Of a stretch of 64,000 nucleotides of DNA, positions 1 to 64,000 are shown in pieces. The translations under genes were made by a program, and so were the position numbers. This stretch comes from an uncultured Verrucomicrobiae bacterium. Its GTDB lineage: Bacteria > Verrucomicrobiota > Verrucomicrobiia > Limisphaerales > Palsa-1400. Location of the stretch: positions 128,001 through 192,000 of the forward strand of contig CAVPOM010000017.1 of the NCBI GenBank assembly GCA_963707025.1, in the 5' to 3' direction. The notes under the pieces are model-generated. The model worked only from the letters and a program-made list of their open reading frames with translations. It ran no database searches and had not been told where the DNA came from. Each line of letters starts with the position of its first letter. Within the stretch, counting starts at the first letter, position 1.

Positions 1-570
1 GACGTCGCGCATGAGGGCGGTCTCACCGCTGTTGAACATCCGGACCTTGTTGATCCCCTTGCTTTCGCTGGGGCTTTGGTAGATGCGCAACTCGAAAATC
101 CAGGGCTTCTTGTCCGCCGCCGACGGAGGCGCGGCCAGTTTTTTCATGGTGTCGAAGGCGATATTGAGGGAGCTTTCGATGCGTTCATAAGCGGCGTTGG
201 TTTTCGGCATGGCCATGAATGAGGCGGCGGCGGCCAGGTAGGCGGGGTCGGCGGCGAGCCGGGCCGGGATGGCGGCGAAGACTTCGAGCGAATCGCAGGG
301 GACGAGGACATAAACATGGTTGGTGGGAGAGTCTTGCAGTTCGGTGAAGACGCCGACGGGCCGAATGCCCATGCGGTTGCAGGCGGGGACGGCCGCGTTT
401 TGCCAGTAGTCGCTGACCAGTTTTTGTTGCAGTTCCGACTTGGTGGAGTAAACGCGCAGTTCGTAATACTGCGGCTGGCCGGAGTCGGCGGCGGACGCGG
501 GGGCGGGAATCCAGGAGACGGCGCCGGCGAGCGCGCCCATGATGAGGGGGGTTAAAGTCAGGGAGTTCAT
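1..570 (-). CDS. NIPSNAP family protein with signal peptide (3' end outside window)
   Basis: Manual translation from ATG at 570: MNSLTLTPLIMGALAG...QYYELRVYSTK...WIFELRIYQSPSESKGINKVRMFNSGE; two ELRxY NIPSNAP repeats. Absent from ORF track because it runs off the edge. Confidence 0.85.
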   Translation of the reverse strand, partial: MNSLTLTPLIMGALAGAVSWIPAPASAADSGQPQYYELRVYSTKSELQQKLVSDYWQNAAVPACNRMGIRPVGVFTELQDSPTNHVYVLVPCDSLEVFAAIPARLAADPAYLAAAASFMAMPKTNAAYERIESSLNIAFDTMKKLAAPPSAADKKPWIFELRIYQSPSESKGINKVRMFNSGETALMRDV

Positions 571-724
571 GGTGAGCGGTGGGTGATAGTTCTTATGATC
601 GCTTGAGCGCGGGCGCCATGCGGCGCCACTCTGGTGTCGGGAAAAGCATACCCTGAACCTTCGCGACAGCGCAAGGGAGTGAATTGAGAATTTTTAGCTG
701 ACAAGGAAGGCCGTGTCTGGAACG

Positions 725-1807
725 ATGCCGGAGATGAATATCCAGCAGGCGAGCCGGGAGTATGAGACGTGGCTGGGCGGCCATATCCGGGTGGTGAAGA
801 GCGACCTGGAGGCCAAGCATGCGTTCATGGCGCAGGATGCGTTTTCCTTTCTCCGCGCCACGTTTTATCGCTGGATGCAGCTTTTCCCGGCGCTTTGCCC
901 GAAGTTGGCGGCGGCGCCCAGGACCCTGGCGGTGGGAGATTTGCATGTGGAGAATTTTGGGACCTGGCGCGATGCGGAGGGACGGCTGGTGTGGGGCATC
1001 AATGATTTCGACGAGGCGTTTCCGCTGCCTTACACGGTGGATCTGGTGCGGCTGACCGCCAGCGCGTGGCTGGCCTTTGAGCTGGGTCATTTGTCGCTGG
1101 TGCCGGCCAGCGCTTCGGCGCCAATTCTGGAGGGTTACACCACCGGCTTGGAGAATGGCGGCGAACCCTTTGTGCTGGCGGAGAAGCATCCGTTGCTGCG
1201 CGAGGCCGTGACGAGCCGGGAGCGCGATCCGACCCGCTTCTGGGAAAAATTCGGGGCGCTGCCCACCCTGCGCCAGGTGCCGGCCAAGGTGAGGCGGATG
1301 CTGGCAGAGGCCATGCCGGAACGCGGCCTGGCTTTCCGTGTGGCGCACCGGCAGGCCGGGCTGGGGAGCCTGGGCCGGGAACGATTCACGGGCCTGGCCG
1401 ATTGGTGCGGGGGCAAGATCGCGCGGGAGACCAAGCCGTTGCTGCCGTCGGCTTGCGCCTGGGCGGGTGGATTGTCAAACAAGGAGATTTACTATGGGCG
1501 CATCGTGGCCCAGGCCGTGCGGGCGCCGGATCCGTTCCTGGCGATGAAAAATGGATGGGTGTTGCGGCGGTTGTCGCCTTATTGCTGCCGGATTGAGTTG
1601 TCGGACCTGCCGCGGGGCCATGATGAAGAGAAGTTGTTGCGGGCCATGGGGCGGGAGCTGGCCAATGTCCATCTGGGCGGCCGCCGGGGGATGGCGGCGG
1701 TGCGACGGGATTTGCGGCAGCGTAAAGAGAAATGGCTGCACCAAGCCACCGAGGTCATGGCCGAGGCCACGCTGAAAGATTGGAAGGAATGGCGGAAAGG
1801 TGAATAG
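725..1807 (+). CDS. DUF2252 family (kinase-like fold) protein
   Basis: FSFLRATFYRW, GDLHVENFG, INDFDEA and AGLGSLGRER motifs. Confidence 0.85.
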   Translation: MPEMNIQQASREYETWLGGHIRVVKSDLEAKHAFMAQDAFSFLRATFYRWMQLFPALCPKLAAAPRTLAVGDLHVENFGTWRDAEGRLVWGINDFDEAFPLPYTVDLVRLTASAWLAFELGHLSLVPASASAPILEGYTTGLENGGEPFVLAEKHPLLREAVTSRERDPTRFWEKFGALPTLRQVPAKVRRMLAEAMPERGLAFRVAHRQAGLGSLGRERFTGLADWCGGKIARETKPLLPSACAWAGGLSNKEIYYGRIVAQAVRAPDPFLAMKNGWVLRRLSPYCCRIELSDLPRGHDEEKLLRAMGRELANVHLGGRRGMAAVRRDLRQRKEKWLHQATEVMAEATLKDWKEWRKGE

Positions 1808-1833
1808 TGAAGAGTGAAGAGTGAAGAGTGAAT
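1799..1833. repeat. 7-bp tandem array (AGTGAAG) x5
   Basis: ggtgaat agtgaag agtgaag agtgaag agtgaat, overlapping the DUF2252 stop. Confidence 0.9.
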
Positions 1834-1847
1834 TGAGGCCGGGCTAA

Positions 1848-2084
1848 GGCTCCGTGCAAAAACAACTCCGGATATTGAGGCGCAATTGGAACAGGATCGA
1901 AGTGGCGCCCGGGAGCGCGCCCTTGAAAGCAATTGAGAATTGAAAATTGACAATTTGTCATCGGTCATTAGGCGGGCGGGGAGGTGGTTTTCAATTGCCA
2001 ATGACCAATTTTCAATGACCAATTCTCAATCCCGAATCGGCCTTGCTCCAAACGCAAAATCGGAGGTTGTTCTTGCACGCCTCC
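1848..2084. mobile_element. MITE-like element with a nested heptamer-period inverted repeat
   Basis: Imperfect TIRs CGTGCAAAAACAACTCCG (1853-1870) / CGGAGGTTGTTCTTGCACG (2061-2079), TAA on both flanks; internal IR 1932-2030. Confidence 0.55.
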
Positions 2085-2956
2085 TAAGCGGTGCCGTAGT
2101 TGGGGGCGGGGGCGTTGGAGAAGAGGCGGTACCAGGTGCGGAGGACGAGCAGGATTTTTTGGGGTTTGTTCAGACGGGTGGGAACGGGGCCGAAGACTTG
2201 GAAGCGGCGGTTTTCGAGTTTTTTCAGGAGGCGCCAATAGACCGACCCCATGAGTTCGGCGGCGATCATGGAGCGGCGGTCGGCGGCGGGCAGGGTTTGG
2301 CGGGCGAGGGCGTAGTATTTTTTGGCTTCGCCGGCCACGGCGGAGGCCAGGCGCTGGAAGCGGTCGGAGTATTGCAAGCGCAGGATTTCTTCGGGCGGAA
2401 CGCGGTGGCGCTGGAGTTCGGATTGGGGAAGGTAGATGCGGCCGCGTTCGGCGTCGGTGCGGACGTCGCGGAGAATGTTGGTCAACTGCAAGGCTTTGCC
2501 GAGGTGGACGGCGTAGTCGCGGCAGGCGGGGTCCTGGTAGCCGAAGATTTCCACGCTGAGCAGGCCGACGACAGAGGCGACGCGGTAGCAGTATTGATCG
2601 AGGTCCTGATAGGTTTGGTAACGGTTGATGTCGAGGTCCATTTCGACGCCGCGGATGAGTTGGTCGAAGCAGGTGAAGGGGAGGCGGTAGCGGGCGATGA
2701 CGGGCTGGAGTTCGCGGGCGACGGGGAAGGAGGGAAGGGCGCCGTCGCAGGCGCGGCGGATTTCCTGGCGCCAGGAGGCGAGGCGGGCGCGGCGGGCGGG
2801 AAGGGGTTCGGATGGGTGGTCGGCCACGTCGTCCACTTCGCGGCAGAAGGCGTAGAGGACGGACATGGCGTCGCGCTTGGGCTTGGGCAGGAGGACAAAG
2901 GCGAGGGCGAGGTTGGAGGCGCTTTTGCGGGTAATGGCTGTGCTGTGAGTGGTCAT
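2084..2956 (-). CDS. hpnD: Presqualene diphosphate synthase HpnD (squalene/phytoene synthase family)
   Basis: LYAFCREVDDVAD, YCYRVASVVG, LGKALQLTNILRDV, GRIYLP motifs. Confidence 0.85.
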   Translation of the reverse strand: MTTHSTAITRKSASNLALAFVLLPKPKRDAMSVLYAFCREVDDVADHPSEPLPARRARLASWRQEIRRACDGALPSFPVARELQPVIARYRLPFTCFDQLIRGVEMDLDINRYQTYQDLDQYCYRVASVVGLLSVEIFGYQDPACRDYAVHLGKALQLTNILRDVRTDAERGRIYLPQSELQRHRVPPEEILRLQYSDRFQRLASAVAGEAKKYYALARQTLPAADRRSMIAAELMGSVYWRLLKKLENRRFQVFGPVPTRLNKPQKILLVLRTWYRLFSNAPAPNYGTA

Positions 2957-4380
2957 CAGGCCGCGGCGTCGTTGCCGGCGGGCGGGGGATTTTCATCCGC
3001 GGCGTCGAGGTTAATGTTGAGCCGCTGCATGCGGTAGCGGAGGGCGTGGCGGCTGATTTTTAATTGTTCGCTGGTTTTGGAGATGTTGTAGCGGTTTTGT
3101 TCCAGGGTGCCGTTGATCAATTGGCGTTCGAAGTCGGCCATCAGTTCGTCGAGGGAATGGGCGCCGGTGACGGGGCTGACTTCGGTTTTGCGCAGGCGGC
3201 CTTCGAGGTGGAAATCGGGGAGGGAGGAGGGCAGGATTTCCTGGGAGGATTCGAGGATGACGGCGCGTTCGATGACGTTGCGCAGTTCGCGGACATTGCC
3301 GGGCCAGTGGTGGCCGAGGAGTTTTTGGCGGGAGGCGGGGGTGATGGAGTGGATGTGCTTGTTCATGAAACCGTTGTAGTGGCGCAAAAAGTTCTCGGCC
3401 AGAAGAACGATGTCGCTGCCGCGTTCGCGCAAGGGGGGCGGGCGGAGTTGGACGACGTTGAGGCGGTGGAAGAGGTCTTCGCGGAAATTGTTCTGGCGGA
3501 TGGCTTCGTAGATGTCGCGGTTGGTGGCGGCGATGAGGCGGACGTCCACCTTGAGTTCGTCGTTGCCACCGACGCGGGTGAAGGAGCCGTCTTCGAGGAA
3601 GCGGAGGAGCTTGGCCTGAAGGGAGCGGCTCATGTCGCCGATTTCATCGAGGAAGATGGTGCCGCCGTCGGCTTCCTCGACGCGGCCGAGTTTTTGGCGG
3701 ATGGCGCCGGTGAAGGCGCCTTTTTCATGGCCGAAGAGTTCGCTTTCGAGGAGGTTTTCGGGGATGGCGGCGCAGTTGATGCGGATGTAATTTTTGTGGG
3801 AGCGGCGGCTGAGGCTGTGCAGGGCGCCGGCGACGAGTTCCTTGCCGGTGCCGCTTTCGCCGAGGATGAGGACGGTGGTGCTGGCGGGGGCGACGCTTTG
3901 GATGAGTTTGCGCAGTTCGACCATGTTGGGCGATTCGCCAATGATCTGTTCGAGCTGGTAGGCTTCGGTGGCGTGGGCGCGCAAGGCGGCATTTTCGCGG
4001 AGCAAACGGTGGCGTTCGGCGCAGCGGGAGACGGCGTGGAGGAGTTCTTCGGGGGCGAAAGGTTTGGCCAGGTAGTCAATGGCGCCGGCTTTGATGGCCT
4101 CGACCGCCAGCTTGGGTGTGGCGTAGGCGGTGATCATGAGGAAGGGGACGGCGGGCCAGCGTTTGCAGGCCTGGGCCAGGAACTCGTAGCCACTCATCTT
4201 GCCCAGGCGGGCGTCGGTGATGACCATGAGGAATTCCAGTTTTTCCAGGGCGGCGAGGGCCTCCTCGGCCGATTCGGCCATCTGCACGTCATAGCCCTCG
4301 CCGTGCAGGATGGACTTCAAGGAAAGGCGCATGTTCCTTTCGTCGTCAATGACCAGGACCGGGGGAAGGGGCAGGCTCAT
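2956..4380 (-). CDS. Sigma-54-dependent response regulator (NtrC/AtoC family)
   Basis: Receiver domain, GESGTGKE Walker [16 protein letters not shown]-terminal Fis HTH. Confidence 0.95.
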
Positions 4381-5780
4381 GAATTTATCCTCATCAAAAT
4401 ACGCGGCGGGAATTCCAGGGTGAAGCGGGTGCCTTTGCCCGGCTCGGATTGCACCCGGACGGCGCCGCCGTACATTTCGGCGTTATGTTTGACAATGGCG
4501 AGGCCCAGGCCGGTGCCTTTGGCGCGAGTGGTGAAATAGGCCTCGAAGATCTTGTCCATCTTGTCGGGGGCGATGCCGGGGCCATTGTCGGCGATGGTGA
4601 TGATGATGGAATCCTGCGCGCCGTAGCGGGTGGCGACCTCAATTTCACCATGGCCGTCGAGGGCCTCGCGGGCGTTTTGCAGCAAATTGACCAGGACGCT
4701 GGAGAGGTGCTGTCTTTGCATGAGGATGGCGGGCAGCTCGGAGGAGTAGAAGCGCTTGATGCGGACTTCGTATTTGGCGGCGGGGGGGAAGACTTGCAGG
4801 AGGGCGTCGTCAATTTCGGCGGCGACCTCCAGGCGCTCGACGCGGCCTTCGGCCAGTTGGGCGTAGCCCATCAGGACGGTGAGGATCTGGTCGGCGCGGC
4901 CGACTTCCTCGCGGATGATTTTGATTTGTTCCTCGACGGCGAATTCGCCGTCGTTGACGGCGCGCTGCAGGCAGAAGGCGGCGTTGGTGATGATGCCGAG
5001 GGGGTTTTTGATTTTATGCGCGATTTCGGCGGCGAGGCGGCCGGCGGTGCGGAGACGTTCCTGGCGGACGGCGAATTCGGTGGCTTCGGCCTCGGCGCGC
5101 TTTTGTTTTTCGAAGAGGACCTGGATGCCGTAGCAACAGGCGGCCCAAATGACCAAAACGAGGATGCGCTCGAGGGGTTTTTCGGTGCGCGGCTCATCGC
5201 GGACGGCCACGGCGGCGTATTGCAGATCGTAAAGCGCCCGATGCGCGTCCGGCAGATAAATGAGCATTCGATCCAGCATCCCGCCGACGACGAAGCCGAG
5301 GGTGACCAGAAAGTTGAGCAACAATTGAGGGAGGGCGACCGGGATGGCGACGGCGTTGTGAAGAATGAGCACGAGGAACACCCAGTAAAAAGGGCTGTCG
5401 AAGCCATCCACCATGAAGACCATCCCCGCCATCAAATTGACATCGAGGAGGCCGACGATGAAAATGATGAACTGGGTGGTGTGCAACGACATTTGGCGCA
5501 CCCAGATAAAAGCGGCGCCGGCCGCGACGTTGACCGCCAGATAAAGCCAAAAGTATTGGGCAAACCAGCGATGGCCAACCTCGCGCACGCTGCCAATGAC
5601 GTCGCTCCAATGGCTGAGGAAGAAAAAGTAGCCCAGGACGGCGATGAGCAGCACCCGCAGCGGCAGAATCACATCCCTCTCCACGGCCTGAATGCGGACC
5701 GCCCGCTGGCTCGGCTCCAAGGTGGGAGCGACCAGGAGGCGCGCCAGCTTTTGATAAGTTTGTTCGCCGGGGAAGGCCAT
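4377..5780 (-). CDS. Membrane sensor histidine kinase
   Basis: Several TM helices, H-box AEIAHKIKNPL, NLLQNA, DNGPGI, GTGLGL; likely start MAFPGEQ at 5780. Confidence 0.92.
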   Translation of the reverse strand: MAFPGEQTYQKLARLLVAPTLEPSQRAVRIQAVERDVILPLRVLLIAVLGYFFFLSHWSDVIGSVREVGHRWFAQYFWLYLAVNVAAGAAFIWVRQMSLHTTQFIIFIVGLLDVNLMAGMVFMVDGFDSPFYWVFLVLILHNAVAIPVALPQLLLNFLVTLGFVVGGMLDRMLIYLPDAHRALYDLQYAAVAVRDEPRTEKPLERILVLVIWAACCYGIQVLFEKQKRAEAEATEFAVRQERLRTAGRLAAEIAHKIKNPLGIITNAAFCLQRAVNDGEFAVEEQIKIIREEVGRADQILTVLMGYAQLAEGRVERLEVAAEIDDALLQVFPPAAKYEVRIKRFYSSELPAILMQRQHLSSVLVNLLQNAREALDGHGEIEVATRYGAQDSIIITIADNGPGIAPDKMDKIFEAYFTTRAKGTGLGLAIVKHNAEMYGGAVRVQSEPGKGTRFTLEFPPRILMRINS

Positions 5781-5793
5781 ACCGGTGCCGGGT

Positions 5794-6333
5794 TTAGCAC
5801 AGCAGGCGGGCGGCCCGGCGGGCAATTTGGGCGCAAGGCCACAAGCGGCCCAGGCCCTCATAGCCGCAGGAAAGCAGCCCTTTTTCCGGGCCGATGAATT
5901 GGGCGCCGCGCTTTTTGAGGGTGGCGACGTTTTGTTGGGTGGCGGGATGGAGCCACATTTTGCCGTTCATGGCCGGGGCGATGAGCACTTGGGCGCGGGG
6001 GTTGAGGGCCAGGGCGATGCAGGTCAGGGCGTCGTCGGCCAGACCGAGGGCCAGTTTGGCGATGGTCTGGGCGGTGGCCGGGGCGACGAGGAGCAGATCG
6101 GCCTGGTCGGCCAGTTGGATGTGGGAAGGCTTCCATTCCTCCGCCTCGCCGTAAAGATCGGTCACCACCGGATGGCGGGAAAGGGTCTTGAAGGGAAGGG
6201 CCGTGATGAAGCGCAGGGCGTCGGCGGTCATGACGACCGAAACGTCGCAGCCGTCTTTGACCAGCAAACTGGTCAACTCGGCGGCCTTGTAGGCGGCGAT
6301 GGAACCGGTGACGCCGTGGATGATGTGCTTCAT
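5794..6333 (-). CDS. coaC: Phosphopantothenoylcysteine decarboxylase-like flavoprotein (stand-alone CoaC)
   Basis: GVTGSIAAYKA, HIQLA, APATA, PAMN, GLLSCGYEGLGRL. Confidence 0.85.
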   Translation of the reverse strand: MKHIIHGVTGSIAAYKAAELTSLLVKDGCDVSVVMTADALRFITALPFKTLSRHPVVTDLYGEAEEWKPSHIQLADQADLLLVAPATAQTIAKLALGLADDALTCIALALNPRAQVLIAPAMNGKMWLHPATQQNVATLKKRGAQFIGPEKGLLSCGYEGLGRLWPCAQIARRAARLLC

Positions 6334-6351
6334 AGGGATGGGCGGTTTTTG

Positions 6352-8814
6352 TTACGGCACGGCGGGGCGCGGGGGGGAGGGCTGGGCGGAAATTTCCAGG
6401 GTGGCCGGGGCCAGGCCGTCGGAAAGGGCGGTGAGCTGGATTTTGCCGGGGTTTTTGGCGGATTGGACGATGACCTGGGCCAGGCCGTTGAAAACATGGC
6501 GCTGCCAGCCGGGCGCGTTGGTCGTGTCCGGCGCGGCCAGATAAACATCGGGTTCGTGGGAAACGGGATCGCCGTTGCCGACGCCGATGATGGCGCCGGG
6601 GCCGGAGAGTTCAAAATGAACGAGGCTGTCGGCCGCCGGCACGGGGCGCCCCTGACTATCAATTATAATTACTGCGACCATGGCCAGGTCCTCGCCGTCG
6701 GCCCGCAGGGCGGCGCGGGCGGTGGAAAGTTTGACGGCGGCGGGCGCGCCGGCGGTTTCAACCTGGTCGTGGGCGATCTGCCGGCCGGCCTTGTAGCCGC
6801 GGGCCAGGAGGGTTCCGGGCGCGTATTTAACCGTCCATTGCAGGTGGGAGTTTTTGGGCATGGGCTTGCGGCCGAGGCTTTGTCCGTTGAGGAGGAGTTC
6901 GACTTCTTCGCAATTGCTGAAGCAGCGCACGTCCAGGTCCTGGCCTTCCCTGCCGGGCCAGGTCCAATGGGGCATGAGATGGAGGACGACCTTGTCGGTC
7001 CACCAGGATTGGTAGTAGTAAAAGACATCCTTGGGGAAGCCGCAGGTGTCGAGGATGCCAAATTCGGAGTTGATGTTGGGCCAGCGGAAGGGGGAGGGTT
7101 CGCCGCGATAATCAAAGCCGGTCCAGACGAAGGCGCCGCTGGCCCAGGGACGGGCGCTGTAGTATTGCCACCATTCCTCGGCGGTCGCGCCGTAGCGGGG
7201 CTTGTTGGTGTCGTAGGCTGTGCGGTAATGGTCCATTATTTCGTAAATGCCGCGGGTGTAGTAGGCGCTGGCCTCTTCGGTGCCGATGGCGGGCATGGCT
7301 GGATTGTTGGAGTGGAAGCGGTCCATGTTGCCATTGAGGAGATAATTGAAGCCTTGCACATCAATGCCCAGGGAGATGCCGTCGGGTGCGCCGGAGGACC
7401 AGGAGTTCATGGCGGCGGTGCAGAGCCGCGTCGGGTCCAACTGGTGGACCAGGCGATTCATGGTGGCGGCGATGCGCCCGGCCGTGGCGGTGCGCTGCAC
7501 GTTTTCTTCGTTGGCCAGGGACCAGATGAAGACGCTGGGATGATTGCGGTCGCGGCGGACCAGGCGTTCCAAACGGCCCAGGTTGCGGGAGTCGCTGCCC
7601 AGGAGGCGGTTTTCATCCATGACCAGCATGCCCAGGCGGTCGCAGGCCTCGAGCAATTCGGGGGTGGGCGGGTTGTGCGAGGTGCGGATGGCGTTGCCGC
7701 CCATCTCCTTCAAGCGGGCGATGCGGAAATCCTGGAGGGCGTCGGGCAGGGCGGCGCCGACGCCGGCGTGGTCCTGGTGGTTGCAGGTGCCTTTGATGAC
7801 GCAAGGGGCGCCGTTGAGGAGGAACCCTTTTTCAGGGTCAAAAGCGATGGTGCGGATGCCGAATTCGGTTTCGGTGCGGTCCACGACGGCGCCGCCCATA
7901 GTAACCGTGGTCACCAGTTTGCACAGGCGCGGCTTTTCCGGGGACCAGAGGACGGGGGCCGCGACCTGGGTGGTTTGCAAAACGGTTTTGAGGGACAAGG
8001 GGTCGAAAGTGGCGGTTTGGTCGGACTTGGCGACCTCCCTGCCGTCGGGGTCGAGGATGCGGCACTGCAAGGTGGCGTCGGCGGCATTGGTTTGGGTATT
8101 GCGAATCTGGGTTTCGATCTGGATGGTGGCGGGCCCGTGAGGAACGTTGTTGGAGAATTGGGAGTAAATGAACGTTCCATCCGGGGCGATGGCCAAAGGA
8201 CTGGTTTCAATGAGCCAGACATGGCGGTAAAGGCCGGCGCCTTCATAGAACCAGCCTTCGAATTCGGAAGCATCCACGCGGACGGCCAGGAGGTTGCTGC
8301 CGCCGCAGTTGGCCACGTCGGTGATGTCATACCGGTAAGTGTCATAGCCGTTTTCATGATGGCCGATGAGGTAGCCGTTGAGGAAAACTCGTGTATCGCG
8401 GAAAGCGCCGTCCAATTCCAGCCAGAGGCGCTTGTCGCGGTCTTCGGCCGGCAGGGGGAAGGAGCGGCGATACCAGCCGACGCTGTTGTTGGTGTAGCCG
8501 GGGCCGACGGGCTTGAAACCGTGGTTGAGACTGGCCTGCTGATCGAAGGGCAACTCGACGGCCCAATCGTGAGGAAGGTTCAGAGAGCGCCAGGCGCTGT
8601 CGTTGAACCTGGGGGCGGCCGGGCCGGCGCTCTGGCCGGCTTTGGCGAGGCGTTCGGCCGTGCCCCAGTCGTCGCCGAGGTGGAACTTCCAGCCGAAGTC
8701 CATGAGGAGCCGCCGGCGCGGGGAGCCGTTGCTGGATTGGGCGGGAGCGGCAAATGCAAAATGCAAAATGCAGAATGCAAAGAATGAAGTGATGATGGCC
8801 GAACTTCGTTTCAT
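6352..8814 (-). CDS. Glycoside hydrolase family 2 (beta-galactosidase-like), secreted
   Basis: LPHDW, WFYEGAGLYR, NAIRTSHNPP, RDRNHPSVFIWSLANE, WTGFDYRGEP; signal peptide. Confidence 0.93.
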   Translation of the reverse strand: MKRSSAIITSFFAFCILHFAFAAPAQSSNGSPRRRLLMDFGWKFHLGDDWGTAERLAKAGQSAGPAAPRFNDSAWRSLNLPHDWAVELPFDQQASLNHGFKPVGPGYTNNSVGWYRRSFPLPAEDRDKRLWLELDGAFRDTRVFLNGYLIGHHENGYDTYRYDITDVANCGGSNLLAVRVDASEFEGWFYEGAGLYRHVWLIETSPLAIAPDGTFIYSQFSNNVPHGPATIQIETQIRNTQTNAADATLQCRILDPDGREVAKSDQTATFDPLSLKTVLQTTQVAAPVLWSPEKPRLCKLVTTVTMGGAVVDRTETEFGIRTIAFDPEKGFLLNGAPCVIKGTCNHQDHAGVGAALPDALQDFRIARLKEMGGNAIRTSHNPPTPELLEACDRLGMLVMDENRLLGSDSRNLGRLERLVRRDRNHPSVFIWSLANEENVQRTATAGRIAATMNRLVHQLDPTRLCTAAMNSWSSGAPDGISLGIDVQGFNYLLNGNMDRFHSNNPAMPAIGTEEASAYYTRGIYEIMDHYRTAYDTNKPRYGATAEEWWQYYSARPWASGAFVWTGFDYRGEPSPFRWPNINSEFGILDTCGFPKDVFYYYQSWWTDKVVLHLMPHWTWPGREGQDLDVRCFSNCEEVELLLNGQSLGRKPMPKNSHLQWTVKYAPGTLLARGYKAGRQIAHDQVETAGAPAAVKLSTARAALRADGEDLAMVAVIIIDSQGRPVPAADSLVHFELSGPGAIIGVGNGDPVSHEPDVYLAAPDTTNAPGWQRHVFNGLAQVIVQSAKNPGKIQLTALSDGLAPATLEISAQPSPPRPAVP
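8752..8779. repeat. 7-bp tandem array (AAATGCA) x4 inside the GH2 signal peptide
   Basis: aaatgca aaatgca aaatgca gaatgca; encodes AFCILHFAF on the minus strand. Confidence 0.85.
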
Positions 8815-9959
8815 AGCGGTGCCACTTCGTGGGTGCAGGCCAGGTCCTGGTCGGGACGGATGTGCCAGCGGCGGGCCACGGCTTCCAGATCAGCCGTCAA
8901 ACCCCAGCGATCCGGTTCGGGGGAGCCGGTGTGACTGGGGTTGGCGCCTTTCAAAGTCATGCAACCTTGGTTGTCGCCCACACGGGCGATCAGGTCAAGG
9001 TCTTCTTCCGAAAACTCCGGGTTGGGAAGGGCCGCCAATTCATCGGCCTTGCTTTCGATGGGCCGGCTTTCCGGGCCGGCTTCCTGGATCAAGGTGGGCA
9101 CGACAGTTTTGACGCCGGGTTGGGCGAGGTTCCAAAGGCAGGCCAGTTGCAGCATGGTGAGATGGTGTTTTTCGGCGATGGGGCGCATTTGCTCCATCTT
9201 GGCGCGGCCCGCCTCCACCCAGCCGGCGGGGCGAAAGGAGCGGTGGTCCTGGGGCAGGAATTTGTGGCCGGCCCGAACGTCCTCATGGAACAAGCCGCCG
9301 TAATCCACCACGCGGGTCAGCAGATGGACCTCCTGCTGGACGGCCGCCGGCAACACCAGCCGCCCCGGCCACGGTTCCAGAGGATTGAGAATAATCATGG
9401 CCCAATCGAGCAGCGGCCCAAACCGCTCCAGGCAGAGAATCAGGTCCAGAGTGAAGCCGTTGGCCGGGCCGGGGGCCAGGCCGATGCGGCCGGCCAGTTT
9501 TTCGGCCTTGATTTTGTCCATGGCCGACCAGACGCGGTCGCTGCCGTAGCCGGTGGAGTCGGGGTTATGCAGCAGGAGCAGATCGAAGTTCCGGGCGCGG
9601 CAGCGTTCGAGGGATTTTTCCACGGCCATGCGCAAATAGCTGTGGTACTCGGCCGGTGGACGCAAGGCGGGGTCGGTAAAGCGGGGCCAGCCCCTGGCGC
9701 CCTGGCGCCGGCCCTTGTAGAAGTCGTGCCCCACCGCGCCGACCAGGCAATAACTTTCGCGGGGCAGGCCGGCCAGGGCGCGGCCCAGGAGGTCATCGGC
9801 CGCGCCGGCGCCATAGACATCGGCGGTCATGAACGTGCGGATGCCGCGCTCGTAGGCGTGGCGGACGAGCGTGATCCAGCGTTCCTCGGGGAGCGCCTCG
9901 CCAAAATTCATGAAGCGTCCGCCGTTCCAGGTTCCAAAAGCGGTTCGTCCAACATCCAT
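8811..9959 (-). CDS. Aldo/keto reductase
   Basis: FGTW, FMTADVYG, SLERC..DLLLLHNPD AKR-like motifs. Confidence 0.85.
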   Translation of the reverse strand: MDVGRTAFGTWNGGRFMNFGEALPEERWITLVRHAYERGIRTFMTADVYGAGAADDLLGRALAGLPRESYCLVGAVGHDFYKGRRQGARGWPRFTDPALRPPAEYHSYLRMAVEKSLERCRARNFDLLLLHNPDSTGYGSDRVWSAMDKIKAEKLAGRIGLAPGPANGFTLDLILCLERFGPLLDWAMIILNPLEPWPGRLVLPAAVQQEVHLLTRVVDYGGLFHEDVRAGHKFLPQDHRSFRPAGWVEAGRAKMEQMRPIAEKHHLTMLQLACLWNLAQPGVKTVVPTLIQEAGPESRPIESKADELAALPNPEFSEEDLDLIARVGDNQGCMTLKGANPSHTGSPEPDRWGLTADLEAVARRWHIRPDQDLACTHEVAPL

Positions 9960-10030
9960 AACAGTACTGCAACAAATTTGAGCAAGGGGTGGCGGCTTGC
10001 AAACATTTTCAGGAGCGCCCCCCCTGGGGT

Positions 10031-10090
10031 CGAAGTGAAATCAAGTGAAATTAGGTGAAACCAGGTGAAATTAGGTGAAATTATCTGAAA
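10031..10090. repeat. 10-bp tandem array (NNAGGTGAAA) x6
   Basis: cgaagtgaaa tcaagtgaaa ttaggtgaaa ccaggtgaaa ttaggtgaaa ttatctgaaa. Confidence 0.9.
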
Positions 10091-10226
10091 ATGCGGGCCG
10101 TTCCCGGCGGCCGGTTTTCGCGGCGAATGCGGCCAAAACGGGGCACGCCGCCCGCGAAGGCATCCGCCGGATTGGCCGGATTGGACCGGGCTGACGTTTC
10201 TCCTGAGGAGCGTCTGTCATGGAGGA

Positions 10227-10255
10227 AGAATATGACTTAACAACGAAGGTGTCAA
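10227..10255 (-). promoter_or_regulatory. Sigma-70-like promoter facing the akr-GH2-coaC-HK-RR-hpnD run
   Basis: Minus strand TTGACA-N17-TATTCT. Confidence 0.6.
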
Positions 10256-10506
10256 GAGGTAAATTACGCGGGCCGCAATGCGTCCGCGATGGCTGGACCG
10301 GGAAAGCCGCGAAATAACCGCCTCAAAAACCTGACTTTGGGTGGTTGGGATTCATGGGTCTTGCCAGGGAAAACTTTGCGCGTTTGGTGGTGTTTAAAAT
10401 AATGCCGCCTGACAAATTCTGGAACCAACGCCGGGTGGGCGGCCGCCGAAGTTCCCGGATGCATTTGCGCATTTACAATTTGCCCCGCCCCTCGGCGGAG
10501 GCGTAA

Positions 10507-12954
<2,448 letters not shown>

Positions 12955-13170
12955 AAGCGCGCAGCATGCCATGAGCCTGTGAGATAGTGCATGCAATTTC
13001 AGGGTGGCGGTGTTACTGTATGGGTGTGTCGAGTCCATTCGTACGACAATCTGAGGGTGTGCCAAAAACTGTGATAGGTCGAAAACTGAGAGCGCTGATG
13101 AGCAAAGGCGCCGACGCCGCGGGGGCGTCGCCGCTGCCCTCGCCCCCGGACCAGGCCTCCGGGCCCGGGC

Positions 13171-13404
13171 ATGCGTTCGCTATTTCGCGGCCATCCGCCC
13201 TCTTCGCCTCCGCGGCACTCGCGCGTTCCCCGGTGGTATTTGTTTGGAGCGGACTTGCTGCTGGTGGCGACGGCCCTGATGGTGATGTATAAAAGCCCCG
13301 CTCCGCTCTCGGGCAACGAGAAGTTTTTCGGGGCGGTGGCGGTGGTGCTGGGGGCCAGTTTGGCCCTGATGGCGATTTGCATGAGGGACCCCAAGGACCT
13401 GTGA
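13171..13404 (+). CDS. Small two-TM membrane protein; true start may lie upstream (~13020-13060) across a frameshift
   Basis: Two hydrophobic segments (WYLFGADLLLVATALMV; FFGAVAVVLGASLALMAI). Confidence 0.5.
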   Translation: MRSLFRGHPPSSPPRHSRVPRWYLFGADLLLVATALMVMYKSPAPLSGNEKFFGAVAVVLGASLALMAICMRDPKDL

Positions 13405-13606
13405 CCGGTTTCTTGCGTGCGGATTGAACATGCTGGTGCCAGGGCGTCTGTATATCACCGGGCATCTGCCTGCCAAGGAAGACCCGTCCGCGCCCGGCGG
13501 GCCGCAACTCCCCCGCCGCCACGACCTGCCCTGAGTTTGAGGACGCCGGCTCACCGGGGGATCTGACCTGCGAGAGAACCGGAGAAGAAACCCCGGCAAC
13601 AATCTT

Positions 13607-14604
13607 ATGAGTGATTTTGAATTCACTTGCCCGGAGTGCGACCAGAAAATCTCAGGTGACACCAGTTGCAGCGGCACGCTGATCCATTGTCCCGCCTGCC
13701 GGAAGCCGCTGGCCGTTCCGGCGGCGCCCTTGGAAAGGAAGAAGGAGGAAGGGACAAGGATGCATGATGGCGGCACGGGGAAGGCGGCGGCGGCAGCAGG
13801 GGCCGGGCCGGCGGAAAAATCGCCGCCGGGGCCGAAGCCGTCGCTTTGGGAGTTAGCCTCAGCCGCGCCGGGGGCGGAGGCAGGGACGGCAGCGGCGGGG
13901 CCGCCGGCGACGGGTTATTCGATGTTGGCGATGGCGTCGTTGTTTTGCTCGGCGTGGGTCGTGCTGGGGTTCATTCCGGGAATCCTGTGCGGACATCTGG
14001 CGCGGGCGAAGCTGCGGAGCAATCCGCTGTTGAAGGGAAAGGAGACGGCGACGGCGGGGCTGGCGATCAGCTATGCGGTGCTGGGGCTGGTTTTGGCGGT
14101 GTTCGGGACGTTGATCCTGGTCCAACTGCATGACAAACCGATCTATGTGGTGCGGGAATCGCCGGCGGATCTGAAGGAGTTGCAGGGGCGGATTGTGGAC
14201 GAGGTGAAACCCGGCTGGCGTTGGCCGGCGGCAATGAGAACGAGCACCGTCTCCAGGCCCGGGGCGCCTCGCGCAGCGGGACATTTTTCTCCCAATACAT
14301 GCGGCAGGCCGAAAGTGGGGGAGGGTTCGCTTATGAAATGAGGGTCATGCCCGGGACGGCGATGAGCGTGAACTGCCGTTATTGGGGCGGCGAGAGGGAG
14401 GGCCACCTCTTTGATATCATCGTGGATAATGAGATCATTGGCACGCAGGAACTGAACGGGAACATGCCCGGCCATTATTTCGACGCGGAGTACAGAGTCC
14501 CAACCAGCCTGACCCAGGGAAAGAGCCGGGTCACGGTGGAATTCCAGGCGCGCGAGGGGATGACGGCGGGGGGCATCTTTGCGGTGGAGACGCTGAGGCG
14601 CTGA
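13607..14604 (+). CDS. Zn-ribbon + DUF4190 + C-terminal beta-sandwich membrane protein, paralog 1 (frameshift ~14212)
   Basis: CPEC..CPAC, GILCGHLARAKL..GKETATAGLAISY; ORFs 13607-14341 and 14221-14604 together are colinear with the intact paralog at 15889-16947. Confidence 0.8.
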
Positions 14605-14719
14605 ATCTTGTCAAGCATCAAAATGCCGGGGCCTCCGCCGGGGGCGGCGGCATTTCGCCTGTTTTGGCGCTTCTCTGACCCGGGCAGGGTTTAAGCGATG
14701 CAAAGGATTGAAAACTGGC

Positions 14720-14796
14720 GATGGAGAATTGGTCATTTGTCATTTACAACGTCTGCCGATAACCAATAACAAATCTGCCATGACCAATTCTCCATC
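14720..14796. repeat. Heptamer-period inverted repeat element
   Basis: Perfect 17-bp IR GATGGAGAATTGGTCAT / ATGACCAATTCTCCATC. Confidence 0.85.
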
Positions 14797-14944
14797 CCGA
14801 AGGCCCCAAGCATAAACTCTTTGCTTGGCCGGCGGTGCTGACCCGAAAAAGTGGCCTGCAACCGCCGCCGGGGAAAGCAGGCCGGCGCCCGGCAGGAGCG
14901 AATTAATTTTGAATTTAATTGACACTGGGAGTGTCCAACCAAAC

Positions 14945-15838
14945 ATGAAGACCCGCCGGGCGTTTACCTTGATTGAACTGCTGGTCGTGATCGCCATCAT
15001 GGCGATTCTGGCGTCGCTGCTCTTGCCCGCCCTGTCCAAAGCCAAAGGCAAAGCCCAAGGCACCTCCTGCTTGAGCAACGGCAAGGAAATGATGCTGGCG
15101 ATGTCCATGTATTGCAACGACAACCACGATTTTTATCCGCCCAACCCGGACGACGGGAACACGATTCCCGGCCATAATTGGTGTTCCGGGCAGGCGGGAA
15201 TTGGACAGGAGGAGGAATTCGATCCAGATGTGCTGCTGGACCAGACGCGCTCGCTGCTAATCGCGGATCTGTCGGGCAATGCCAAGGTGTTTCGATGTCC
15301 CTCCGACCTGCGCCAGGGGACCTATCAGGGAACCAACCCGGAGATGCTGGGCAAGACGGTCCCCGTCGCGCGGACTTTTTCCATGAGCCAGGCCGTGGGC
15401 ACGATTTGCCCAAGTTTCGACGCGACCGGCCCGGGCGGCCAGCCGGGGATTAGACACAGCGGCGCGCCCACTCTGTCAGTCAACGGTCCGTGGTTGAACA
15501 GCCAGGATAGTCATCGGCGCAATTCGCCGTGGCTGACTTACGGCAAGGCCTCGCAGATTGCAGCGCCCGGCCCGGCGATGTTGTGGGTGCTGGTGGACGA
15601 GGATCCACGAGGGCTGAACGACGCGGCTTTTGCTTTCGGAATGCAGACGCCGGAATGGGTTGACATGCCCGGTTATTACCACAACGGCGGGTGCGGTTTT
15701 GCCTTTGCCGACGGGCATTCGGAAACCCATCAATGGCTTGGCCCGGTCCCGAAGACCGGGCCGAGAGGTTTCATCACGGATGCAAAGGACCAATTGGACT
15801 GGTCCTGGATGCAACAGCGGACTTCGGCGCGGAACTGA
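14945..15838 (+). CDS. Prepilin-type N-terminal cleavage / H-X9-DG domain protein
   Basis: [27 protein letters not shown] and [14 protein letters not shown]. Confidence 0.93.
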
Positions 15839-15888
15839 ACCGCGACCGGCCTGTCTATGAACCAACCAACACCCTGGGCAACCATCCA

Positions 15889-16947
15889 ATGAGTGATTTT
15901 ACTTTCGGCTGCCCGGAGTGCGGCCAGAAAATCTCCTGTGACGGCAGTTACGGCGGCACGCAGATCACCTGTCCCACCTGCCGGCAGCCGTTGACCGTTC
16001 CAGCGCCGGCTCCGGCGGCGGGGCCGGTCACGCCGCCGGCAGTTGTCCCGTTGGGTGCAACGGCCGTCCCGGCGCAGGGCGCGGCCCCGCTCCCGGCGCG
16101 GAGCGCTGACCCAACCGGTCCTCCGCCTCCGCCCGGCGCGCCCGCCGGGCCGGCGGAAAAATCGCCGCCGGGGCCGAAGCCGTCGCTTTGGGAGTTGGCC
16201 TCAGCCCCGCCGGCGGCGGAGGCAGGGACGGCGGCGGCGGGGACGCCGGCGACAGGTAATTCGATATTGGCGATGGCGTCGTTGTTTTGCTCGGCGTGGG
16301 TCGTGCTGGGGTTCATTCCGGGAATCCTGTGCGGACATCTGGCGCGGGCGAAGATGCGGAAGAATCCGCTGTTGAAGGGAAAGGAGATGGCCACGGCGGG
16401 CCTGGCGATCAGTTATGCGATGCTGGGGCTGGTTTTGGCGATTTTCGGGCCGTTCCTGCTGATGCACCAGTTGTATAAACCGGTCGTAGTGGAGCGGACA
16501 ACACCGGCGCAACTGAAGGCGTTGCAGCCCCGGATTGTGGACGAGGTTGAAGCTCGGCCGGCCGCGGCGGGCGGGAATGAGACGGAGCACCATCTGTTGA
16601 CGCGGGGATTTGCGCGGAACGGCGCCTTTGCGCACAACTATTGGCGGGAGGCCTATTCCGGGGGAGCCTTCAGCTATGCGATGAAAGTCCTGCCCGACGC
16701 GGCGATGAGCGTGAACTGCCGTTATTATGGCACGGAGCAGACCTTGCGCATCTTTGACGTCATCGTGGAGGATGAGATCATTGGCACGCAGCAATTGTGC
16801 ATGAACAACCCCGGGCATTATTTCGACGTGGAATATAAGATTCCGCCCGGGGTGACCAAAGGAAAGAGCAAGGTCACGGTGGAGTTGATGGCGCACGGCG
16901 GGATGACGGCGGGCAGGATGTTTGCCATCGAAACGCTGCGGCGCTGA
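15889..16947 (+). CDS. Zn-ribbon + DUF4190 + C-terminal beta-sandwich membrane protein, paralog 2
   Basis: MSDFTFGCPEC..CPTC, Pro-rich linker, DUF4190 TM pair, C-terminal domain resembling that of GH127-type enzymes. Confidence 0.8.
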   Translation: MSDFTFGCPECGQKISCDGSYGGTQITCPTCRQPLTVPAPAPAAGPVTPPAVVPLGATAVPAQGAAPLPARSADPTGPPPPPGAPAGPAEKSPPGPKPSLWELASAPPAAEAGTAAAGTPATGNSILAMASLFCSAWVVLGFIPGILCGHLARAKMRKNPLLKGKEMATAGLAISYAMLGLVLAIFGPFLLMHQLYKPVVVERTTPAQLKALQPRIVDEVEARPAAAGGNETEHHLLTRGFARNGAFAHNYWREAYSGGAFSYAMKVLPDAAMSVNCRYYGTEQTLRIFDVIVEDEIIGTQQLCMNNPGHYFDVEYKIPPGVTKGKSKVTVELMAHGGMTAGRMFAIETLRR

Positions 16948-16954
16948 ACGGGGG

Positions 16955-17022
16955 GAATGGTGAATGGTGAATGGTGAATGGTGAATGGTGAATGGTGAAT
17001 TGGTGAATGGTGAATTGGTGAT
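16955..17022. repeat. 7-bp tandem array (GAATGGT) x~9
   Basis: gaatggt repeated directly after the stop codon, with two 8-bp variant units. Confidence 0.92.
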
Positions 17023-17145
17023 TGAGAATCTCACATTTGTCATCTGAGTAGTGTCGGCCTGAAGCCCAGGGCGCTCTTCGCCCGATGGTGGCAGTCTGCG
17101 GCTCTTCCAATGACTAATTACAAATTCTCAATGACCAATTCTCAA
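17021..17145. repeat. Heptamer-period inverted repeat element (third copy)
   Basis: ATTGAGAAT...TTTGTCAT left arm; AATGACT AATTACA AATTCTC AATGACC AATTCTC AA right arm, as at 2000-2030 and 14780-14796. Confidence 0.7.
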
Positions 17146-17203
17146 CTGAGACATCCGAAATGTTGAAGAATTGCCCTGTCAACTCGATTTACCAAACAGA
17201 ATT

Positions 17204-19210
17204 ATGAAGAGATTTCACACATGGATTTTGGTTTTGGGCGCGGTCCTGGTTTCCAGCCTGGTCTGCCAGGGACAAGGAGGGGGCGGGGGTGGATTCGGGG
17301 TGGCCAATCCGAATGCCGGGCCGGCGCTGACGATCACAGGGACGGTGTTCGACCCGTCCGGCGCGCCGGCGCCCGGAGTGTTGTTGTTGCTGGCGCCGCC
17401 AACCGCCGGCCAAAACGCGCCCATCAAAAGCGACGCCAATGGAAAATACACGCTCAACTGGCAAGCCCGGCAGGGGACCGGCGGCTTGGTCACGGCCAGC
17501 GAGTATTCGCTGTTCGCGCGCGACTTGGAGCACAATGTCGTGGCCAGCCATGCGGTGGATGCCACGACCACCAGCCTGGACCTGCGCCTGCAACCGGGGC
17601 TGGCCATCTCCACCAAAGTTCAGGACGTTAATGGCAAACCGATCTCCAGCGCCACCGCCAACCTGATTATTTTTTTGGGGGCCAACGGCATCGGGTTTTC
17701 GATCACCAGGCCGCCCGTCAAAGCCGATGAAACCGGCCGGGTCCAAATCGCCGCGCTGCCGCAAGGTTACTCCTACAACCTGGCCGTCAGCGCGCCTGGT
17801 TACGGGGTGGGCCGAACCCCGATGATCGAAGCGGCGGACACGCAAACCAACCGCTTGGAACTGCCCGCCGTGGTGCTCAGATTGGCCAACCTCAAACTCG
17901 CGGGCCAGGTGTTGGGCGCGGACGGACAACCGGCCGCCGCCGCGCGCATCACCATCGCAGGGCAGGGACAACCGTCCACCAACACCCAAACCGATGCCAC
18001 AGGACATTTCGCCCTCACTCTGTGCGAAGGGGCGGTCAGCGTTACGGCCAGCCTGCAAGGCGCGGCGGGCCGCGCCCAAACCGTGGGCGGGGATACCAAT
18101 GTGATCATCCGGCTGGGTAATAACAATCCCCAGGCTGGCATGAACATCGCCTTGCCGGGGCCTGCTCGCGGAGGATTCGCCGCCCCCGGCCGACTGACGA
18201 TTACCGGCACGGTGTTTGATCCCTCCGGCGCGCCCGCGCCAGGGGTGGCGATGTCGGTGACGCCGGGGGCCGGCCTCCTGCAAGACGCGAGGAGCGATGC
18301 CGGCGGCAAATTTACAGTTTCCTGGACGCCCATAAACTTCGTGGGAGGGGGCCGGAGTCCGACGGTCCAGTATTTGCTAATGGGGCGCGATTTGGAGCGC
18401 AATTTTGCCGCCACCGCCGGAATTGACGAGCAGACCACGAGCATGGACCTTCACCTGCAAGGAGGACTCACCTTGTCGGGCACGGTGCAGGACAACAGCG
18501 GCGCGCCGGTGAGAACCGCGACGCTGCGGCTCATCATGATGACCCCGCCGATGAGTTCCCAGTTCAACCGGCAACCGGGCACGGTGGATGAGCAAGGGGC
18601 CTTCACCATGGGCGCGTTGCCGCAGGGACAAGCTTACAACTTGAATGTGAGCGCGCCCGGCTTCGGCTCCGCCAGCACGCCGGTCGCGGCCAATCAGACG
18701 CAAACGGCCAGCCTGCAATTGCCACCCATCAAGCTCAATCCGGCGGACCAAAGACTGGAGGGACAGGTGGTGGGGCCGGATGACCAGCCGGTGCCGGGGG
18801 CGATGGTGCGAGTGATGGGGGTGGGCCAGCCCAACGACAGCACGCGCTCGGATGCCAGCGGGCATTTTGCCTTGCAGGTGTGCGAGGGATCGCTCCGCGT
18901 TTATGCCAACGTGCCGGCCAACACGGTCAACGGCCAGCTCGGCTCCGCCATGGTCCAGGCCCAGGCCGGCGACTTGAATGTCGTCGTCAAGCTGGGCGCG
19001 CGCCAGGCGGCGCCAGGCGGCTTCGGGATGGCGCCCCAGGCTCCCGCGCGGCTGACTCCGTTAAAAGAACAAAGCTGGACCTGGACCGCCCTGGGGCATT
19101 GGCCGCAACGGCACCGGGTGGCGGTGATCGTTCTGCTTTCCTTGCAGTTGACAGCCATGCTGGGCGCGGCGGGCGCCATTCTGTGGCTGACGCGCCGGCG
19201 GCAGAATTAG
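17204..19210 (+). CDS. Secreted protein with repeated carboxypeptidase-regulatory-like (Ig-like) domains and a C-terminal membrane anchor
   Basis: Signal peptide; two ~290-aa halves each beginning LTITGTVFDPSGAPAPGV; C-terminal TM + RRR. Confidence 0.8.
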   Translation: MKRFHTWILVLGAVLVSSLVCQGQGGGGGGFGVANPNAGPALTITGTVFDPSGAPAPGVLLLLAPPTAGQNAPIKSDANGKYTLNWQARQGTGGLVTASEYSLFARDLEHNVVASHAVDATTTSLDLRLQPGLAISTKVQDVNGKPISSATANLIIFLGANGIGFSITRPPVKADETGRVQIAALPQGYSYNLAVSAPGYGVGRTPMIEAADTQTNRLELPAVVLRLANLKLAGQVLGADGQPAAAARITIAGQGQPSTNTQTDATGHFALTLCEGAVSVTASLQGAAGRAQTVGGDTNVIIRLGNNNPQAGMNIALPGPARGGFAAPGRLTITGTVFDPSGAPAPGVAMSVTPGAGLLQDARSDAGGKFTVSWTPINFVGGGRSPTVQYLLMGRDLERNFAATAGIDEQTTSMDLHLQGGLTLSGTVQDNSGAPVRTATLRLIMMTPPMSSQFNRQPGTVDEQGAFTMGALPQGQAYNLNVSAPGFGSASTPVAANQTQTASLQLPPIKLNPADQRLEGQVVGPDDQPVPGAMVRVMGVGQPNDSTRSDASGHFALQVCEGSLRVYANVPANTVNGQLGSAMVQAQAGDLNVVVKLGARQAAPGGFGMAPQAPARLTPLKEQSWTWTALGHWPQRHRVAVIVLLSLQLTAMLGAAGAILWLTRRRQN

Positions 19211-19285
19211 AGACCTCTGCAAAACGCCTGCAGCGGCGGTCTTTGCCCGCCGCCGCAATCGTGGAAGCCGTTTTGCAGAGGTCTC
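19210..19285. mobile_element. 76-bp MITE with IS5-family-like ends
   Basis: Perfect 17-bp TIR GAGACCTCTGCAAAACG / CGTTTTGCAGAGGTCTC with direct AATTA on both flanks (19205-19209, 19286-19290). Confidence 0.75.
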
Positions 19286-19479
19286 AATTAGTAATACTTG
19301 ACTGGTTCCAGGTTCGCGGGAATGGCGCAGGAGGAGAGTGCGATGATGATAGAGCGGCAGAATCAGGGCGGGACAGAATCATCAAAAGGAAAACGCGGAG
19401 GAAAGCCACGGCATCGCCGGGTTGACATGGGGCGGCAAGGGGGTTACAACCATCTTACACCCAAAACAGGAGTCCACGC

Positions 19480-20499
19480 ATGAATCCAAATGAATTGCAG
19501 GAGGCGGAAGCCGACGTGGCACGTCTTCGGGAATGCTGCCAATCCCTCCAAAAACAAATGGGCACGGTCCTGATCGGCCAAAGCGAAGTGGTGCGGCTGC
19601 TGCTGACCGGGCTGCTCTCCGGCGGCCACATGCTGGTCATCGGCGTGCCCGGCCTGGCCAAGACCATGATGGTCAAGGCCCTGGCCGATTTGCTGGGCTG
19701 GGATTTCCGCCGCATCCAGTTCACGCCGGACCTGATGCCGGCGGACATCACCGGCACGGAGATTCTGCAGAGCGATGAGAGCGGGCGGCGGCGCGACCTG
19801 ATTTTTCATCGCGGCCCGGTTTTCGCCAACCTGATTCTGGCGGATGAAATCAACCGCACGCCGCCCAAAACGCAGGCGGCCTTGCTGGAAGCGATGCAGG
19901 AACTGGCGGTGACGGTCAACGGCAAGACTTACCGGCTGGAGGCGCCGTTCATTGTCGTGGCCACGCAGAATCCGATTGAGCAGGAGGGGACCTATCCGTT
20001 GCCGGAGGCGCAACTGGACCGGTTCATGTTCAGCATCCAGGTGGATTATCCGTCGCAGGCCGACGAGGTGGAGATCGCCGGCCGTTCCTTGCGCGCCAAG
20101 TGGGACGGATTCGCCCCGCTGGCCAAGAAGGAGGATTTCCGCAAGTTCACCCAAATTGTGGACCAGATGCCGGCGTCGCGTCCCTTCCTGGAGCAGGCGG
20201 TGGCGCTGACCACGGCCAGCCGGCCCAAGGGCGCTGGGGCCGATGACTATGTGCGCCGTTATGTGGCCTGGGGCGCCGGCCCGCGCGCCAGCCAGCATTT
20301 GGTCACGGCCGCCAAGGCCTCGGCCCTGCTGGACGGACGGCCCACGCCGGAAGCGGGCGATCTGCAACGCATGGCCGCCCCGGTGCTGCGCCACCGCATC
20401 ATCCCCAATTACAACGCGCTGGGGGAAGGGATCGAAAGCGACGCCATTGTCAAACATTTGCTTGCCACCGCCCGGCCGCCCGCCGGCGGGCTGAAGGTT
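19480..20499 (+). CDS. moxR: MoxR family AAA+ ATPase (in frame with the downstream DUF58 in this sequence)
   Basis: GVPGLAKT, RIQFTPDLMPADITG, DEINRTPPKTQAALLEAM, ATQNPIEQEGTYPLPEAQLDRF. Confidence 0.93.
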
Positions 20500-21405
20500 G
20501 TGGCCATCCTGCAACATCGTTACCTGGACCTCGCCGCGATGGAGGCGTTGCGCCAGGTGCGCCTGCAGCCGCGCGGGGCGGCGGAAGGCACTTTCGCCGG
20601 ACCGCACAAATCGCATTTTCGCGGCACGGCGGTGGAGTTTGCCGATTACCGCGAGTACTCCGAGGGCGACGACATCCGGCTGGTGGACTGGAAAGTGTTC
20701 GCGCGGACCGACCGGCATTACGTGCGCCTCTACGATGCGGAGCGCAATCTGCTCACCTACCTGGTGGTGGACAAAAGCGGCTCGATGGAATTCGAGGGGG
20801 CGGTCCTCCGCACGCCCTCGAAATTGGAACACGCGGCGCGCCTGGCGGCGGCCCTGGGCTATCTGGTCTTGCGGGAGGGGGACGAAGCGGGCCTGTCACT
20901 GGCCGACGACCGCCTGCACAGCCATCTGCCCGCCGCCGCCTCCTGGGCGCAGATGAACCGCATGCTCGACCAATTGGGCAAGGCCCGCGCCCAGGGACGG
21001 ACCGACCTGGGGGCCTGCCTGGAGCAGGTTTTCAAACAGACCCGGCGCCGCGGCATTCTGGCGGTCTTCAGCGATTTTCTGGGTACGGACGCGCGTTTTT
21101 GGAAGGCGGTGGATTTGTTCCGGCGCTCGCGTTTTGACGTGATGCTGTTTCAAGTGGCCCATCCGGAGGAACTGGAATTGCCGGAGGTGATGTCCGCCCG
21201 GTTTGTGGAGACGGAAGGAACGGGCCATTTCAACGCGGAACCGGAGGTGGTGCGGTCGCTTTACCGCCGCCGGTTTGAGGCGTTTCTTTCGGAAATCAAG
21301 GCCAACTGTCAGGCGCGCGGGAGCGACTGGTATCTGACCAGAACCTCGGATGATCCCTGCCATTTTCTGCGCAACTGCTTTCTGGCCCGCGAGAAATCAA
21401 GATGA
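20500..21405 (+). CDS. DUF58 domain protein
   Basis: GTAVEFADYREYSEGDDIRLVDWKVFARTDR, VDKSGSM; possible own GTG start at 20500. Confidence 0.9.
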   Translation: MAILQHRYLDLAAMEALRQVRLQPRGAAEGTFAGPHKSHFRGTAVEFADYREYSEGDDIRLVDWKVFARTDRHYVRLYDAERNLLTYLVVDKSGSMEFEGAVLRTPSKLEHAARLAAALGYLVLREGDEAGLSLADDRLHSHLPAAASWAQMNRMLDQLGKARAQGRTDLGACLEQVFKQTRRRGILAVFSDFLGTDARFWKAVDLFRRSRFDVMLFQVAHPEELELPEVMSARFVETEGTGHFNAEPEVVRSLYRRRFEAFLSEIKANCQARGSDWYLTRTSDDPCHFLRNCFLAREKSR

Positions 21406-23573
21406 ACTGGCCCGCTTTTGTCCATCCCTGGATGCTGGCCGGCCTGGCGGCGGCCGGGCTGCCGGTGCTGATTCATTTTTTGACGCGGGCGCGCCCGCGG
21501 CGCATCGCCTTCCCGCCGTATCATTTTCTGCTGGAGGCCTGCGCGGGGCAACAAGCACTGCACCGCCTGCGCACTGTTCTGCTGCTGGCCCTCCGCTGCC
21601 TGGCGGTGATGGCGCTGGCCCTGCTCTTCGCCCGCCCCTTTTTCAAACCGGCCGGCGCGGCGGCCGGGGCGGCGGCGGGGACGCGGGTTGTCGTTGTGCT
21701 GGACGCATCGCTTTCCATGCGCGCGGTGGAACAGGGGGTGCCGCTGTTTGCCAAAGCCCAGGCCGAGGCCGCCGATGTCCTGCGCGGGCTGGAATCCGGC
21801 GCGCAAGCCGCCGTCATTCTGGAAGGAACCACCCCGCGCGCCCTCCTGCCCGCCCTCTCGCGCAACCTGCCCGCCCTGCACGAAGCGCTGGTGAAAACCG
21901 CGCCGACCTTCGAGTGCGGCGACCCGGCCGCGGCCCTGGCCTTGGCGGCGAAAATGCTGGGCGGGGCCGGCACGATTTACGTGTTCAGTGATTTCCAAAA
22001 ATCCAATTGGGAGCAGGCGCGCGAACTGCCCGCCGGGGTGGTGTGCCGGCTCCGCCCGGTGGCGCGCGAGGCGGTGGACAACGTGGCCATCACGGCGGCC
22101 CGATTGTCGCCCGCCGAGCCGGTCATCGGCGAACCGCTGGAGGTGCTGGGCACGATTTTTAACTGCACCGCCCGGCCGCGCCAGGAAAGCTTGCGCCTGG
22201 AACTGGGCGACTTCACCCACGAAACGCGGGTGACAGTCCCGGCTTTCGGCACGGCCGACGCCGTTTTCAACGTGGCCGTTCCCCGCGCCGGATCGTTTGC
22301 CGGCAAACTTTCCCTGCAACCGGATGACCTGGTGGAAGACAACACCCGCTGGCTGGTGGCGCGGGTCAGCCAGGCCCTCAAGATTCTTTTGGTCAACGAT
22401 GCCGACGAATCCGACCAGCAGAGCGCCGCCTTCTATATCAGCCGCGCCCTGGCGCCCTCGCCCCAAGCCGCGCCCGGTCTGTCCGTGACGCGCCGGCAGA
22501 GCCAGGACACCGACCGCGGCGTCCTGGAAACGGCGGATGTTTTTGTGCTGGTCGCTCCGGCGGCTTTAAGCGGGGAAGCCGTCGAGATCATGGCGCGACG
22601 CGTCCAGGAAGGGGCGCGCCTGATGGTGTTTCTGGATGGTCCGACGGCGGCGCAGCTCCTGCCGCCGGCCTTTGACGCGCCCTTTCATCTCCAGCGCACC
22701 GTGACTTCGGAAACGGGAGACGGAGTGACGGCGGGCGCGGGCAAACTTTTTCAGGAAGGCGACGCGGAGGACCTGGCGACGCTGCGGTTTCGCCGGCATT
22801 ATCAGTGTCAAATGGTGGAAAGCCGGCGGGGCGAGGTGCTGCTGTGGCATGCGGACGGCTCGCCGGCGCTGGCCTTGAGCAGCCACGGGCTGGGCGCTGC
22901 CGTTTTTGTCAACCTGCCGCTGACGCCGGACGGCGGCGGTTTCATCGGGCACCCGTTGTTTCCGGCGATGCTGCATGAATTGTTGCGCAGCCTGCGCCGC
23001 TCTTCGGAGGAGCAGCCGGTCACGCCCGGGTTCGCCTGGATGCTCGATGTTCCGGCCCGGGGCGAAGGGGCGGTCAGCGTGACCGATCCACAGGGCCGCG
23101 CGGTGGAAGCGCGGGTGGTGGCCAGCGGGCGCACCACGCGCCTGGCCTTGGCCCCGGCCCGCCTGCCCGGGGTTTACGTCGTCAAACAGGGGGAGGCCAT
23201 CATCGCCCAGGCCGTGGTCAACGTGGACGCGCGCGAAAGTGACACCCGTCCCATCGCACTGGAGAATTTGAAGAGCGGGCCGGGCTCCGCCGTCACGGTG
23301 GCGCGGGAGGAGGACGATTTATTGCTGGCGGGAAAAACGCGGCAGCTCTGGCCCTGGCTGGCCGGGACGGCGGCGGCTTTGCTCGCCTCGGAAATGTTGC
23401 TGCTCTCCCTCTGGCGCCAACCGCGGAAAGTGTCTTCAACCCTCCCTGTCCTCCCTCCTGTCCCCCGCAGGCCCGGCGAAGGAGGAAGCTTTAGCGGAGG
23501 AGGAAATCCGCCCTCCTTCGCCGAGCCTGCGGAGGGTAAACCATCCGCAATCCCGAAGGAGGCCTTGCCATGA
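21402..23573 (+). CDS. BatA N-terminal domain + vWA membrane protein
   Basis: GLPVLIHFL..PRRIAFP..LLLALRCLAV.ARP; MIDAS DASLSM; SDFQ. Confidence 0.88.
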   Translation: MNWPAFVHPWMLAGLAAAGLPVLIHFLTRARPRRIAFPPYHFLLEACAGQQALHRLRTVLLLALRCLAVMALALLFARPFFKPAGAAAGAAAGTRVVVVLDASLSMRAVEQGVPLFAKAQAEAADVLRGLESGAQAAVILEGTTPRALLPALSRNLPALHEALVKTAPTFECGDPAAALALAAKMLGGAGTIYVFSDFQKSNWEQARELPAGVVCRLRPVAREAVDNVAITAARLSPAEPVIGEPLEVLGTIFNCTARPRQESLRLELGDFTHETRVTVPAFGTADAVFNVAVPRAGSFAGKLSLQPDDLVEDNTRWLVARVSQALKILLVNDADESDQQSAAFYISRALAPSPQAAPGLSVTRRQSQDTDRGVLETADVFVLVAPAALSGEAVEIMARRVQEGARLMVFLDGPTAAQLLPPAFDAPFHLQRTVTSETGDGVTAGAGKLFQEGDAEDLATLRFRRHYQCQMVESRRGEVLLWHADGSPALALSSHGLGAAVFVNLPLTPDGGGFIGHPLFPAMLHELLRSLRRSSEEQPVTPGFAWMLDVPARGEGAVSVTDPQGRAVEARVVASGRTTRLALAPARLPGVYVVKQGEAIIAQAVVNVDARESDTRPIALENLKSGPGSAVTVAREEDDLLLAGKTRQLWPWLAGTAAALLASEMLLLSLWRQPRKVSSTLPVLPPVPRRPGEGGSFSGGGNPPSFAEPAEGKPSAIPKEALP
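23462..23535. repeat. REP-like inverted pair inside the 3' end of the BatA gene
   Basis: CCCCCGCAGGCCCGGCGAAGGAGG / CCTCCTTCGCCGAGCCTGCGGAGG (22/24 complementary). Confidence 0.7.
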
Positions 23574-25739
23574 ACTGGCTTTTCACCCCCGTCTGGAGCG
23601 AACGTCTCATCGCCGCCATCGCGCTGGGTTTGCTGGCGCTGGCGGGCCTGCGCCGCTGGCGGGAAGGCCGGGGCGGCGGGCCGCTGGCCTTGCGGGCGCT
23701 GGTCGTCGGCGGTCTGCTCCTGGTGCTGCTCAATCCCCAGGCGCCGCTCCCCCGCGAACGGACCGGCCAGCCCAAGCTCGTTATTTTGCTGGACACCTCG
23801 GCCAGCATGGCGGTGCGCGACGCGGGGGGAGATGCGCGGCTGGGCGCGGCCTTGCGCGTCCTGACCAACGCCTCCACCCTGGCGGGGTTGAACCGGGATT
23901 TCGTCCTGGATGTCCGCCGCTTTGACCGGGACCTTGGCCCGGCCGATTTAACCCGGCTTGCCGGGGAGAAGCCGGACGGCGACGCCACCGACACGGCGCA
24001 TGCCCTCATGAGCGTGGTGTCCGAACTGGGCGACGAAAAAACGCAAGCCGGTGTGCTGCTGGTCTCGGACGGGCGGGCCACCACGCCGGAGACCGGCCAG
24101 GCGGCGCAACTGGCGCTGGCCCGGTCCGTCCCGCTGTGGACCTGGACCCTGGGCGGGCCGGTGGCCAAGCACGATTTGTGGATCGAGACGGCTTCGTCCG
24201 AAGCGCTGGCCTTCAGCGGGGCGGAAGTAGAGTTGACAGCAACCTTGCGCGAGGCCGGCTACCCCAACCGCAGTTTCAAGGTCCAGTTGCTCCAGGACGA
24301 CAAAGTGATCGCGGAGAAGGAATGGACGCCGGACAGCGGCGGGGCGGCGCGCGTCTCCATGACGGTGACGGCGCCGGAGGAGGGCGAACAACGCTATCTG
24401 TTTCGCGTGCCGCCGCAACCGGAGGAGGCGGACACGGCCAACAATGAACGCGCCGTGTTCCTGCGCTCGGTGCGCCTGGCAGGTGCGGGTGCTGGTGGCG
24501 GAGGGACAGCCTTCGTGGGACACGAAATTCCTGGTGCAGTCGCTCAAGCGCAATCCCAAGGTGGACCTGACCGCGGTTTATCGCCTCAATGCCCAGCGCC
24601 ACGTCGCGGTCCTTTCCGCGACCAACGGCGAAATGCGCAGCGAACAGGACCTTTTCCCGCGGACGGCGGAGGCGATGGACGCCTACGACGTGATCGTGCT
24701 GGGGCGCGAGGTGGACGCTTTTTTTGACAACCAGACGGAGGCGCTGCTGACGGATTTTGTGGCGCGGCGGGGCGGCAGCCTGGTCTTCGCGCGCGGCAAG
24801 GCCTACGGCGGGCGGTTTCCGGCGCTGGCGAAATTTGAGCCGGTGGCCTGGGGCAGCGGGCCGGCGGCGGCGGTCAAGCTGCGGCCCACCGAAGCGGGGC
24901 GTGACAATCCTATTTTTGACCTGGGGGCGGCCGGGACGCTGGAGGAATTGCTGGACCGGCTGCCGGCGCTGGACCAGGCCAGCGTCACGTTGGGGGAGAA
25001 ACCGCTGGCAGTGGTGCTGGCCAACTCCCTGGAACCGGACGGCCCAATCCTGCTGGCCTATCAGCGCTACGGCCAGGGCAAGGCGCTGAGTTTGAACGCG
25101 GGCGGATTGTGGCGGTGGTCCTTCCGCCAGACCGGCCAGGAGGAAAGCGAGGCGGCCTATCAACGCTTCTGGGTGTCGCTCTTGCAGTGGCTCTTGGGCG
25201 GCAGCCAGTTTTTGCCCGGCTCGGACTTGGCCCTGACCAGCGCCCGCCGCTATTACACCAGCGAGCAGCCCATGCGCTTCCTCATCGCCACGCGCAACCT
25301 GGAGGCCGCCGCTTACCAGCCGCGCCTGGTCATCGCCGGCTTGGGCCGGAGCACGGAAGTGGAACCGCGCGCCCGGGGCGACTCCCTCGTGGCGGAGGCC
25401 GGTCCGTTCGCGCCGGGATCCTATCGGGTCACGCTGAAAAACAATGTGGGAAAACCGGCCGAATTGACCCAAACCATCGAGGTGGTGAGCGCGTCGGTGG
25501 AAAACCGGGAGCTTTCCGCCGACCCCGAAACCATGCGCAAGCTGGCGGAGGTTTCCGGCGGCGCGGTGGTCCAGGCCGGCGACGTGGCCCGCCTGTCCGA
25601 AGTCATCCGGCGCTGGGAAGTCCGGCGTGAATTATCGCACCGCGAACAACCGGTTTGGGACCGGTGGTGGCTGTGGGCGGCGCTGGCCGGCTTGCTCGGG
25701 GCCGAATGGTGGCTGCGCCGCCAGGAAGGATTATTATGA
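23570..25739 (+). CDS. vWA + glutamine-amidotransferase-like membrane protein (frameshift ~24475)
   Basis: DTSASM MIDAS, SDGR, VRVLVAEGQPSWDTKFL, YGQGK..LWRW, EWWLRRQEGLL; two overlapping ORFs form one gene. Confidence 0.82.
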
Positions 25740-28449
25740 AAAGTGTGCTGCACAGTTTGCGCTCGCGCCTGGCCGGTGGATGGCGTTGCGCTCGGTGCTG
25801 GCCGCGCTGGCCATGCTGGGCACGCTCACACTCGCGCTGGTCCTGGCGGACGCGGCGGTGGATTTGCCGCAGGGCGCGCGGGTGGCCGCCCCCGCGTTGC
25901 TGGCCGCGGCGGTTTTGGGGGTGGTGCTGGGCGGATGGGTGTTGTGGCGGCGCCTGACGGAAATAAGGCTGGCCCGCGCCTTGGAGCGCAAGGACACCTC
26001 GCTGGGCAACCGCCTGACCAACGCCGTGGACCTGGCGCGGAAAACCGGCGACAGCCCGGCGCAGGAATTCTTGCGGCGCCAGGCCGTCGAGCTGGGACGG
26101 CGCTCGGCGGCGGCATTGCCGGCGCGGCTGTTCCTGGGACGCAGCGTGCCGCGGACGTTTTTGATTTTGTTGGGCAGCCTGCTGGCCTGGGGAATTTTGC
26201 GGCTGGCGGCGCCGGATTTGGTCCGGGCCGTTGTGCCGCGCTTTTTGGATGCGCGAGGGGACCATCCGCCCTTCAGCCGGTTGATCCTCCAGGTGACTCC
26301 CGGGGCCGCTTCCATTCTCTACGGCGGCCAGATGGAAGTGCGGGCGACGGCCAGCGGCAGGTTGGTGGACAAATTGTGGCTGGTGCAGCGGACCGGCACG
26401 CGGGAGACGCGCGCCATCATGTTTTTGGCCCCGGACAAATCGTTTTTTCAAACCCTGGCCAATTTGCGGGAAGCCACCGAGTATTGGGTGACGGACGGGG
26501 CGGCGCGCAGCCGGCGGTTTGCCGTGACGGTGCTGAACACGCCGCAAATCGCGCAGGTGGAAGTGACAACGGAGTTTCCCCAATACACCGGCAAACCGGC
26601 CCACACGGGCAAATTGAGCGAGGAAGCGCAGGCCCTGCCGGAAGACACCCGCGTCAGCTTCCGCGTGACCAGCAACCGCCCGCTCCAATCGGGCGCGCTT
26701 GAGCTGACGCCGGTGCTGGGGGGAAAACCGGCCACCGTCAAACTGGCCCCGGCCCAAGCCGGCACTGCCGTCGTCAGCGGCAGCTTCATCCTGACCGAGG
26801 CAGTCGCCTTCAGCCTTTCCGTGCGGGACACCGGCGGGCTGGACTCAGCGGAAAACCGGCGGGGACGGTTTAATATTCTGCCGGACCAGCCGCCGCGCCT
26901 CTTTGTGCTGGAGCCGGGCAAAGACGCGGTGGCGACGCCGACGACCCGCGTCCCGGTGCGGGTGCAGGCGACGGATGATTACGCGGTGACGCGAGTGGGC
27001 TGGCTGCGCGGATTCAACCGCTCGACCGAACGCCCGCTGAACATGAAGCTGACACTGCAAGGCGGCCCGCAAGCGGTCGAGGCGGCCGGAGCGTTTGAAC
27101 TGGCCAAGCTGGGGGTGCGGCCCGGGGACGTGATTGATTACTATTTTGAAGCGGCGGACAATAATCCCAAGGGGCCCAATGTCGTGTTCAGCCGCCCCTT
27201 CCGGCTGGAGATCATTTCGCCCGAACAATACGAAGCGATGTTGCGCCAATACGCCGCGCAAAAGGCGCTCTTTGAATCCTATTTCAAAAACGACGCCTGG
27301 CTCAAGCGCCTGGCGGAACGGGCGCGCAGCGCCGCAGCCAAGGCGGAAAAGACCGATCCGGGCGCGCGCGACGAGGCGGCGGCGCTGGCCAAACTGCTGG
27401 ACGAATACCAGAAGGCGCTGCAGAAACTTTTGCAGGAGCCGGCCATGTTCGACGTGGAGCAGTCGTTCCGGGAGACACTGTCCGCGGAACTGGCCGCCAT
27501 CGAGGCCTTGAAATCGAGGCTGGACAAGGCCCTCGCCGGCGGCGTGCTGGATGCGGAGGCGCTGAAGAAGTTGAGCGAGGAACTGGGCGCGTTGAGCCAG
27601 GAGGAGGCGGCGGCGGTGTTCCTGCCGGCGCAGGAAATTGCGGCGGTGGTGGATCTGCTGGCGGCGGCGGACGCTTTTGTCAAGCTGGCCCAGCGCCAGG
27701 CCGCCCTGGCCCAATTGCTGGAGCGCTTTGCCCAAATCCCCAATCCCTTGTCGCGCCTGGAGCAGATGGAATTGCAGGAACTGGCCCACCAACAGCATCG
27801 CGTGCAGGACGAACTGCGGGATTTGCTGGGGCGATTGCCGGAGCTGCTGAACAAGATTCCGCGCAACGCCGCCTACGAACAATTGCATGAGGACGTGAAT
27901 GATTTTCTCCAGGCGGCGGGCGATTTGAAAATATTTGAGGACCTGGCCGCCGCCTCGCAGGCGCTGGATTTGCCGGAGGCGCGCACCGGCCAGGCTCTGG
28001 CCGCGCGCGCCGCGGCCAAAATGGACCAGCTTATCGCCCGCTGCAATGCCGCGGGCACGGCGGGCGACCAAGCCCTGACCCTGCGCTTCGCGCCTCTTCT
28101 CAGAAAGCCCGGCCTGGGCAACACCCTCGCCCAGATTCTGGCCGCGCTCGGGTCGGGCCAGGGCCAGGGGGGACGGGATGGTTACGGATTGTTTAATGAA
28201 GGCGTCGCCGTGTACGGCCCGAACGTCCAATTGGCCGGAGAGCAGGCCGGCAACCGGGGCGAGGCCCGCGCCGACACCAGCCGCCGCGACCAGCAGGTGG
28301 CGGGCGACGCGCGCGACCCGGGTTTGGCGCAGCCGGAGGCGCCGGGCCGCGTCCGCCTGCAGCCCGACGCCAAATTCCCCCTGCGCTACCGGGAGCTGGT
28401 GGGCGAGTATTTTCGCGCCGTCGCGGAATCCCAAAAGGAAGGAAACTGA
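25736..28449 (+). CDS. DUF4175-like membrane protein with long helical/coiled-coil C-terminus (frameshift ~25775)
   Basis: LGNRLTNAVDL, ATDDYAV, GDVIDYYFEAADN, FPLRYRELVGEYF; ATG at 25736 overlaps the upstream stop. Confidence 0.78.
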
Positions 28450-28455
28450 TTATGA

Positions 28456-28480
28456 GATTAGGATTAAGATTAGGATTAGG
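28456..28480. repeat. 6-bp tandem array (GATTAR) x4
   Basis: gattag gattaa gattag gattag; same unit as 59736-59817. Confidence 0.8.
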
Positions 28481-28503
28481 AAGGAGACGTTCCGGCCGGG
28501 GCG

Positions 28504-29139
28504 ATGTTGCTTCTGGCCGCGCTCTGTGCCGCGCATACGCCCACGGCCGGGGCGGCCGGGAACGAGGTGGAATGCGCCAACCTGATTTATGCCGGGACGA
28601 AAAGCTCGGTTTGTTTCGGGGAAGAGTTTTTGGCGACGGTGGCCAGCCAGACCAGCATCAACACCTCCCGCAAGTTCAAGCCGGTGAAACTGGGTGAGAG
28701 CGAAGTTTTTAACTTTCCTTTCGCCGTGATGACGGGCGAGGGCGCCTTCACCCTGACCGAGGAGGAGCGCAAAAATCTCAAGCTCTACCTGGAAAAGGGC
28801 GGGTTCCTCCTGGCCAGCGCCGGGTGCAGCAGCAAGGAATGGGGCGACTCGTTTACCAGGGAAATGGAGGCCATCCTGCCCGAGCGCAAGCTGGCCGAAG
28901 TCCCCATGAGCCATCCTATTTTTCGCACCGTCTTCGATGTGGACCGGCTGGACATGAGCCACGGGGGCGACGCCAAGCTGCTCGGTTTGTCCATCGGCGG
29001 CAAGATTGTGGTGATTTACTCGCCGGACGGGCTGAACGACACGGCCAGCATGACCGGCTGCTGCTGTTGCGGCGGCAACGAGATTCGCAACAGCCAGAAA
29101 GTCAACGCCAACATCCTGGCCTACGCCTTGCTGCAATGA
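28504..29139 (+). CDS. DUF4159 domain protein, exported, with CCCC motif
   Basis: FPFAVMTGEG..EERKNLKLYLEKGGFLL, SHPIF, NANILAYAL; GCCCCGG near the C-terminus. Confidence 0.88.
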   Translation: MLLLAALCAAHTPTAGAAGNEVECANLIYAGTKSSVCFGEEFLATVASQTSINTSRKFKPVKLGESEVFNFPFAVMTGEGAFTLTEEERKNLKLYLEKGGFLLASAGCSSKEWGDSFTREMEAILPERKLAEVPMSHPIFRTVFDVDRLDMSHGGDAKLLGLSIGGKIVVIYSPDGLNDTASMTGCCCCGGNEIRNSQKVNANILAYALLQ

Positions 29140-29140
29140 C

Positions 29141-32100
29141 ATGAAAATCTGGCCGGCCATCCTGAAACGGGGCGCGGCGCGGCTCGCGGTGGCGGCGCTC
29201 CTGGCGGCGGGCTGGCCGGCGGGCGGCGCGGAGGCGACCAACCAGCCGGTGTTCCATGCCACCTTCCGGGCGGCGGCGGCGGCGGCGGCGGCGGACCAGT
29301 CGCTGGTCCTGCTCATCTTCGGGGCGGACTGGTGCGGGCCCTGCCAGCAATTGAAAAAGGAAACGCTGGCCGCGCCGGAGTTCCTCCTGCAGGGCGAGCC
29401 GCTGCATGTCGTGGAGGTGGATGTGGATGCCAGCCGGAAAATGGCGCGCGATTTTGCGGTGGAGGCGATCCCCGCCCTCGTCCTGCTCACCGCCGACGGC
29501 AAAATCACGGACCGCCGCACCGGATTTGTCAATACTACTGAAATGCTGGCCTTTCTCGACAACGGACGGCGCCGCGCCGACCTGGGACAATGGGACGGCC
29601 TGGCCCCGGCCAATCCGCTGGACCAATATCTCAAAAAAGCGGCGGCGGACAGTTTGACCACCAATGACCTGCGGCGCCTGGTGGAAATGTTGGGCGAACC
29701 GGACCCGGCGGACCGGGCCGGCCTGGCCGGCCTCCTGCTGGCGCAGCGGGAACAGGCCGTGCCCTGGCTGATTGACGCTGTCAATCATCCCTACTTGGGC
29801 GTGCGCATCGGGGCGGCGGAATTGCTGCGGCGCCTGGCGCCGCAAATCCCGGCCCTGGATCCCTGGCAGTCGCCGGAGGAACTGGCCGATGCGGCGGCCA
29901 ATCTCAGAAAGTGGTGGGCCGCGGCCGGCGCGCTCCCGCCGCCGGGCCGGGCGGAGGCGGCCGATCCGGCGCTGGACAATTCCGTCAAGGCGGCCTTGGA
30001 AACCTTGCGCGGGGATGATCCGGTGCGGCGCACCGCCGCCATGGCCGCGCTGGCCGGCGCGGGCGCCGCCGCCCTGCCCGCCGTGCGCGAGGCCATCCGG
30101 CGGGCGGAACGGAGCGCCGACCCGCGCATGATCGGCTGGCTGGAGGATGTGCGCTGGGCCATTCTCATCCCGGACGCCCTGGAAGAGCACGCGGGCGGCG
30201 TGCGCAAAATCCTGGCGCGCGGCAAGAGCCTGGAGCGGCAGTCGGCGGCGCAACGCTTGGGCCGGATGGGAGCGGAGGCCCTGGGCGCCTTGACCGAGAT
30301 GGTCAACGACAACGATCCCATTGTGGCGGAAAGCGCGGCCCGCGCCTTGTCGGAGGTGGGCGGCGATCACGCCATCCCCGCCCTGGCCGCGCTGCTCACC
30401 GCGGGCGACAGCAATTTGCGCATGACGGCGGCGCAGGCCCTGGGCCACACCAAGAGCGAGGACGCCATCCCACCGCTGCTCACGGTGGCGGATGACCCCA
30501 ATGAAGTGGTGGCTTGCACGGCCTTGGCCGCCTTGCAGGAGGCCCGCTCCGCCGGCAACGGCCTGCCCGCCAACCGGGCTGTGCCGGAGGAAATTTCCGC
30601 CGCCCTCCGCCGCGGTTTGGGCGATCCGCGCTGGCGGGTGCGCGCGGCGGCGGCGGAGGCTGCCGGAAAAATGGGCGCGCACGACCTGGCCGGCGAAGTG
30701 AAAAAATTGCTGGAGGACACCGACGGTTTCGTGGTGCAAAAAGCCCTGGCGGCGCTCAATGAGCTGGGCGCCCCGCCCGACACCCAGGCACTGGCCGCCA
30801 TCGCCCGGCGTCTGCCCGGTTTGCGGGCGGGCGCGGTGGCCACGATGTTGCAGTCAAAAACAAAGGAAACGATGGACGCCGTGACCGGGATGTTCAATGC
30901 CAGCGATGTCAACGGGCAAATCGCCATCCTCCAGGCCATGGCCGGCGAAGGGGGCGGGCGCAACGCGGCGGCGCTGGAATTCGGACTGAACGGGTTCTTC
31001 CCAAGTGGGAACGCCGGCGCAACGGAGGAGGATATAAGCTGGAAATCTTTGTTGACAAAGGCCGCCACTTCCCCGGAGGCCCGGTTGCGGCGCGGCGCGG
31101 CGGAGGCGCTGTTGCGGCAGCCGGCCAATCTTTCCTCCGAACTGGTCGCCCCGCTGCTGGCGGACGAGGACCCGGCCACCCGCGCGGCGGCGGCGGACGT
31201 GGTTCTGTCAATACTCGTTCCTCCGGCCAGCCCGGGGATGGTCTCGCGATCTGGCGCCGCGGCCGGGACCAACGCGCCGCCGGCCAGCGCCAGCCAGTTG
31301 GCCTCGTGGCACGCGGCCTTGCTGCAAAGAACCAACCCCGCCCCGTCGCTCCGCCTGGCGGCGGCCGTGTTTGCCACAGGCGACGCCAAAATGGATTTGC
31401 CGCTGCTCCTGGCCGCGTTGGACAAGCCGGAAGCCGCGCCCGCGCTGCGGGACCAGGATGCGGCGGCTCTGGGCTTGATTATGGCCAAGCTGCCCTGGCC
31501 GGAAGGCCGGGCGGTGCTCGACAAATTGTGCGGCTCCCCTGTCTTGTTCGCCATGGCCGCGCAACAAAGTGGACGCGCGGCCAGTGGACGCGCCGCCCCC
31601 GCCGCGGCCGATTATCTGCTGGAGCCGGCCCGGTTTAAATCAGCCCTGGAACGCGCCAGCGGCGAGCCGCTCCGGGACGCGCTGCAAATTCTGGCTGGCT
31701 ACCTCCAGCCCTCCTTCGGCGGCGAGGGCGTTATGGTCACAGGCATTTTGGCAGGCGGCGCCGCGCCGGCCGCCGCCGCCCCGTGGTCGCTCTGGGCGGA
31801 CAACGACCGGGTGAAATCCATAACGCTCACGCTGCTGGAATCCACCAACGCGGCCTGGCGGGCGGCGGCGGTCTATTCCCTGGGCTTGCGCACGGATGCG
31901 GAGCAAAACACGGCGATTTTCGAAAAGGCGGCCGGCGATCCCAATGGATGGGTCCGCCGGGCCGCCGCGCAAACCCTGGCGCGGCACACCAAGGACCGCG
32001 CGGCGTTGGAAGCCCGTTTGGGGCCGCTCCTGTCGGATACCAATGTCGCGGTAGCGGGCTTGGTTGCCACCTTGCTTTTGGAGCCGGAAATTCGCCAGGC

Positions 32101-32578
32101 GGCGGATTTGGAGGGCCAGTTGAATTCATTTGAGTTTGATGGCAGCTACGGGGGAAGTTTTGATTTCGGGCAAGGCATCAATCCAAATAATGATCGTCCT
32201 TTTACGACCTTGGAGGGCAAGCCGGCGTTTCTGGAGCAGGCCGCCAAATGGGCCGCAGCCGCCAAGCCGGAGGAAGAGGCGCCCTTTGCCCTGCTGCTGG
32301 CGCAGTACGGGCAATTCGGCGGGCTGGACCGGCTGCTCTCGCACAGCGCCGCGAAGAAGGCCGGCGGGCCAAACGAGTTGGACGATGCCATCATGGCCGC
32401 CATCGCTCTGAGCCAGGACGCCAAATACCTGCCCGCCTTGCGCCAAATGGTGGCAGCCCGCAACGATCAATGGCAACTGCGCAAGATTCTGCAAGCCTTG
32501 CAAGGCATGTCGGGCGCTGACGCCCGGCAGTTGCGGCTGGACATCAACAAAAAATTGCGGACCGTCAACAGCCCTTAG
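29141..32578 (+). CDS. Exported thioredoxin-fold + HEAT-repeat protein
   Basis: Signal peptide, GADWCGPC, many HEAT repeats (e.g. DPRWRVRAAAAEAAG). Confidence 0.88.
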   Translation: MKIWPAILKRGAARLAVAALLAAGWPAGGAEATNQPVFHATFRAAAAAAAADQSLVLLIFGADWCGPCQQLKKETLAAPEFLLQGEPLHVVEVDVDASRKMARDFAVEAIPALVLLTADGKITDRRTGFVNTTEMLAFLDNGRRRADLGQWDGLAPANPLDQYLKKAAADSLTTNDLRRLVEMLGEPDPADRAGLAGLLLAQREQAVPWLIDAVNHPYLGVRIGAAELLRRLAPQIPALDPWQSPEELADAAANLRKWWAAAGALPPPGRAEAADPALDNSVKAALETLRGDDPVRRTAAMAALAGAGAAALPAVREAIRRAERSADPRMIGWLEDVRWAILIPDALEEHAGGVRKILARGKSLERQSAAQRLGRMGAEALGALTEMVNDNDPIVAESAARALSEVGGDHAIPALAALLTAGDSNLRMTAAQALGHTKSEDAIPPLLTVADDPNEVVACTALAALQEARSAGNGLPANRAVPEEISAALRRGLGDPRWRVRAAAAEAAGKMGAHDLAGEVKKLLEDTDGFVVQKALAALNELGAPPDTQALAAIARRLPGLRAGAVATMLQSKTKETMDAVTGMFNASDVNGQIAILQAMAGEGGGRNAAALEFGLNGFFPSGNAGATEEDISWKSLLTKAATSPEARLRRGAAEALLRQPANLSSELVAPLLADEDPATRAAAADVVLSILVPPASPGMVSRSGAAAGTNAPPASASQLASWHAALLQRTNPAPSLRLAAAVFATGDAKMDLPLLLAALDKPEAAPALRDQDAAALGLIMAKLPWPEGRAVLDKLCGSPVLFAMAAQQSGRAASGRAAPAAADYLLEPARFKSALERASGEPLRDALQILAGYLQPSFGGEGVMVTGILAGGAAPAAAAPWSLWADNDRVKSITLTLLESTNAAWRAAAVYSLGLRTDAEQNTAIFEKAAGDPNGWVRRAAAQTLARHTKDRAALEARLGPLLSDTNVAVAGLVATLLLEPEIRQAADLEGQLNSFEFDGSYGGSFDFGQGINPNNDRPFTTLEGKPAFLEQAAKWAAAAKPEEEAPFALLLAQYGQFGGLDRLLSHSAAKKAGGPNELDDAIMAAIALSQDAKYLPALRQMVAARNDQWQLRKILQALQGMSGADARQLRLDINKKLRTVNSP

Positions 32579-32615
32579 ACGGCTGCATCAGGCAACTCAC
32601 GAAAGGAAATTTGTC

Positions 32616-34247
32616 ATGCGAAAAAAACTCAGCGCCGGTTTGTTGCTGATCTGCCTCACCGGCTGTCTCCAGACCAAGGATGAACTGACCATCAACGCCG
32701 ATGGCTCGGGCCAGGTGCGGATCGAAACCCGCACCGCCGCCGGGGCCAATACGGCAGCCGCCGCGGGCATGGCCGGCGCCATGGGTGGCCAAGGCCTGGC
32801 CATCTACCCGCCGAGCAGCCCGGGGGAGGCGAAGACATTCTTTCCAGGGAAGGATTTTGTCCTCACCGCCAGGCAAACCAATGCGGAAAACGGGGACAGC
32901 ATCACGGTGATCGAGGCGCAATACAAAGACATCAACACGCTGCTGGCCAGCCCTTACGGACGCGCCCACCAACTGGCGGTGGAGTTGGACAAGGACGGTC
33001 TGGCGGTCAAAGCCGTCACGGGCATGGAAGCGGCGGCGCGGATGGCCGAAATGAAAGACGACACCGGCCTGGGGATGATGGGGATGATGGGCCTGCCGGG
33101 AATGGCCGGCGGCGACGCGCAAAAAAGAGCCGGCGAAATGCGGGCGGAATTTCGCATCACCCTGCCCAACCCCGTCACCTCTGCCAACGGCGCGCGCGAC
33201 GGCAAAACCGCCGCCTGGACGGTGGAGCGCGTCAAGTGCAAGGACGCGGCGGAATTTGCGCAGCAACTCGGCGTGGTCGCCGAGGCCCGCTGCACGGCGG
33301 ACGGGTTGAAATTCACGCCGTTGACCCCCGCGCGGCTGGGGTTGCAGCCGTTTGCACAATTAACCCCGGGAGCCGGCGCCTCCAAAGCGCCCCCCTTGGA
33401 CACCAATAAAATTGCCGCGGCGGTGAAATTTGTTCCTTACGGCCTGACGGTGACGCGGGCGGTGGATTTGAGCGGCAAAGGCGGCATGAACGAAAGCGGG
33501 GCGCAGTTGATCGGGGCGGTGGTGGTCCCGCCGGAATTCGCGCCGCAGAAATGGGGCGAGCCGGCCTTGCAGGAGGCGGTGGACGCCAAGGGCAACGACC
33601 TCAAACCCAAGCCATCCGCGGAGGGCGAATTTGGCGGGGGCATGAATTTTGGAGGGCGTTATTTCGGACCGGCTGGAGACCAGGACGTGGATGAAGAGGC
33701 TTCCACCAACGCGGTTTCCGACTTGCGCCATGTCGTGATGTTTTCCTTTCATCCTCCGGACTGGAAGGTCAAGGAAATCGGACGGCTCAAGGGTTCGGTC
33801 ACGCTGCATTATTTTGCCGGAGCGGAAGTCGTGAAGCTGACCAATGCCATTCCAGCCACCTGGATCATGAACATGGCCCAGGCCATGGCCGGAGGCGGAG
33901 GCATGGACATGACGGAGAAGCATCTCAACAGCCCACGGCTGGGGGAACTGGGTTTGGCGCTCTCCATGCAAACGGGCATGGCGCAAAGCGGCATGACTAT
34001 GCTGCAACTTGAAATCAAAGGCGGCAAGGGAGCGCTGGTGGACGCCCAGGCCTTTGACGCCGACGGCAAGCCCTGGCCGACCTTCCTGCAAATGGAAAAC
34101 ACCGGCATGGGCGACAACAGCAGTTGCCAGTTGATGATCGCCGGCTCGCCCAAGCCGCCGCTCTCCCTGGCCTTCACGGCCAGCGGCGCCGGTTCCAGCG
34201 TGGAAGTGCCCGTCCTGGTGGAACATGTGCCCCTCACCGCAAAATAA
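32616..34247 (+). CDS. Lipoprotein of unknown function, Met/Gly-rich
   Basis: Lipobox LTGC; LTINADGSG; RBS aaagga upstream. Confidence 0.8.
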   Translation: MRKKLSAGLLLICLTGCLQTKDELTINADGSGQVRIETRTAAGANTAAAAGMAGAMGGQGLAIYPPSSPGEAKTFFPGKDFVLTARQTNAENGDSITVIEAQYKDINTLLASPYGRAHQLAVELDKDGLAVKAVTGMEAAARMAEMKDDTGLGMMGMMGLPGMAGGDAQKRAGEMRAEFRITLPNPVTSANGARDGKTAAWTVERVKCKDAAEFAQQLGVVAEARCTADGLKFTPLTPARLGLQPFAQLTPGAGASKAPPLDTNKIAAAVKFVPYGLTVTRAVDLSGKGGMNESGAQLIGAVVVPPEFAPQKWGEPALQEAVDAKGNDLKPKPSAEGEFGGGMNFGGRYFGPAGDQDVDEEASTNAVSDLRHVVMFSFHPPDWKVKEIGRLKGSVTLHYFAGAEVVKLTNAIPATWIMNMAQAMAGGGGMDMTEKHLNSPRLGELGLALSMQTGMAQSGMTMLQLEIKGGKGALVDAQAFDADGKPWPTFLQMENTGMGDNSSCQLMIAGSPKPPLSLAFTASGAGSSVEVPVLVEHVPLTAK

Positions 34248-34269
34248 TTCCAGGAAAGGAACCCGAATC

Positions 34270-35937
34270 ATGATAAAATTCATTCGATGCACTTTGACTC
34301 TGGCCGCGGCTTGGCTGGCACAGTATCAGTCAACATTAAACGCCCAATTTTTCCCCGGGCGGGGGGCGCGTCAAAACCTCGTCCTGACTATCCATGCCGA
34401 CGGCCGTTGCGAGGTCGGGAGCCTGTCCGTCATCAGCCGCCCGATGGCCGAGCAGCAGGTGCGGATGATGGAGATGCAGAAAAAGATGGAAGAGGCTGCG
34501 GAGAACGGCGATATGGCGCGCATGACCAACGCCCAGGCGGAGGCAAAAACCAACGCCTTGACAGACGAGCAGTTGAAAGAAAAATACCTGGCAACGATGG
34601 AAGAGGAGTTTTCCGCGATGGGAGAGCAAGACGAGGCGGACAAGCCCAATGTCACCGTGGACAAAGATACTGTTACCGTCACGAAAAAGGCGTCCTTTGC
34701 CTCCATCCAGGAAATGTTGCAAAGCCGCTCCGGGTTTCAGGCCGCGGCCAGCCTCCTCTATTTTGAAAACATGCGCTTTGAACAGGACACCAACGGCCAT
34801 CTCCTGGTCACGCTCACCCCTTCCACGGCCATGAAGCGCGGACTTAAAAACATGCGGTCGGAATGGAAAATGGAAGGTGTGAATGCCGAATTGAAATTCG
34901 TCTTCCCCGGCAAAGTCCTCTTCAGCGGCTTTCCCGAAACCCAGACCAACGCCACCTGGATTGCGGTGGATTCCCAAAAGGATGAAACCCTGGACGCGCT
35001 GGCCAAACTTTACGACGGCCCCATCGTCATCACTGCCGAACCCGCCGGCCTGACGCTAAAGGAACCGCTCGATTTGAAGAAGCTGCGGCCCCGCGAGGGG
35101 CGGACCGGCGGAGTGGGAGACGACCTGCCCATCACGGAGGGCGGCGCCGGCTTTGTCGCCCAAGCCGAGGGCATTATGACGACCACGCTCCATGTCTTTC
35201 CGGGCGGCGAGCATTATTTCAAAGAATTTACTCTGCCTTTCGGGGGACAGGGCGGCACAATGGTCCACGCCAAGTTGTTTGCGCCCAAGGGCCGCACCCT
35301 CCAATCGGTGACCGAGGTGAAGCTGCTCACCGCCACTGATGACAAAGGACGCGCCGTCGCCGCCGGCAAAAATGACGAGGGGGAGGAAATGAATGCGTTC
35401 GCTTTTGTCCAATCCGGCATGGAGGAGGGTCAGGAGAACAACGGCGCGGAAATGCAGCTTCGCCTGGAGTTGCCGCAGGCGGATGCGCAGGCCATTGATG
35501 AGGTCACCGCCGAAGTGGTGGCCGTGACCGCCGGCAGTTGGAAGGAAATGACGCTGACCAACATCACCGAAACGTCCACCAACGAATTTGGCCTCGGCGC
35601 ATTGCTGCCGGGCGCCAAACTGGTCATCAGCAAGTTCTCCAACAAGAACAACATGCTCACCATGAAAGTGCAAATCAAAGGACCGGCCACCGTGAAAAAC
35701 TTGAAGGTCCAGGCCAAAGTCCCCGGCTCGGAGCAAGGGCGGGGTTACAGCAATTCCTCGGAGATGAACGTCAGCTCCAAGGGCGGGGAAACCACGCACA
35801 CCCTCCAGATCAACGCCTCGATCTTTAACCAGAACGGCGCCAAGGTGTCCGGCCCGTTCCAACTGCTCCTGCGCTACCCGCAGGATTTGAAGCGCGAGCG
35901 GGTGAATTTCAAACTCAAGGGCCTGGACCTGCTGTAA
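34270..35937 (+). CDS. Exported protein of unknown function, probable distant paralog of the upstream lipoprotein
   Basis: RBS aggaaagga; LTIHADGR, FVFPGKV, ATDDKG parallel LTINADGS, ITLPNPV, AVDAKG. Confidence 0.75.
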   Translation: MIKFIRCTLTLAAAWLAQYQSTLNAQFFPGRGARQNLVLTIHADGRCEVGSLSVISRPMAEQQVRMMEMQKKMEEAAENGDMARMTNAQAEAKTNALTDEQLKEKYLATMEEEFSAMGEQDEADKPNVTVDKDTVTVTKKASFASIQEMLQSRSGFQAAASLLYFENMRFEQDTNGHLLVTLTPSTAMKRGLKNMRSEWKMEGVNAELKFVFPGKVLFSGFPETQTNATWIAVDSQKDETLDALAKLYDGPIVITAEPAGLTLKEPLDLKKLRPREGRTGGVGDDLPITEGGAGFVAQAEGIMTTTLHVFPGGEHYFKEFTLPFGGQGGTMVHAKLFAPKGRTLQSVTEVKLLTATDDKGRAVAAGKNDEGEEMNAFAFVQSGMEEGQENNGAEMQLRLELPQADAQAIDEVTAEVVAVTAGSWKEMTLTNITETSTNEFGLGALLPGAKLVISKFSNKNNMLTMKVQIKGPATVKNLKVQAKVPGSEQGRGYSNSSEMNVSSKGGETTHTLQINASIFNQNGAKVSGPFQLLLRYPQDLKRERVNFKLKGLDLL

Positions 35938-35985
35938 GCCCGGATCGCCGTTGAACTTTCAGGCCGCCCCCGCTACCCTGGCTCT

Positions 35986-36522
35986 GTGACTGCTTTTTTG
36001 CGATACTTCGGTGTTCTCAATGCCGCCCTGTGGCTGGGCGCGGCCGTTTTCCTCATCATCGGTTTGCCCGCCCTTTTTTCCGATGAACTTAAAAACTACC
36101 TCGTGCCGCCCAAGGGGCCAACCATCACCGGCTTGGCCGCGCAGATGGTTCTCGCCCGCTTTTTCATCCTGCAATATTGCTGCGGCGCCGTCGGCCTGGC
36201 GCATCTGGCGCTGGAATGGCTCTACTGCGGCAAGCCGCCCCGGCGACGGGACCTGTCCCTTCTGGCGCTCCTGATCGGGCTGTCCCTGGCCGGCGGCTTA
36301 TGGATGCAGCCCAAACTCAAGGATTTGCAGCACCAGATGTATTACGGCGCCACCCAGCAGGCGCAAGACCAGGCCAGGCTCGCCTTTAAGGCTTGGCATG
36401 GGGCCGCCGAATGTGGCAATCTGGTGACGATTGGCGGGCTGCTGATTTATCTCTGGCGTGTCAGCCGCCCGGCCGGTCAGGCCCGCTTTGGAAACCTGAA
36501 CCTGGACAAAATGCGCAGTTGA
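35986..36522 (+). CDS. DUF4149 family membrane protein
   Basis: Four TM helices, ALWLGAAVF, FKAWHGAA. Confidence 0.75.
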   Translation: MTAFLRYFGVLNAALWLGAAVFLIIGLPALFSDELKNYLVPPKGPTITGLAAQMVLARFFILQYCCGAVGLAHLALEWLYCGKPPRRRDLSLLALLIGLSLAGGLWMQPKLKDLQHQMYYGATQQAQDQARLAFKAWHGAAECGNLVTIGGLLIYLWRVSRPAGQARFGNLNLDKMRS

Positions 36523-36670
36523 CATATTGCCGTTGAAATTGAATAAATACAGTGTAACGTGAAGATGTGGTCAATTAACGGCAATGAGCACCGTTAACTG
36601 ACATGTGAGCGCGTCGCTTGCGGGCGCAGAAGAGACACAGACAGACAGTGACAATGAAACATAAACAGAT

Positions 36671-36967
36671 ATGATTTCAAACGAACGCCCATCTCCTCAG
36701 GGATACCGGTCCTACAGCGCCGGTCCTCCCCGTCCCCCGGTCAACGAGGACACCTTAAAAACGGAAAAGATCCAGATCGAGCGCAAGACCTTCATCTTTA
36801 CGCTGAAGGAAAATCCGCGCGGCCGGTTCCTGCGCATCACCGAAAACGTCAATGGCCGCCGCAACAACGTCATCATCCCCTCCACAGGCTTGGACGAGTT
36901 CAGCAAAGTCCTGAATGAGATGGTGAGAGCCGCGGCGGAAATTCCCGTCAAGGATCAGCAGCCGTAG
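36671..36967 (+). CDS. PUR-domain single-stranded RNA/DNA-binding protein
   Basis: ERKTFIFTLKENPRGRFLRITE..RRNNVIIP PUR repeat. Confidence 0.88.
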   Translation: MISNERPSPQGYRSYSAGPPRPPVNEDTLKTEKIQIERKTFIFTLKENPRGRFLRITENVNGRRNNVIIPSTGLDEFSKVLNEMVRAAAEIPVKDQQP

Positions 36968-37028
36968 TCCGGGCCGCCCGCCGGGGCAAGCCAGCCCGCC
37001 GCGGGGCGGGGGCCGCCAGCGGGATTTG

Positions 37029-37484
37029 TCAAGTAGAAATATGGGGCGGGGAAGCCGGCTTCCCCTTGCTTTTCCCCCTTGCTTTGCCCCGCGCCGCGGT
37101 CCTGGCCCGGGCCTTCCCCTTCGCCGCGCGCTTTTTCGCCCGCCTGGGCTCCAGCTTGCCCGCGTCGCCCCACAGCCCTTCCAGGTCGTACTTTTCCCGC
37201 ACATCCGTCCGCATGACATGCACAATCACGTCGAAGTAATCCATCACCTGCCACGGCGCATTGGCCGCCCCGTCCACGGCGCGCGGCGACAGGCCGTGCT
37301 CCTCCCGCAGCCGGTCTGTGATCTCGTTGACGATGGCCCGCAAGTGCGGTTCGGCCGCCCCCGAGGTGATGACGAAAAAATCCGTGATGGAAGAAAGATT
37401 CCGAACGTCAAGGACGACCGTGTTTTCGGCCTTCTTATTTTCGGCCAGCTCGCGGCACAGCAGCGCCAGTTTCTTGGATTCCAT
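37029..37484 (-). CDS. rsfS: Ribosome silencing factor
   Basis: NKKAENTVVLDV, TDFFVI, WQVMDYFDVIVHVM..REKYDLEGLW; follows nadD. Confidence 0.95.
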   Translation of the reverse strand: MESKKLALLCRELAENKKAENTVVLDVRNLSSITDFFVITSGAAEPHLRAIVNEITDRLREEHGLSPRAVDGAANAPWQVMDYFDVIVHVMRTDVREKYDLEGLWGDAGKLEPRRAKKRAAKGKARARTAARGKARGKSKGKPASPPHIST

Positions 37485-37513
37485 TTTTCGTCCTTACCCT
37501 AACCCCGCCGCGC

Positions 37514-38087
37514 TCAAAGATAAAGCCGATTGTTGGCAATGGCCTCCGCCACCGCGGCCGGCATCAGCCAGGCGACCGGCAGCCCCGCCTTGACCCGCGC
37601 CCGGATCTCGGAGGAGGACACCGCCAGGGCAAACCCGCGCAAGGTCCGTCCGCGAAACGGCGGGGGAACCCCCGCCGGCCCTTCCCCCGGACGGGGCGCG
37701 ACCACAAATTGCGCCAGGCGCGCCAGTTCCCCGGCTTGGCGCCAGCGCGGCAACTGCGCCGTCTGGTCCGCGCCGATCAGATAAAAAAGCTCCGCGCCGG
37801 GGAATTTTTCCGCGTAATGCCGGAGCGTGTCCACGGTGTAGGAGATGCCGCCGCGCCGGATTTCCAGATCGTCAACTTCGGTCCCCGTTTCCCCGGCCAG
37901 CGCCAGCCGCAAGCAGCGCAGGCGTTCCGGCGCGGGCGCGGGGGCCGCTCCCGGTTTGAAGGGCGATTGCGCCGCCGGAATAAAACAGAACCTTGTCCAG
38001 CCCGAGTTCCTCCCGCGCCGCCCGTGCCACCAGCAGATGCCCCAGATGCACCGGGTCAAACGACCCGCCTAACAAACCAATTCTCAT
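37514..38087 (-). CDS. nadD: Nicotinate-nucleotide adenylyltransferase (apparent 1-nt insertion ~37985)
   Basis: [17 protein letters not shown] in one frame; [28 protein letters not shown] in the other. Confidence 0.93.
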
Positions 38088-38095
38088 ACACGGGT

Positions 38096-39862
38096 TTACA
38101 GCCGGGCCACGAGCAGTTCGCGCTGGTAGGCCAGTTCCTTGGGAAGGTCGGAGTGGAGCTTGAAGGAAAGATCGTCGCTGGCCAGTGATTCCCGACGCCA
38201 TTCTTCCACATTGATCTCCTGCGCTTTGGCCAGTTTGGCCGCATCGAAATGGTCCATGCCGCGCAGGTCAAAGTCGCGCGGGCCGGGGACCCACCCCAGC
38301 GCGGCCTCGCGGGCGTCGGCCCGGCCGTGGCAACGGTCCACAATCCATTTGAGCACGCGCATGTTCTCCCCAAATCCGGGCCAGAGGAACTTCCCGTTTT
38401 CATCGCGTCGAAACCAGTTGACGTGAAAAATGCGGGGCGGCGCCAAAAGCTGTTTGCGCATCTTCAGCCAGTGGCGGAAATAATGGCCCATGTGGTAGCC
38501 GCAAAAGGGCAGCATGGCCATGGGATCGCGGCGCACCTGGCCGACCGCCCCGGTGGCGGCGGCGGTGGTTTCGGAACTCAAGGTGGCGCCAATGAAGACG
38601 CCGTGAATCCAGTTGAAGGCCTGATAGACCAGCGGCATGGTGGTGGTGCGGCGGCAGCCGAAGATAATCGCGCTGATGGGCACGCCGTTGGGATCATCGG
38701 CCTCGGCGGCAAAGGCGGGATTGTTGGTCATGGGCGCGGCAAAACGGCTGTTGGGGTTGGCCGCCGGGGTTTTGCATTCCGGCGTCCACGGCTGTCCCTT
38801 CCAATCGGTTAATCGCGGCGGCGGCACCTTGGTCTTGCCTTCCCACCAGACATCCAAGTCGGGCGTCAAAGCCACGTTGGTGTAAATCGTGTCGTGGGAA
38901 ATGGTGGCCATGGCGTTGGGGTTGGTCTGCGCATTGGTGCCGGGGGCGACGCCGAAATAGCCGTTTTCGGGATTGATGGCGTAGAGGCGGCCGTCCGGGC
39001 CGGGTTTCATCCAGGCGATGTCGTCGCCGATGGTTTGAATTTTCCACCCGGCCATATGCGGCGGGGGGACGAGCATGGCGAAGTTGGTCTTGCCGCAGGC
39101 GCTGGGAAAGGCGCCCGCCACGTAGGTTTTTTCCCCGTCGGGCGACTGGGCGCTGAGGATGAGCATGTGCTCGGCCAGCCAGCCCTCCTTTTGGGCCAGG
39201 AACGAGCCGATGCGCAAGGCGAGACATTTCTTGCCCAGCAAGACGTTGCCGCCGTAATTGGAGGCGGTGGAGATGATGGCGTTGTCGCGCGGAAAATGGG
39301 CGATGTAGCGGTGCTTGGGATCCAGGTCCAGCATGCAATGCAGGCCGCGGTTGAAATCTTCCCCCGCCCCCAAATGTTCATAAGCCACCTGCCCCATGCG
39401 CGTGACGATGCGCATGCTCAACACCACATAAATGGAGTCCGTCAACTCGATGCCGACCTTGCTCAGCGGCGAGCCGGGCGGTCCCATCAGGTAGGGAACC
39501 ACGTAGAGCGTGCGGCCGCGCATGGCGCCGCCGCAGAGGGTTTTGAGTTGGCGGTACATCTCCGCCGGCGCCATCCAATTATTGGTCGGTCCCGCCTCGT
39601 CGGCCGTTTCCGTGCAGATAAAGGTGCGGTCCTCGCTGCGCGAAACGTCGGACGGATCGGACCGGTGGTAATGGCAGCCGGGCAGCTTTTGCGGGTTGAG
39701 CTGGATTAATACCCCTTGCGCCACGGCTTCCTCAGTCAACGCTTTTTTCTCACTGGCCGAGCCGTTGCACCAGAAAATGTGGTCCGGCTGGCAAAGTTTG
39801 GCCGTTTCCTCCACCCATCGCAGGACGCAGGGATTGGCGGTGTTTGGTTTTGATGATTTCAT
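38096..39862 (-). CDS. pckG: Phosphoenolpyruvate carboxykinase (GTP)
   Basis: [57 protein letters not shown]. Confidence 0.97.
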
Positions 39863-39884
39863 GAAATGGGAAGGGAAGCGGGTT

Positions 39885-40595
39885 CTACGCGGTGGAGTTG
39901 GTGGGCGGGAACCCGCCTTGGCGGGGCCGCGGCGCGGCCGGCGCGGCGGGCCGGGCCGGGCCGGGCCGGGCGGCGGCCTGCAAGGCGCGCTGCACCAGCG
40001 CCTGCTCCTTTGGGCCCAGCGGCAGGGCCAGCGCGCGGGCTTGTGCGGCGGGCGTCATCTTCTGCCAGGTCTTTTGCACGGCGTTGATCATCTTGTCCTC
40101 CTCCATCCTGCCTGCCAGCGCGGCAAATTGGAACTCCAAAAAAACCAGGCAGAGCGCGTCCTCCAAAACGCGGCTTTCCGGATCGCGCGGAAAATTCTTT
40201 TTCAGGTTCAGGTCCCGCACTTTTTGGATGAGGTCTTCCCCGCAGCCGGCCTGGCGCAGGATTTTGGCGGCGGTTTGGGCGTGGAATTCTTTTAATTCAT
40301 TGCGCCAGCGCAGGTAGCCGGGGCGCGTCATGGGTTGGGATTGCCGGGGAATCATCCAGCGGCAAATATGCTGGCAGCGGGCGGCCAGGCGCAGCGTTTC
40401 CGAGGCGCCCGGGGCCAGTTTGAGCACCCACTCGCTCAGCCGCTCCGCGTAGAGCAATTCGCGCGGGCGCGCCAGGCCTTGGACCACTTCCACGTTGGGA
40501 TCGCGCGCGTTTTCCGCGTCGAATTTCTCCAGGGCCAGCGCGAAGGAGGCATTGCCGGAATCCATGGCGCGGTCGGATTTTGGGTTACCCGTCAC
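39885..40595 (-). CDS. DUF4202 domain protein
   Basis: DAENARDP, LAARCQHICRW, GYLRWR, LEDALCLVFLE, KTWQKMT. Confidence 0.88.
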   Translation of the reverse strand: MTGNPKSDRAMDSGNASFALALEKFDAENARDPNVEVVQGLARPRELLYAERLSEWVLKLAPGASETLRLAARCQHICRWMIPRQSQPMTRPGYLRWRNELKEFHAQTAAKILRQAGCGEDLIQKVRDLNLKKNFPRDPESRVLEDALCLVFLEFQFAALAGRMEEDKMINAVQKTWQKMTPAAQARALALPLGPKEQALVQRALQAAARPGPARPAAPAAPRPRQGGFPPTNSTA

Positions 40596-41979
40596 GGGGG
40601 CCTTCCCCCGCTTTGGCGGCGGGTTGCAGCACGACTTGCAAGCCCTCGCGGGCGGCGTCCACTTGCAATTTTTCGTGCAGGGCGGCCACGAAGGCGCGGC
40701 CCCATCCGGTCATGCGGGTGATTTTTTCGTCGTTGTGGGAGGGATCGTGATGGAACAGGAAAAGGCGCTTGACCTCGGCCTGCGCGGCCAGCGCGACGGC
40801 GTCGTCCACGCACCCGTGGCCCCAGCCGACGCGGCTCTGGTATTCGGTCAGATCGTATTGGGAGTCCAGGATCAGCACTTCGGCCCCCCGGATAAAGTCG
40901 GCCAGCCGCCCGTCCATGCGCTGGGCGTAGTGGAGGAATTCGGCCGAGCCGGCGATTTCCGGCTGGCTGGTATGGAATTTGTAGCGCTGGAAAGGCTCGT
41001 TGTCGGGCAGGTAGGCGATGGCCCCGCTGCTGGTGTTGAGGCGGTAACCGGCGCAGACGCCGGGATGGTTCAGAAACATGGCTTTGACCTCGACGCGCCC
41101 GATGAAAAAGGCCGAGTCCTTCATTTCCTCGATGGTGATGTGCCCGGGCAGTTGCTGAAAGCCGACCGGGAAGTAGGGGCTTTCCATCTGGCTGGAAAGG
41201 GCGGTGTGCAGGCCGGCCTGGGTGCCTTCGTAGCCCAGGATGCGCACCCGGTTGGCGGGATTGTAGGCGGCGTCAAAAAAGGGCAGTCCCTGAATGTGGT
41301 CCCAATGGGTGTGGCTGATGAGCAGGGTCATGGACAGGGGCACCCCCTTGAATTCGGCCGCCAGGCTCAGGCCCAGCCCGCGGATGCCGGTGCCGGCGTC
41401 CAGAATAATCAATTGACCGTCGGCGCGCACTTCCACGCAGGAGGTGTTGCCGCCATAATGGACGGTGGACGGCCCAGGGGTGGGCAGGGAGCCGCGCACG
41501 CCCCAGAAACGGACGGTCGCCGGCCCGGGGGGGATGGCTCCGGGGCCGGGAAGGGCGGACGGGCCGGGGCCTTTTTCGGCGCGCGGCGGGGGGGAGGCCA
41601 GGGTGGTGTTGCCGCCGCCGCGGAAGACTTCCAGGAGGCGGTCCAGGTCCTGCTCTAAAATAGGTTTGACGAGATATTCGTCGGCCCCGGCCTCGACCGC
41701 GCCCTGGCGGTCCACGCGGTAACCGCCGCTGGTGGTCAGGACGAAGCGGGCGCGGGAATGCGGCCCCGGCTGGGCGCGCAGAAAACGGCAGAGTTGGAAA
41801 CCGTTGCAGCGGGGGGCCAGTTGATCGCACAGGATCAGGTCGGGTTTGTGGGTCAGGGCCAGGTCGCGCCCGGTTTCGCCATCGCCGGCTTCGATCACCG
41901 CCAGCCCGGCCTGACGCAGCCAGCGGGCGAGCGATTCACGAACCACCCGATCCTCATCTATTAGCAAGGCGGTCTTCAT
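40585..41979 (-). CDS. Receiver domain + MBL-fold metallo-hydrolase, paralog 1
   Basis: N-terminal REC; FWGVRGSLPTP, YGGNTSC, SHTHWDHIQG, GWGH, LFHHDP. Confidence 0.9.
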   Translation of the reverse strand: MKTALLIDEDRVVRESLARWLRQAGLAVIEAGDGETGRDLALTHKPDLILCDQLAPRCNGFQLCRFLRAQPGPHSRARFVLTTSGGYRVDRQGAVEAGADEYLVKPILEQDLDRLLEVFRGGGNTTLASPPPRAEKGPGPSALPGPGAIPPGPATVRFWGVRGSLPTPGPSTVHYGGNTSCVEVRADGQLIILDAGTGIRGLGLSLAAEFKGVPLSMTLLISHTHWDHIQGLPFFDAAYNPANRVRILGYEGTQAGLHTALSSQMESPYFPVGFQQLPGHITIEEMKDSAFFIGRVEVKAMFLNHPGVCAGYRLNTSSGAIAYLPDNEPFQRYKFHTSQPEIAGSAEFLHYAQRMDGRLADFIRGAEVLILDSQYDLTEYQSRVGWGHGCVDDAVALAAQAEVKRLFLFHHDPSHNDEKITRMTGWGRAFVAALHEKLQVDAAREGLQVVLQPAAKAGEGPRDG

Positions 41980-42063
41980 GAGCGGGGCGCGGGCGCTTCC
42001 CAGCCTGCGGCTTTGACGGGGATGGGTTGCGCGCGCCAAGGTTGGACGCTTTGGGCGGATTTA

Positions 42064-43386
42064 TCAAAGGTTTTCGCGGACGGGATGGAGGACTAATTCA
42101 AAGCCTTCGCGGGCCGCTTCCACCAGGAGGGGGGAATGGCCCCGGGCGGCCATTTGCCGCGCGCGCGCCACCATGCGGGAAATCTCCTCGTCGTGGTGGT
42201 CCGGATCATGATGAAACAGGAACAGGCGCTTGACGTTGGCCGCGACGGCAAAGGCCACGCTGTCTTCCGCGCAACTGTGGCCCCAGCCGATGTGTTGCTG
42301 GTATTCCCCGGCGTTGTATTGCGAGTCCAGGATGAGCACTTCGGAGTCGCGGATGAATTCGAGGACCTTGAGATCAGGGTCGCTGGCGCGCTGGCCTTGT
42401 CCGGCATCCGGCTCGGCCGCGCGGGCCTCCAGGCTGCCCCGCAGCCGCTGGCAAAGTTCCACGTCGGGCAGGTAGGAGATGGCGCCCCCCGGAGTGCTGA
42501 GCCGGTAGCCGGTGCAGACGCCGGGATGATTGAGGAACTGGGCGCGCACGGGCACGGCGCCCACTTTGAAGTCAAGCCCCTTGAGTTCCTGGATGCAAAC
42601 GTGGCCGGGCATTTGTTGCATGCTGATGGGGAAGTAGGGGCTTTCCATCTGGCTGGACAGCGTGCTTTGCAATCCCTGGCGCGCGCCCTCAAAACCAGCA
42701 ATGGTGATCTGGTTCCTGGGATCGTAGGCCGGCCTGAAAAAGGGGAATCCCTGGATGTGGTCCCAATGGGTGTGGGTGATGAGCACGCTCAACTGGATGG
42801 GCTGGTCTTTAAACTCGGCCGCCAGCGCCCGGCCCAGCGGCCGGATGCCGCTGCCAGAGTCAAGTATAATTATGTCGCCCCCCGCCCGCACTTCCACGCA
42901 CGCCGTGTTCCCTCCGTAATAGGCCGTCTCCGCCCCGGGCGTGGGAATGGAGCCGCGCACGCCCCAGAACTTGAGCCGGGTGCCGCCCGGCGCCGGCCGG
43001 GGCCGCGCGCCGGCGGCGGGCGGCCCGCCCAAACGCCGGGCCAGGATGGCGGAAAACTTTTCAAAATCCAGGGGGCGCGCCAGGTATTCGTCCGCGCCGG
43101 CTTCCAGCGAATGAAAGCGTTCGGGCGCCCGGCCGTTGCCGGTGGCGATAATAACGCACGGATGGGCCGGGTCCTGGCGCTGGTGGAGATCGCGGCAGAA
43201 TTGGAAGCCGTCGCCGCGGGGTTTGAGCAGATCACACACGACCAGTTGCGGAGGATGTTGCAGGGAAAGTTCCAGGCCCGTCGCGCGGTCCCCGGCTTCC
43301 AGAACGGTCCAGTCCCGTTCCTTCAACCAAGCCGCCACGGCACGACGAAACTCGCCATCCTCGTCTATGACCAGGCCGGTATTCAT
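42064..43386 (-). CDS. Receiver domain + MBL-fold metallo-hydrolase, paralog 2
   Basis: N-terminal REC; FWGVRGSIPTP, THTHWDHIQG, GWGHS, LFHHDP. Confidence 0.9.
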   Translation of the reverse strand: MNTGLVIDEDGEFRRAVAAWLKERDWTVLEAGDRATGLELSLQHPPQLVVCDLLKPRGDGFQFCRDLHQRQDPAHPCVIIATGNGRAPERFHSLEAGADEYLARPLDFEKFSAILARRLGGPPAAGARPRPAPGGTRLKFWGVRGSIPTPGAETAYYGGNTACVEVRAGGDIIILDSGSGIRPLGRALAAEFKDQPIQLSVLITHTHWDHIQGFPFFRPAYDPRNQITIAGFEGARQGLQSTLSSQMESPYFPISMQQMPGHVCIQELKGLDFKVGAVPVRAQFLNHPGVCTGYRLSTPGGAISYLPDVELCQRLRGSLEARAAEPDAGQGQRASDPDLKVLEFIRDSEVLILDSQYNAGEYQQHIGWGHSCAEDSVAFAVAANVKRLFLFHHDPDHHDEEISRMVARARQMAARGHSPLLVEAAREGFELVLHPVRENL

Positions 43387-43679
43387 GATTGCCTCATCAG
43401 ACACTATCCCCGTTTTCTTAAAGAAAACAAGCGCCCGATTCATCCGGTAGGACCTGCTTGTTCAAATAACGGGAAGGAATAGGGAGAGTTGACAGTTCTC
43501 ATCGCCATGGCAACCCCGCCCGCTGCGACAAAAAGCGACGCTGGTTGATTTGGATGTGTTTTGGAGGCAGGCACTTGGAGAGAATCTCCACCCCCGCCAT
43601 CCTCCCGCCTGGACGCGCTTTCTCTCTCCCCCAGCAGTTTCTGCAATTCTCAGGAGGTTGGAAGATAAGAAAGGCTTAA

Positions 43680-43726
43680 AAGTCACGAACCCCGGGCACG
43701 CGCAGGCGTGCCGGGTTCGTGCTTTT
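43680..43726. terminator. Intrinsic terminator downstream of the hsp20 pair
   Basis: CACGAACCCCGGGCACGC-gcag-GCGTGCCGGGTTCGTG hairpin with a T-run on each strand. Confidence 0.65.
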
Positions 43727-43753
43727 TGCTCCCCACTGGCTTGGCGCCGCGTT

Positions 43754-44149
43754 TTACGCGACGGCAATCTTGCGCGGTTTGGCCGCCTCCGCTTTGGGCA
43801 GCGTCAGGGTCAGGATGCCTTGCTCCATCCGGGCGCTGATCTTCTCCGCCTCAATGACAGGGTCCAGTTCGAAGACGCGGCGGAAATCAGCGGCGCTGGA
43901 TTCACGGTAGGACAACCCGGTCTCCGGCAGGGCTGGCGCCGCACGCCGGCCTTGCACGGTCAAAACGGTCCCTTCCACAAGGACGCTTACGCCGTCTTTG
44001 TTGACGCCGGGCAATTCCGCCTCCAGGACGTAACCTTCCTGGGTCTCGTAGATGTTGACCACCGGACGGATGTACTCGCGTTCGGCTGCGACGGCGGCCG
44101 GCTGGGCCGGGGCCGCCTGCTCCGTATTATTGCTGACAATTGTGTTCAT
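43754..44149 (-). CDS. Hsp20/alpha-crystallin small heat-shock protein
   Basis: PVVNIYET, AELPGV, FRRVFEL, GILTLTLPK. Confidence 0.93.
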   Translation of the reverse strand: MNTIVSNNTEQAAPAQPAAVAAEREYIRPVVNIYETQEGYVLEAELPGVNKDGVSVLVEGTVLTVQGRRAAPALPETGLSYRESSAADFRRVFELDPVIEAEKISARMEQGILTLTLPKAEAAKPRKIAVA

Positions 44150-44226
44150 AAGTAAATGTTTCCTTTTTGTTGATTGGGCCGGGACGGGATTTTCCGCCGC
44201 CACCGGCGCGATTCATTGAACCGGGA

Positions 44227-44712
44227 TTAATTGAATTCGATTTTGATTTGTTTCGGCTTGGCCTCTTCCGCCTTCGCCAGTTGAATGGTCAGGACGCCAT
44301 CGCTATAGGCGGCCTTGATCGTCTTGGTGTCCACCTGGCAAGGCAGGCTGATGCTGCGCTGGAAGCGGCCGAACCATCTCTCGGAACGGGACACGCCGCC
44401 TTGCTTCTCATCGCGGCCGCCCTTGCGTTCGCCGGACAGGGTGAGGACGCCATCTTGCAGCGAGATGTCAATGTCCTCCTTTTTCATGCCGGGAAGCTCG
44501 GCCTTGACCGTGACAGCCTCTTTGTTGTCATGGATATCCACCGCCGGGAGCCATCCGCCGGAGAACTGTGTTTCAAGCCTGGCGTCCAAAGGCGAGTCGA
44601 AGACGCTGTCCAACGATTGGAGCAGTTGGCTCAAGTCGTTTGGCAGAGTGTAACCCCGGCCCCACGGAGCCAGGCCATATCCTTCAGGTCGTTGCCATCT
44701 GGTAAGTGTCAT
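44227..44712 (-). CDS. Hsp20/alpha-crystallin small heat-shock protein
   Basis: WLPAVDI, AELPGM, ERWFGRFQRSISLP, YSDGVLTI. Confidence 0.95.
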   Translation of the reverse strand: MTLTRWQRPEGYGLAPWGRGYTLPNDLSQLLQSLDSVFDSPLDARLETQFSGGWLPAVDIHDNKEAVTVKAELPGMKKEDIDISLQDGVLTLSGERKGGRDEKQGGVSRSERWFGRFQRSISLPCQVDTKTIKAAYSDGVLTIQLAKAEEAKPKQIKIEFN

Positions 44713-44784
44713 AAAAATCAATCCTTTCTGTTTCTATCGCTTTCAGTTTCAAACTTAATCATGTTTTCCACTGAGTCCTTATAT

Positions 44785-44800
44785 AGCCAATCCCGTGCCA
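44785..44800 (-). promoter_or_regulatory. Sigma-54 (-24/-12) promoter of the hsp20 operon
   Basis: Minus strand TGGCACGGGATTGGCT (GG-N10-GC); AT-rich tract and candidate activator sites at 44889-44903 and 44933-44947 upstream. Confidence 0.7.
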
Positions 44801-44950
44801 AAGAATCGTTTGCCGTGTTGTTATTGTTTAATATGTTAATTATGAGTCACTTGTGAATTATTATCGAATCCTTTCGAAATCATAAAGAGTGTCATTATGT
44901 CTCTTATACGACATGGAAGTCGCAATTCAAGTGGGCCACTGTGACACTAT

Positions 44951-45085
44951 GGCGGTTTAAGAAATTGTGTAGCTCTAAATGAGGGTGGTAGGGCGCGCAC
45001 TCCGTGCGCGCCGCGGCGGGTCCCGATAATTCGGGACCGGGACCCTGCCTTGTAATGCGGCTACAGTATTTGTGAAACCGCTCTA
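44951..45085 (+). repeat. ~135-bp REP-containing MITE-like element, copy 1
   Basis: Ends GGCGGTTTAAGAAAT / ATTTGTGAAACCGCT; internal GTAG-type REP GGTAGGGCGCGCACTCCGTGCGCGCC and hairpin GGTCCCGA-taat-TCGGGACC; close copy at 55893-56026. Confidence 0.88.
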
Positions 45086-45096
45086 ACCAGTATCTT

Positions 45097-45538
45097 TCAC
45101 TTCACCGTCACTGGGAAGCTGGCTTCGGCTTGGATTGGGGGGCCGACGATGATGAGTTTGGCCTGCCAATCCCCGGCGATCTGCGGTTGCACGGTCACGC
45201 GATACTGGCCGGGCGTGGAAGTGCGCAGGGCTTTGAAAATGCTGTGCGTGATGGAGCCAGGACCGGCCAAGCCCAGTTCAAATCGGACAGCGCCGACATC
45301 CACCAACCTCCCGCCGCCGTCACGGAACTCAATGAAGACGTCATTGCCCGCCGGTCCCAAATGCCCTTCCGAAGTGAACAGATTGGCCGTCAGATTGGTA
45401 ATCGGCGTGGTGGCAAAAGGCTGGCCGGAACATGACATGGACGGGCGGCGGTTTGGAGCGGTTCCACACCAAACAGAGAACCACGCCCAGGACAATGACC
45501 ACCGGCAAAAGATAGAATGCCTTCAGAAAAGTTTTCAC
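45097..45538 (-). CDS. YtkA/FixH-like membrane-anchored Ig-fold protein (frameshift ~45425)
   Basis: GTG start with TM anchor (KAFYLLPVVIVLGVVLCLVW) in one frame; GNDVFIEFRD..PGQYRV..AGDWQAKL in the other. Confidence 0.6.
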
Positions 45539-45785
45539 TTCACGACTCAGCTTTGGAGTGTGCCGGCAAGTCGGCACCACTTTCGCCAAGCGGGACCAAG
45601 CTTCCCGCACGCCGGACAATGCCACCTTCGGCCCCGGCCCGCAACCCCATCGTCAACCTCTGGTCCCTTCATCACTATCCCGGCGGCATAAAATCATCCT
45701 GGCATCCCGTACACTTGACTGGAGAACGGTCCTGGCCGGCGCGAATAGCCTTGACAACTTCCGCCAATCCCGCCACCATACGCCC

Positions 45786-47368
45786 ATGAGCCAAGGCGTT
45801 GACAAGCGGTTTTCGGCGGGCAAATCGAAACTCATCCTGGGTGTGCTCGTCTGCGGTCTGATCGGCGCGGCGTTGGCCTTCCGCATCCCCGGCGCGGGCG
45901 GGGCTGGCGTCAGCACTACCTTCAAGCTGCGCGAGGTTTCCGCTTTTGGCGTGGACAAGGACCACTTCCTCCGGGGACAACTCTGCCGCTGCCAGGACAA
46001 GCCATTCGCGGAGGTGAAGAATTATCCCGACTTCGCCTCCAAGGCGCCCATCTTCGGGTCGGTTCGGTTTGGCGCGAAAGCGGACCAGACCAACTCCGGC
46101 TGGCTGTATTATTTTGCCGTGGATGAAAGCCGCGGCACCGGCAAAGGCTATGACCGCCTTTATTTTGACAGCAACCAGGACTTGGACTTGCGCAATGATC
46201 CGGTGGCCAAACTCCAGCAGCATTCGCCCGATCATGCTAATGCCGTGAACTTCGGCGGCACCAAGGCGAACGTGGCCTTCGATTTTCTGAAGGTCAACCT
46301 GGCCGGCAGCGACGGCGCCTCCAACCTGGTGGAACTCATGCCGCGCCTCCTCGTCACGGCGAGCGACACGCAAACCTACTGCTACCTGTTTTTCGTGCGC
46401 ACCCGCCTTTTTGAAGGCGACATCCGCATAGGCGGCGAAAAGTTTCACGCCCAGCTCGGCAATGATTATGCCATAACACCCGGCTTCGATTCCCCCTCGA
46501 CCGCCCTGGTTCTGAGCCAGGGGCGCAATACCATTGATTGGTGGGGCGGGGACCGGCAATCGGCTATTCACAAGGTGGACGGCCACTTCTACCGCCTTTC
46601 CGCCACCCCGGCCGGCGAGTTGACCGTGCATCCTTATGAGGGAGAGTTGGGAACCTTTGAAGTGGGAGCAGGCGCCCGAAAACTGACCAATTTCAGCCTG
46701 TCCGGTTCTTTGCGCGCCAAGGATTGGGCCGTGCCGGTGGGCGGCGACATCCAAGACGGCCGGCCTGTCGAGGCCAAGCGTTGCCAGATTCCGGTGGGCG
46801 ATTACCTGCCGGAGTATCTCTCCCTGCAATTCGGCCGGCTGCAAATAAATGTTTCGCAAAACTACCATTCGGAAGGCAAACGGCAGAGCCGGGAAGGCCG
46901 GGCGGACGTTTTCGGAATGGCCGTCCGCAAGGACCAGCCGTTCGTGCTGGATTTCTCCAACAAACCCGACGTGATGTTCGCTTCCCCCGCCCCGGGTCAG
47001 CGGATCAAAGCGGGCGACACCCTCATGGTCATGGCCGTGCTGGTGGACCCGAAACTGGACATCATGATCCGCGGACTGGACGACACTTCGCGCAAGCAGA
47101 CCAAGGATGCCGAGGGCAAGCCCCTGGGCTATGAACGGACCCTGCCGCTGGATCCCACCGTGATCATCACCGGGCCGGCGGCGAGAAAGTGGCTGAGGGC
47201 GTCATGCCCTTTGGGTGAGACGGCACCTGCGGGTATTCATGGCGAGTGCCAAAAGATCTCAAACTGGACGGCCGGGCGGAAACTTTCAACATCCAGGTGT
47301 TTTACGACACGCTGGAACTTTACGGCAAGGTCAGCGCCAGCCGCCCCGTCACGGTCTATCGCGAATGA
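45786..47368 (+). CDS. Putative exported selenoprotein C (MPFG-U-DGTC); Sec at 47216-47218; 1-nt frameshift ~47171
   Basis: N-terminal TM; YDRLYFDSNQDLDL shared with paralogs; restoring one C gives EKVAEGVMPFG-TGA-DGTCGYSWRVP plus an open tail (49 aa after TGA) to the stop at 47366-47368. Confidence 0.8.
47232..47250 (+). promoter_or_regulatory. SECIS-like hairpin 1
   Basis: GGTATTC-ATGGC-GAGTGCC, loop at +21 after TGA. Confidence 0.8.
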
Positions 47369-47442
47369 ACGGGGCGCCGGGCCGCGGATCAACCAAACTT
47401 GTCGTCCGCTGGCACAAAAATTCAATGAAAGAAAGAATCCTT

Positions 47443-48234
47443 ATGATCCCAAAGTTCCATAAAGCAAACCGCGGCTTTGCCGTGGCGGCCTTCTTGCTGG
47501 CGGGCCTCGGACTGGTGACGCTGACGGACGCGCAAACCGGCGCCAATCCCGACACCACGGCCCCCGCGCAGGCAGATGGTCCGCCGCGCATTCTCGCCAC
47601 CTCGCCCAAGAGCGGCGTCAACAATGTGGATCCGGCTCTGAAGGAGATCACCATCACCTTTGACCGCGACATGGAAGGCGGCATGTCCTGGACCGGAGGC
47701 GGGCCGGCCTTTCCCAAATCGCCGGAGGGGGCGAAGGCCCGTTGGCGCGACAAGCGCACCTGCGTTTTGCCCGTGACGCTCCAAACCGGCCATGACTACC
47801 GCGTCGGCATCAATTCACCCAGCTTTCAGAATTTTCGGAGCGCCGCCAGCGTGCCGGCCGCGCCCACCGCCATTGTCTTCAGGACCAGCGGCCCGAAGGT
47901 CGAAAGCAAAGCGCCTGAGATTGTCAGCCTCAACCCGGCCAATGGCGCGAGCGATGTCAGCCCGGCGCTGACCGAGTTGCGGGTCACCTTCAACATGGCC
48001 ATGGGGAATGGATGTTCCTGGACGGGCGGCGGTCCCAGGTATCCCGTTATTCCTGCCGGGAAGAAAGCTTCTTGGAGCAAGGACCACAAAACTTGTGTAT
48101 TGCCGGTGGAGCTGAAACCAGGCTCGTCGTATCAATTGGGCCTCAATAGCCTGTCGTACAAAGGCTTTCAGAGCGAAGACGGCGTTCCGTTGAAACCGGT
48201 GACCTACACCTTCAAAACGAGCGATGCGCCGTGA
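47443..48234 (+). CDS. Exported protein with two bacterial Ig-like (Big_5-type) domains
   Basis: Signal peptide; two repeats P.I...P..G...V.PAL.E...TF...M..G.SWTGGGP..TCVLPV.L. Confidence 0.82.
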   Translation: MIPKFHKANRGFAVAAFLLAGLGLVTLTDAQTGANPDTTAPAQADGPPRILATSPKSGVNNVDPALKEITITFDRDMEGGMSWTGGGPAFPKSPEGAKARWRDKRTCVLPVTLQTGHDYRVGINSPSFQNFRSAASVPAAPTAIVFRTSGPKVESKAPEIVSLNPANGASDVSPALTELRVTFNMAMGNGCSWTGGGPRYPVIPAGKKASWSKDHKTCVLPVELKPGSSYQLGLNSLSYKGFQSEDGVPLKPVTYTFKTSDAP

Positions 48235-48271
48235 CTGTTCCGTAACGCGCTGATGCTTCCCGGGCTGCTGA

Positions 48272-50038
48272 ATGGTTGCCATCAATGTTATGAAACCTGA
48301 TCGGGCCGCCAGAACCTCCCTGATCATTCCTCGATGTTTCCAAGCAGCCGCTGCCGGAAACACCGGGGTTCTGCTGGCGTCTTTGATTTTGTTTCTCTCC
48401 GCTTGCCCGCCAGCCAAGGCCCGCGAAAGTCCACCTGCCGCCGGGGCCGCGGTTGGCGCCGCAGTTGACTTGTTGCAACGCTATCCGACCAAGTTGGCGG
48501 CGGGCGATACCAACCCGAATCAAGCCCGGTCATGGGAATTCACGGACGGCGACATCTTTCGGGTGACACAGTTTCGTCTGGCGGCGGGCAAGGAATTGCG
48601 GGTGGAGACAGGGCCCGCTGACCTGGGCATCGGCCACTGCGCGGATGGCGCCGTCTGGGCGGTGCTCATCCCGCGAGCCGGCGGAACACTGACCAGTCAA
48701 GAGAGCAACCAGGAAGCCATCGCCCATGTGTGGCTTCGGTTTCACCCGAAGGAGATCAGACACCTGTTCCCGCCGGAGACGGTGTTCGCCGGCGGAGCTG
48801 TCAACTTGTCAGCCCAGATGCGCCTCATTGCCAATGCCAAGATGACTTCAAGCTGGCAGGCCGGAGGCAGGGCCATGATTCCGGAGCCAAAGGACATGAC
48901 CGTGGATGTGGATGCCAAGAATGGCTGGCGTCGGTTCTTCGCGGTGGATCAGCAGTCCCAAACGGCAGAATACGTTGACGCCTTCGCCAACCGGTCCGTC
49001 AAGCTCCCGCCGCCTCTGACGCAAGGCGCAGCCCAGGCGGCTTTTGATCAACTCTGGGAGGCATTCGATCGCGACTACGCCATGTTCGTGCTCCGCCCGG
49101 AAGTGGATTGGGCAAAGTTGCGCGAGCAGTATCGTCCGCCGGCGCTCGCCAGCAAATCCGCCTATGAGTTGGCCGGCGTCTGCGCGGACATGCTGGCCAA
49201 GCTCCGCGACCTGCACATCTGGCTGACGGTCGCCGGCGCGCCAGTCCCGGTGTTTAACCGGCCCCGGTCAGCCAATGCCAATCCGCGAGCCTGCCAGGCC
49301 CTTCTCGGCGGTTTCAAACAGGAAGGACGGGTGGCTTGGGCCGTCACGACCAACCACATCGGCTTCATCGCCATCTTCGGCTGGGACGATCCGAAGATTC
49401 CGGCGCAGTGCGGCGAAGCCCTGGAACAAATGCGCGCTACCCGCGGGCTGATTGTGGATGTGCGCCTGAACGGCGGTGGTGGCGAACCATTGGCCGCACG
49501 ATTCGCGGGCCGTTTTCTGGAGAAGGAGTTCGTCTATGCCTTTAGCCAGTTTCGGAACGGCCCAAGCCACACGAACCTGACGGACAAGTCCCAACGCGCC
49601 ATCGCGCCGCGCGGGCCGTGGCGCTACGACCGTCCCGTCCTGTTGCTCATCGGCCAGAAGTGCATGAGCAGCGATGAATCCTTCGTCGGCATGATGACGG
49701 GCGACCCGCAGGTCACGACCATGGGCGATCACACTTGCGGCTCCAGCGGCAACCCCGAAATCGTCCGCCTGCCACTGGACATGACGGTGAGCGTGCCGCA
49801 GTGGATTGATTACCTGCCGGACGGCACGCCGCTGGATGAGCGCGGGTTCCAACCGCAGATTCCGTTTCAGCCGGCGCCCGGCGCGTTTGAAGGCGGTCGG
49901 GACGACCTGCTCGCCGCCGCGCTGGCGCGTCTGAGTCAGGCGCCTTTGCCCGGCAAACAGATTGAAGGACCCGTGTTTGAACCCGCGACTTCCGACCTGC
50001 CGGATCATAGCCAGGGCGTGGAGGAAGAAGCCAAGTGA
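48272..50038 (+). CDS. S41 family peptidase with Tricorn-C1-like domain, possible lipoprotein
   Basis: FDQLWEAFDRDYAMF..VDW, LRDLH, IVDVRLNGGG, CMSSDESF, TCGSSGNP; LSAC lipobox-like. Confidence 0.9.
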   Translation: MVAINVMKPDRAARTSLIIPRCFQAAAAGNTGVLLASLILFLSACPPAKARESPPAAGAAVGAAVDLLQRYPTKLAAGDTNPNQARSWEFTDGDIFRVTQFRLAAGKELRVETGPADLGIGHCADGAVWAVLIPRAGGTLTSQESNQEAIAHVWLRFHPKEIRHLFPPETVFAGGAVNLSAQMRLIANAKMTSSWQAGGRAMIPEPKDMTVDVDAKNGWRRFFAVDQQSQTAEYVDAFANRSVKLPPPLTQGAAQAAFDQLWEAFDRDYAMFVLRPEVDWAKLREQYRPPALASKSAYELAGVCADMLAKLRDLHIWLTVAGAPVPVFNRPRSANANPRACQALLGGFKQEGRVAWAVTTNHIGFIAIFGWDDPKIPAQCGEALEQMRATRGLIVDVRLNGGGGEPLAARFAGRFLEKEFVYAFSQFRNGPSHTNLTDKSQRAIAPRGPWRYDRPVLLLIGQKCMSSDESFVGMMTGDPQVTTMGDHTCGSSGNPEIVRLPLDMTVSVPQWIDYLPDGTPLDERGFQPQIPFQPAPGAFEGGRDDLLAAALARLSQAPLPGKQIEGPVFEPATSDLPDHSQGVEEEAK

Positions 50039-50085
50039 ACGTGCGGTGCGGCAAAAAAGCCCCCCAAGTCACCGCCAGCAGCGCG

Positions 50086-50973
50086 TTAAATTGATGACTT
50101 GTTCGTATCGCTCGGCGGCGTGTTTTGCGGCAGGGCGAAGCACGGCTCCAGGGCGCCGCAGGTGGCGCATTCCAGGCAGCGGATGCAGCCGGAGACGTTG
50201 ACGGCCTGGTCCACTTTCACGCCCATCGAGCAGCGGCTGCGGCAGAGGTTGCATTCGACGCACTGCTGAGGATTGAACCGGAGATGAAACAGGCTGAATC
50301 GGTTGAAGAGCGCGAGCAGTCCGCCGAGCGGACAAAACATCCGGCACCACGGCCGGTGAATGAAAAGCGCGACGGCAAGGAATGAAAGCAAAAGCCCGGT
50401 CTTAAAACCGCTCATGATCCACCCGTGGCCGGCCAGCAGGCTTTGCACCGAGTAAGGCACGCCCGCTTCCAGCGCGCCCGCCGGACAAAGCCGGCAGATG
50501 GACACCACCTGCTTCTCAAACGGAATGCCTTTGTAACCCAAAATCAGCGGCAAAAGAATCACCAGCCCGCCCAGAACCACGTAACGGATGCTGCCGGTCC
50601 AGGACGGCAGGTTGATTTTCCGAGTTGTGATTTTGCCAAGCAAGTCCTGGAGAAAACCGAACGGACAAGCCCAGCCGCAGACGATGGAACCGCCCACCGC
50701 GCCAACCAGCAGCAGCACGCCGATCAACAAATACGGCGCTTCCCCAACCACCGGCAGCAGCGCCGCGTAGTTCGCCATCACCCCTATCGGGCAGGCGAAA
50801 GCCGACAGCGGGCACGAGTAGCAGTGGAACACGCAGCCGGGAATGCCATGCAGCCATTGGCCCGCCGGCGCCAGCCACACCCCCAGAAAACCGGTTTGCA
50901 CCCAGGGACGGACGCGGGCAAGCATCCGCCCTCGAGCGGCGGCCTGGGGCAATGCTGGTGGCTGATGGCTCAT
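50086..50973 (-). CDS. Membrane 4Fe-4S binding protein (NapH/YccM-like polyferredoxin)
   Basis: CYSCPLSAFACPIG, CGWACPFG, CRLCPAG, CRMFCPLG, CVECNLCRSRC, CIRCLEC. Confidence 0.92.
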   Translation of the reverse strand: MSHQPPALPQAAARGRMLARVRPWVQTGFLGVWLAPAGQWLHGIPGCVFHCYSCPLSAFACPIGVMANYAALLPVVGEAPYLLIGVLLLVGAVGGSIVCGWACPFGFLQDLLGKITTRKINLPSWTGSIRYVVLGGLVILLPLILGYKGIPFEKQVVSICRLCPAGALEAGVPYSVQSLLAGHGWIMSGFKTGLLLSFLAVALFIHRPWCRMFCPLGGLLALFNRFSLFHLRFNPQQCVECNLCRSRCSMGVKVDQAVNVSGCIRCLECATCGALEPCFALPQNTPPSDTNKSSI

Positions 50974-50983
50974 GGATTAAGAG

Positions 50984-51011
50984 GGCTGAAGGCTGAAGGC
51001 TAAAGGCTGAA
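50984..51011. repeat. 7-bp array (GGCTRAA) x4, left arm
   Basis: ggctgaa ggctgaa ggctaaa ggctgaa. Confidence 0.92.
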
Positions 51012-51043
51012 ACATGGGGGTTGTGGGAAAAATCTTCATGAAT

Positions 51044-51412
51044 TTAGCTTTTTGCGCAGCCTTTGGCCGTTTTATCAACGCTTGTGAAAATTGCGATGAG
51101 TTGGCGCGTTTCCTCGAGCAAGCCGGCCATCCGGGCTTGCGTGACACAACCGCCTTCCACCAGCAGTCCGAGCCAATACTCGGTTTCTTCGATTTCCTTG
51201 AGACAGTCTCCAACCTTGGAAATAAACTCGGCTTTCGACCGTCCGCGCGAAGCCTCGCGATAATTCGCCCCGACCGAAGTTCCCGAACGAAGCACCTGCT
51301 TGCCCAGCACTTGCGCAACCGTGCTGGACTTGGGCAACTTGGAATACAAATGAATGATCCGAAGCGCGAACGCCTTCGTTCTCGGTTTCAAATCTTGCGG
51401 CTCATCACTCAT
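51044..51412 (-). CDS. Four-helix-bundle protein (23S rRNA IVP-like family)
   Basis: DLKPRTKAFALRII, QVLRSGTSVGANYREA, SKAEFISK, EIEETEYWL. Confidence 0.93.
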   Translation of the reverse strand: MSDEPQDLKPRTKAFALRIIHLYSKLPKSSTVAQVLGKQVLRSGTSVGANYREASRGRSKAEFISKVGDCLKEIEETEYWLGLLVEGGCVTQARMAGLLEETRQLIAIFTSVDKTAKGCAKS

Positions 51413-51469
51413 AATGCAAACGACAGATTTCACATTCAAATTCAAACTTATCTCAAAAACGCAGCCGAT

Positions 51470-51511
51470 TTTAGCCTTCAACCTTTAGCCTTCAGCCTTT
51501 AGCCTTTAGCC
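51470..51511. repeat. 7-bp array (TTYAGCC) x6, right arm, inverted relative to 50984-51011
   Basis: tttagcc ttcaacc tttagcc ttcagcc tttagcc tttagcc. Confidence 0.92.
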
Positions 51512-51519
51512 TTTCTAAT

Positions 51520-51538
51520 CGGCCACGCCATGCGGCCG
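51520..51538 (-). promoter_or_regulatory. SECIS-like hairpin 4 (in 3' UTR)
   Basis: Minus strand CGGCCGC-ATGGC-GTGGCCG, loop at +21 after the TGA at 51552-51554. Confidence 0.85.
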
Positions 51539-51542
51539 GGGT

Positions 51543-51917
51543 TTATTTCATTCAAGTGGGACAGGGTGTTTTTGCGCTCGTGTTTACGCGGATTTTCCAC
51601 GCCGGCGGCCGGTAATTGGCCTGTTGTTTGGCCCAGCGGTCCAGCGCCTCGCCCGGATTGGCCACGTTATCCAATTTGGGCGGCGGTGGCGGCGCAACCT
51701 GGTCCGGGTATTGCAGGCCGCTGGAGGAGAAGGCCGTGACCAACTGCGTTTCCCACGCGGTGTTGCCGTCCACCGTGTCCACCTTGGTCAGATGCCGCGC
51801 GCCGCAAAAAACCACCACCGCGCCGGTCAGCGCCACGACGAATCCGCCCCAGAAATCGTGGCCTTCCCGCGCGCGCAACGCGCGGTTGACCGGTGGCTGT
51901 GGGACTCGTTTGAACAT
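51543..51917 (-). CDS. Putative small membrane selenoprotein with C-terminal CxxU (KTPCPT-U-MK); Sec at 51552-51554
   Basis: ATG 25 nt after the tRNA-Sec 3' end; one TM (FWGGFVVALTGAVVVFCGA); TGT CCC ACT TGA ATG AAA TAA then SECIS. Confidence 0.82.
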
Positions 51918-51941
51918 GCTAAAGGGGTGGAGGGGGCAAAT

Positions 51942-52038
51942 TGGCGGAGGTGGATGGGAATCGAACCCACCTGGGACTTTGTTGAGCCCCACACTGGTTT
52001 TGAAGACCAGGAGCGCCACCAGGCCGCCCCACACCTCC
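51942..52038 (-). tRNA. selC: tRNA-Sec (anticodon TCA)
   Basis: GGAGGTG/CACCTCC-G-CCA acceptor, CTGGT-CTTCAAA-ACCAG anticodon arm, long variable arm TGGGGCT..AGTCCCA, GTGGG-TTCGATT-CCCAT T arm; 97 nt. Confidence 0.97.
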
Positions 52039-52352
52039 GCACCGGGTCGCTGCGCCGCCGGCCGATGGCAGGCGTGATTTATTTCCGGTGGGCTTCCTCA
52101 TACACCTATTGTGACAGGTTTGGCCGATACTTCAATGCGAATAAATTACATCGGCCAATCAACGTCTGTCATCCTGCCGCCCAAGCCCGCCACAATCAGG
52201 CCAAACACCAAAAGTATGTATCCGACAGTCGCCATCCCTTCGTAAATTAAACCATGCCGATCAACATGCTGCTCGTGAAACTCAACCCGGCCGCTAGCGC
52301 GATCACTTCGCCAGTTTTTTGATCTCCGCCTCCAGTTCGTCGAGGGCAAAAT

Positions 52353-53621
52353 CTAAGTTCTTGGTTTGAGCATCAGCGGACTGGTCTCCACCTGGAACGG
52401 GCTGACAATTTTGACGCTGCCAGTCAACGGACGCTGCGTATTTTTGGGCTCCCGCCATGAGAGCGAACAAACGCCGCCTCATCCAAACTCGAAAGTGCTG
52501 GAAAAAACCAGGGTTCCAGTGGTGCTGGCCAGCACCAGTTTTGGCCCCTGCGGGCGCTGCCCGCCGCGCAGCATTTCTATGGATTCCTCCTGCCGGCCCA
52601 CAAATTGGAGACTAAAGTTGATCTGGCGGTCGGCCCCCTCCGCCGCCTTGAGCACGGCTTGCACCGGCTCGCCGATTTTGAGCAAGGCGGTCTTGTCGGC
52701 GGCGACCTGGAAGCCGGCGGTTTTTGGAAAACCAGAGCCGGACAGCGTCCAGGCCGCCCCTTTTTCATCCTTGCGGTTGATCGTCCAGCGGACGACCCGG
52801 TAATGGCCGGCCGGCAAGGTGACTTCGCCGTTGACCGGTTTGCGCACGAAATGGCCGTTCTCACCGAAAACGACCAGTTCGGAAATGTTTTCCGGCACGC
52901 GCACCTGGCCGAGCGTGACGTCCTCCGCCTTTTGCACCTTGACAAACGCGCCGTCGCGGGCCACTTCGATCCGGTAAAGCTTGCCGTTGACTTCCAGCAT
53001 CCGGCCCAAGAAATGTTCGCTGGTCTGGTCGCCCTCGATCTGGACTCGGTCGCTGTCATAGGCATCGGCGCCGACGTCGTTGAACGTGCCATTGACGTTG
53101 CCGTCAATCAGTTGGAGGCGCTTTTTCACGCCGTCGAAGTTCACCATCCCTTCATACCAGCCGGCGGAGGAGGCCAGCAATTCCGCGGGGCCGGTTGCGG
53201 ATTCATAAAGCCGGAACTCCAGATGATAGGTGATCGGCCCGTCCCCGCCCTTGAAAACCAGGCGGGCCGGCGGAAATTCGGCGTTGGGATTGGCCCGCGC
53301 TTGGAGAGGCGTTTTGTCGTCCAGCCGGCCATTGCCGTTGCTGTCAATGAAGAGCCGGTCATACGGCCCGCCCTTGCGCGAGCGGTCCAGGCAAACCCAG
53401 CGCCCGCCGCTGGGATCCATCGGCGTCACCCAGCGCGCGAAATAGGGCGCGGCGTTCAGCTTGGGCAGGGCGACGCCGGGCGGCGGATTGGTGGTCAGGT
53501 CCAATTGGTGGTAGGCCTGGCCCTGCGCCCCGGTGTGGTATTGCAGCCTTTGCTCCGTTTGCGCCCAGGCGCTGCCGGCCAGAACCATTCCGGCCAGAAT
53601 CAATTGTTTGGAAAATTTCAT
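52353..53621 (-). CDS. Putative exported selenoprotein B (FEFG-U-GGVC); Sec at 52479-52481
   Basis: Signal peptide (SAWA|Q); YDRLFIDSNGNGRL; ORF-track stop TGA is followed in frame by GGVCSLSWREP.. (41 aa) to TAG at 52353-52355. Confidence 0.85.
52448..52464 (-). promoter_or_regulatory. SECIS-like hairpin 2
   Basis: Minus strand GCTCTC-ATGGC-GGGAGC, loop at +21. Confidence 0.8.
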
Positions 53622-53652
53622 AAGGTCGCGGTTGATTTTTTCTTCCTCAAAT

Positions 53653-55779
53653 TCAAGTTTTCAGACTGGCCTCCAGCAATGGCGCCCTCACCGGCGGCAA
53701 CTCCGGCTTCACGTGCAGCAGCGATTTGAGCCGTTCGCGGTAAAATGGACTGGCCGACGACAGGATCAAGAACGGCAGCAGCACCGCGAAATGGAAGGCC
53801 GCCACCAGGAGAACGGGAGCAAACAATACGCTCCAGTCAATCCGCCCGCTTGAGCCTATCATCTCTATTAAAAAGAAAGGCAAGCCGATCAGCACCCAGA
53901 GAACGGCCGGCAGGACGAGCAGCCAGATATAAAGTCCGAGCGGACGGTAACGACCGCGGCAAATCAGGCCGGCAAGACTCAGCGCCACCGAACTGACCAG
54001 AACGCACAGGGCCAGCGCCACGGCGACTGGAAACGCTTCGTCCGTGGAACTCCAGTCTTGCCGCGCGACAAAGGCCAGCCCGCTGAAACCCGTCAAGACG
54101 GACAGGATGCACAGAAAAGTGACGAACCGATGTTGCCGCCGCAGATAATTTGACAGAAGCCAGACTGCGGCCAGACCAACCGCCAGCGCGGCGATGACAT
54201 CCAGGAAAAAATTCGTTCCCGGTGGCAGGATGTCCGGCGGCGCCAGGGTCAGCGCGATCAGGCATCCGAGCGGCAGCCAGATCAACCACGCGGCGCCACA
54301 ACGATTGGGTTTGAAGGCGAGCAACCCCAGGATGGCCAGCCACGGCAGCAACAGCGGCGCAAAACCGGGCAGCACCCAGTCGTAGGCGACCTGCGGCCCT
54401 TCCTTCGCGCCCAGCGCACCGAGGTCCGACGAAGCCACAATGGCCAGTTTGCCGCCGGCGGTGAGAGGCACTCGCCACGAGTGCGAACAGGTCCCGCCTC
54501 AGCCAAACTCAAAATCGCCCGTCGCAATTTTCTTTTCCCCGCAGTAAATCGCGAAGGCCGGCGGCTTGGAGCGGTCTTGCGCCGCCATTTGGTAAGATTC
54601 GCGGCCCGCGCCCACCAGGAGATAATCCAGCCGCAAATCCTGCCCGTGGCGGCTGGCGCTGACGGTATTGGTCAACGGCCCGCCCACGTTCAACACCAGC
54701 GGGGTCTTGCCGTCCACCGCCATTTGCCCGAGGCTCTGCGTCTGGTTGGCACTGCGGAAGGCCGCGGCCCCGTTTTTTTCGAGCTGGATCTCAAGCTGGT
54801 TGTAGCTGCCGGTCGGAATTTTGACCAGGCCTGCCGGCTGATCGAGCATCACCAGATACGGCCCGCCGCTCAGAACCAGGCGGCCGATCAATTGGCCGGT
54901 GATTTTCACTTCGCCCAGCGCGACGGATTGCTCGGTGAATTGGAGCGTCGGCCTGGCTTCGCCGTTTTCCGAACCTGCGGTCCACTCCAGTTGATAGGCG
55001 TGGCCATCCACGAAAACTTTCCGCGAAGGGGGAACAGGAACACTGGCGAGCAAACCGTCGCCCGCGTTGAACGCCTGGGCTCGCTTTTCCCAGGGGCGCA
55101 GCAGCAACCGGCTGTTCTGCAACAAGCCCGACGGGCCCCAGATATTTTGCACGATGCCCACCTGCCAGTCCCGCCCTTGCAAGGTCATTTTGCCTTGCCA
55201 GAACGAGCGCACCGCCGCGGAACAGACAAGTTGCGAAGGCGGACCATAGTCATAGAAGTTGAGGTCCGCCAGCACCCGCCACCTGCCGGCAGGGGTGTTG
55301 AAAAGCAGGTGGACGTTCGTGAAGCCCTGATAATTTGCCGGCCCCGTCGCGCCGGCCAAAAACACGCCGGAGGGATCGTCGGTCAAATCCTGGTTGCGAT
55401 TGAGGTCCAGGTAAAGTTTGCGCGCGTCGCGCTGCCAGAGAAAGGCAATGGCATTGCCCGCATCGCCCGCGAAATTCAAAGCGCCGCGAGCGATTTTGCC
55501 CGAAAGCGCCGCCGGCTCCTTTTTGAAAGGCATGGATTGCGTCCCCAGGCCAACGCCCCAGTTGTTGACGCTATAGGCTGTTTCCTGATATTCCAGCGAA
55601 GCCACCGTCGCGTTTGAGGAGGGGGAACCGGCCGGCGCGCCCTCCGCCGCGAGAAGAACAGCTCCCGGCCAAAATACCGCCATCAGCGTCCACGTCAGCC
55701 GGGCCACCCGGACGTTTCCAAGGCACCGCCAAGATAAACCATCAGTCCTTTGCTTTGCCATTAGACATTTCATTAGCAC
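53653..55779 (-). CDS. Putative selenoprotein A: exported domain + FEFG-U-GGTC + multi-TM C-terminal domain; Sec at 54499-54501
   Basis: ORFs 54499-55779 and 53653-54471 are in the same frame, separated only by TGA-GGTCSHSWR; KLYLDLNRNQDL shared with paralogs; exact start uncertain. Confidence 0.85.
54468..54484 (-). promoter_or_regulatory. SECIS-like hairpin 3
   Basis: Minus strand GCACTC-GTGGC-GAGTGC, loop at +21. Confidence 0.8.
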
Positions 55780-55892
55780 ATCTAAACACCTGTTTCAACA
55801 GAAATCTGTAAATATAAAAATCTGTAATGGTCCAAAGTGTTCGCCGATCCAGAATCGAAGGTGTAAAAGTTTTGGTTCGGCCTTGCTTCCAG

Positions 55893-56026
55893 GGCGGTTT
55901 AAGAAATTGTGCAGCCCTAAACGAGGGTGGTAGGGCGCGCACTCCGTGCGCGCCGCGGCGGGTCCCGATAATTCGGGACCCGCCCTTGCCGTGCAATGCG
56001 GCTGCAGTATTTGTGAAACGGCTCCA
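55893..56026 (+). repeat. ~135-bp REP-containing MITE-like element, copy 2 (direct orientation)
   Basis: Closely matches 44951-45085, including an identical central REP and hairpin. Confidence 0.88.
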
Positions 56027-56079
56027 GCCGGAAGCGGATGCGGTCAATGGGTGCCCCTCCAGCCATACGGTTCATCAAC

Positions 56080-58083
56080 TCATTGCCGCTCGGCGATGGA
56101 CTGGAGAATTCCCCCCACGACTTCGCCCTTGGGCTTGGCGCCCTGGTTGCCTTTGCCGTGGACGCGCACGCTCACCTGGCCGGCCTCCAGGTCGCGCTGG
56201 CCGATCACCAGCATGGTGTGGACTTTGGCCTCCTCGGCCCGCTGGATCTTGCCGTTGATTTTGTCGGTGCCGAAATCGCCCTCCGCCCGGACTTGCTTGG
56301 CGCGCAGTTCGGCGATGATGGACTTGGCATAGGTGACGAGCTTTTCGTCGTCGCCGATGGTCAGGACGCGGACCTGCTCGGGGGCGAGCCACAAGGGGAA
56401 ATTGCCGGCGTAATGCTCGATGAGGAATCCGATGAAACGCTCGTGCGTGCCCAGCGGGGCGCGATGGATGCAGAGCGGCGTCTTGTCGGTGTTGTCCTTG
56501 TCGCGGTAGGTGAGGCCGAATCTGGCGGGGACGGCGAAATCCACCTGGTTGGTGGCGAGGGTGAATTCGCGGCCAATGACGCTCCAGACCTGCACGTCAA
56601 TTTTCGGCCCGTAAAAGGCGGCTTCGTTGGGCACCTCGACGTACGGGATGCCGCTGTTTTTAAGCACGTCGCGCACCATGTTCTCGGTCTGAATCCAGAG
56701 GGCCGGTTCGTTGACGAATTTCTGGCCGAGCTTGGCCGGGTCGTGCGTGCTGAAGCGCATGACGTGTTTCTCGATGCCGAAAATCTTGAAATACTTGAGA
56801 TACAATTCGTTGACGGCGTTGAACTCCTGCGCGAATTGTTCCGGGGTGCAGTAAATGTGGGCGTCGTTCATGTTCAACATGCGCACGCGCATCAGGCCGA
56901 ACAACTCGCCCGATTGTTCGTAGCGATAGTTCGTGCCATATTCCGCCAGGCGCAACGGCAGATCCCGGTAACTCCGCGGCTCCGCCGCAAAAATGCGGTG
57001 GTGGTGCGGGCAGTTCATGGCTTTGAGGTAATAGACTTCGCCTGTTGCCAACTGTGCTTCCAATCTGAGCCGTTCTGTATTCTCCTTGTTAATGGCGCGA
57101 CCACGGTCACTAAGAAAGGCTTCGGATTGTTCACGATTTTCAATTTGCGTCATGTCCTCCCAGAATTTGTTTTCGTTCACACGAATCGCCTGAATCCGAG
57201 ATTGGACATTCGCTTCGTTTTCAATTGGAAGTCTTATCGCAGGAAACATCGAATCTTTGTAAAGAATCGGCAGATGTCCGCTCGTGAGATACATTTTTTC
57301 TTTCGCAATGTGCGGCGTTTTCACGCGCACGTAGCCGGCGGCGAATTCGGTTTCCTTGGCGAGCTTTTCCAACTCCTCCAAAATGGCGGTGCCTTTGGGA
57401 AGCCAGAGCGGGAGGCCGGGGCCGACGTATTCGGCGTCCATGGCGAAGAGGCCCATTTCCTGGCCAATCCTGCGGTGGTCGCGGCGCTTGGCTTCCTCCA
57501 CCATCGCGAAATAGGCCTCCATCTCGGTCTTGTTTTTGAAGGCGGTGCCGTAGATGCGCTGGAGCTGCGGATTTTTTTCGTCGCCTTTGTAGTAGGCGCT
57601 GGCGACGGTGGTGAGCTTGAACGCGCCGATGTTGCCGGTGCGCATGACATGCGGCCCGGCGCACAGGTCCAGAAAATCGCCGTTTTTGAAATAGGTGATC
57701 TGTTCGCCTTCGGGAATGTCCGCCAGGTTGCCGATTTTGAATTTGCTCGGCTGGCCGGGGCGCTCGGCCAGGGCCCCGAGCCGTCCGCTTTCCGCGTCGC
57801 GCAGGGCCTGTTCGCGGGTGACGGTCATCTTCTCGAAAGTGTGGTTGGCCTTGATTTCCTGTTTCATCCCAGCCTCGATTTTCGGGAAATCCTCCGGCGT
57901 GATGCGGTGCGGCAGTTCGACATCATAATAGAAACCGTTTTCGACGGGCGGGCCGGCGGCGAATTGGGCTTCGGGCCAGAGGCGGAGGATGGCGGTGGCC
58001 ATGACATGGGCGCAGGAATGGCGGAGGCGTTCCAAGTCGGTCATCTGCTGGCGGTCGTCGGGCGATTTGTGTTCGTTATCCAT
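56080..58083 (-). CDS. thrS: Threonine--tRNA ligase with an internal insertion
   Basis: LRHSCAHVMA, DLCAGPH, RDHRRIG, KAMNCPHH, YRYEQSG, AFYGPKID, IHRAPLGTHERF. Confidence 0.98.
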   Translation of the reverse strand: MDNEHKSPDDRQQMTDLERLRHSCAHVMATAILRLWPEAQFAAGPPVENGFYYDVELPHRITPEDFPKIEAGMKQEIKANHTFEKMTVTREQALRDAESGRLGALAERPGQPSKFKIGNLADIPEGEQITYFKNGDFLDLCAGPHVMRTGNIGAFKLTTVASAYYKGDEKNPQLQRIYGTAFKNKTEMEAYFAMVEEAKRRDHRRIGQEMGLFAMDAEYVGPGLPLWLPKGTAILEELEKLAKETEFAAGYVRVKTPHIAKEKMYLTSGHLPILYKDSMFPAIRLPIENEANVQSRIQAIRVNENKFWEDMTQIENREQSEAFLSDRGRAINKENTERLRLEAQLATGEVYYLKAMNCPHHHRIFAAEPRSYRDLPLRLAEYGTNYRYEQSGELFGLMRVRMLNMNDAHIYCTPEQFAQEFNAVNELYLKYFKIFGIEKHVMRFSTHDPAKLGQKFVNEPALWIQTENMVRDVLKNSGIPYVEVPNEAAFYGPKIDVQVWSVIGREFTLATNQVDFAVPARFGLTYRDKDNTDKTPLCIHRAPLGTHERFIGFLIEHYAGNFPLWLAPEQVRVLTIGDDEKLVTYAKSIIAELRAKQVRAEGDFGTDKINGKIQRAEEAKVHTMLVIGQRDLEAGQVSVRVHGKGNQGAKPKGEVVGGILQSIAERQ

Positions 58084-58134
58084 AAATAAATTCTAGCGGC
58101 GAATTTCTGCTACGGTCGCAAGATAGACCCAAGC

Positions 58135-58244
58135 GGAGTGCGCCCGTCCTCGGGCGCAGAAAGCTCGGCCTATGCTAACGCGACAAAGTTTTCCACGGCT
58201 CATTTGCACTTTCACGTTGCTGCGCCCGGGGACGGGCGCACTCC
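58135..58244. repeat. Inverted REP pair (REPIN-like)
   Basis: GGAGTGCGCCCGTCCTCGGGCGCAG (58135-58159) and inverted copy at 58220-58244, 24/25 match. Confidence 0.85.
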
Positions 58245-58283
58245 AATTCGCGAAATTCGCGGATTGAACCCTTTTCTGATAAC

Positions 58284-58853
58284 TCAATGCGCTCCCAAAT
58301 TCAAGTCCTTGGTCTGCCCGTTCCATTCCACGGTCACTTTGTTTTGAGTGATGGCGAGGATGCGGACATCGCCGATTTGTTCGTTTTGAGCGCGGATTTG
58401 TCCATTGATGGCCGCTCTCGGATTGTTGGGGTTGTAGAAAATGCCCTGCAGTTTCAACTCGGGAAACGGCAGACCCTCCTTCGCTGAAGCTACGGCGGGC
58501 AGCGGCGCAGGCGCTGGAACCGGAACGCGTTCAACTTGGGCGGCCGCGGGCACAGGCGCCGGAGCCGGGACGGCAGCGGGTTCAACCTTGGGCAGCGGTC
58601 GCATCACCACTACCGGCGGGAGCTCCTTCACTGAAGCGACGAAGGGTTGGGGATTGGCGCGATGCGGAAAGGAACGCCAAACCAACCAGCCTGCCAAGGC
58701 CAACAAAATAAATATGCAAACGCCCCCCAGCGCCGGGACAAGGGAACGGCGGGATTCAGGGGCCGGCTGCATGGCGGCGTGCGGGCCGGGCTTGCGCGGG
58801 CGGTTTTTTTCCGATTGGCTGGCGCGCTTGAGTGCGTCGTTGATCAGGCTCAT
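58284..58853 (-). CDS. GspB/ExeB-like protein
   Basis: MSLINDALKRA, TM, Pro-rich linker, LKLQGIFY..AAING; follows ExeA. Confidence 0.82.
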   Translation of the reverse strand: MSLINDALKRASQSEKNRPRKPGPHAAMQPAPESRRSLVPALGGVCIFILLALAGWLVWRSFPHRANPQPFVASVKELPPVVVMRPLPKVEPAAVPAPAPVPAAAQVERVPVPAPAPLPAVASAKEGLPFPELKLQGIFYNPNNPRAAINGQIRAQNEQIGDVRILAITQNKVTVEWNGQTKDLNLGAH

Positions 58854-59665
58854 ACCTTGATGCGCCCTTCCAATTCGCGGACAGCCGTGCCGACCATGCG
58901 GAAATCAATTTTGTCGCGCTGCTGGACGAAGCCGGCCAGCAGGCATTTGTCGCAGACGGTGTTGATGAGGCGGGGGATGCAGGCGCTGTAGCGGTAAATG
59001 CGCCAGACGGCCGGGCCGGTGAACCGGGGCGCGCCGTTGGCCCCGGAAACTTGCAGGCGGTGCTGGATGTAGCGGCTGATCTCGCCGTGGCGCAGGGGAT
59101 GGAGATGGTAGCGGACGCTGATGCGCTGGCGCAACTGGCGCAGGCCGTGCTCGTTGAGGCGGTCGCGCAATTCGGGCTGGCCCATCAGGACGATTTGCAG
59201 GAGCTTGCGCTCGTCGGTTTCAAGGTTGGAAAGGAGGCGGACCTGTTCGAGCAGTTCGCGGGTGAGGGCCTGGGCTTCGTCAATAATAAGGACGGTGTCC
59301 TTGCCGCGCTCAACCTGCTGGAGGAGGAAGCGGTTGATCGCAGCCAGGGTTTCCAGGCGGTCCATGCCCTGGACCGCCAAACCCAGTTCCATGGCGATGG
59401 CCTTGATGAGCTGGTCGGCGTCGAGCACGGGATTCAGAATGAGGGCGGTGGAGAACTGCGGGCCGAGTTGCTCGAGCAGGGCGCGGCACAGGGTGGTTTT
59501 GCCCGAGCCGACTTCGCCGGTCAACTGGACAAAGCCCTTGCGCTCGCGGATGCCGTACAGCAAATGGTTGAAGGCTTCGCGATGCTTGCCGCTGAAAAAG
59601 AGGAACCGCGGATTCGGCGTAATGGTAAACGGCGGCTCCTTCAGACCGTAATAGTCCAGGTACAC
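58850..59665 (-). CDS. GspA/ExeA-like AAA ATPase
   Basis: MYLDYYGLKEPPF, GEVGSGKTT, IIDEAQ, LLSNLET, GQPEL, IPRLIN. Confidence 0.93.
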   Translation of the reverse strand: MYLDYYGLKEPPFTITPNPRFLFFSGKHREAFNHLLYGIRERKGFVQLTGEVGSGKTTLCRALLEQLGPQFSTALILNPVLDADQLIKAIAMELGLAVQGMDRLETLAAINRFLLQQVERGKDTVLIIDEAQALTRELLEQVRLLSNLETDERKLLQIVLMGQPELRDRLNEHGLRQLRQRISVRYHLHPLRHGEISRYIQHRLQVSGANGAPRFTGPAVWRIYRYSACIPRLINTVCDKCLLAGFVQQRDKIDFRMVGTAVRELEGRIKV

Positions 59666-59735
59666 GGCCTTTACCTAGCCTAAATCGGGCGGCAAGTGAA
59701 GAAAAATGCGAGCAGGGCGGGGGGGGGCTCCTCTT

Positions 59736-59817
59736 AATCTTAATCGTAATCTTAATCTTAATCTCCCCTCGTTTGGGCGAAAAGATTGAGATTAAGATTA
59801 AGATTACGATTAAGATT
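59736..59817. repeat. Perfect 30-bp inverted repeat built from TTAATC hexamers
   Basis: AATCTTAATCGTAATCTTAATCTTAATCTC - 22 nt - GAGATTAAGATTAAGATTACGATTAAGATT. Confidence 0.95.
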
Positions 59818-59862
59818 TGGAGGAACACCACTCTGGACGTTCCTTCCGCCCTCCGTTACCCT

Positions 59863-60691
59863 GTGCCCGTGAATTTGGAAGACCATCTGGGCGACATCCT
59901 GAGCAAGGGCTGCGCCGCCTCCGGTGTGGACGCATCCGCCGCCGCGCGAGCGGCCGGTTTGACTCTGCCCGAGTGGAATGCTTTGGCACAAACCGGCCTG
60001 GCGCCCAAGCCCCTCAATTTTGCCGCGCTCGGCCGCGCCCTCGGCCTGGATGCCGGCAAGCTGCAAGGCATCGCCCAAGGCTGGAAACCGGCCCCGGCCG
60101 ATCTGTCCTTGTGGCGCGAGTTGCGCCAGATCACCACCACCGCCGGCGGCACCACCGTCAACTGCTATCTCGCCTGGGACGAAGTTCTCGCGCGAAGCCG
60201 CGCTGTTTGACACCGGTTGGGAGGCCGCTCCCGTCCTGCAATTGCTGCAGGACAACCATCTGGATTTGCGCCATCTTTTCCTCACCCATCTGCACGAAGA
60301 CCACGTTGCCGCGATGGGGGAGATCCGGGAAAAGTTTCCCAAACTCCATCTCCACACCAATTCCCAAACCGCGCCGGTCCAGCAGCGCAACCGCCCCAAC
60401 GATTTTCTCCACCTCGGCAGCCTGCGCATCACCCATCGCGACACCCCCGGCCACGCCGTGGAAGGTGTCACCTATATTATTGGCAACTGGCCCGACGACG
60501 CGCCCCATGCCGCCGCGGTGGGCGACACCATTTTTGCCGGTTCCATGGGCCGGGGCTACCAATCCTGGGACCTGGCCCGGCAAAAAGTGCGCGAGCAAAT
60601 TTTGTCCCTGCCCGGCGCGACCCTGATCTGCCCCGGCCACGGCCCCCTGACCACCGTTGCCCAGGAAAAGGCCAACAACCCGTTCTTCTGA
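59863..60691 (+). CDS. MBL-fold metallo-hydrolase (glyoxalase II-like) with N-terminal HTH-like region (frameshift ~60190)
   Basis: NLEDHLGDIL..VNCYLAWD in one frame; FDTG, THLHEDH, TPGH, GDTIFAGS, PGHGP, EKANNPFF in the next. Confidence 0.85.
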
Positions 60692-61415
60692 TCCACCCGG
60701 AAGGGACCCAAGCCGTTCCTTCAGGCGCGCAAACCATTCCCACCGAAGAAACGGAGAGCAAGGCAGGCGAGTTCTGCGCCCGGAAACCCGCCTCGCCACC
60801 TTGGGCAGGGCGAAGAATCGGGCTGCTCAACGCGCTGGCGCGAAGCGGAAAGGGGGACGAAGAATTCGTGAGGGAGCGGCAGTTCACGCAAGGCGTGGAG
60901 ACGGCTGCCAGGGGCAAAAGCGCCGGCCATGTGAACAAACTGTCAGCAACTTCCAGCAACTCAAGCTCGCAAAAAAACGACCAGGCCGGAAAATCGGGAC
61001 CAAAGGCGAACTATCATGTTTATGGCCCTATCTGTCCATCAGACGGCCCACCCGACCGCCGCAGCCAGCCCGCAGCAGAGCAGCGAAGCGACGGGCGAAC
61101 CAGCACGTCACACAAGGTCCGACGCGCGGCCAAGAGGCGCGCTTGGACAAGCCTTGCAAAACCCCGGAGGGGCAACGGGAAAAAAGCAACCCGTTCATCT
61201 TCTTTGTGCGGATTGTTCACCTTCCATTGATCAATTAGCATTTGCCCTCATCCCAAACACGGATTGTCCAACCCCTGCCACCCAACGCGGCGGCGTTACA
61301 AACGAGTCACCATAAGCATTGACAATTGAAGCCAGAACCGCTATTAGTGGCGGTATCGTTTCGCCCACCTACCATTTGTTGGGTGAATTTGGTTTGCCAT
61401 TACTCAGACGACGAT

Positions 61416-63982
61416 ATGATACACGAGGCCGGCCAGCTCAAAATGATCGGGATTGATCCTGTCGAGGAAACACGCTTCCTGGTGTGCAAACGCGACGGGT
61501 CCCGCGAGGATTTCAATGAGGCGCGCATTTTCATGGCCATCGAATGCGCCTTCAAAGCAGTCCATGGTGTTGGCCCCGATGAGCCGCTGCCGGAGGAGTT
61601 GCTGGCGGCCGTAGCGAAAACGGCGGAGGCTGTGGCGGAACGGGTGCTGAGCGGGGCCATCAAAGGCCAACCGCTGGAGGTGGAACGCATCCAGGATGTG
61701 GCGGAGGAACAATTGATGCGGGACGGACATTGGAAAGTAGCGCGAAGTTATATTCTTTATCGCGAGGAGCGGCGGCGAGCGCGGGTGGAACGGGAAAAAT
61801 CCGCCCCGCCAGTCCCGCCCCCCGCAAAGCCCCCGATTTGCGCACCGGAGCCGACGCCGCCGGCCACGGCACCCTCCCGCTTGCTGACTTGGGCGGCGGC
61901 GGCCTGCCGCGGATTGGAGGAGTGGTGCTCGATAGAAGATTTGGCAGAGGAGGCTTCGCGGCGGGCGCGGAGGGGCGTCGAGGATCTGGAAAAAGCGATG
62001 GAACTGGCGGCGGACTCGCGCCTGGGGGCGGACCCAGCCTATGACACGGTGGCGGCCCGCGTGCGGTTAAGCAGGATTTACCGGCAGGCCCTGCCCCAAT
62101 TGAAGGAGGGCGGGGAGGTGGAGCCGGTCTGCCGCCGGAGTTTCAGCGATTACATCCAGGAAGCGATTCGTAAAGGGCTGCTGGCGCCGGAGATGGCTGG
62201 TTTTGATCTGGAATCCCTGGCCAAGGGATTGCAACTGAAACGCGACGGGCAATTCAGCGCAACGGGCCTGGAGGTGTTGTCCGCCGACTATCTGTTGCGG
62301 GACAAAGGCCGGTGCCTGGAAACTCCCCAGTACTTTTGGATGCGCCTGGCCATGGGGCTGGCGTTGCGGGAAGGAGCGCAGGCGGGGGAACGCGCGCTGG
62401 AGTTTTATGAGGCGCTCTCCTCGTTTGCTTTTGTGCCTTCCGCGCCGCTGCTCTTCAACGCGGGCACGCCGCAACCTCACTTGGCAGCCTGTTTTACGGC
62501 CACGGCATGGAATGATCTGGAACACATCACCGCGCATCCGGGCGGCCGGATGAGCGAACGAATCCGCACCGGCCTCACCTGCTCCTGGCTGGAGCCGTGG
62601 CATATCGGCATGCCCGATTTTCTGGCGCATCCGCGGCCCGGCGAGGAGCCGTGGAACCAGGATCTGAACAAGGGCGGCTGGATTCCCGACCTGTTCATGC
62701 GGCGCGTCCGGGAAGGAGGCGGCTGGACGCTGTTCGACCCGCTGGAGGTGCCCGATTTGCACCGGCTTTTTGGCGCCGCCTTCGAGGCGCGTTTCCTCCG
62801 ATATGAAGCCAAGGCGGCCCGCGGCGAAATGAAGGAATTTCGGCAAGTCCCCGCGCTGGAACTGTGGGGCCAAATGCTGGCCTGTCTGGCCGGGACCGGG
62901 CAGCCATGGGTGGCCTTCAAGGACACCGCCAATGTCCGCTCGCTCCAGGATTCCGTCGGAGCGGTGCGCAGCGCCCAACTGGACGCCGGCACCCTGCTCC
63001 ACACCCCGGCCGCCTGCAGCCTGGGCGCGATCAACCTGGCGGCGCATGTGGGTGAACTGGGCCTGGACGCGGCGCGGCTGGGCCGGACGGTTGGGACGGC
63101 GATGCGTATGCTTGACAATGCCCTGGACCTCAGCGCCTGGCCCACGCCCGCCCTCCGGGCGGCCAGCCAGGAACAGCGCGCCGCCGGGCTGGGGATCACC
63201 GGTTTTCAGGAGGCGCTTTATCAATTGCGCCTGGGCTACGGCAGCGCCGCCGGGGCGGAATTTGCCGACCGCAGCATGGAATTGATTTCGCATGGGGCGA
63301 TCCTGGCCTCCACGGCGCTGGCGCAGGAGCGCGGCCCGTTCCCGGCTTATGCCGGGTCAAGATGGAGCACCGGCCTGCTGCCCGCCGATGCGCTGGAGTT
63401 GCTGGAAAAGCAGCGCGGGGCCGGCTGACGCTGGACCGGTCGGGCTGCCTGGATTGGACCTTGGTGCGCGAGAGCATCAAACGTCACGGCATGCGCAACG
63501 GCGCCGTCACCGCCATCGGGCCGGCGCTGGAAGGCTCCTGGATTGCCGGGGTGACGCCCTCCATCGAGCCGGCGGGGAGGGCCGTGTTCGGCGAGGGGGC
63601 GGGCGGCAGCCGCGGGGCGTGGAACCTGCATCTGGTGGAGGATTTGCGGCGGCTGCATTTGTGGGACGCTGCCATGCGGGAGGAGTTGCGCCAGAACGAG
63701 CACTCCATCCAGCAGATCAAACGGATTCCAGATTCCTTGCGGGAAATTTACCGGACGGCTTTTGAAATCGAGCCGCACTGGCTGATTGAATGCGCCGCGC
63801 GCCGCCAAAAATGGATTGACCAGGGCCAGACCCTGAACCTCTATGCGCCGGATGCGCGCTGGGAAGCCATCTCGGAAATTTACATGCTGGCTTGGGAGAT
63901 GGGATTGAAAACGACCAACCGGCTCCGCGTCCCCAGCCGGCTCCGCGCCAGAAACCGCCGGGAAAAAGCGCGCCGGCGATAA
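61416..63982 (+). CDS. Class I ribonucleotide reductase alpha-subunit homolog with ATP cone, apparently catalytically inactive (frameshift ~63422)
   Basis: CKRDG ATP cone, ETPQYFWMRLAMGL, LFNAGT, WIPDLFM, HGMRN, RQKWIDQGQTLN; SNLCxE is replaced by AQLDAG and TTYY by TTNR. Confidence 0.85.
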
Positions 63983-64000
63983 CCGTCACGGTATCCGCAA

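Follow-up and report, generated by a model that had tools for sequence, protein, structure and literature searches.

A tRNA-Sec cassette encoding two predicted, uncatalogued families of envelope selenoproteins in Verrucomicrobiota and Planctomycetota

The window analysed here is the whole stretch of 64,000 nt taken from an uncultured Verrucomicrobiae bacterium (contig CAVPOM010000017.1 of assembly GCA_963707025.1), and the segment of interest runs from 44951 to 56026. It contains selC, the gene for tRNA-Sec (51942-52038, minus strand, anticodon TCA), which is called by ARAGORN as well as by Rfam model RF01852 (72.9 bits; gathering score 47). An earlier note on this DNA placed selC amid four genes with an in-frame TGA, and all four codons are indeed found at the positions given: 47216-47218 on the plus strand in gene A, and 51552-51554, 52479-52481 and 54499-54501 on the minus strand in genes B, C and D. 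For comparison, 80 related loci from Verrucomicrobiota and Planctomycetota were collected.

Genes A, C and D are paralogs which share the motif F-E-F-G-U-G-G-x-C-S-x-S-W-R-x-P, located in an Ig-like domain, with a Cys at +4 from Sec (U-x-G-x-C). Gene A (45786-47368, plus strand, true stop TGA at 47366-47368) encodes the A-type paralog, a predicted exported U-domain selenoprotein; in this assembly it is split across two frames near 47168-47174 by a 1-nt gap, a point absent from the earlier note, and its orthologues form a single uninterrupted frame at 10 of 10 loci. Gene C (52353-53621, minus strand) encodes a 422-aa exported all-beta protein with Sec at U381. In its structure model (pLDDT 90.1) the Sec/Cys pair forms an exposed turn joining two strands of the Ig-like domain (DSSP strands 371-376 and 384-390). 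The fold of the domain that carries U is that of a generic Ig/FN3-like sandwich (Z no higher than 9.6) rather than a thioredoxin, and it reveals no catalytic site. Gene D (53653-55761, minus strand) encodes 702 aa, in which an exported U-domain ectodomain (U421) is followed by a 7-TM membrane domain at residues 463-668. Two further paralogs are present on contig C11, both intact with TGA and hairpin in place. The A, C and D types form three clades with SH-aLRT support of 97-100, each of which contains both phyla.

Gene B (51543-51917, minus strand), which begins 24 nt downstream of selC on the same strand, encodes a 124-aa N-in membrane-anchored protein ending in AKTPCPT-U-MK-stop. Here the Cys lies at -3 from Sec (C-P-T-U), so that the claim of a Cys 3-4 residues from each TGA holds for all four genes. 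Membrane topology throughout is that of a hydropathy script alone, which places TM segments at residues 16-34 of A and 22-40 of B as well as seven TM helices behind the ectodomain of D, while the leader of C, MKFSKQLILAGMVLAGSAWA-Q, can be read directly from the sequence. A signal peptide or TM segment is visible in every product, as had been proposed, and all four proteins are predicted to be exported or membrane-anchored, with the tail of B placed in the periplasm by crude hydropathy. The motif C-x-T-U-x-x-stop was found at 30 of the 80 loci by a pattern scan in which the U-x-x-stop end is true by construction; read without the motif filter, the same end recurs at 10 of 10 Planctomycete loci and in four Verrucomicrobial copies. 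The order selC then B is kept at all 29 loci holding both genes, and the three loci with only one of them end within about 400 nt of it.

The proposal of four UGA-recoded selenoprotein genes clustered with selC is supported by the comparison set. At the Sec site of the motif the codon is TGA in 130 of 131 cases and TGT in one; TAA, TAG and TGG do not occur, so no homologue ends here with TAA or TAG. Conservation also continues downstream of the TGA. D orthologues align across residues 1-702 at 52-77% identity, and each of the 28 matched stretches of related genomes that span residue 421 contains exactly one TGA. In D-type proteins a conserved membrane domain of about 280 aa follows U. Among C-type frames, 31 of 32 are interrupted by one TGA and by no further stop codon, and 20 of these 31 extend past 430 aa to reach 442-983 aa. 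Reading frames continue up to about 550 residues beyond the TGA, with post-TGA parts matching the Pfam families Laminin_G_3 (1e-19, 1.4e-29) and F5_F8_type_C.

Cys homologues are the usual supporting criterion for selenoproteins, being typical of selenoprotein families without defining them. Here, U and Cys+4 are jointly invariant (130/130), the single TGT is the only Cys codon at the 131 sites, and none of six full-length representatives of non-Sec homologues has Cys at the Sec position. Standard gene calling misses the recoding, as had been suspected: among the at least 120 database matches listed for each protein, C homologues measure 362-396 aa and end at U381, and B homologues reach a coverage of at most 98%, mostly with 120-121 aa. 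Genes A, C and D as one family and B as a second are almost certainly real SelB/SECIS-dependent selenoprotein genes, judging from the sequence comparisons. That the TGAs are ordinary stops, as gene callers take them, of split or truncated genes with the hairpins as terminators, or that UGA is reassigned to Trp or Gly, as PMC13462651 reports for Trp in some Verrucomicrobiota, is contradicted to the point of being hardly credible by the in-frame conservation and Pfam domains past the TGA, the codons at the 131 sites, the frequency of TGA among true stops in the window, where it is commoner than TAA or TAG (it ends 32 of the 56 frames with 300 aa or more), the alternation of TGA and TAA at the true stops of D orthologues, and the presence of tRNA-Sec and the sel genes.

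The same hairpin at the same distance had been described after every TGA, and this is confirmed in all four genes. The stem of 6-7 bp starts 17 nt after each TGA, the offsets from the U of UGA are identical (17-22/28-33), and the loop reads (A/G)UGGC. The individual SECIS-like hairpins are GUAUUC-AUGGC-GAGUGC with two G-U pairs in A (47233-47249, plus strand), GGCCGC-AUGGC-GUGGCC in B (51521-51537, minus strand, 3' of the stop codon), GCUCUC-AUGGC-GGGAGC in C (52448-52464, minus strand) and GCACUC-GUGGC-GAGUGC in D (54468-54484, minus strand). Gene B is unrelated to A, C and D and shares both the loop and its offset with them. That the hairpin goes beyond chance follows from comparative data and not from single-sequence folding: the minimum-free-energy fold of 60 nt in gene A is a different structure, and folding z-scores against shuffles in the four genes (-1.15, -0.75, -0.42 and +0.13) are not significant. 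Across 108 distinct sequences, 99.8% of 648 stem cells are paired, with compensatory changes in four of the six pairs, and 0/500 shuffles matched this pairing. In every case (n=130) the codon at +6 is complementary to the one at +10, namely CTC/GAG in 78 cases, TAC/GTA in 31, CAC/GTG in 16, TAT/ATA and TAC/GTG in two each and TGC/GCA in one. A strict genome-wide pattern scan gave eight matches, six of which are the six genes of both families, compared with 0-7 for control triplets. The invariance of S-W-R is uninformative about the protein because the SECIS loop itself encodes these residues.

Searches of A-D against NCBIfam r20 and Pfam-A gave 0 families at E <= 0.01 and noise only at E <= 5. 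None of the 119 selenoprotein families catalogued in Table 1 of PMC13188914 fits them, in agreement with the earlier statement that they match no described family. On these profile searches A-D are predicted to constitute two uncatalogued protein families, represented in databases by truncated hypothetical proteins only.

The 4Fe-4S membrane protein noted in the segment is borne out as a NapH/MauN-like polyferredoxin (50086-50973, minus strand) with four CX2-3CP motifs and two 4Fe-4S ferredoxin motifs. It matches Fer4_5 (PF12801) with 54 bits against a gathering score of 22 and stays below the curated cut-offs of TIGR02163 (43.1 versus 213.05 bits), NosR (49.9 versus 1000) and PRK09477 (33.9 versus 234). 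Its CX3CP and ferredoxin Cys motifs are conserved, with 17 invariant Cys in the alignment, of which C160 and C163 fall in a periplasmic loop by crude hydropathy. The gene is a conserved partner: it is found at 30 of the 80 loci and directly downstream of B at all 25 loci holding both. The same set contains tRNA-Sec at 31 loci (within 8 kb of a C-type gene), the D membrane domain at 55 and A at 10. The conserved core is A/D/C together with selC-B-NapH-like polyferredoxin, a cassette shared by Verrucomicrobiota (MAGs of the Limisphaerales type from soil and peat) and anaerobic Planctomycetota, which probably is one functional unit.

Also listed earlier for the segment were a tandem Ig-like protein, an S41 peptidase and a YtkA-like protein. 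The first two are identified in the window as Big_5 (E 1.6e-11) and Peptidase_S41 (E 1.3e-17), and the YtkA-like gene is a weak match below cut-off (E 0.0038; 18.3 against 25.9 bits). Their presence at 1, 4 and 0 of 80 loci, respectively, speaks against membership, and they are local neighbours only. A four-helix-bundle gene of the 23S rRNA IVP type (51044-51481, minus strand; TIGR02436, 80.9 bits) between B and the NapH-like gene is flanked by inverted heptamer-repeat arrays (I1-I4), occurs at 2 of 80 loci and is a local insertion outside the cassette. Neighbours in relatives include a multi-CarboxypepD_reg protein, whose copy at the Planctomycete locus L119 has a weak C-terminal match to AhpC-TSA (a thioredoxin fold) that is absent from the Verrucomicrobial copy at L049; L119 also encodes a deiodinase-like selenoprotein fused to a multihaem cytochrome c. 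Repeats at 44951-45088 and 55893-56029 (97% and 85% identical) bracket exactly the interval first singled out, but the idea of an 11-kb mobile island with these 138-nt direct repeats as its ends is very improbable, as the repeat belongs to a dispersed family (89 blastn matches for one copy, on many contigs), no integrase was seen, and the gene order of relatives is conserved independently of these repeats.

The earlier note had found selA, selB and selD to be outside the window, and they are present in the genome as selA-selB-selD on contig C12 (C12:64900-69322). Together with tRNA-Sec this completes the Sec-decoding set, with frameshifts in this assembly (one in selA, three in selB, one in selD). 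No Sec-type FdhA was found in this 88%-complete genome. With the one in gene A, six frameshifts known from the assembly alone could mean that the cassette is functional in the lineage and decaying in this organism. This is improbable: rpoB and rpoC cannot be pseudogenes, yet in the same assembly they fall into 10 and about 10 frame pieces, and the frameshifts are attributed to assembly error for this reason. Furthermore, B, C, D and the two C11 paralogs are intact with TGA and hairpin. Among the 15 relatives whose selA match exceeds the cut-off, 12 have the gene as one intact frame, and in the remaining three the match is partial or in two pieces. Among relatives, selA was found in 8 of 11 that carry D and 7 of 29 that do not, and the three D-carriers without a selA match all have tRNA-Sec.

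An extracytoplasmic Se-dependent redox or metal-handling system fed by the polyferredoxin had been proposed earlier. Gene neighbourhood and motifs suggest, at somewhat less than even odds, an extracytoplasmic selenol/thiol redox relay as the most likely function of the cassette. The NapH-like protein would take electrons from the quinol pool or the cytoplasm via its two 4Fe-4S clusters and CX3CP cysteines and reduce B at its C-terminal C-x-T-U tail, which would serve as a mobile selenylsulfide arm tethered to the membrane. B would in turn keep A, C and D reduced at the U-x-G-x-C loop of their last Ig-like domain, and these U-loop proteins would act on a substrate outside the cell held by Ca-loop, beta-sandwich or lectin-like modules. 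If the adjoining genes selC and B are co-transcribed, the supply of tRNA-Sec would be coupled to demand. Several observations are in line with a redox role: the neighbours in relatives include, at L119, a protein with a weak AhpC-TSA match and a multihaem cytochrome fusion, U and Cys+4 are invariant together, the Cys is lost along with Sec in 5/6 non-Sec homologues, and C160/C163 and the B tail are both periplasmic by crude hydropathy.

The strongest alternative, in which real selenoproteins use the Sec-x3-Cys loop and CxTU tail to bind or carry a chalcophile metal or chalcogen (Cu, Hg, Ni, S/Se chains) with no electron shuttling, is judged unlikely. CcoG acts as a metal reductase, and the GGCGG arm of SoxY carries intermediates covalently; the NapH-like protein could be a metal reductase of the first kind, or the Gly-flanked Sec could carry covalent intermediates like the second. 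In its favour, the Sec/Cys pair lies in an exposed turn, the near absence of Cys at the Sec site suits a need for selenium chemistry as such, a weak YtkA-like neighbour lies in the window, and U/C pairs occur in several of the metal-related selenoprotein families catalogued in Table 1 of PMC13188914. Against this, the cassette has no recurrent metal transporter, chaperone or MerR/CsoR-type regulator, the proteins that recur beside it have a thioredoxin fold in one case and several haems in the other, the YtkA-like gene is missing from all 80 related loci, and Pfam metal-binding domains match none of A-D. Taken as a whole, the reading of recoded genes in a shared cassette for an envelope redox relay is the best explanation, with a probability of roughly 0.55. 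Its boldest extension is doubtful: a selenium-obligate, self-contained envelope redox machine, in which the polyferredoxin would recharge the tethered C-terminal Cys-x-x-Sec arm of B, this arm would service Sec-Cys turns of Ig-like proteins on the surface or in the periplasm for which Cys would not suffice, and selC would be co-transcribed with B and the polyferredoxin. Sec decoding in these Verrucomicrobiota and Planctomycetota would then be retained chiefly for this cassette.

The relay proposed here would resemble periplasmic reductant relays (DsbD/CcdA to TlpA/ResA) in bringing reducing power across the membrane to exported Cys/Sec pairs, but a thioredoxin fold is missing from A-D, an Fe-S protein takes the place of the membrane component, and neither DsbD nor CcdA turned up in the window or in those loci that were read. 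With NapH/MauN/NosH-type polyferredoxins (TIGR02163, PF12801) the NapH-like protein shares the CX3CP motifs of Fer4_5, the four TM helices and the pair of 4Fe-4S motifs at the C-terminus; in contrast to them it is paired with a selenoprotein, and the window and the loci read showed no partner of the NapG or NapA type. DUF1573 'UGC' selenoproteins are known from similar phyla and, like A, C and D, are exported beta-sandwich proteins with Sec beside Gly and Cys, whereas the motif here is G-U-G-G-x-C. Their profile, PF07610, matches none of A-D at E <= 0.01, nor residues 1-380 of C, upstream of U381, at E <= 5. Table 1 of PMC13188914 catalogues these DUF1573 proteins as well as selenoprotein versions of periplasmic relays (DsbA-like, DsbG-like and UGC-TlpA). 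The UXX-star families 1 and 2 (NF041114, NF041211), as PMC13188914 lists them, have Sec third from the C-terminus as in B, but B differs in its N-terminal membrane anchor, its C-x-T-U motif and its fixed place between selC and the NapH-like gene, and has no NCBIfam match at E <= 0.01.

Closest in decoding are the canonical bacterial SelB/SECIS genes, of which E. coli fdhF is the archetype. With these the genes described here share the in-frame UGA, a hairpin that begins about 17 nt further on and has both G and U in its apical loop, and a genome containing tRNA-Sec and selA/selB/selD. In contrast to these, the present genes belong to new protein families with almost no Cys homologues. Their SECIS stem imposes a covariation that can be seen in the amino acids (L/E, Y/V, H/V), and the SECIS of B lies beyond the stop codon; in Planctomycetota it reaches into the beginning of the following gene.

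The tRNA-Sec gene selC (51942-52038, minus strand; 72.9 bits against Rfam) is the sole tRNA that ARAGORN finds in the window. The earlier note had placed four genes with an in-frame TGA around it, and all four frames were recovered when TGA was translated instead of being taken as a stop: gene A on the plus strand (45786-47368, TGA at 47216) and, on the minus strand, B (51543-51917, TGA at 51552-51554), C (52353-53621, TGA at 52479-52481) and D (53653-55761, TGA at 54499-54501). The products of A, C and D have the motif F-x-F-G-U-x-G-x-C-x-x-S-W-R-x-P in common, where U is selenocysteine (Sec), while the small membrane-anchored protein B ends in AKTPCPT-U-M-K-stop.

Read-through of the UGA is evident from what is conserved on its 3' side, which the earlier note had named as a check. 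Relatives of D occur in 11 of 40 related genomes, where the orthologues align over all 702 residues at 52-77% identity and each of the 28 matched stretches spanning residue 421, the Sec of D, holds exactly one TGA. A wider scan, with one genome per species and a peptide pattern located 3' of the TGA as the query, returned 376 stretches, and 319 of these were confirmed as relatives. The best 80 loci together contain 131 motif sites, where the codon is TGA in 130 and TGT in one, and never TAA, TAG or TGG. The single Cys form (L096:+2866) retains an intact SECIS-like hairpin, so that Sec was replaced there very recently or the codon is a sequencing error. Apart from one TGA, no stop interrupts 31 of the 32 C-type frames examined, and 20 of these 31 extend beyond 430 aa, reaching 442-983 aa; the alignment excludes L079, whose match length is not divisible by 3, and L052, with three TGAs in the extended frame. 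The parts of C-type proteins encoded 3' of the TGA match the Pfam domains Laminin_G_3 (1e-19, 1.4e-29) and F5_F8_type_C, and in D-type proteins a conserved 7-TM domain always follows the Sec. Reassignment of UGA as a sense codon is ruled out, as TGA is the most frequent stop in the window (32 of 56 long frames) and the true stop of D orthologues varies between TGA and TAA.

Each of the four TGAs is followed by a hairpin with a stem of 6-7 bp and an (A/G)UGGC loop, at offsets of 17-33 from the U of UGA, so that the common hairpin at a common distance described earlier is present in all four genes. The case for this element is comparative and not thermodynamic, because single 60-nt folds of A-D have energies that are not significantly below those of shuffled sequences (z -1.15 to +0.13). 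Across 108 distinct sequences the stem is paired in 99.8% of 648 cells, with changes on both sides in four of the six stem pairs; none of 500 shuffles attains the observed stem values, and registers slid along the alignment leave 26-67% of cells paired. As the SECIS stem is itself coding, covariation is forced upon the protein: codons +6/+10 (n=130) are CTC/GAG (Leu/Glu) in 78 cases, TAC/GTA in 31 and CAC/GTG in 16, more rarely TAT/ATA (2), TAC/GTG (2) and TGC/GCA (1). The seemingly "invariant" Ser-Trp-Arg is encoded by the hairpin loop, and in D-type genes of Anaerohalosphaeraceae the loop reads GUGUC and the Trp becomes Cys with the stem retained, which means that the conserved element is the G-U and not the Trp. 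A strict genome-wide pattern found eight sites, six of which correspond to genes A-D plus two more paralogs on contig C11; control triplets under the same pattern gave 0-7 sites. In five Planctomycetota loci (L109, L119, L122, L123 and L126) the hairpin past the UGA of B overlaps the ATG of the next gene, which encodes a NapH-like membrane polyferredoxin (…CCAUGGUGGCCAUGG…), an arrangement that suggests translational coupling of Sec decoding with initiation of the following gene.

The machinery for Sec insertion, sought genome-wide, is encoded on another contig of the same genome, with selA-selB-selD at G000:C12:64900-69322 bearing 1, 3 and 1 frameshifts, respectively. Gene A has a 1-nt gap in this assembly, and all 10 orthologous loci keep the gene in a single frame. 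We read these frameshifts as assembly indels, since rpoB and rpoC of the same assembly (G000:C6:393346-401325, outside the window) are likewise fragmented into 10 and about 10 frame pieces, and since 12 of the 15 relatives whose selA match exceeds the cut-off have the gene as a single unbroken frame. One weak DNA read set for the contig (X1, share 0.16) and no RNA set were listed; mapped to 45786-55761, X1 leaves 47118-47450, which includes the gene A frameshift, uncovered. The assembly (18 contigs, completeness 88%) has indel errors at about one or more per kb, and many gene calls will break. Among relatives, selA is present in 8 of 11 D carriers versus 7 of 29 non-carriers, and the remaining three D carriers have tRNA-Sec in all three cases and selD in two. 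In two relatives (G008:C19 and G016:C108) selA shares a contig with the D/C genes, about 13-14 kb away, so the sel operon is also near the cassette in some genomes. A Sec-type formate dehydrogenase alpha subunit was not found in the window's own genome, where the best TIGR01553 match scores 96 bits (cut-off 814) and contains no in-frame stop; beyond the six genes, A-D and the two C11 paralogs, the organism may have few known selenoproteins.

Over 80 loci from related genomes, just 39 of which are at least 15 kb, the D ectodomain was found in 65, the D membrane domain in 55, tRNA-Sec in 31, the NapH-like gene in 30, B (C-x-T-U-x-x-stop, with Planctomycetota versions including some of about 85 aa) in 30, gene A in 10, S41 in 4, Big_5 in 1 and the YtkA-like gene in none. 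B comes after selC in 29 of 29 loci having both, and the NapH-like gene after B in 25 of 25. A tree of 125 U-domains, from a quick maximum-likelihood IQ-TREE search and without the window's gene A, whose frameshift places stops upstream, resolves A-, C- and D-type clades (SH-aLRT 100, 99 and 97). Since both phyla, Verrucomicrobiota and Planctomycetota, are found in every clade, as separate subclades, the A/C/D paralogs either predate the split of their carriers or were transferred once as a set. Relatives also have a multi-CarboxypepD_reg protein of 830-1100 aa, absent from the window at the corresponding position, which in the Planctomycete locus L119 has a weak C-terminal match to AhpC-TSA, a thioredoxin fold (E 1.9e-6). 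At 12026-13771 (minus strand) L119 also encodes a further selenoprotein, as does L108 at the same position: a T4_deiodinase-like domain, whose frame includes a TGA (…SSYT-U-PPF…), is joined to a multihaem cytochrome c region.

In the window B and the NapH-like gene, which adjoin in relatives, are separated by an inserted gene for a four-helix-bundle protein (23S rRNA intervening-sequence protein; 51044-51481), bounded by inverted AAGGCTR heptamer arrays (50981-51032 and 51469-51518). Direct repeats of 138 nt with internal palindromes (44951-45088 and 55893-56029) flank the whole interval; a mobile island framed by them was rejected, the repeats being a dispersed intergenic family with 89 blastn matches for one copy, on many contigs. 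Just upstream, on the minus strand, are two tandem paralogous small ORFs (43754-44203 and 44227-44721; 33% identical by tblastn), which are putatively Hsp20/alpha-crystallin-like.

The model of C is confident (pLDDT 90.1, pTM 0.83) and all-beta, with multiple sandwiches, and places U381, its Sec, in the last domain, at the turn that joins strands 371-376 and 384-390. This domain (residues 318-422) matched only generic Ig/FN3/MG-like sandwiches in a wide structure search (Z <= 9.6), and Foldseek found no PDB match to the whole model at E <= 0.001. Two conserved D-x-N-x-N-G-x-L/F-x-D loops are presumably Ca-binding. The NapH-like protein has 17 invariant Cys, in four CX2-3CP motifs and two ferredoxin motifs; it scores far under the curated NapH, NosR and MauN cut-offs, and its profile has no match among PDB sequences. 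For the D membrane domain (table-11 ORF), the protein atlas gave only leads of at most 0.78, all "hypothetical protein".

Recoding, export signals and conservation of the cassette are demonstrated at the level of sequence. They would fit a redox relay in which electrons pass from the NapH-like Fe-S protein to the C-x-T-U tail of B and on to the U-x-G-x-C turns of A, C and D. The main rival is a role in carrying a metal or chalcogen, and the near-obligate Sec, like the loss of Cys+4 along with U in homologues without Sec, is compatible with carrier and relay alike. The thioredoxin-fold and multihaem neighbours tilt the balance, and on their account we lean towards the electron relay. The A/C/D type would be an exported, Ig-like, non-thioredoxin selenoprotein in which Sec is almost obligate. 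The cassette also gives an orphan branch of NapH-like polyferredoxins a testable partner, and offers a possible reason for the retention of Sec machinery in PVC bacteria of soil, peat and sediment.

Both families are large, yet their entries in public databases are truncated and carry the name "hypothetical protein", and hundreds of MAG proteomes mis-annotate these genes. Truncation of public C-family proteins is at the Sec, the best 120 of 744 being 362-396 aa long and named "hypothetical". An exhaustive C-type profile search gave 5066 cluster representatives at E <= 1e-3; among the best 150, 144 go no further than the last residue in front of U, and six continue past it, having Gly, Arg, Leu or a diverged sequence in its place and never Cys. 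In one metagenomic representative, P0149 (826 aa), a non-Sec, non-Cys relative of the C-type ectodomain is fused to a preceding membrane domain at the N-terminus, which bears an HExxH-type motif and is presumably BlaR1/M56-like. The B family comprises 273 clusters; the 120 relatives listed are mostly 120-121 aa long, with coverage of B not exceeding 98%. Selenoprotein discovery methods currently rely on Sec/Cys pairs. According to the deep-Sep paper, its own method may overlook families that lack Cys homologues (PMC12013277); the A/C/D family is such a case and thus falls into a blind spot of Sec/Cys-based discovery.

A-D have no match in Pfam-A or NCBIfam r20, and text searches of the literature returned no description of either family. 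Table 1 of a 2026 review lists 119 prokaryotic selenoprotein families (PMC13188914), and neither the A/C/D family nor B matches any entry of that table, through which the families of Haft & Tolstoy 2025 were also judged. The nearest likeness in the same table is to the "UXX-star" families, which resemble B in the architecture of the tail only.

Follow-up and report, generated by a model that had tools for sequence, protein, structure and literature searches.

Recurrent RUGGC-loop hairpins downstream of in-frame UGA codons as probable bacterial SECIS elements in an uncultured Verrucomicrobiae bacterium

Four short hairpins, each following an in-frame UGA, are probably bacterial SECIS elements; on the strength of comparative sequence analysis, we put the probability of this reading at roughly 0.85. 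The element is of a known kind, and the protein families that carry it here appear to be unannotated. The hairpins lie in a 64,000-nt stretch of DNA from an uncultured Verrucomicrobiae bacterium (GCA_963707025.1, CAVPOM010000017.1, positions 128,001 to 192,000 of the forward strand), referred to below as the window.

Hairpin layout and comparison with known SECIS elements

The arrangement described in the initial annotation was recovered after all four TGAs (47216 on the plus strand; 52481, 54501, and 51554 on the minus strand): a 13- to 14-nt spacer, a 6- to 7-bp stem rich in G+C, and an RTGGC loop, which begins 20 nt past the TGA at every site and reads ATGGC at three sites and GTGGC at 54501. 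Minimum free energies (MFE) of the four hairpins alone were −8.4, −8.4, −10.3, and −13.6 kcal/mol. The eight TGA stops that had been offered as controls are genuine TGAs on the plus strand, and none of the eight carries the motif. Genes A, B, and C, which hold three of the sites, are paralogues from a single family of secreted proteins that share the motif FG-U-[GD]G-x-C-x-x-SWR (the FG-U family). Gene A is broken in the assembly by a 1-nt deletion near 47172-47176 that moves it from frame 0 to frame 2; its orthologue in genome G005 is open across 595 codons with 1 TGA. The fourth site, in gene D, had been described as a hairpin in a 3′ untranslated region (UTR). The hairpin does sit wholly past the stop, since the UGA lies three codons before the end of the gene, but that TGA is an in-frame codon and the stop is a TAA. 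Coordinates are collected in Table 1.

Table 1. Coordinates within the window of the genes and hairpins discussed in the text
Feature	Position	Strand	Description
Gene A	45786..47368 (start approximate)	+	Compared with the G005 orthologue, which is intact
Sec codon TGA of gene A	47216..47218	+	In frame with ...VMPFG-U-DGTCGYSWRVPKD...
Putative SECIS hairpin of A	47232..47250	+	Stem 47232-47238/47244-47250 (7 bp, 2 G.U), loop ATGGC 47239-47243; −8.4 kcal/mol; R1 39.1 bits, E 1.9e-5
Gene B	52353..53621	−	422 codons including U at 52479-52481; signal peptide; all-beta fold
Putative SECIS hairpin of B	52448..52464	−	6-bp stem, loop ATGGC 52454-52458; R1 50.5 bits
Gene C	53653..55779	−	~426 codons, U at 54499-54501, then ~281 codons of multi-pass membrane domain
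Putative SECIS hairpin of C	54468..54484	−	6-bp stem, loop GTGGC 54474-54478; R1 46.8 bits
Gene D	51543..51917	−	124 codons, one hydrophobic helix, ends ...TPCPT-U-MK; U at 51552-51554, TAA stop at 51543-51545
Putative SECIS hairpin of D	51520..51538	−	7-bp stem, loop ATGGC 51527-51531; −13.6 kcal/mol
tRNA-Sec gene (selC)	51942..52038	−	ARAGORN; Rfam RF01852 at 72.9 bits
NapH/NosR-like membrane polyferredoxin gene	50086..50973	−	Pfam Fer4_5 and NCBIfam napH-like matches below cut-off

Bacterial SECIS elements, of which that of Escherichia coli fdhF is the textbook case, are highly heterogeneous, which more than anything else hampers the annotation of bacterial selenoproteins. The consensus model that underlies bSECISearch, as set out in PMC13188914, places the element directly downstream of the Sec-UGA, with an apical loop of 3 to 9 nt, an upper stem of 4 to 16 bp, a UGA-to-apical-loop distance of 16 to 37 nt, an MFE of ≤−7.5 kcal/mol, and a G in one or both of the opening two positions of the loop (pattern N1 G [G/U] N N2). 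At 4/4 sites in the window, a 13- to 14-nt spacer separates a conserved in-frame TGA from a 5-nt loop on a 6- to 7-bp stem, and all four hairpins fall within the MFE limit. The distance to the loop was 20 nt at every FG-U site found, 19 to 20 nt in D, and 33 nt in the second hairpin of a further gene on contig C7. The loop is A/G-U/C-G-G-C; GUGGC fits the G rule (with G at position 1, or as a U-G-G triloop closed by G-C), and AUGGC and ACGGC fit it only when their A and C are taken to form the N1:N2 pair. The elements share with bacterial SECIS the stem-loop directly 3′ of the Sec UGA, the small apical loop, and the G-G within it. They differ in that the G-G is at loop positions 3 and 4 rather than 1 and 2 (unless R:C closes the loop), in that the stem has no bulged U, and in that a 34-nt element is almost invariant in one protein family across two phyla. 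The 3′-UTR position of the D hairpin recalls archaeal and eukaryotic SECIS elements; however, it is just 13 nt from the UGA, has the architecture of the coding-region elements, and lacks the distant placement, kink-turn, and GAA_A features described in PMC13188914.

Reach of the motif in the genome

The initial annotation proposed that the motif is the organism's SelB-binding SECIS consensus and that it could be used to find the rest of the selenoproteome. In its strongest form, this would make RTGGC at exactly +21 the sole SelB consensus, present in every selenoprotein gene, such that a scan recovers them all. We regard that form as improbable. The motif is present in six of the seven Sec genes that we found and occurs outside the FG-U family, in D and in an unrelated 92-codon candidate open reading frame (ORF) of genome G036, which has the same hairpin layout and again reads S-W-R (0 orthologues in the 60 relatives of G036). 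Five of the six sites in this genome are FG-U paralogues, however, so the consensus rests on two independent contexts here plus one candidate ORF in another genome. Moreover, D orthologues show spacings of either 19 or 20 nt as well as ACGGC loops.

The seventh gene (C7:482038, on contig C7) contradicts the strong form, unless its UGA is not translated through. It belongs to a family with aligned Sec and Cys forms (13 Cys and 3 Sec); the alignment had no stretch conserved enough for collecting relatives, and relatives were instead gathered with a degenerate DNA pattern that by design returned only TGA forms. The gene has no RTGGC at +21 and no match to R1, a covariance model built from 40 examples of the motif. 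The strongest candidate hairpin in this gene consists of a bulged 7-bp stem topped by an AAGGC loop, 33 nt after the TGA (loop at +34), and other Sec forms of the family have ATGGC, ACGGC, CGGTC, or ATGAA loops at that hairpin. The proposal is supported as far as the SECIS reading goes, whereas a single consensus at fixed spacing is contradicted by this gene; what the Sec genes of this genome have in common is a short, stable hairpin whose loop reads A/G-N-G-G-C, and the spacing is not shared.

A covariance-model scan, the check suggested with the proposal, returned 6 genes from the same two families (E ≤ 5e-5) and missed the seventh; the next match had an E value of 0.9. Scores were 37 to 53 bits at the six sites, versus 19 bits for the next best. 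In 60 relatives, 44 of 46 R1 matches fell at loci already known from the two proteins. A weak match in genome G028 lay out of frame inside a response-regulator gene and was rejected. The fdh-type, selD, and prx genes of this genome, in which the motif had been expected, have no TGA: there were 0 in-frame stops in genes matching the profiles for Molybdopterin (2 genes), selD (5), AhpC-TSA (11), Redoxin (9), Thioredoxin (7), and GSHPx (2). As a general selenoproteome finder for this organism, the motif fails.

Simple counts were also uninformative. TGA-N20-RTGGC occurs 8 times in the window versus 4.7 expected, a number reached in 7/100 shuffles, and the 4 matches that are not among the hairpin sites lack a stem entirely. 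With a stem of ≥5 bp required, the motif follows TGA 15 times genome-wide (six in credible frames and 9 chance-like) and TGG 16 times; the 15 TGAs at −23 from this strict motif compare with 20 at −32 and 18 at −35, both in-phase offsets. Equal frequency after other stops had been named as a refuting observation, and a loose motif (spacing of 18 to 24 nt) was indeed no commoner after TGA (3.2 per 1,000 ends) than after TAA (5.5) or TAG (7.2); a wider, relaxed motif (spacing of 12 to 41 nt) gave 7.45, 3.99, and 5.35, respectively. Because such counts could not tell TGA apart from other triplets, nor from TAA and TAG ends, motif frequency was set aside as a line of evidence.

De novo screens for Sec genes scored codon usage on both sides of every TGA and looked for redox motifs near U. 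They yielded 153 and 98 candidates, almost all of them adjacent genes in the same frame, and one new genuine case, C7:482038. On inspection, four others (C5:318217, C6:487514, C4:169089, and C12:8811) proved to be junk frames or the ends of genes and were discarded. The screens failed to recover genes A, D, and F; they are insensitive because the assembly is rich in indel errors and frameshifts (rpoB was recovered in 10 pieces).

Constraint on the hairpin RNA and decoding of the UGA codons

That the stems vary yet stay paired was borne out in 40 distinct sequences from 12 genomes, in which the six core pairs form in 239/240 cells. Both sides change at 3 pairs (e.g., CG 20/GC 10/UA 8 and AU 17/UA 12/CG 11), and the observed covariation score was reached by 0/500 shuffles. 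The hairpins might nonetheless be a by-product of a conserved peptide, C-S-x-S-W-R-x-P, without any RNA function, as the peptide occurs at three of the four sites in the window and at five of the six in the genome. Synonymous positions make this very unlikely. We compared the hairpin codons of 80 B-type genes with those that these genes use outside the hairpin (29,072 codons): Leu is CTC in 80/80 versus 22% elsewhere, Ser is TCA or TCG in 80/80 versus 29%, Glu is GAG in 80/80 versus 54%, and Arg is CGA, CGG, or AGA in 80/80 versus 42%, with 0 uses of CGC, which accounts for 42% elsewhere. In addition, the Val codon follows its partner across the stem, with His CAC paired with Val GTG in 8/8 cases and Tyr TAC with the rare Val GTA in 8/8, a switch that takes place within one subfamily. 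The G036 ORF shares the RNA and not the protein, and the D hairpin, which is non-coding, is kept in 11/11 loci though its flanks diverge, with a compensatory change from CCAC/GTGG to CCGC/GCGG via a G.U intermediate. These observations support a loop that is constrained at the RNA level rather than by the peptide, as had been claimed; the Ser-Trp-Arg codons would be conserved because the loop and its closing pair dictate them, a case in which conservation of a tripeptide can stem from a demand on the RNA. What is described here is a sharply defined, lineage-wide SECIS variant, backed by synonymous-site evidence.

Equally unlikely is the view that the TGAs are ordinary stops, the hairpins terminators or regulatory structures, and the downstream frames separate genes or chance. 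TGA is the commonest stop of the genome (3,485 well-scoring frames end in TGA, 1,989 in TAA, and 1,110 in TAG), and gene callers end these proteins there. However, no T-run follows the hairpins. In 28/79 FG-U loci, the frame remains open for 200 to >500 codons past the TGA, and the extensions contain recognized Pfam domains (e.g., Laminin_G_3 at E 1e-26). Gene C likewise runs into its 281-codon membrane domain, which is conserved in a paralogue on contig C11 (42% identical, same layout). The genome also has the Sec machinery, with selA, selB, and selD clustered on contig C12 and selC adjacent to D; tRNA-Sec was the only Rfam match in the region at E ≤ 1, besides one weak unrelated match. Genome-wide reassignment of UGA, e.g., to Trp or Gly, which would make a SECIS needless and has been reported for Trp in lineages of Verrucomicrobiota (PMC13462651), is the least likely reading, given that TGA ends most well-scoring frames, that read-through translation elsewhere in the region is junk, that a dedicated tRNA-Sec with anticodon TCA (ARAGORN) is present, and that no conserved gene in the families searched has an in-frame TGA at a Trp or Gly column.

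Under the SECIS reading, the ribosome would pause at the UGA, and SelB with Sec-tRNA(Sec) would bind the R-U-G-G-C loop and deliver selenocysteine in place of termination. The elements of A, B, and C would act from within the coding sequence of paralogous secreted all-beta proteins, where the spacing sets the frame in which the hairpin is translated, with the result that the loop, flanked by its closing C and G, is read as Ser-Trp-Arg. The D element would serve a UGA close to the end of a small membrane-anchored protein (C-P-T-U-M-K-stop).

The selC locus and the affected protein families

On the strand that carries D, selC precedes the start of D by 24 nt; it also lies upstream of D in 9/10 other loci, and the NapH-like gene is directly downstream of D in 10/10. 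The TGA is retained in 10/10 D orthologues of other genomes, with no Cys form among them, and all 11 strong matches have exactly one TGA. Families with Sec near the C terminus are tabulated in PMC13188914 as “UXX-star” and “KCU-star.” D resembles them in ending U-x-x-stop with a CxxU redox-type motif, so its SECIS has to reach past the stop codon; it differs in having no Pfam or NCBIfam match at E ≤ 0.01, in being membrane anchored, and in being encoded right after selC and followed by the NapH-like gene. The best score for D in the ESM Atlas (0.81) was uninformative. The selC/D/NapH-like gene order points to a candidate redox system that would be new and dependent on selenium, in bacteria that are abundant in soil and peat.

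FG-U loci number at least 339 across Verrucomicrobiota and Planctomycetota metagenome-assembled genomes. Exactly one TGA was found in 33 of 34 family matches (from 11 of 61 genomes), the exception stopping short of the Sec position. In 79 loci from both phyla, 78 have TGA and 1 has TGT (Cys), still with the hairpin; the scan pattern demanded the SWR peptide, so Cys forms without SWR could have escaped it. The “Hypothetical protein DG” selenoprotein family (NF049953, motif GUxG; PMC13188914) also has G-U-x-G around Sec, but it gave no match at FG-U loci, and its best matches in the genome (E of 0.014 or worse) were on other contigs. Genes A (both parts), B, C, D, and E matched 0 families in Pfam-A and NCBIfam 20.0 at E ≤ 0.01. 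In a Foldseek search of the PDB, the predicted model of B (pLDDT 89.1, pTM 0.81) showed only a generic likeness to tandem Ig-like/macroglobulin domains (TM ≤ 0.18), with just one match at E ≤ 0.001. The accessible portions of PMC4807772, PMC13188914, PMC13326102, and PMC12013277 do not mention any of the families described here; other candidate lists may include them.

A more speculative idea, which we hold to be possible and rather doubtful, is that the lineage retains the complete Sec machinery solely to serve an extracytoplasmic, selenium-dependent module that has not been described before. The module may have three parts: a selC-linked operon for the small membrane-anchored CPT-U protein and a putative quinol-oxidizing NapH-like polyferredoxin; beta-sandwich proteins, either secreted or tethered to the membrane, that contain a U-x3-C loop (five copies in this genome); and a CarboxypepD_reg protein bearing U-x-x-C. 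If the idea is right, the near-invariant 34-nt SECIS would mark a cassette whose recoding signal travelled with it as it spread through the PVC group.

All 120 of the 120 B homologues listed in the database span 362 to 396 residues, are unnamed or called “hypothetical protein,” and have no Pfam domain. The hairpins expose two or more families (FG-U-GGxC and CPT-U) whose public entries all end at the Sec codon. Such entries thus lack the Sec-Cys motif and, for many species, hundreds of residues from lectin-like or membrane domains.

Hairpins behind four in-frame TGA codons and the genes that carry them

Four genes in the window (C17:128001-192000) contain an in-frame TGA, read here as selenocysteine (Sec, U): A, B, and C encode secreted proteins and D encodes a small protein. 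The hairpins behind these codons proved to have the sequences and layout described in the initial annotation, with the loop starting 20 nt past the TGA at all four sites. Folded in isolation, they had energies of -8.4, -8.4, -10.3, and -13.6 kcal/mol; their 55-nt contexts showed no extra stability over shuffled sequences (z, -1.3 to 0). The eight stop codons that had been offered as controls are genuine TGAs, and the motif is absent from all eight. Two ordinary TGA stops on the plus strand are directly followed by short tandem repeat units, GAATGGT at 16945 (16945 to 16990) and GATTAG/GATTAA at 28447 (28447 to 28490).

Features of the window and the additional Sec gene (window coordinates unless a contig is named)
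Feature	Position	Strand	Remarks
Site A	TGA 47216	+	Spacer 13 nt, stem 7 bp, loop ATGGC
Site B	TGA 52481	-	Spacer 14 nt, stem 6 bp, loop ATGGC
Site C	TGA 54501	-	Spacer 14 nt, stem 6 bp, loop GTGGC
Site D	TGA 51554	-	Spacer 13 nt, stem 7 bp, loop ATGGC
tRNA-Sec gene (selC)	51942-52038	-	Within the window
selC, D, NapH-like gene order	50086-52038	-	Conserved
Four-helix-bundle "23S rRNA intervening sequence protein" gene	51044-51481	-	Lies downstream of D, ahead of the NapH-like gene
Seventh Sec gene	C7:480500-483500 (L066/L068)	-	Outside the window; its probable SECIS is unlike the window elements

Judged from sequence, the window hairpins are very probably bacterial SECIS elements. The bacterial SECIS model, in the portion of PMC13188914 that describes it, calls for a loop of 3 to 9 nt, a stem of 4 to 16 bp, a spacing of 16 to 37 nt, a minimum free energy of -7.5 or lower, and a G within the first two loop positions. 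The window elements agree with this description in all but the literal position of the G, and in that too if the R:C pair closes a U-G-G triloop. The SECIS here is a well-defined new variant inside a known class; what is added are unannotated selenoprotein families and a gene order.

With TGA read as U, A, B, and C are paralogues that share a signal peptide, a D-x-N-x-N-G-x-L-x-D-D-like stretch, and the motif FG-U-[GD]G-x-C-x-x-S-W-R-[VE]-P at about residue 380 to 430; two further copies of these FG-U genes lie on contig C11. B has 41 codons from U to its end, and C and its C11 paralogue carry an approximately 280-residue multipass membrane domain past U. None of the four products matched Pfam or NCBIfam at an E value of 0.01 or below. 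The NCBIfam profile NF049953 (motif GUxG) had no match at FG-U loci. An AlphaFold model of B was all-beta and confident (pLDDT, 89.1) but resembled PDB entries only in generic Ig-like or macroglobulin-domain features. PMC13188914 tabulates about a hundred selenoprotein families, and its list held no counterpart of these families under the terms searched; other published lists could already name them.

Compared with its intact orthologue in the related genome G005, gene A lacks 1 nt at about 47172 to 47176, which shifts its frame. We regard this as an assembly artifact and not as decay, because rpoB (C6:397500-401300) was recovered as 10 separate pieces and the coding sequences of selA, selB, and selD (C12:64800-69400) are spread over more than one frame. 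Long-read indel errors probably account for such frameshifts, which reduce the sensitivity of every open reading frame (ORF)-based screen. In a second relative, the gene A orthologue (L046, G021:C106) is interrupted by an in-frame TAG some 25 codons ahead of the Sec codon (...YERN*SLDPK...), with the SECIS intact; this copy is perhaps a pseudogene or misassembled.

Gene D has 124 codons and encodes a protein with a single hydrophobic helix and the C terminus T-P-C-P-T-U-M-K-stop. Its hairpin does lie in the 3' untranslated region, as had been proposed, but the TGA is not the stop codon of the gene; the hairpin serves the Sec codon of D, three codons before a TAA. The selC gene immediately precedes D in the window and at 9 of 10 other loci, and a NapH/NosR-like polyferredoxin gene is downstream at all 10. 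The four-helix-bundle gene that separates D from the NapH-like gene in the window is flanked by AAGGCT-type short repeats (50975 to 51520), has no counterpart at the 10 other D loci, and appears to have been inserted in this genome alone. In the window and in 4 of the 10 other genomes, the contig that carries D also holds FG-U genes no more than about 10 kb away from it. The type of motif (U-x3-C and C-x-x-U) and the gene order suggest a possible redox role, for which the NapH-like protein would supply electrons. Among known selenoproteins, those of the C-terminal "UXX-star" type come closest to D (PMC13188914).

Evidence for selection on the RNA

The initial annotation had pointed to stems that differ between sites and yet stay paired, and related sequences bear this out. 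Among 28 FG-U family members from relatives, the stem takes three forms, in which His CAC pairs with Val GTG (8 of 8), Tyr TAC with Val GTA (8 of 8), or Leu CTC with Glu GAG (12 of 12). The codon GTA makes up just 7.5% of Val codons across the genes found by the FG-U protein pattern (B-type genes), and the His/Tyr switch is seen inside one subfamily. Window copy A has a TAT/GTG stem with two G.U pairs. In an alignment of 40 distinct examples from 12 genomes, on which we trained a SECIS covariance model, 239 of 240 core cells were paired and three pairs had changed on both sides; the covariation score was reached by none of 500 shuffles, and all slid controls scored far lower.

It had also been argued that the RTGGC loop is not merely a by-product of Ser-Trp-Arg codons, and two further lines of evidence uphold this. 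The first is codon choice, which the protein-level scan pattern left free. We compared the hairpin positions in 80 B-type genes with 29,072 background codons of the same genes; since the genes are related, these counts are not independent events. At the hairpin, Leu was CTC (background, 22%), the loop-opening Ser was TCA or TCG (29%), Arg was CGA, CGG, or AGA (42%), and Glu was GAG (54%), each in 80 of 80 genes; Arg CGC was found in none of the 80, versus 42% elsewhere. The second is the hairpin of D, which is noncoding and is kept at 11 of 11 loci while the downstream sequence diverges. Its stems are CCAC/GTGG, CCGC/GTGG (with G.U), and CCGC/GCGG, its loops are ATGGC (4 loci), GTGGC (4), and ACGGC (3), and its spacing is 19 or 20 nt. 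A spacing of 20 nt, equal to six codons and two further nucleotides, sets the frame of the hairpin: from closing C to closing G, it is invariably translated in the register N-C-R/U-G-G/C-G-N, which encodes [S/P/T/A]-W-R. As we read these sequences, the "SWR" motif is what translation makes of the SECIS.

Evidence for decoding of the UGA codons

Global reassignment of UGA can be dismissed, as TGA is the commonest ordinary stop codon in this genome. A search of 61 related genomes with the C-terminal part of a C11 copy gave 34 matches, spread over 11 genomes. Exactly one TGA was present in 33 of these matches, and the 34th ended short of that position; with D as the query, all 11 strong matches contained one TGA. 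Scanning a single genome of each species with the FG-U protein pattern yielded 339 loci that were confirmed; the 80 best came from Verrucomicrobiota, Planctomycetota, and a few otherwise-labeled metagenome-assembled genomes (MAGs). The 79 usable loci among these 80 had TGA in 78 cases and TGT in one (L174, an uncultured Pirellulales MAG, match region at about 1825). The hairpin of L174 is complete, and its TGT is explained either by a recent replacement of Sec with Cys or by an error in sequencing. At 28 of the 79 loci, no stop interrupts the frame for >200 codons past the TGA, and the read-through products include Laminin_G_3 (E value, 1e-26) and discoidin-like domains. All 120 database homologues of B that were listed, of 744, have 362 to 396 residues and cover 85 to 90% of B; these entries end at the TGA and bear either the label "hypothetical protein" or no name at all.

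Chance matches and the reach of the consensus

Motif frequency does not separate real sites from chance. The window holds 8 matches to TGA-N20-RTGGC versus 4.7 expected, and the four outside the sites described above lack any stem. Genome-wide, 432 RTGGC hairpins have stems of at least 5 bp; the triplet at the right offset is TGA in 15, TGG in 16, and CGA in 11, and TGA counts at other in-phase offsets are equally high. At 9 of the 15 TGA-linked hairpins, the surrounding frames are open for just a few codons. What distinguishes real sites is context and conservation. The covariance model, applied to 150 of about 4,500 first-look candidates in this genome, placed six sites at 37 to 53 bits, with the next best at 19 bits. 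A relaxed search for A-N-G-G-C-type hairpins gave 7.45 matches per 1,000 TGA ends, whereas TAA and TAG ends gave 3.99 and 5.35; judged by their contexts, the rest of the TGA matches looked spurious (one was inspected closely and rejected), and the relaxed pattern alone cannot be used as a gene finder.

In 60 relatives, 44 of 46 covariance model matches (E value, 0.05 or below) fell at places already known from searches with the two protein queries, and one was rejected because it falls inside a response-regulator gene. The remaining match is a 92-codon ORF in the relative G036 (C11 of that genome, L128, 2509 to 2787, plus strand; ...R-G-C-G-U-V-G-G-Y-R-R-S-W-R-A-P...). Bearing no relation to the FG-U family, it has a different 6-bp stem, a GTGGC loop, and the spacing of the window sites. 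No orthologue was found in 60 relatives of G036, and we treat this ORF as a lead only.

The hairpin had been claimed as the organism's SECIS consensus, from which the rest of the selenoproteome could be found. Its identity as a SECIS stands, but the organism-wide consensus holds only in part, as the covariance model misses a seventh Sec gene (C7:482038, minus strand) that a SECIS-independent screen recovered. The product is a multidomain CarboxypepD_reg protein with the motif U-P-S-C-Y-A-D-C, and at the Sec position its family has TGA in 3 genomes and an aligned Cys in 13 homologues. One hairpin of this gene (UGCGG-AUUG-CCGCA) starts 11 nt past the UGA; at -7.2 kcal/mol it falls short of the energy cutoff of the bacterial SECIS model, and it lacks covariation. 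In a second hairpin (-10.5 kcal/mol), a single bulge interrupts the 7-bp stem, and the loop, AAGGC, lies 33 nt past the UGA. Across 15 Sec forms from other genomes, this stem shows G-C, G.U, and A-U exchanges, with the loops CGGTC (8), ACGGC (3), AAGGC (2), ATGGC (1), and ATGAA (1). What recurs is a compact and stable hairpin whose loop, of the A-N-G-G-C type, contains G-G; the spacing does not recur. The known selenoprotein genes proposed as a check were uninformative in this genome: no stop fell inside matches to Molybdopterin (2 matches), selD (5), AhpC-TSA (11), Redoxin (9), Thioredoxin (7), or GSHPx (2). Because the genome is 88% complete and error rich, the seven genes in three families are a found set and not a census. 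A distant CarboxypepD_reg paralogue of the seventh selenoprotein, without any stop and without the U/C-P-S-C motif, lies in the window at 18461 to 18814 (plus strand; C17:146461-146814), and similar paralogues adjoin D in the related genomes G003 and G005.

Follow-up and report, generated by a model that had tools for sequence, protein, structure and literature searches.

The locus studied here raises the question of whether three divergent genes that share a TGA codon within a common motif are closed by that codon or read through it as selenocysteine (Sec, U), and, if they are read through, what the residue might be doing. All three lie in a 64,000-nucleotide stretch of DNA (hereafter the window) from an uncultured Verrucomicrobiae bacterium (assembly GCA_963707025.1). 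Gene 1 (45786..47368, plus strand; Sec codon TGA at 47216..47218) encodes a predicted exported all-beta protein with Sec near its C-terminus, where it reads ...VMPFG-U-DGTCGYSWRVP...VYRE followed by a stop. Gene 2 (52353..53621, minus strand; Sec codon TGA at 52479..52481) encodes a predicted secreted all-beta selenoprotein of 422 aa (U381, C385), which has a signal peptide and a pair of DxNxNG loops and whose C-terminal residues 318-422 form an Ig-like Sec domain. The 708-aa product of gene 3 (53653..55779, minus strand; Sec codon TGA at 54499..54501; U427) would place the Sec domain between an exported all-beta part and a polytopic membrane domain that matches no known family. At its 3' end gene 3 either abuts or overlaps gene 2; this gene 3/gene 2 pair is conserved across phyla.

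The FG-U motifs quoted in the original prediction are all present in the three genes as given, and its description of the paralogs as otherwise very divergent holds: the proteins of genes 2 and 3 are 30% identical across 164 aa (E 1e-10), and gene 1 matches gene 2 at E 0.003 and gene 3 at E 0.02. The N-terminal motif that it described was likewise recovered, as a DxNxNGxLD-type sequence found family-wide, in which D93, G96, L100 and D102 are nearly invariant among 62 sequences. The family was put at three members, and three are indeed in the window, but the genome holds five. A whole-genome motif scan gave 13 matches, of which five are family members, all with TGA and two of them beyond the window on contig C11; the other eight are chance matches without surrounding open reading frames (ORFs).

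The family motif can be written as [FY]G-U-[GDS]G-x-C-x-x-SWR-x-P, with U an in-frame TGA. In 113 genome copies from 80 loci, collected with a pattern located downstream of the U codon, this codon was TGA in 112 and TGT (Cys) in one, and all 120 metagenome stretches retrieved with NNN at the U codon had TGA. Among the 28 matches listed from 41 genomes of relatives, the 25 that span the motif each contain one internal TGA, and the remaining three stop short of the motif. Samples of 401 genomes from each phylum gave TGA in all 25 matches in the Verrucomicrobiota and in 60 of 67 in the Planctomycetota. Past the TGA, frame and protein sequence are kept for 37-43 codons up to a common stop where the gene is of the gene-2 type, and through a membrane domain of about 280 codons where it is of the gene-3 type; more than 200 copies, drawn from both phyla and from metagenomes, show such conservation. 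Database proteins truncated at the TGA, which the original prediction proposed looking for, were found: in 41 representative clusters the last residue is the Gly just ahead of it, and the best 120 database relatives (362-396 aa) cover 85-90% of the query and therefore end at the TGA. These 120 are named "hypothetical", and none carries a functional name.

Each gene also contains a probable bacterial SECIS (bSECIS) element, a 17-nt hairpin within the coding sequence, beginning 15 nt past the UGA, that would direct its recoding. In gene 1 (47233..47249, plus strand) the hairpin is GUAUUC-AUGGC-GAGUGC, with two G.U pairs, formed from the codons of G-Y-S-W-R-V-P; in gene 2 (52448..52464, minus strand) it is GCUCUC-AUGGC-GGGAGC and in gene 3 (54468..54484, minus strand) GCACUCG-UGG-CGAGUGC. 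The codons of x-[L/H/Y]-S and R-[E/V]-P supply the 6-bp stem (nt 18-23/29-34), and the Trp codon supplies the loop, in which G26 and G27 are invariant. Across 101 sequences 99.8% of the stem cells are paired, with both sides changed in 53 cells; none of 500 shuffles was as good, and slid controls were 24-67% paired. At positions x67/x71 the codon pairs are CTC/GAG (80 copies), TAC/GTA (17) and CAC/GTG (16), without exception in the 113 copies. Compared with shuffled sequences, the stability of the three hairpins is not unusual for G+C-rich sequence (z -0.36, +0.43 and +0.09), so the case for a SECIS rests on covariation and position. The motif reported in the original prediction is thus present and conserved, but its SWR-x-P part reflects mostly a constraint on the RNA, much of it being conserved as stem and loop of the SECIS. 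Because these codons form the SECIS, SWR-x-P should not be read as an active-site motif, which is a warning that conserved motifs near Sec codons are not necessarily active sites. The family also provides a clean case in which RNA structure dictates amino-acid covariation (L-E, H-V, Y-V).

The genome carries the machinery to decode such codons. A tRNA-Sec gene (selC; 51942..52038, minus strand; anticodon UCA) was identified by ARAGORN and by Rfam RF01852 (72.9 bits, E 1.1e-13) between the family genes, 315 nt downstream of gene 2 and on the same strand; elsewhere, tRNA-Sec is found within 3 kb of family genes in 3 of 60 other loci. SelA, SelD and the SelB wing domain are encoded at 65-69 kb of contig C12, which completes the set of selA, selB, selC and selD. 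Otherwise TGA is the commonest stop in this genome, closing 1860 of 3317 open frames of at least 400 codons, and it also terminates thrS, an S41 peptidase gene and gene 3 itself.

Could the TGA nevertheless be an ordinary stop, or these genes be decaying, with no translation beyond it? Gene callers do end the proteins there, and this assembly contains frame breaks that would fit decay. The body of gene 1 and its Sec motif lie in different frames, which the original prediction did not mention, and selA and selD each give matches in two frames; if the latter breaks were real, the organism would be unable to make Sec. However, the gene 1 frame is broken by one missing base (a 1-nt gap) behind 47170, and the break is absent from all eight related contigs covering that place, from four public runs, which have an extra G there; the same-genus ortholog (L025) likewise has a single uninterrupted frame. 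We read the two-frame matches of selA and selD as presumed assembly indels of the kind seen in gene 1. An ordinary stop is further contradicted by the frame and protein sequence kept past the TGA in both phyla and in metagenomes, while the conserved downstream stops, the hairpin covariation and the existence of Cys forms all fit translation, so we regard this explanation as highly improbable. The claim of recoding rather than nonsense mutation is strongly supported by TGA conservation, the covarying hairpin, the adjacent tRNA-Sec and selA/B/D, with the UGA in all likelihood read as Sec by the organism's own SelA/SelB/SelD/tRNA-Sec system. From these sequence data, genes 1-3 very probably belong to a large and so far uncatalogued family of exported selenoproteins from bacteria.

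This family ranges over soil and peat Verrucomicrobiota and Planctomycetota, with up to eight copies per genome and members that also occur singly. At E up to 1, Pfam gave no family for genes 1 and 2 and only a chance-level membrane match for gene 3, and NCBIfam release 20.0 gave none beyond a chance CrcB match. Two candidates, TsoA (LULAxC, NF045695) and "hypothetical protein DG" (GUxG, NF049953), had no match in that NCBIfam release, which rejects them if it holds their models. None of the 119 selenoprotein families of a 2026 review (PMC13188914) fits either. Since nearly all detection of bacterial selenoproteins relies on similarity to families already known, this family has stayed invisible to annotation. 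With a model of the family, annotation could be corrected in hundreds of genomes from soil, peat and sediment, and the selenium demand known for these two abundant phyla would rise.

In most of 59 orthologs a signal peptide is followed by a conserved EQWL-YHT start. The AlphaFold model is all-beta and confident (pLDDT 91.1, pTM 0.84), and models indicate that the Sec domain is an Ig/FN3/macroglobulin-like beta-sandwich, which supports the earlier suggestion of a non-thioredoxin, Ig-like fold. In VIA-align the gene 2 Sec domain matched FN3, S-layer and alpha2-macroglobulin MG1 domains with Z 9.4-9.6, including 8qy5_C (Z 9.6, rmsd 2.5, 92 aligned), 7ptp_A (Z 9.6) and the MG1 domain of E. coli alpha2-macroglobulin (4zjg_A; Z 9.5, 15% identity); Foldseek with the Sec domain alone found nothing below E 0.04. 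We take this modelled likeness to MG, FN3 and Ig domains as fold resemblance only and not as evidence of common descent. The models further indicate that an exposed, glycine-rich loop (F-G-U-G-G) joining two strands carries Sec, with Cys at +4: U occupies the loop of a hairpin or its tip, and C falls where the following strand begins or close by. In the domain-only model U is at the hairpin tip and C down the strand, with no obvious approach of the two.

According to the original prediction, Trp or other non-Cys residues at the TGA position of homologs, or loss of the downstream Cys, would speak against it. Both occur in part. In the 56 domains of distant homologs that span the site, the U position holds Cys in 12 and other residues in 44 (G 9, L 7, S 6, R 4, P 4, W 3, others 11), and 12 of the 56 have lost the partner Cys, which is kept in all 12 Cys forms. 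At the DNA level, Cys is encoded by one TGT (L071) and two TGC codons, and the cases checked on DNA include GAA, TAT, GAT and TCC. These homologs do not refute Sec coding, which stands on independent evidence, but they make it less likely that the fold depends on a U/C pair for its function. The variety of residues might instead mean that UGA and SECIS act as a gate tying full-length synthesis to selenium supply, with the chemistry of the residue dispensable. Residues one base change from TGA (C, G, L, S, R, W) account for 41 of the 56 domains, and four close relatives (P0127, P0128, P0133 and P0219) keep the SECIS-coded residues yet have G, S, L or W at the U position. However, copies that retain the hairpin keep the TGA almost without exception, which speaks for selection on Sec itself, and the Cys forms never lose their partner; some of the G or W residues may also stem from gene calling under other genetic codes, only six cases having been checked in DNA. 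A selenium gate of this kind is not known from bacteria, and we consider this reading very unlikely.

What, then, might the selenol do? We tentatively favor a role as the reactive center of an extracytoplasmic redox module, in which it would cycle to a selenenylsulfide with the Cys at +4 or with a partner. Elsewhere the genes form a cassette in the order membrane-anchored Sec protein, soluble Sec protein and a CarboxypepD_reg-repeat protein with an AhpC/TSA-like end, and in most relatives the peroxiredoxin/thioredoxin-like domain of this third gene would do the recycling. Of 13 tested ORFs lying downstream of gene-2 orthologs, 11 contain CarboxypepD_reg repeats, and four of these have an AhpC-TSA/thioredoxin-like end; such an end domain lies within the 3-kb flank at 17 of 80 loci. 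Fusions to Redoxin/AhpC-TSA domains occur in two homologs of the Cys form (P0145, P0147). Against the redox reading we count the prevalence of non-Cys residues and the partner-Cys losses among the homologs, the modeled U/C geometry, and an end domain that carries S-x-x-C rather than CxxC. Counted against it as well is that the third cassette gene is not adjacent to gene 2 in this genome and that its thioredoxin-like domain was not found at E 1e-4 in the assembly, which is 88% complete.

Alternatively, Sec and the nearby Cys could form a soft metal or metalloid site (Cu(I), Hg, As or Se itself) on an Ig-like carrier resembling periplasmic metallochaperones, the ligand being passed between the membrane-anchored and soluble paralogs in either direction. 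The G-U-G-G-x-C loop is flexible and exposed, and CopC is among the fold matches to the Sec domain (E 0.097), but that match is weak and generic. A short subtype adjoins an ArsP_1-type permease in L090, where the ORF was scanned, and in L093, L097 and L098, as judged from ORF size and position, and several predicted metal-binding selenoproteins appear in the review's table (PMC13188914). We nonetheless think such a site unlikely, given that there is no conserved His/Met/Cys-rich site besides U and C, that 12 of 56 homolog domains lack the partner Cys, and that the conserved cassette partner is peroxiredoxin/thioredoxin-like and not a metal pump. Rather less probable still is a covalent intermolecular link without catalysis, a diselenide or selenenylsulfide joining the membrane-anchored paralog to the soluble one or to some other component at the surface. 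In both phyla overlapping genes encode two paralogs that share the loop, genomes have as many as eight copies, and U lies in a hairpin loop or tip suited to intermolecular contacts, all of which would fit, but members are also found singly, and Cys would suffice where Sec is costly. A broader, doubtful combination is that a surface-exposed selenol in the hairpin loop acts between molecules outside the cytoplasm, as a covalent Se-Se/Se-S tether or as a relay linking the membrane-anchored and soluble paralogs, that lineages losing Sec take sense codons one mutation away, and that the scaffold has a second, Sec-independent role. If true, this use of Sec would be new for bacteria, unlike the buried nucleophile of thioredoxin-fold enzymes, and the family would rank among the larger selenoprotein families in the Planctomycetota-Verrucomicrobiota group.

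In the textbook bacterial selenoprotein gene, fdhF (formate dehydrogenase), an in-frame UGA is followed just downstream by a SelB-binding SECIS hairpin. The present family resembles this type in its in-frame UGA, a coding-sequence hairpin shortly downstream with invariant apical-loop G residues, the presence of tRNA-Sec, SelA, SelB and SelD in the genome, and rare Cys-coding relatives. Unlike fdhF, it has another protein family and fold, its protein is predicted to be exported, and the close coupling of its hairpin to the protein motif obliges amino acids to covary (L with E; H or Y with V). DUF1573 is a beta-sandwich domain family, and its selenoproteins share with ours a Sec on an Ig-like beta-sandwich. 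However, the DUF1573 (PF07610) selenoproteins have a UGC motif (Table 1, PMC13188914), whereas ours reads G-U-G-G-x-C, and no PF07610 match was obtained at E up to 1, so membership was rejected. Periplasmic thiol:disulfide oxidoreductase selenoproteins (DsbA-like, DsbG-like and TlpA/Prx-like) have UxxC or CxxU on a thioredoxin fold (Table 1, PMC13188914); like them, the family is extracytoplasmic, has Sec near a Cys and has genomic or fusion ties to AhpC/TSA-type domains. In contrast, it has an Ig/FN3/MG-like sandwich, U-x3-C and no Pfam or NCBIfam match, and its Sec lies in a hairpin loop, where those proteins have it at the N-terminus of a helix; the all-beta model and the U-x3-C spacing place it outside the thioredoxin-fold UxxC/CxxU class. 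An extracellular Sec carried by an Ig-like fold in a U-x3-C arrangement would widen the range of known Sec settings. As to the replacement of Sec, the family homologs, mostly with residues one base from TGA and not Cys, recall the SPS1 paralogs of animal selenophosphate synthetase, in which Mariotti and colleagues are said to have described in 2015 a Sec/Cys site replaced by Arg, Gly, Leu or Thr. Unlike SPS1, an unrelated protein, the pattern here is found in distant bacterial homologs, with six cases checked in DNA.

The motif that the original prediction quoted from three genes of the window, FG-U-(G/D)G-x-C-x-x-SWR-x-P, is present in all three when the in-frame TGA is read as selenocysteine (Sec, U). 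Gene 2 (53621..52353, minus strand) encodes a protein of 422 aa with U381, and gene 3 (55779..53653, minus strand) one of 708 aa in which U427 is followed by a polytopic membrane domain of ~280 residues. In gene 1 (45786..47368, plus strand) the body and the motif lie in different frames in the assembly, the second frame reading "GGEKVAEGVMPFG-U-DGTCGYSWRVP...VYRE-stop". From comparison with an ortholog and with other contigs, we read this break as an assembly indel because the gene 1 ortholog of a same-genus genome runs in a single frame ("VIITRAGGEKVAEGVMPFG*DGTCGYSWRVP"), every covering contig from four public runs has an extra G behind 47170 (two contigs in X1, three in X2, two in X3 and one in X8), and selA and selD of the same genome each match their own family in two adjacent frames. 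The latter genes lie outside the window with selB between them (contig C12, 65140-69322), and together with the gene 1 gap they suggest that this assembly (18 contigs, 88% completeness) is indel-prone. Judged by BLASTP, the three genes are distant paralogs: genes 2 and 3 share 30% identity over 164 aa (E 1e-10), and gene 1 is matched by gene 2 at E 0.003 and by gene 3 at E 0.02. A motif scan of the whole genome gave 13 matches, five of which are family members, all with TGA. The two extra members are on contig C11, outside the window, at 93291-93947 (+) and 55254-55523 (-); one has a short C-terminus and the other is of the membrane-anchored type.

Several lines of evidence bear on the reading of TGA as Sec. 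A tRNA-Sec (51942-52038; ARAGORN; Rfam 72.9 bits) lies on the same strand as gene 2, 315 nt downstream of it, and contig C12 of the genome encodes SelA, SelD and a SelB wing domain together. Reassignment of TGA to Trp or Gly was rejected, since in this genome TGA closes 1860 of 3317 open frames that are 400 codons or longer, and thrS, gene 3 and the S41 peptidase gene also stop with it. Among 28 matches listed for 41 related genomes, three did not reach the motif and the other 25 all crossed it with exactly one TGA inside, down to 38% identity. Scanning one genome per species with a pattern placed downstream of the codon gave 335 relatives; the 80 loci kept hold 113 motif copies, with TGA at the U position in 112 and TGT in one. 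In metagenomes, a pattern with NNN at this codon matched at least 120 stretches, and all those listed have TGA. Even sampling of 401 genomes from each of two phyla gave 25 matches in 14 Verrucomicrobiota genomes, all TGA, and 67 matches in 28 Planctomycetota genomes, 60 of them TGA, with up to eight copies in a Planctomycetota genome. The family also reaches a cultured bacterium, locus L106 being from an Anaerohalosphaeraceae isolate. Searches with the gene 2 protein returned 744 matches, the best 120 of which are 362-396 aa and span 85-90% of the query; no functional name is attached to any of these 120, and source names, where given, are "hypothetical protein". A further 41 representative clusters stop at precisely the Gly that precedes the TGA.

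The codons downstream of the TGA can form a hairpin. With the UGA as nt 1-3, a stem formed by nt 18-23 and nt 29-34 encloses a loop N-U-G-G-C; the stem is encoded by the codons for the residue preceding "SWR", Ser, Arg and the residue following. The flanking codons are reverse complements in 113/113 copies, as CTC/GAG (Leu...Glu, 80), TAC/GTA (Tyr...Val, 17) or CAC/GTG (His...Val, 16). Over 101 sequences, 99.8% of cells are paired, with changes on both sides in 53 cells; none of 500 shuffles reached the observed pairing, and sliding the partner gave 24-67%. The stability of the hairpin is unremarkable (z-scores -0.36 to +0.43). Across two phyla this stretch shows hardly any synonymous variation, and "SWR" is absent from DNA-checked Cys forms, which have "CSYAGKMP" or "CEYTGKMP" instead. 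Given the codon covariation, the frozen synonymous sites and the loss of "SWR" in Cys forms, "SWR-x-P" is largely an RNA signal. Only its Trp and Pro persist widely at the protein level. We take these comparisons to show that family members encode Sec and carry a SECIS, the hairpin that directs its insertion.

Homologs lacking Sec were sought with a 102-residue domain profile against 1.84 billion representatives, which gave 106 matches. Ten repeat or low-complexity matches with many stretches were left out before counting (P0129, P0140, P0141, P0146, P0160, P0186, P0196, P0198, P0224 and P0228), and P0182 aligned only upstream of the motif; 41 matches end at the TGA and 54 proteins (56 domains) run across the site. 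At the U position these 56 domains have C in 12, G in 9, L in 7, S in 6, R in 4, P in 4, W in 3, T, Q, E and A in 2 each, and M, K and F in 1 each, and in 41 of them the residue is one base change away from TGA. The original prediction had expected Cys at this position and conservation of the downstream Cys. The residue is other than Cys in 44/56 domains, and the partner Cys is kept in 44/56, including 12/12 Cys forms. Some database G or W residues could come from gene callers' other genetic codes. DNA checks of six Planctomycetota cases, and of two more domains at one of these loci, gave TGC, TGC, GAA, TAT, GAT, TCC, GCC and TCG. From these counts and codons, Sec/Cys pairs therefore exist, as for other selenoprotein families, yet the family fold clearly works without either residue too. 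Redoxin/AhpC-TSA domains are fused to two Cys-form homologs. A word-index search with residues 340-422 for close Cys forms found five matches, every one truncated. Only one genome copy, at locus L071 (contig C290 of genome G441), has Cys at the Sec position, encoded by TGT; it adjoins a partner gene that keeps TGA, and this organism therefore still uses Sec.

Neither the motif nor the fold is among the 119 prokaryotic selenoprotein families in Table 1 of a 2026 review (PMC13188914). The nearest motifs there are those of TsoA (LULAxC), protein DG (GUxG) and DUF1573 (UGC), and the models of these families have no match to genes 1-3. No description of the family was found in the literature searched, including passages of the deep-Sep and Porphyra planctomycete papers; Table S9 of the latter (PMC4807772) holds other PVC candidates, among them a different family (ASPIC/UnbV, FG-GAP), and this family is absent from it.

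No Pfam or NCBIfam family matched any of the three proteins. Among solved structures, the gene 2 profile found no relative by sequence, and gene 3 gave nothing beyond chance matches of hydrophobic character. A confident AlphaFold model of gene 2 (62 sequences; pLDDT 91.1, pTM 0.84) is all-beta, and its residues 318-422 can be superposed on domains of the FN3, S-layer and macroglobulin MG types (Z 9.6 for both 8qy5_C and 7ptp_A, 9.5 for E. coli alpha2-macroglobulin MG1), which agrees with the non-thioredoxin, Ig-like fold originally predicted. With the full model Foldseek was uninformative, its hits being multi-domain adhesins, integrins and macroglobulins at low TM scores, and with the Sec domain alone it gave no match below E 0.04. 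In most of 59 orthologs the N-terminus is a signal peptide, after which comes a conserved EQWL-YHT, and two nearly invariant DxNxNG-type loops (residues 93-102 and 173-182) resemble, in our reading, calcium-binding loops. Both the fold and export of the family are thus predicted.

In both phyla, genes of the gene-3 and gene-2 types occur as overlapping pairs. The ORFs downstream of the gene-2 type encode CarboxypepD_reg repeat proteins in 11 of 13 tested, four of which end in an AhpC-TSA/thioredoxin-like domain; this end domain (motif S-x-x-C) occurs within the 3-kb flank of 17/80 loci. Sec would accordingly be pictured as an extracytoplasmic selenol redox centre that may be recycled by the AhpC/TSA-like partner, a reading we hold tentatively, at slightly less than an even chance. 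The CarboxypepD_reg gene, third of the cassette, is absent from the locus in the genome studied here, whose 88%-complete assembly yielded no match to its end domain at E 1e-4. At 50086-50973 (minus), on the same strand as gene 2 and the tRNA-Sec and downstream of both, lies the gene of a Fer4_5 membrane polyferredoxin that is NapH-like in our reading and could supply electrons to periplasmic partners.

In the full model of gene 2, U381 falls within F-E-F-G-U-G-G-V, a loop that joins strands 371-376 and 385-390, the second opened by C385, and the domain-only model (pLDDT 87.7) tightens this loop to a hairpin with U at the tip. Metal binding at such a site seems unlikely, and a covalent tether between paralogs, two types of which are encoded side by side, is more doubtful again. 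We give little credence to a selenium-dependent translational gate. Plain termination at the TGA is highly improbable beside the codon pairing across 113 copies. The selenol redox centre remains our preferred reading.

Other neighbours in the window encode a 23S-IVP four-helix protein, an S41 peptidase and a Big_5 protein, and a tRNA-Sec lies within 3 kb of family members in 3/60 other loci. Public runs each contain at most 9% of the stretch's words, and because these shares are small we make no claim on habitat or expression. The 23S-IVP gene (51044-51481) is flanked by 44-nt inverted repeats with AAGGCT/TTAGCC-type short units (50989-51032 and 51470-51513), and two adjacent HSP20/alpha-crystallin genes lie at 43754-44721 (minus). 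A 138-nt direct repeat (44951-45088 and 55893-56029; two parts 97% and 85% identical) contains two G+C-rich hairpins and has no match in Rfam. One copy precedes gene 1 and the other adjoins gene 3. A common role in regulating the two genes was considered and rejected, as the repeat is oriented oppositely with respect to them and has 89 BLAST matches genome-wide, many of them full-length; it is therefore a dispersed intergenic repeat, REP/MITE-like. Finally, a short family subtype (~224 aa) occurs at loci L090, L093, L097 and L098, where genes for an ArsP_1-type permease, MscS and DUF481 flank it (Pfam assignments from L090 ORFs only), and is followed by tRNA-Pro(GGG) in three of the four (L090, L097 and L098).

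Follow-up and report, generated by a model that had tools for sequence, protein, structure and literature searches.

A putatively catalytically dead class Ia NrdA homolog, probably kept under selection, in a family of Verrucomicrobiota

The window analysed here, a 64,000-nt stretch of a Verrucomicrobiota genome (G000), encodes a homolog of the class Ia ribonucleotide reductase (RNR) alpha subunit NrdA from position 61416 to beyond its end on the + strand, the strand of all features described below. Pfam and NCBIfam searches showed that this protein, hereafter called dead NrdA, is built from an ATP-cone, an all-alpha domain, and a barrel. Coding part 1 (frame A, positions 61416–63418, within the ORF 61326–63428) runs from the ATG at 61416 (MIHEAGQLKMIGIDP), which aligns with the starts of the orthologs, to a first frame break, and is matched by the Pfam ATP-cone, lgN, and lgC profiles. 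The ATP-cone lies at 61482–61775 (PF03477, 67.4 bits against a cut-off of 25.8, ORF residues 53–150) and the Ribonuc_red_lgN all-alpha domain at 62253–62474 (PF00317, 75.3 bits, ORF residues 310–383); the Ribonuc_red_lgC barrel scored 206.7 and 130.3 bits, and all three Pfam domains exceeded their cut-offs. The second half of the barrel (Pfam lgC profile positions 363–520) is encoded by coding part 2 (frame B, 63419–63933, within the ORF 63362–63982), and the read-through translation of coding part 3 (frame C, 63935–64000) gives a Pro/Ala-rich tail without cysteines that leaves the window. The first-pass annotation had placed the gene end at 63982; however, the stop at 63980–63982 is an artefact of a second frame break. 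When the sequence was extended past the window end, as that annotation had proposed, the read-through frame was found to continue to a stop at window-equivalent positions 64030–64032, giving approximately 872 codons, which is the length of the closest ortholog. The best NCBIfam model was NF005544, with scores of 533.9 and 177.5 bits in two pieces, below the equivalog cut-off of 965.

A candidate promoter, TTGACA-17 nt-TATTAG (61319–61347), lies approximately 70 nt 5' of the start codon and is also conserved in the related genome G003; it was not counted by the consensus scanner because its second hexamer ends in G. The predicted RNA folding of the leader (61325–61420) was unremarkable (z = −1.8), and an Rfam scan of positions 58000–64000 with E-values up to 1 gave one sub-threshold chance match and no riboswitch upstream of the gene. 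With up to three mismatches allowed, neither the window nor the 4.7-kb NrdJ locus contained a match to an NrdR-box consensus, an uninformative result because that consensus may not be valid in this phylum. When 50 flanking ORFs at nine loci were searched with Pfam, no partner gene common to the genera was found around dead NrdA, and NrdB adjoined none of the copies. Synteny was seen within the genus only, with an MBL-fold gene upstream and a gene for a 2,128-residue secreted protein downstream, so that the surroundings of the gene do not point to a partner.

Motif equivalences were assigned by alignment to real NrdA of the same bacterial order. The former active-site finger loop reads SAQLDAG (62970–62990) against SSNLCTE in the real NrdA, with AQLDAG (62973–62990) as the counterpart of SNLCTE; Asn has become Gln, Cys has become Asp, and Glu has become Gly. 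These residues correspond to the thiyl-radical Cys and its Asn and Glu, numbered N437, C439, and E441 in E. coli. The phosphate-binding PTATIS loop is replaced by PALEGS (63521–63538), and the Tyr-Tyr pair that takes the radical from NrdB (Y730/Y731 of E. coli) is replaced by NR (63917–63922; KTTNRLR against KTTYYLR). Two other cysteines are retained, namely the Cys225 equivalent in AACF (62484–62495; SSCY in the real NrdA) and the Cys462 equivalent in AACSLG (63009–63026; AVCNLG in the real NrdA). A deletion scar at 62511–62603 consists of NDLEHI, a short linker, and CSWLEPWH, and approximately 40 residues are missing there, comprising the rest of helix A, loop 1, helix B, and loop 2 with its NQGGKRKG. 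After NDLEHI (62511–62528), only 17 of the 57 residues of this segment are left, and chain residues 386–444 of PDB 5im3 are unmatched in the alignment to dead NrdA. The first-pass annotation had reported the AQLDAG, AACSLG, AACF, PALEGS, and NR motifs and a large deletion of the segment with the specificity site and its loops; the deletion was confirmed, and every motif was located at the positions it gave. The C-terminal cysteine pair, which re-reduces the active site in NrdA, was not on its list of losses; this pair is also absent, and the tail contains no cysteines in any of the three frames.

These losses are shared by a large group of proteins. The best 120 homologs comprised 71 real NrdA sequences and 49 proteins with the same deletion, the window protein included, and the latter are referred to below as the dead clade. 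SNLCTE was kept in all 71 real NrdA sequences and the Tyr-Tyr pair in 70, the remaining sequence ending before the site. Among the dead-clade proteins, Glu441 was kept in 0/49, Asn437 in 5/49, and Cys439 in 26/49, and the Tyr-Tyr pair was found in 0/49, where the table row of the window protein itself ends before the site. Dead-clade proteins have either no tail cysteine or one, against three in real NrdA, and most have an acidic residue at the PTATIS-loop position. Meanwhile, of the 365 columns conserved in real NrdA, 138 were kept in the dead clade and 23 had switched to a clade-specific conserved residue.

The radical-generating partner NrdB (PF00268) was not found in this genome, which is 88% complete, nor in any of the 31 genomes of the family, 18 of which are of high quality. 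At the level of the order, NrdB occurred in 23/121 genomes, and the five genomes with a full-length real NrdA (G028, G032, G033, G036, and G040) were all among these 23. A working RNR was present elsewhere in the genome, as had been anticipated: NrdJ was detected at C4 with 1276 bits against a cut-off of 859, and it exceeded the cut-off in 28/31 family genomes, while NrdD was not found in this genome. The regulator NrdR (TIGR00244) was also detected, with 185.8 bits. That dead NrdA is still a working RNR with an unconventional radical source would be consistent with the retention of the overall RNR fold and ATP-cone and with the database name of these proteins, ribonucleoside-diphosphate reductase subunit alpha; however, this copy has Asp for the thiyl-radical Cys and has kept neither Asn437 nor Glu441, and the clade as a whole is devoid of the Tyr-Tyr pair (the row of this copy being unreadable at that site in the homolog table), the C-terminal cysteines, and specificity loops 1 and 2. 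In addition, none of the 31 family genomes yielded NrdB, and the score lies below the NCBIfam equivalog cut-off. We therefore consider this explanation practically negligible.

The ATP-cone is the part that has changed least. At approximately 30 of its positions, including K25, R26, D27, F33, R37, and I38 in the KRDG and following motifs, at least 90% of the sequences agree when the dead clade and real NrdA are taken together, and judging from these residues the predicted ATP-cone of dead NrdA would bind ATP/dATP. An AF2 model of the closest ortholog had a pLDDT of 84.6 and a pTM of 0.78, and its top PDB match was 5im3 (TM 0.73), the entry that also ranked first by sequence in the comparison with solved structures (E 8e-170). 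According to this model, the RNR alpha fold is kept in dead NrdA, with the lowest confidence inside the barrel in the finger-loop region (pLDDT 60–66). A barrel that is predicted to fold with confidence, together with the retention of the Cys462 equivalent in 48/49, the Cys225 equivalent in 41/49, and Cys439 in 26/49 dead-clade proteins, could point to a different enzyme or a redox protein that performs thiol chemistry unrelated to radical ribonucleotide reduction. We regard this as improbable: the acidic replacement of the phosphate loop and the deletion of loop 2 make a nucleotide substrate site unlikely, the finger-loop region is the least confident part of the barrel, and in some genera (G009, G017, and G022) the whole middle of the barrel, including the sites of the retained cysteines, has been deleted and the frame is nevertheless kept.

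Dead NrdA was found in 20/31 genomes and 9/10 genera of a single Verrucomicrobiota family from soil and peat, and the 20 family copies form one clade (support 1.0, stem 0.49). An uninterrupted frame is found in 19 of these 20 copies, whose amino-acid identities go as low as about 45%; the G148 copy was counted as intact, because a 694-residue stop-free frame spans the whole protein although a TAG occurs inside one match. Thus, intact orthologs with the same losses do exist among the family copies. Dead NrdA was not found in 11/31 family genomes, including three of the six of its own genus (89, 83, and 64% complete), and is therefore dispensable or often lost. The protein is shorter in some genera, down to 586 residues from 872, as would also be expected of slow erosion, and in the G145 copy most of the ATP-cone is missing, which speaks against the cone as the essential part everywhere.

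The dead clade is under purifying selection. Its dN/dS by codon maximum likelihood was 0.18, compared with 0.062 for ten real NrdA sequences, and the pairwise values were 0.47 (bootstrap 0.37–0.61), 0.34, 0.24, and 0.245, with no bootstrap interval reaching 1, against a median of 0.058 for real NrdA pairs. Purifying selection on the dead protein is thus about three times weaker than that on real NrdA, although dN/dS lies well below 1, as the first-pass annotation would have it. Among five regions of dead NrdA, the ATP-cone had the lowest dN/dS (0.08–0.22). The comparison with the closest relative, at 0.47, falls in the top 3% of genes (2/76 genes at 0.44 or more; background median 0.22), indicating that the constraint on dead NrdA is weak. 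Could the whole clade then be a very slowly decaying relic, in which the constraint is a by-product, for example of selection against misfolded fragments that are toxic or of too little time having passed since the loss of NrdB? Selection relaxed 3- to 8-fold relative to real NrdA, progressive deletions down to 586 residues, a patchy distribution, and an unconserved gene context are all in line with such a relic, but 19/20 open frames at identities down to about 45% are incompatible with neutral decay, the omega values of 0.18–0.47 have bootstrap intervals that exclude 1, the constraint varies along the protein and peaks at the ATP-cone, and 23 positions have acquired a new conserved residue. 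A relic is accordingly very unlikely. The intact frame and the selection across the family mean that dead NrdA probably has a new role.

The copy in the window differs from its orthologs in having frame breaks. One frameshift had been annotated, but when the DNA was aligned to two orthologs, the gene proved to lack a single nucleotide at exactly two places, approximately 63418 and 63934. The first (63416–63419), next to a run of four G, lacks one base that both orthologs have; it is also where the NCBIfam match of one ORF ends and that of the other begins, and one contig of a relative with approximately 93% identity has an extra G after 63421. The second (63931–63935) likewise has one base fewer than both orthologs, after a CCCC run, and beyond it the third frame reads a tail resembling that of G001. 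Downstream of both breaks, the frames are open and can be aligned to the orthologs up to the homologous stop. Both orthologs read through these two sites in a single frame, and programmed frameshifting was therefore rejected.

We compared this assembly with G003 by a GC3-phase test, which replaced both a reciprocal tblastn screen that was not independent and a raw blastn count of 1–2-nt gaps. The latter gave 94 versus 117 non-3n gaps in 189 kb for G000 and G003 and did not polarise the errors, because it was dominated by compensated or intergenic gaps. The GC3-phase test detected 28 frame-change events over approximately 203 kb, and the coding phase had changed only in G000 at 19/28 of them and only in G003 at 2/28. 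Other genes broken in this assembly include carA, the HPr kinase gene, an LptD-like gene, and the neighbouring MBL-fold gene. The frame breaks in dead NrdA are probably assembly errors, because the assembly has about 19 such frame changes per 203 kb, carA included. Among the sequencing runs searched, none contained more than 0.13 of the sampled words; contigs from four runs belonged to relatives that were mostly less than 95% identical, none reaching 99%. An RNA run containing the dead NrdA gene was not found in this search, which yielded only DNA contigs of relatives.

Alternatively, the strain's own copy may be truly broken, having been inactivated recently by two single-base deletions and being in the course of loss, as seems to have happened in other members of the genus. 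Two 1-nt gaps in 2.6 kb relative to both orthologs exceed the rate predicted by the frame-change screen (Poisson P of approximately 0.03, from a screen that undercounts), and the gene was not found in half (3/6) of the genomes of the genus. The G000 branch has an omega of 0.54, the highest of three branches; however, this is close to the 0.41 of the G003 branch. Both breaks adjoin runs of four G or four C, the frames past them remain open and alignable, and the same kind of frame change affects core genes such as carA and the HPr kinase gene as well as the MBL-fold neighbour, with the phase changes confined to G000 far outnumbering those confined to G003. We consider real inactivation rather unlikely, though deserving of some weight, and the two single-base gaps are likely to be errors of an indel-rich assembly, with an intact gene of approximately 872 codons in the organism.

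Taken as a whole, we propose, with a probability of roughly 70%, that this gene is a catalytically dead descendant of class Ia NrdA that has been kept under selection. The first-pass annotation had likewise favoured a maintained pseudo-enzyme over a decaying pseudogene, and the open frames, the dN/dS values, and the shared losses all agree with that choice. In the proposed history, the ancestral NrdA belonged to the Pseudomonas-type, double-ATP-cone group of class Ia alpha subunits. The analysis shows that the beta subunit NrdB was lost in the ancestor of one Verrucomicrobiota family and that NrdA there lost its Tyr-Tyr radical entry, its C-terminal redox cysteines, and the helix-A/loop-1/helix-B/loop-2 segment, the part that forms the canonical dimer interface as well as the specificity site. 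Asn, Cys, and Glu of the active site then decayed at different times along the separate branches, becoming Q, D or G, and G in the genus studied here. Deoxyribonucleotides are made by the B12-dependent NrdJ, and the dead protein has been kept as an intact frame under purifying selection, most strongly on its N-terminal ATP-cone, with 23 conserved residues of its own.

As to what the protein does, its sequence suggests, tentatively and at somewhat less than even odds, that it still binds ATP/dATP via the ATP-cone and acts as a nucleotide-responsive regulator or scaffold, perhaps by cone-driven self-association. A more specific and doubtful version makes it a free-standing ATP-cone switch that exerts dATP/ATP feedback in trans on the cone-less NrdJ, or that joins the cone oligomers of NrdR. 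The cone-bearing shell would then have been kept for dATP/ATP feedback after the class I RNR was lost, with NrdJ making all dNTPs.

Among known systems, dead NrdA most resembles the Pseudomonas aeruginosa-type class Ia alpha subunit (NF005544/PRK07207; 5im3), with ATP-cone 1, the all-alpha domain, and the ten-stranded barrel in the same order, a nearly unchanged ATP-cone, and, in this genus, a remnant of ATP-cone 2. Unlike that subunit, it has neither the catalytic Asn/Cys/Glu, the Tyr-Tyr pair, and the C-terminal Cys pair nor loops 1 and 2 and the helix-A/B dimer interface; its phosphate loop is altered, and no NrdB was found in the genome. The beta-herpesvirus R1 homologs M45 and UL45 are catalytically inactive and retain the RNR large-subunit fold through selection for another role; they are of eukaryotic-type origin, and an added N-terminal motif blocks cell-death signalling. 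Dead NrdA differs from them in being bacterial and chromosomal, in having the ATP-cone as its best-kept part, and in having no counterpart of the cell-death motif, and the comparison is apt as an analogy only. NrdR is likewise a non-catalytic protein whose ATP-cone reads ATP/dATP and is a model for a cone outside an enzyme; however, it has approximately 150 residues and a DNA-binding zinc ribbon, whereas dead NrdA lacks a DNA-binding domain and has an RNR body of 700 residues. In yeast, selection maintains a dead paralog of an RNR subunit, Rnr4, which resembles the beta subunit but has no metal ligands and works alongside the active Rnr2 in a functional class I enzyme. In contrast to this eukaryotic beta protein, dead NrdA is an alpha subunit with no class I enzyme remaining. 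In our literature searches, we came across no report of a bacterial NrdA that is dead yet maintained.

If the switch proposed above is real, one RNR class would be under allosteric control by the fossil of another. The dead clade further offers a natural experiment on the parts of the RNR alpha scaffold that still matter without catalysis: it has preserved the ATP-cone and some of the barrel but not the specificity site or the dimer interface. Few enzymes have been studied as much as RNR, whose large subunit is a marker gene for surveys of genomes and metagenomes; here, a clade of bacterial NrdA homologs that appear unable to reduce nucleotides is named "ribonucleoside-diphosphate reductase subunit alpha" in databases. 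Taken at face value, such annotations would wrongly credit organisms with an aerobic class I RNR when they in fact rely on B12 and NrdJ.

The catalytically lost homolog of the class Ia ribonucleotide reductase (RNR) large subunit (hereafter, dead NrdA) is read in the source genome, G000 (6.96 Mb, 18 contigs, 88% complete; the window is C17:128001-192000), as two overlapping open reading frames on the plus strand: ORF 1 (61326..63428, 700 aa) and ORF 2 (63362..63982, 206 aa). According to Pfam, ORF 1 contains an ATP-cone (67.4 bits), the Ribonuc_red_lgN domain (75.3 bits), and, at 206.7 bits over profile positions 76–354, the beginning of the Ribonuc_red_lgC barrel, whose remainder falls in ORF 2 (130.3 bits, positions 363–520). 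The top NCBIfam model was NF005544 (PRK07207, NrdA); the two pieces scored 533.9 and 177.5 bits, both below the cut-off of 965, and abutted at profile position 738. The likely start codon is the ATG at 61416, which lines up with the starts of all orthologs. The protein was aligned with the real NrdA, which retains the catalytic residues, of other families in the same order (G028 and G032). On the plus strand, the former finger loop (62970–62990) read SAQLDAG instead of SSNLCTE, the radical-transfer pair (NR at 63917–63922) lay in KTTNRLR instead of KTTYYLR, and GPALEGS (PALEGS at 63521–63538) replaced APTATIS. The residue numbers used here (N437, C439, E441, Y730, Y731, C225, and C462) follow E. 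coli, the correspondence of the sites itself coming from the alignments. The equivalents of Cys225 (AACF, 62484–62495) and Cys462 (AACSLG, 63009–63026) were retained on the same strand, and the Cys-rich C-terminal tail was absent. Past NDLEHI, the helix-A/loop-1/helix-B/loop-2 segment was reduced from 57 residues to 17, and residues 386–444 of 5im3, the nearest solved structure (class Ia NrdA from P. aeruginosa, with dATP; E-value 8e−170), had no match. The substitutions AQLDAG, NR, and PALEGS, the deletion of the specificity segment, and the retention of the ATP-cone and both cysteines, all proposed in the first-pass annotation, are therefore confirmed. By descent, dead NrdA belongs with the class Ia NrdA of the P. 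aeruginosa type, but of the seven features tested that define this enzyme it fails six, so it should not be filed under that name.

A profile built from nine intact orthologs detected dead NrdA in 20 of the 31 genomes of the family, representing 9 of its 10 genera. It was not found by this search in the other 11, three of which belong to the source genus (89, 83, and 64% complete). A single stop-free frame spanned the protein in 19 of the 20 copies, G000 being the exception, and the length ranged from approximately 872 residues in the source genus to 586 in G009 and G022, in which the entire mid-barrel is missing. In one genus (L133, at G009:C1:1228684-1230213, together with L134 and L132), dead NrdA was cut to 586–659 residues with the frame open, the barrel being deleted from the Cys225 region through the finger loop. 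The G017 copy keeps a recognizable second ATP-cone, and most of the ATP-cone is gone from the G145 copy. A second ATP-cone match in G024 (L140, G024:C25:9803-10186) lies within a 749-residue frame on another contig and is possibly a second paralog.

A 67-sequence tree grouped all 20 dead copies into one clade (support 1.0, stem of 0.49 substitutions per site) nested among the real NrdA of Verrucomicrobiota. Of the best 120 matches in a collection of 5.8 billion proteins, 49 (counting the G000 copy) shared the deletion and 71 were real NrdA. Among these matches, YY was seen in none of the 49 dead proteins, their tail cysteines numbered none or one, and none had kept Glu441; Asn437 was retained in 5 and Cys439 in 26, compared with 41 and 48 for the equivalents of Cys225 and Cys462. 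SNLCTE was present in all 71 real NrdA and YY in 70, the sequence of the last ending before the YY site. These counts indicate that the ancestor of the clade had already lost radical entry together with the redox tail and the specificity segment; the catalytic triad decayed afterward, piecemeal. Where source names were given, the dead proteins were usually called “ribonucleoside-diphosphate reductase subunit alpha”, and one was called “ATP cone domain-containing protein”.

Pairwise dN/dS (NG86, with bootstrap intervals) was 0.47 (0.37–0.61) between G000 and its closest relative, G003, 0.34 (0.29–0.42) between G003 and a further congener, G001, 0.24 (0.20–0.30) for G019–G024, and 0.245 (0.20–0.29) for G008–G016. 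A single-omega codon maximum-likelihood model gave 0.18 for ten dead copies (670 gap-free codons) and 0.062 for ten real NrdA (925 codons), and pairs of real NrdA had a median dN/dS of 0.058 (range, 0.017–0.127). Against the G000–G003 background (median, 0.22; n = 76; only 2 of 76 at 0.44 or more), dead NrdA is among the least constrained genes. Selection is clearly purifying, yet weak. The ATP-cone was the most constrained region (dN/dS 0.08–0.22), and the linker with the second-cone remnant was the least (0.34–0.78). At the family level, the 19 open frames and the dN/dS values of 0.24–0.47 support a maintained pseudo-enzyme, as first proposed, rather than a decaying pseudogene. Of 365 alignment columns whose conservation in real NrdA reaches 95% or more, 138 were kept in the dead clade, 115 were degenerate or deleted, and 23 had switched to another, clade-conserved residue (e.g., S341P, Y391W, T419K, and H496Q); for these switched positions, a new selective regime fits better than plain decay. 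An AlphaFold2 model of the closest intact ortholog (83-sequence alignment) had a pLDDT of 84.6 and a pTM of 0.78, with low confidence limited to the termini, linker 130–150, and loop 726–733, and moderate confidence in the former finger loop. The top Foldseek hit was 5im3 (TM 0.73), with R1 of human, yeast, Aquifex, and E. coli ranking next, and from these results the shell is predicted to adopt the RNR alpha fold.

The first-pass annotation had reported a single frameshift and an interval ending at 63982; DNA alignment with two congeneric orthologs instead revealed exactly two indels on the plus strand, each with one base missing in G000, at ~63418 (beside GGGG) and ~63934 (after CCCC). Because of the second break, the stop at 63980–63982 is an artefact; after that break, a third frame encodes a G001-like, Pro/Ala-rich tail and stops at window-equivalent 64030–64032. 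Read through both breaks, the gene has approximately 872 codons, the length of the G003 ortholog, and runs off the window. When stop-free frames from 16 G003 regions (318 kb) were placed on G000, 28 distinct frame-change events were found in ~203 kb of orthologous sequence. A reciprocal screen was not independent, in that alternative frames also align at the DNA identity of the two genomes, and the events were therefore polarized by the third-position GC phase on both sides of each: the phase changed only in G000 in 19, only in G003 in 2, in both in 6, and in neither in 1. One-sided changes in G000 relative to G003 (~19 per 203 kb) include C18:2256, C16:28673-28683, and C16:26778-26819. Among the genes broken in G000 but with Pfam-confirmed intact frames in G003 are carA, HPr kinase, an LptD-like gene, DPP IV, glycoside hydrolases, and, immediately upstream of dead NrdA, the MBL-fold gene (~60186); that a biosynthetic core gene such as carA is affected points to indel errors in the assembly. 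The lower-bound rate of the screen predicts fewer than two breaks in 2.6 kb (P about 0.03). None of the public sequencing runs searched contains the G000 strain (the best had 0.13 of the sampled words), and at the first break one spanning contig, from a ~93% identical relative, carries the extra G. Branch omega was 0.54 for the G000 copy versus 0.41 for G003; the breaks, if real, are recent. We consider both to be probable assembly errors. Any “pseudogene” call in G000 needs a frame-error caveat, and such errors may have lowered its completeness estimate of 88%.

On the plus strand upstream of dead NrdA, a promoter-like TTGACA-17-TATTAG match (61319–61347) and a small hairpin (61366–61385), with a T-rich run after it some 30 nt from the start codon, are conserved with G003. 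The leader is not notably structured (fold z-score only −1.8), and neither an Rfam family nor a match to an NrdR-box consensus, which may not apply to this phylum, was found. Across genera, the dead copies share no conserved neighboring gene, and none of them has an nrdB next to it. The MBL-fold (Lactamase_B) gene (59773–60691) is split at ~60186 into two frames in G000, with an extra T relative to G003, where it is one 378-residue frame with an N-terminal part preceding the MBL domain. Between its stop and the promoter-like block, a 539-nt stretch (60692–61230) is absent from G003, is unique within G000, and has no convincing ORF. Two genes upstream of dead NrdA, an AAA_22/nSTAND1-like NTPase gene (L098:6850-7665, window 58850–59665, minus strand) was not seen beside the dead NrdA of other genera. 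Downstream, just beyond the window, a secreted protein of 2,128 residues (L098:12671-19057, C17:192671-199057; domains PA14, CHB_HEX_C_1, Fn3_assoc, and Big_7) is syntenic in G003, its gene intact over 6.4 kb despite frame breaks elsewhere in the assembly.

NrdB (PF00268) was found neither in G000 nor in any of the 31 family genomes, 18 of which are of high quality. In the order it occurs in 23 of 121 genomes, among them all five found to carry a full-length real NrdA (G028, G032, G033, G036, and G040). NrdD was not found in G000. The functional enzyme sought elsewhere in the genome is the B12-dependent NrdJ (C4:264406-266142; 1,038-residue frame; 1276.5 bits on NF005122, cut-off 859), which is the working RNR of G000 and exceeds the cut-off in 28 of the 31 family genomes. 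The only two ATP-cones in G000 lie in dead NrdA and NrdR (TIGR00244, 185.8 bits), so NrdJ has no cone of its own.

Beta-herpesviruses have dead R1 homologs, which are similar in kind to dead NrdA, as is yeast Rnr4; NrdR is likewise a non-catalytic ATP-cone protein. In the literature searched, including passages from PMC9531940 and PMC5794259, a maintained dead bacterial NrdA is undescribed, and the sequence tables of the RNR phylogeny paper could include such proteins without comment. Dead NrdA cannot act as a radical reductase and has no beta partner, specificity site, or canonical dimer interface, and it is kept by selection that is strongest on the ATP-cone. According to the 5im3 title and passages from PMC5794259, the nearest solved relative binds two dATP in its cone, and its cones touch each other. 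Any cone-centered role has against it the lack of a cone in the G145 copy, the patchiness of the distribution, and the weakness of the constraint. The boldest reading, in which the protein would give dATP feedback in trans to NrdJ, which has no cone, or would join NrdR, is unlikely. Tentatively, with a probability of roughly 40%, the ATP-cone of dead NrdA would still bind ATP/dATP, and the protein would act through it as a nucleotide-responsive regulator or scaffold.
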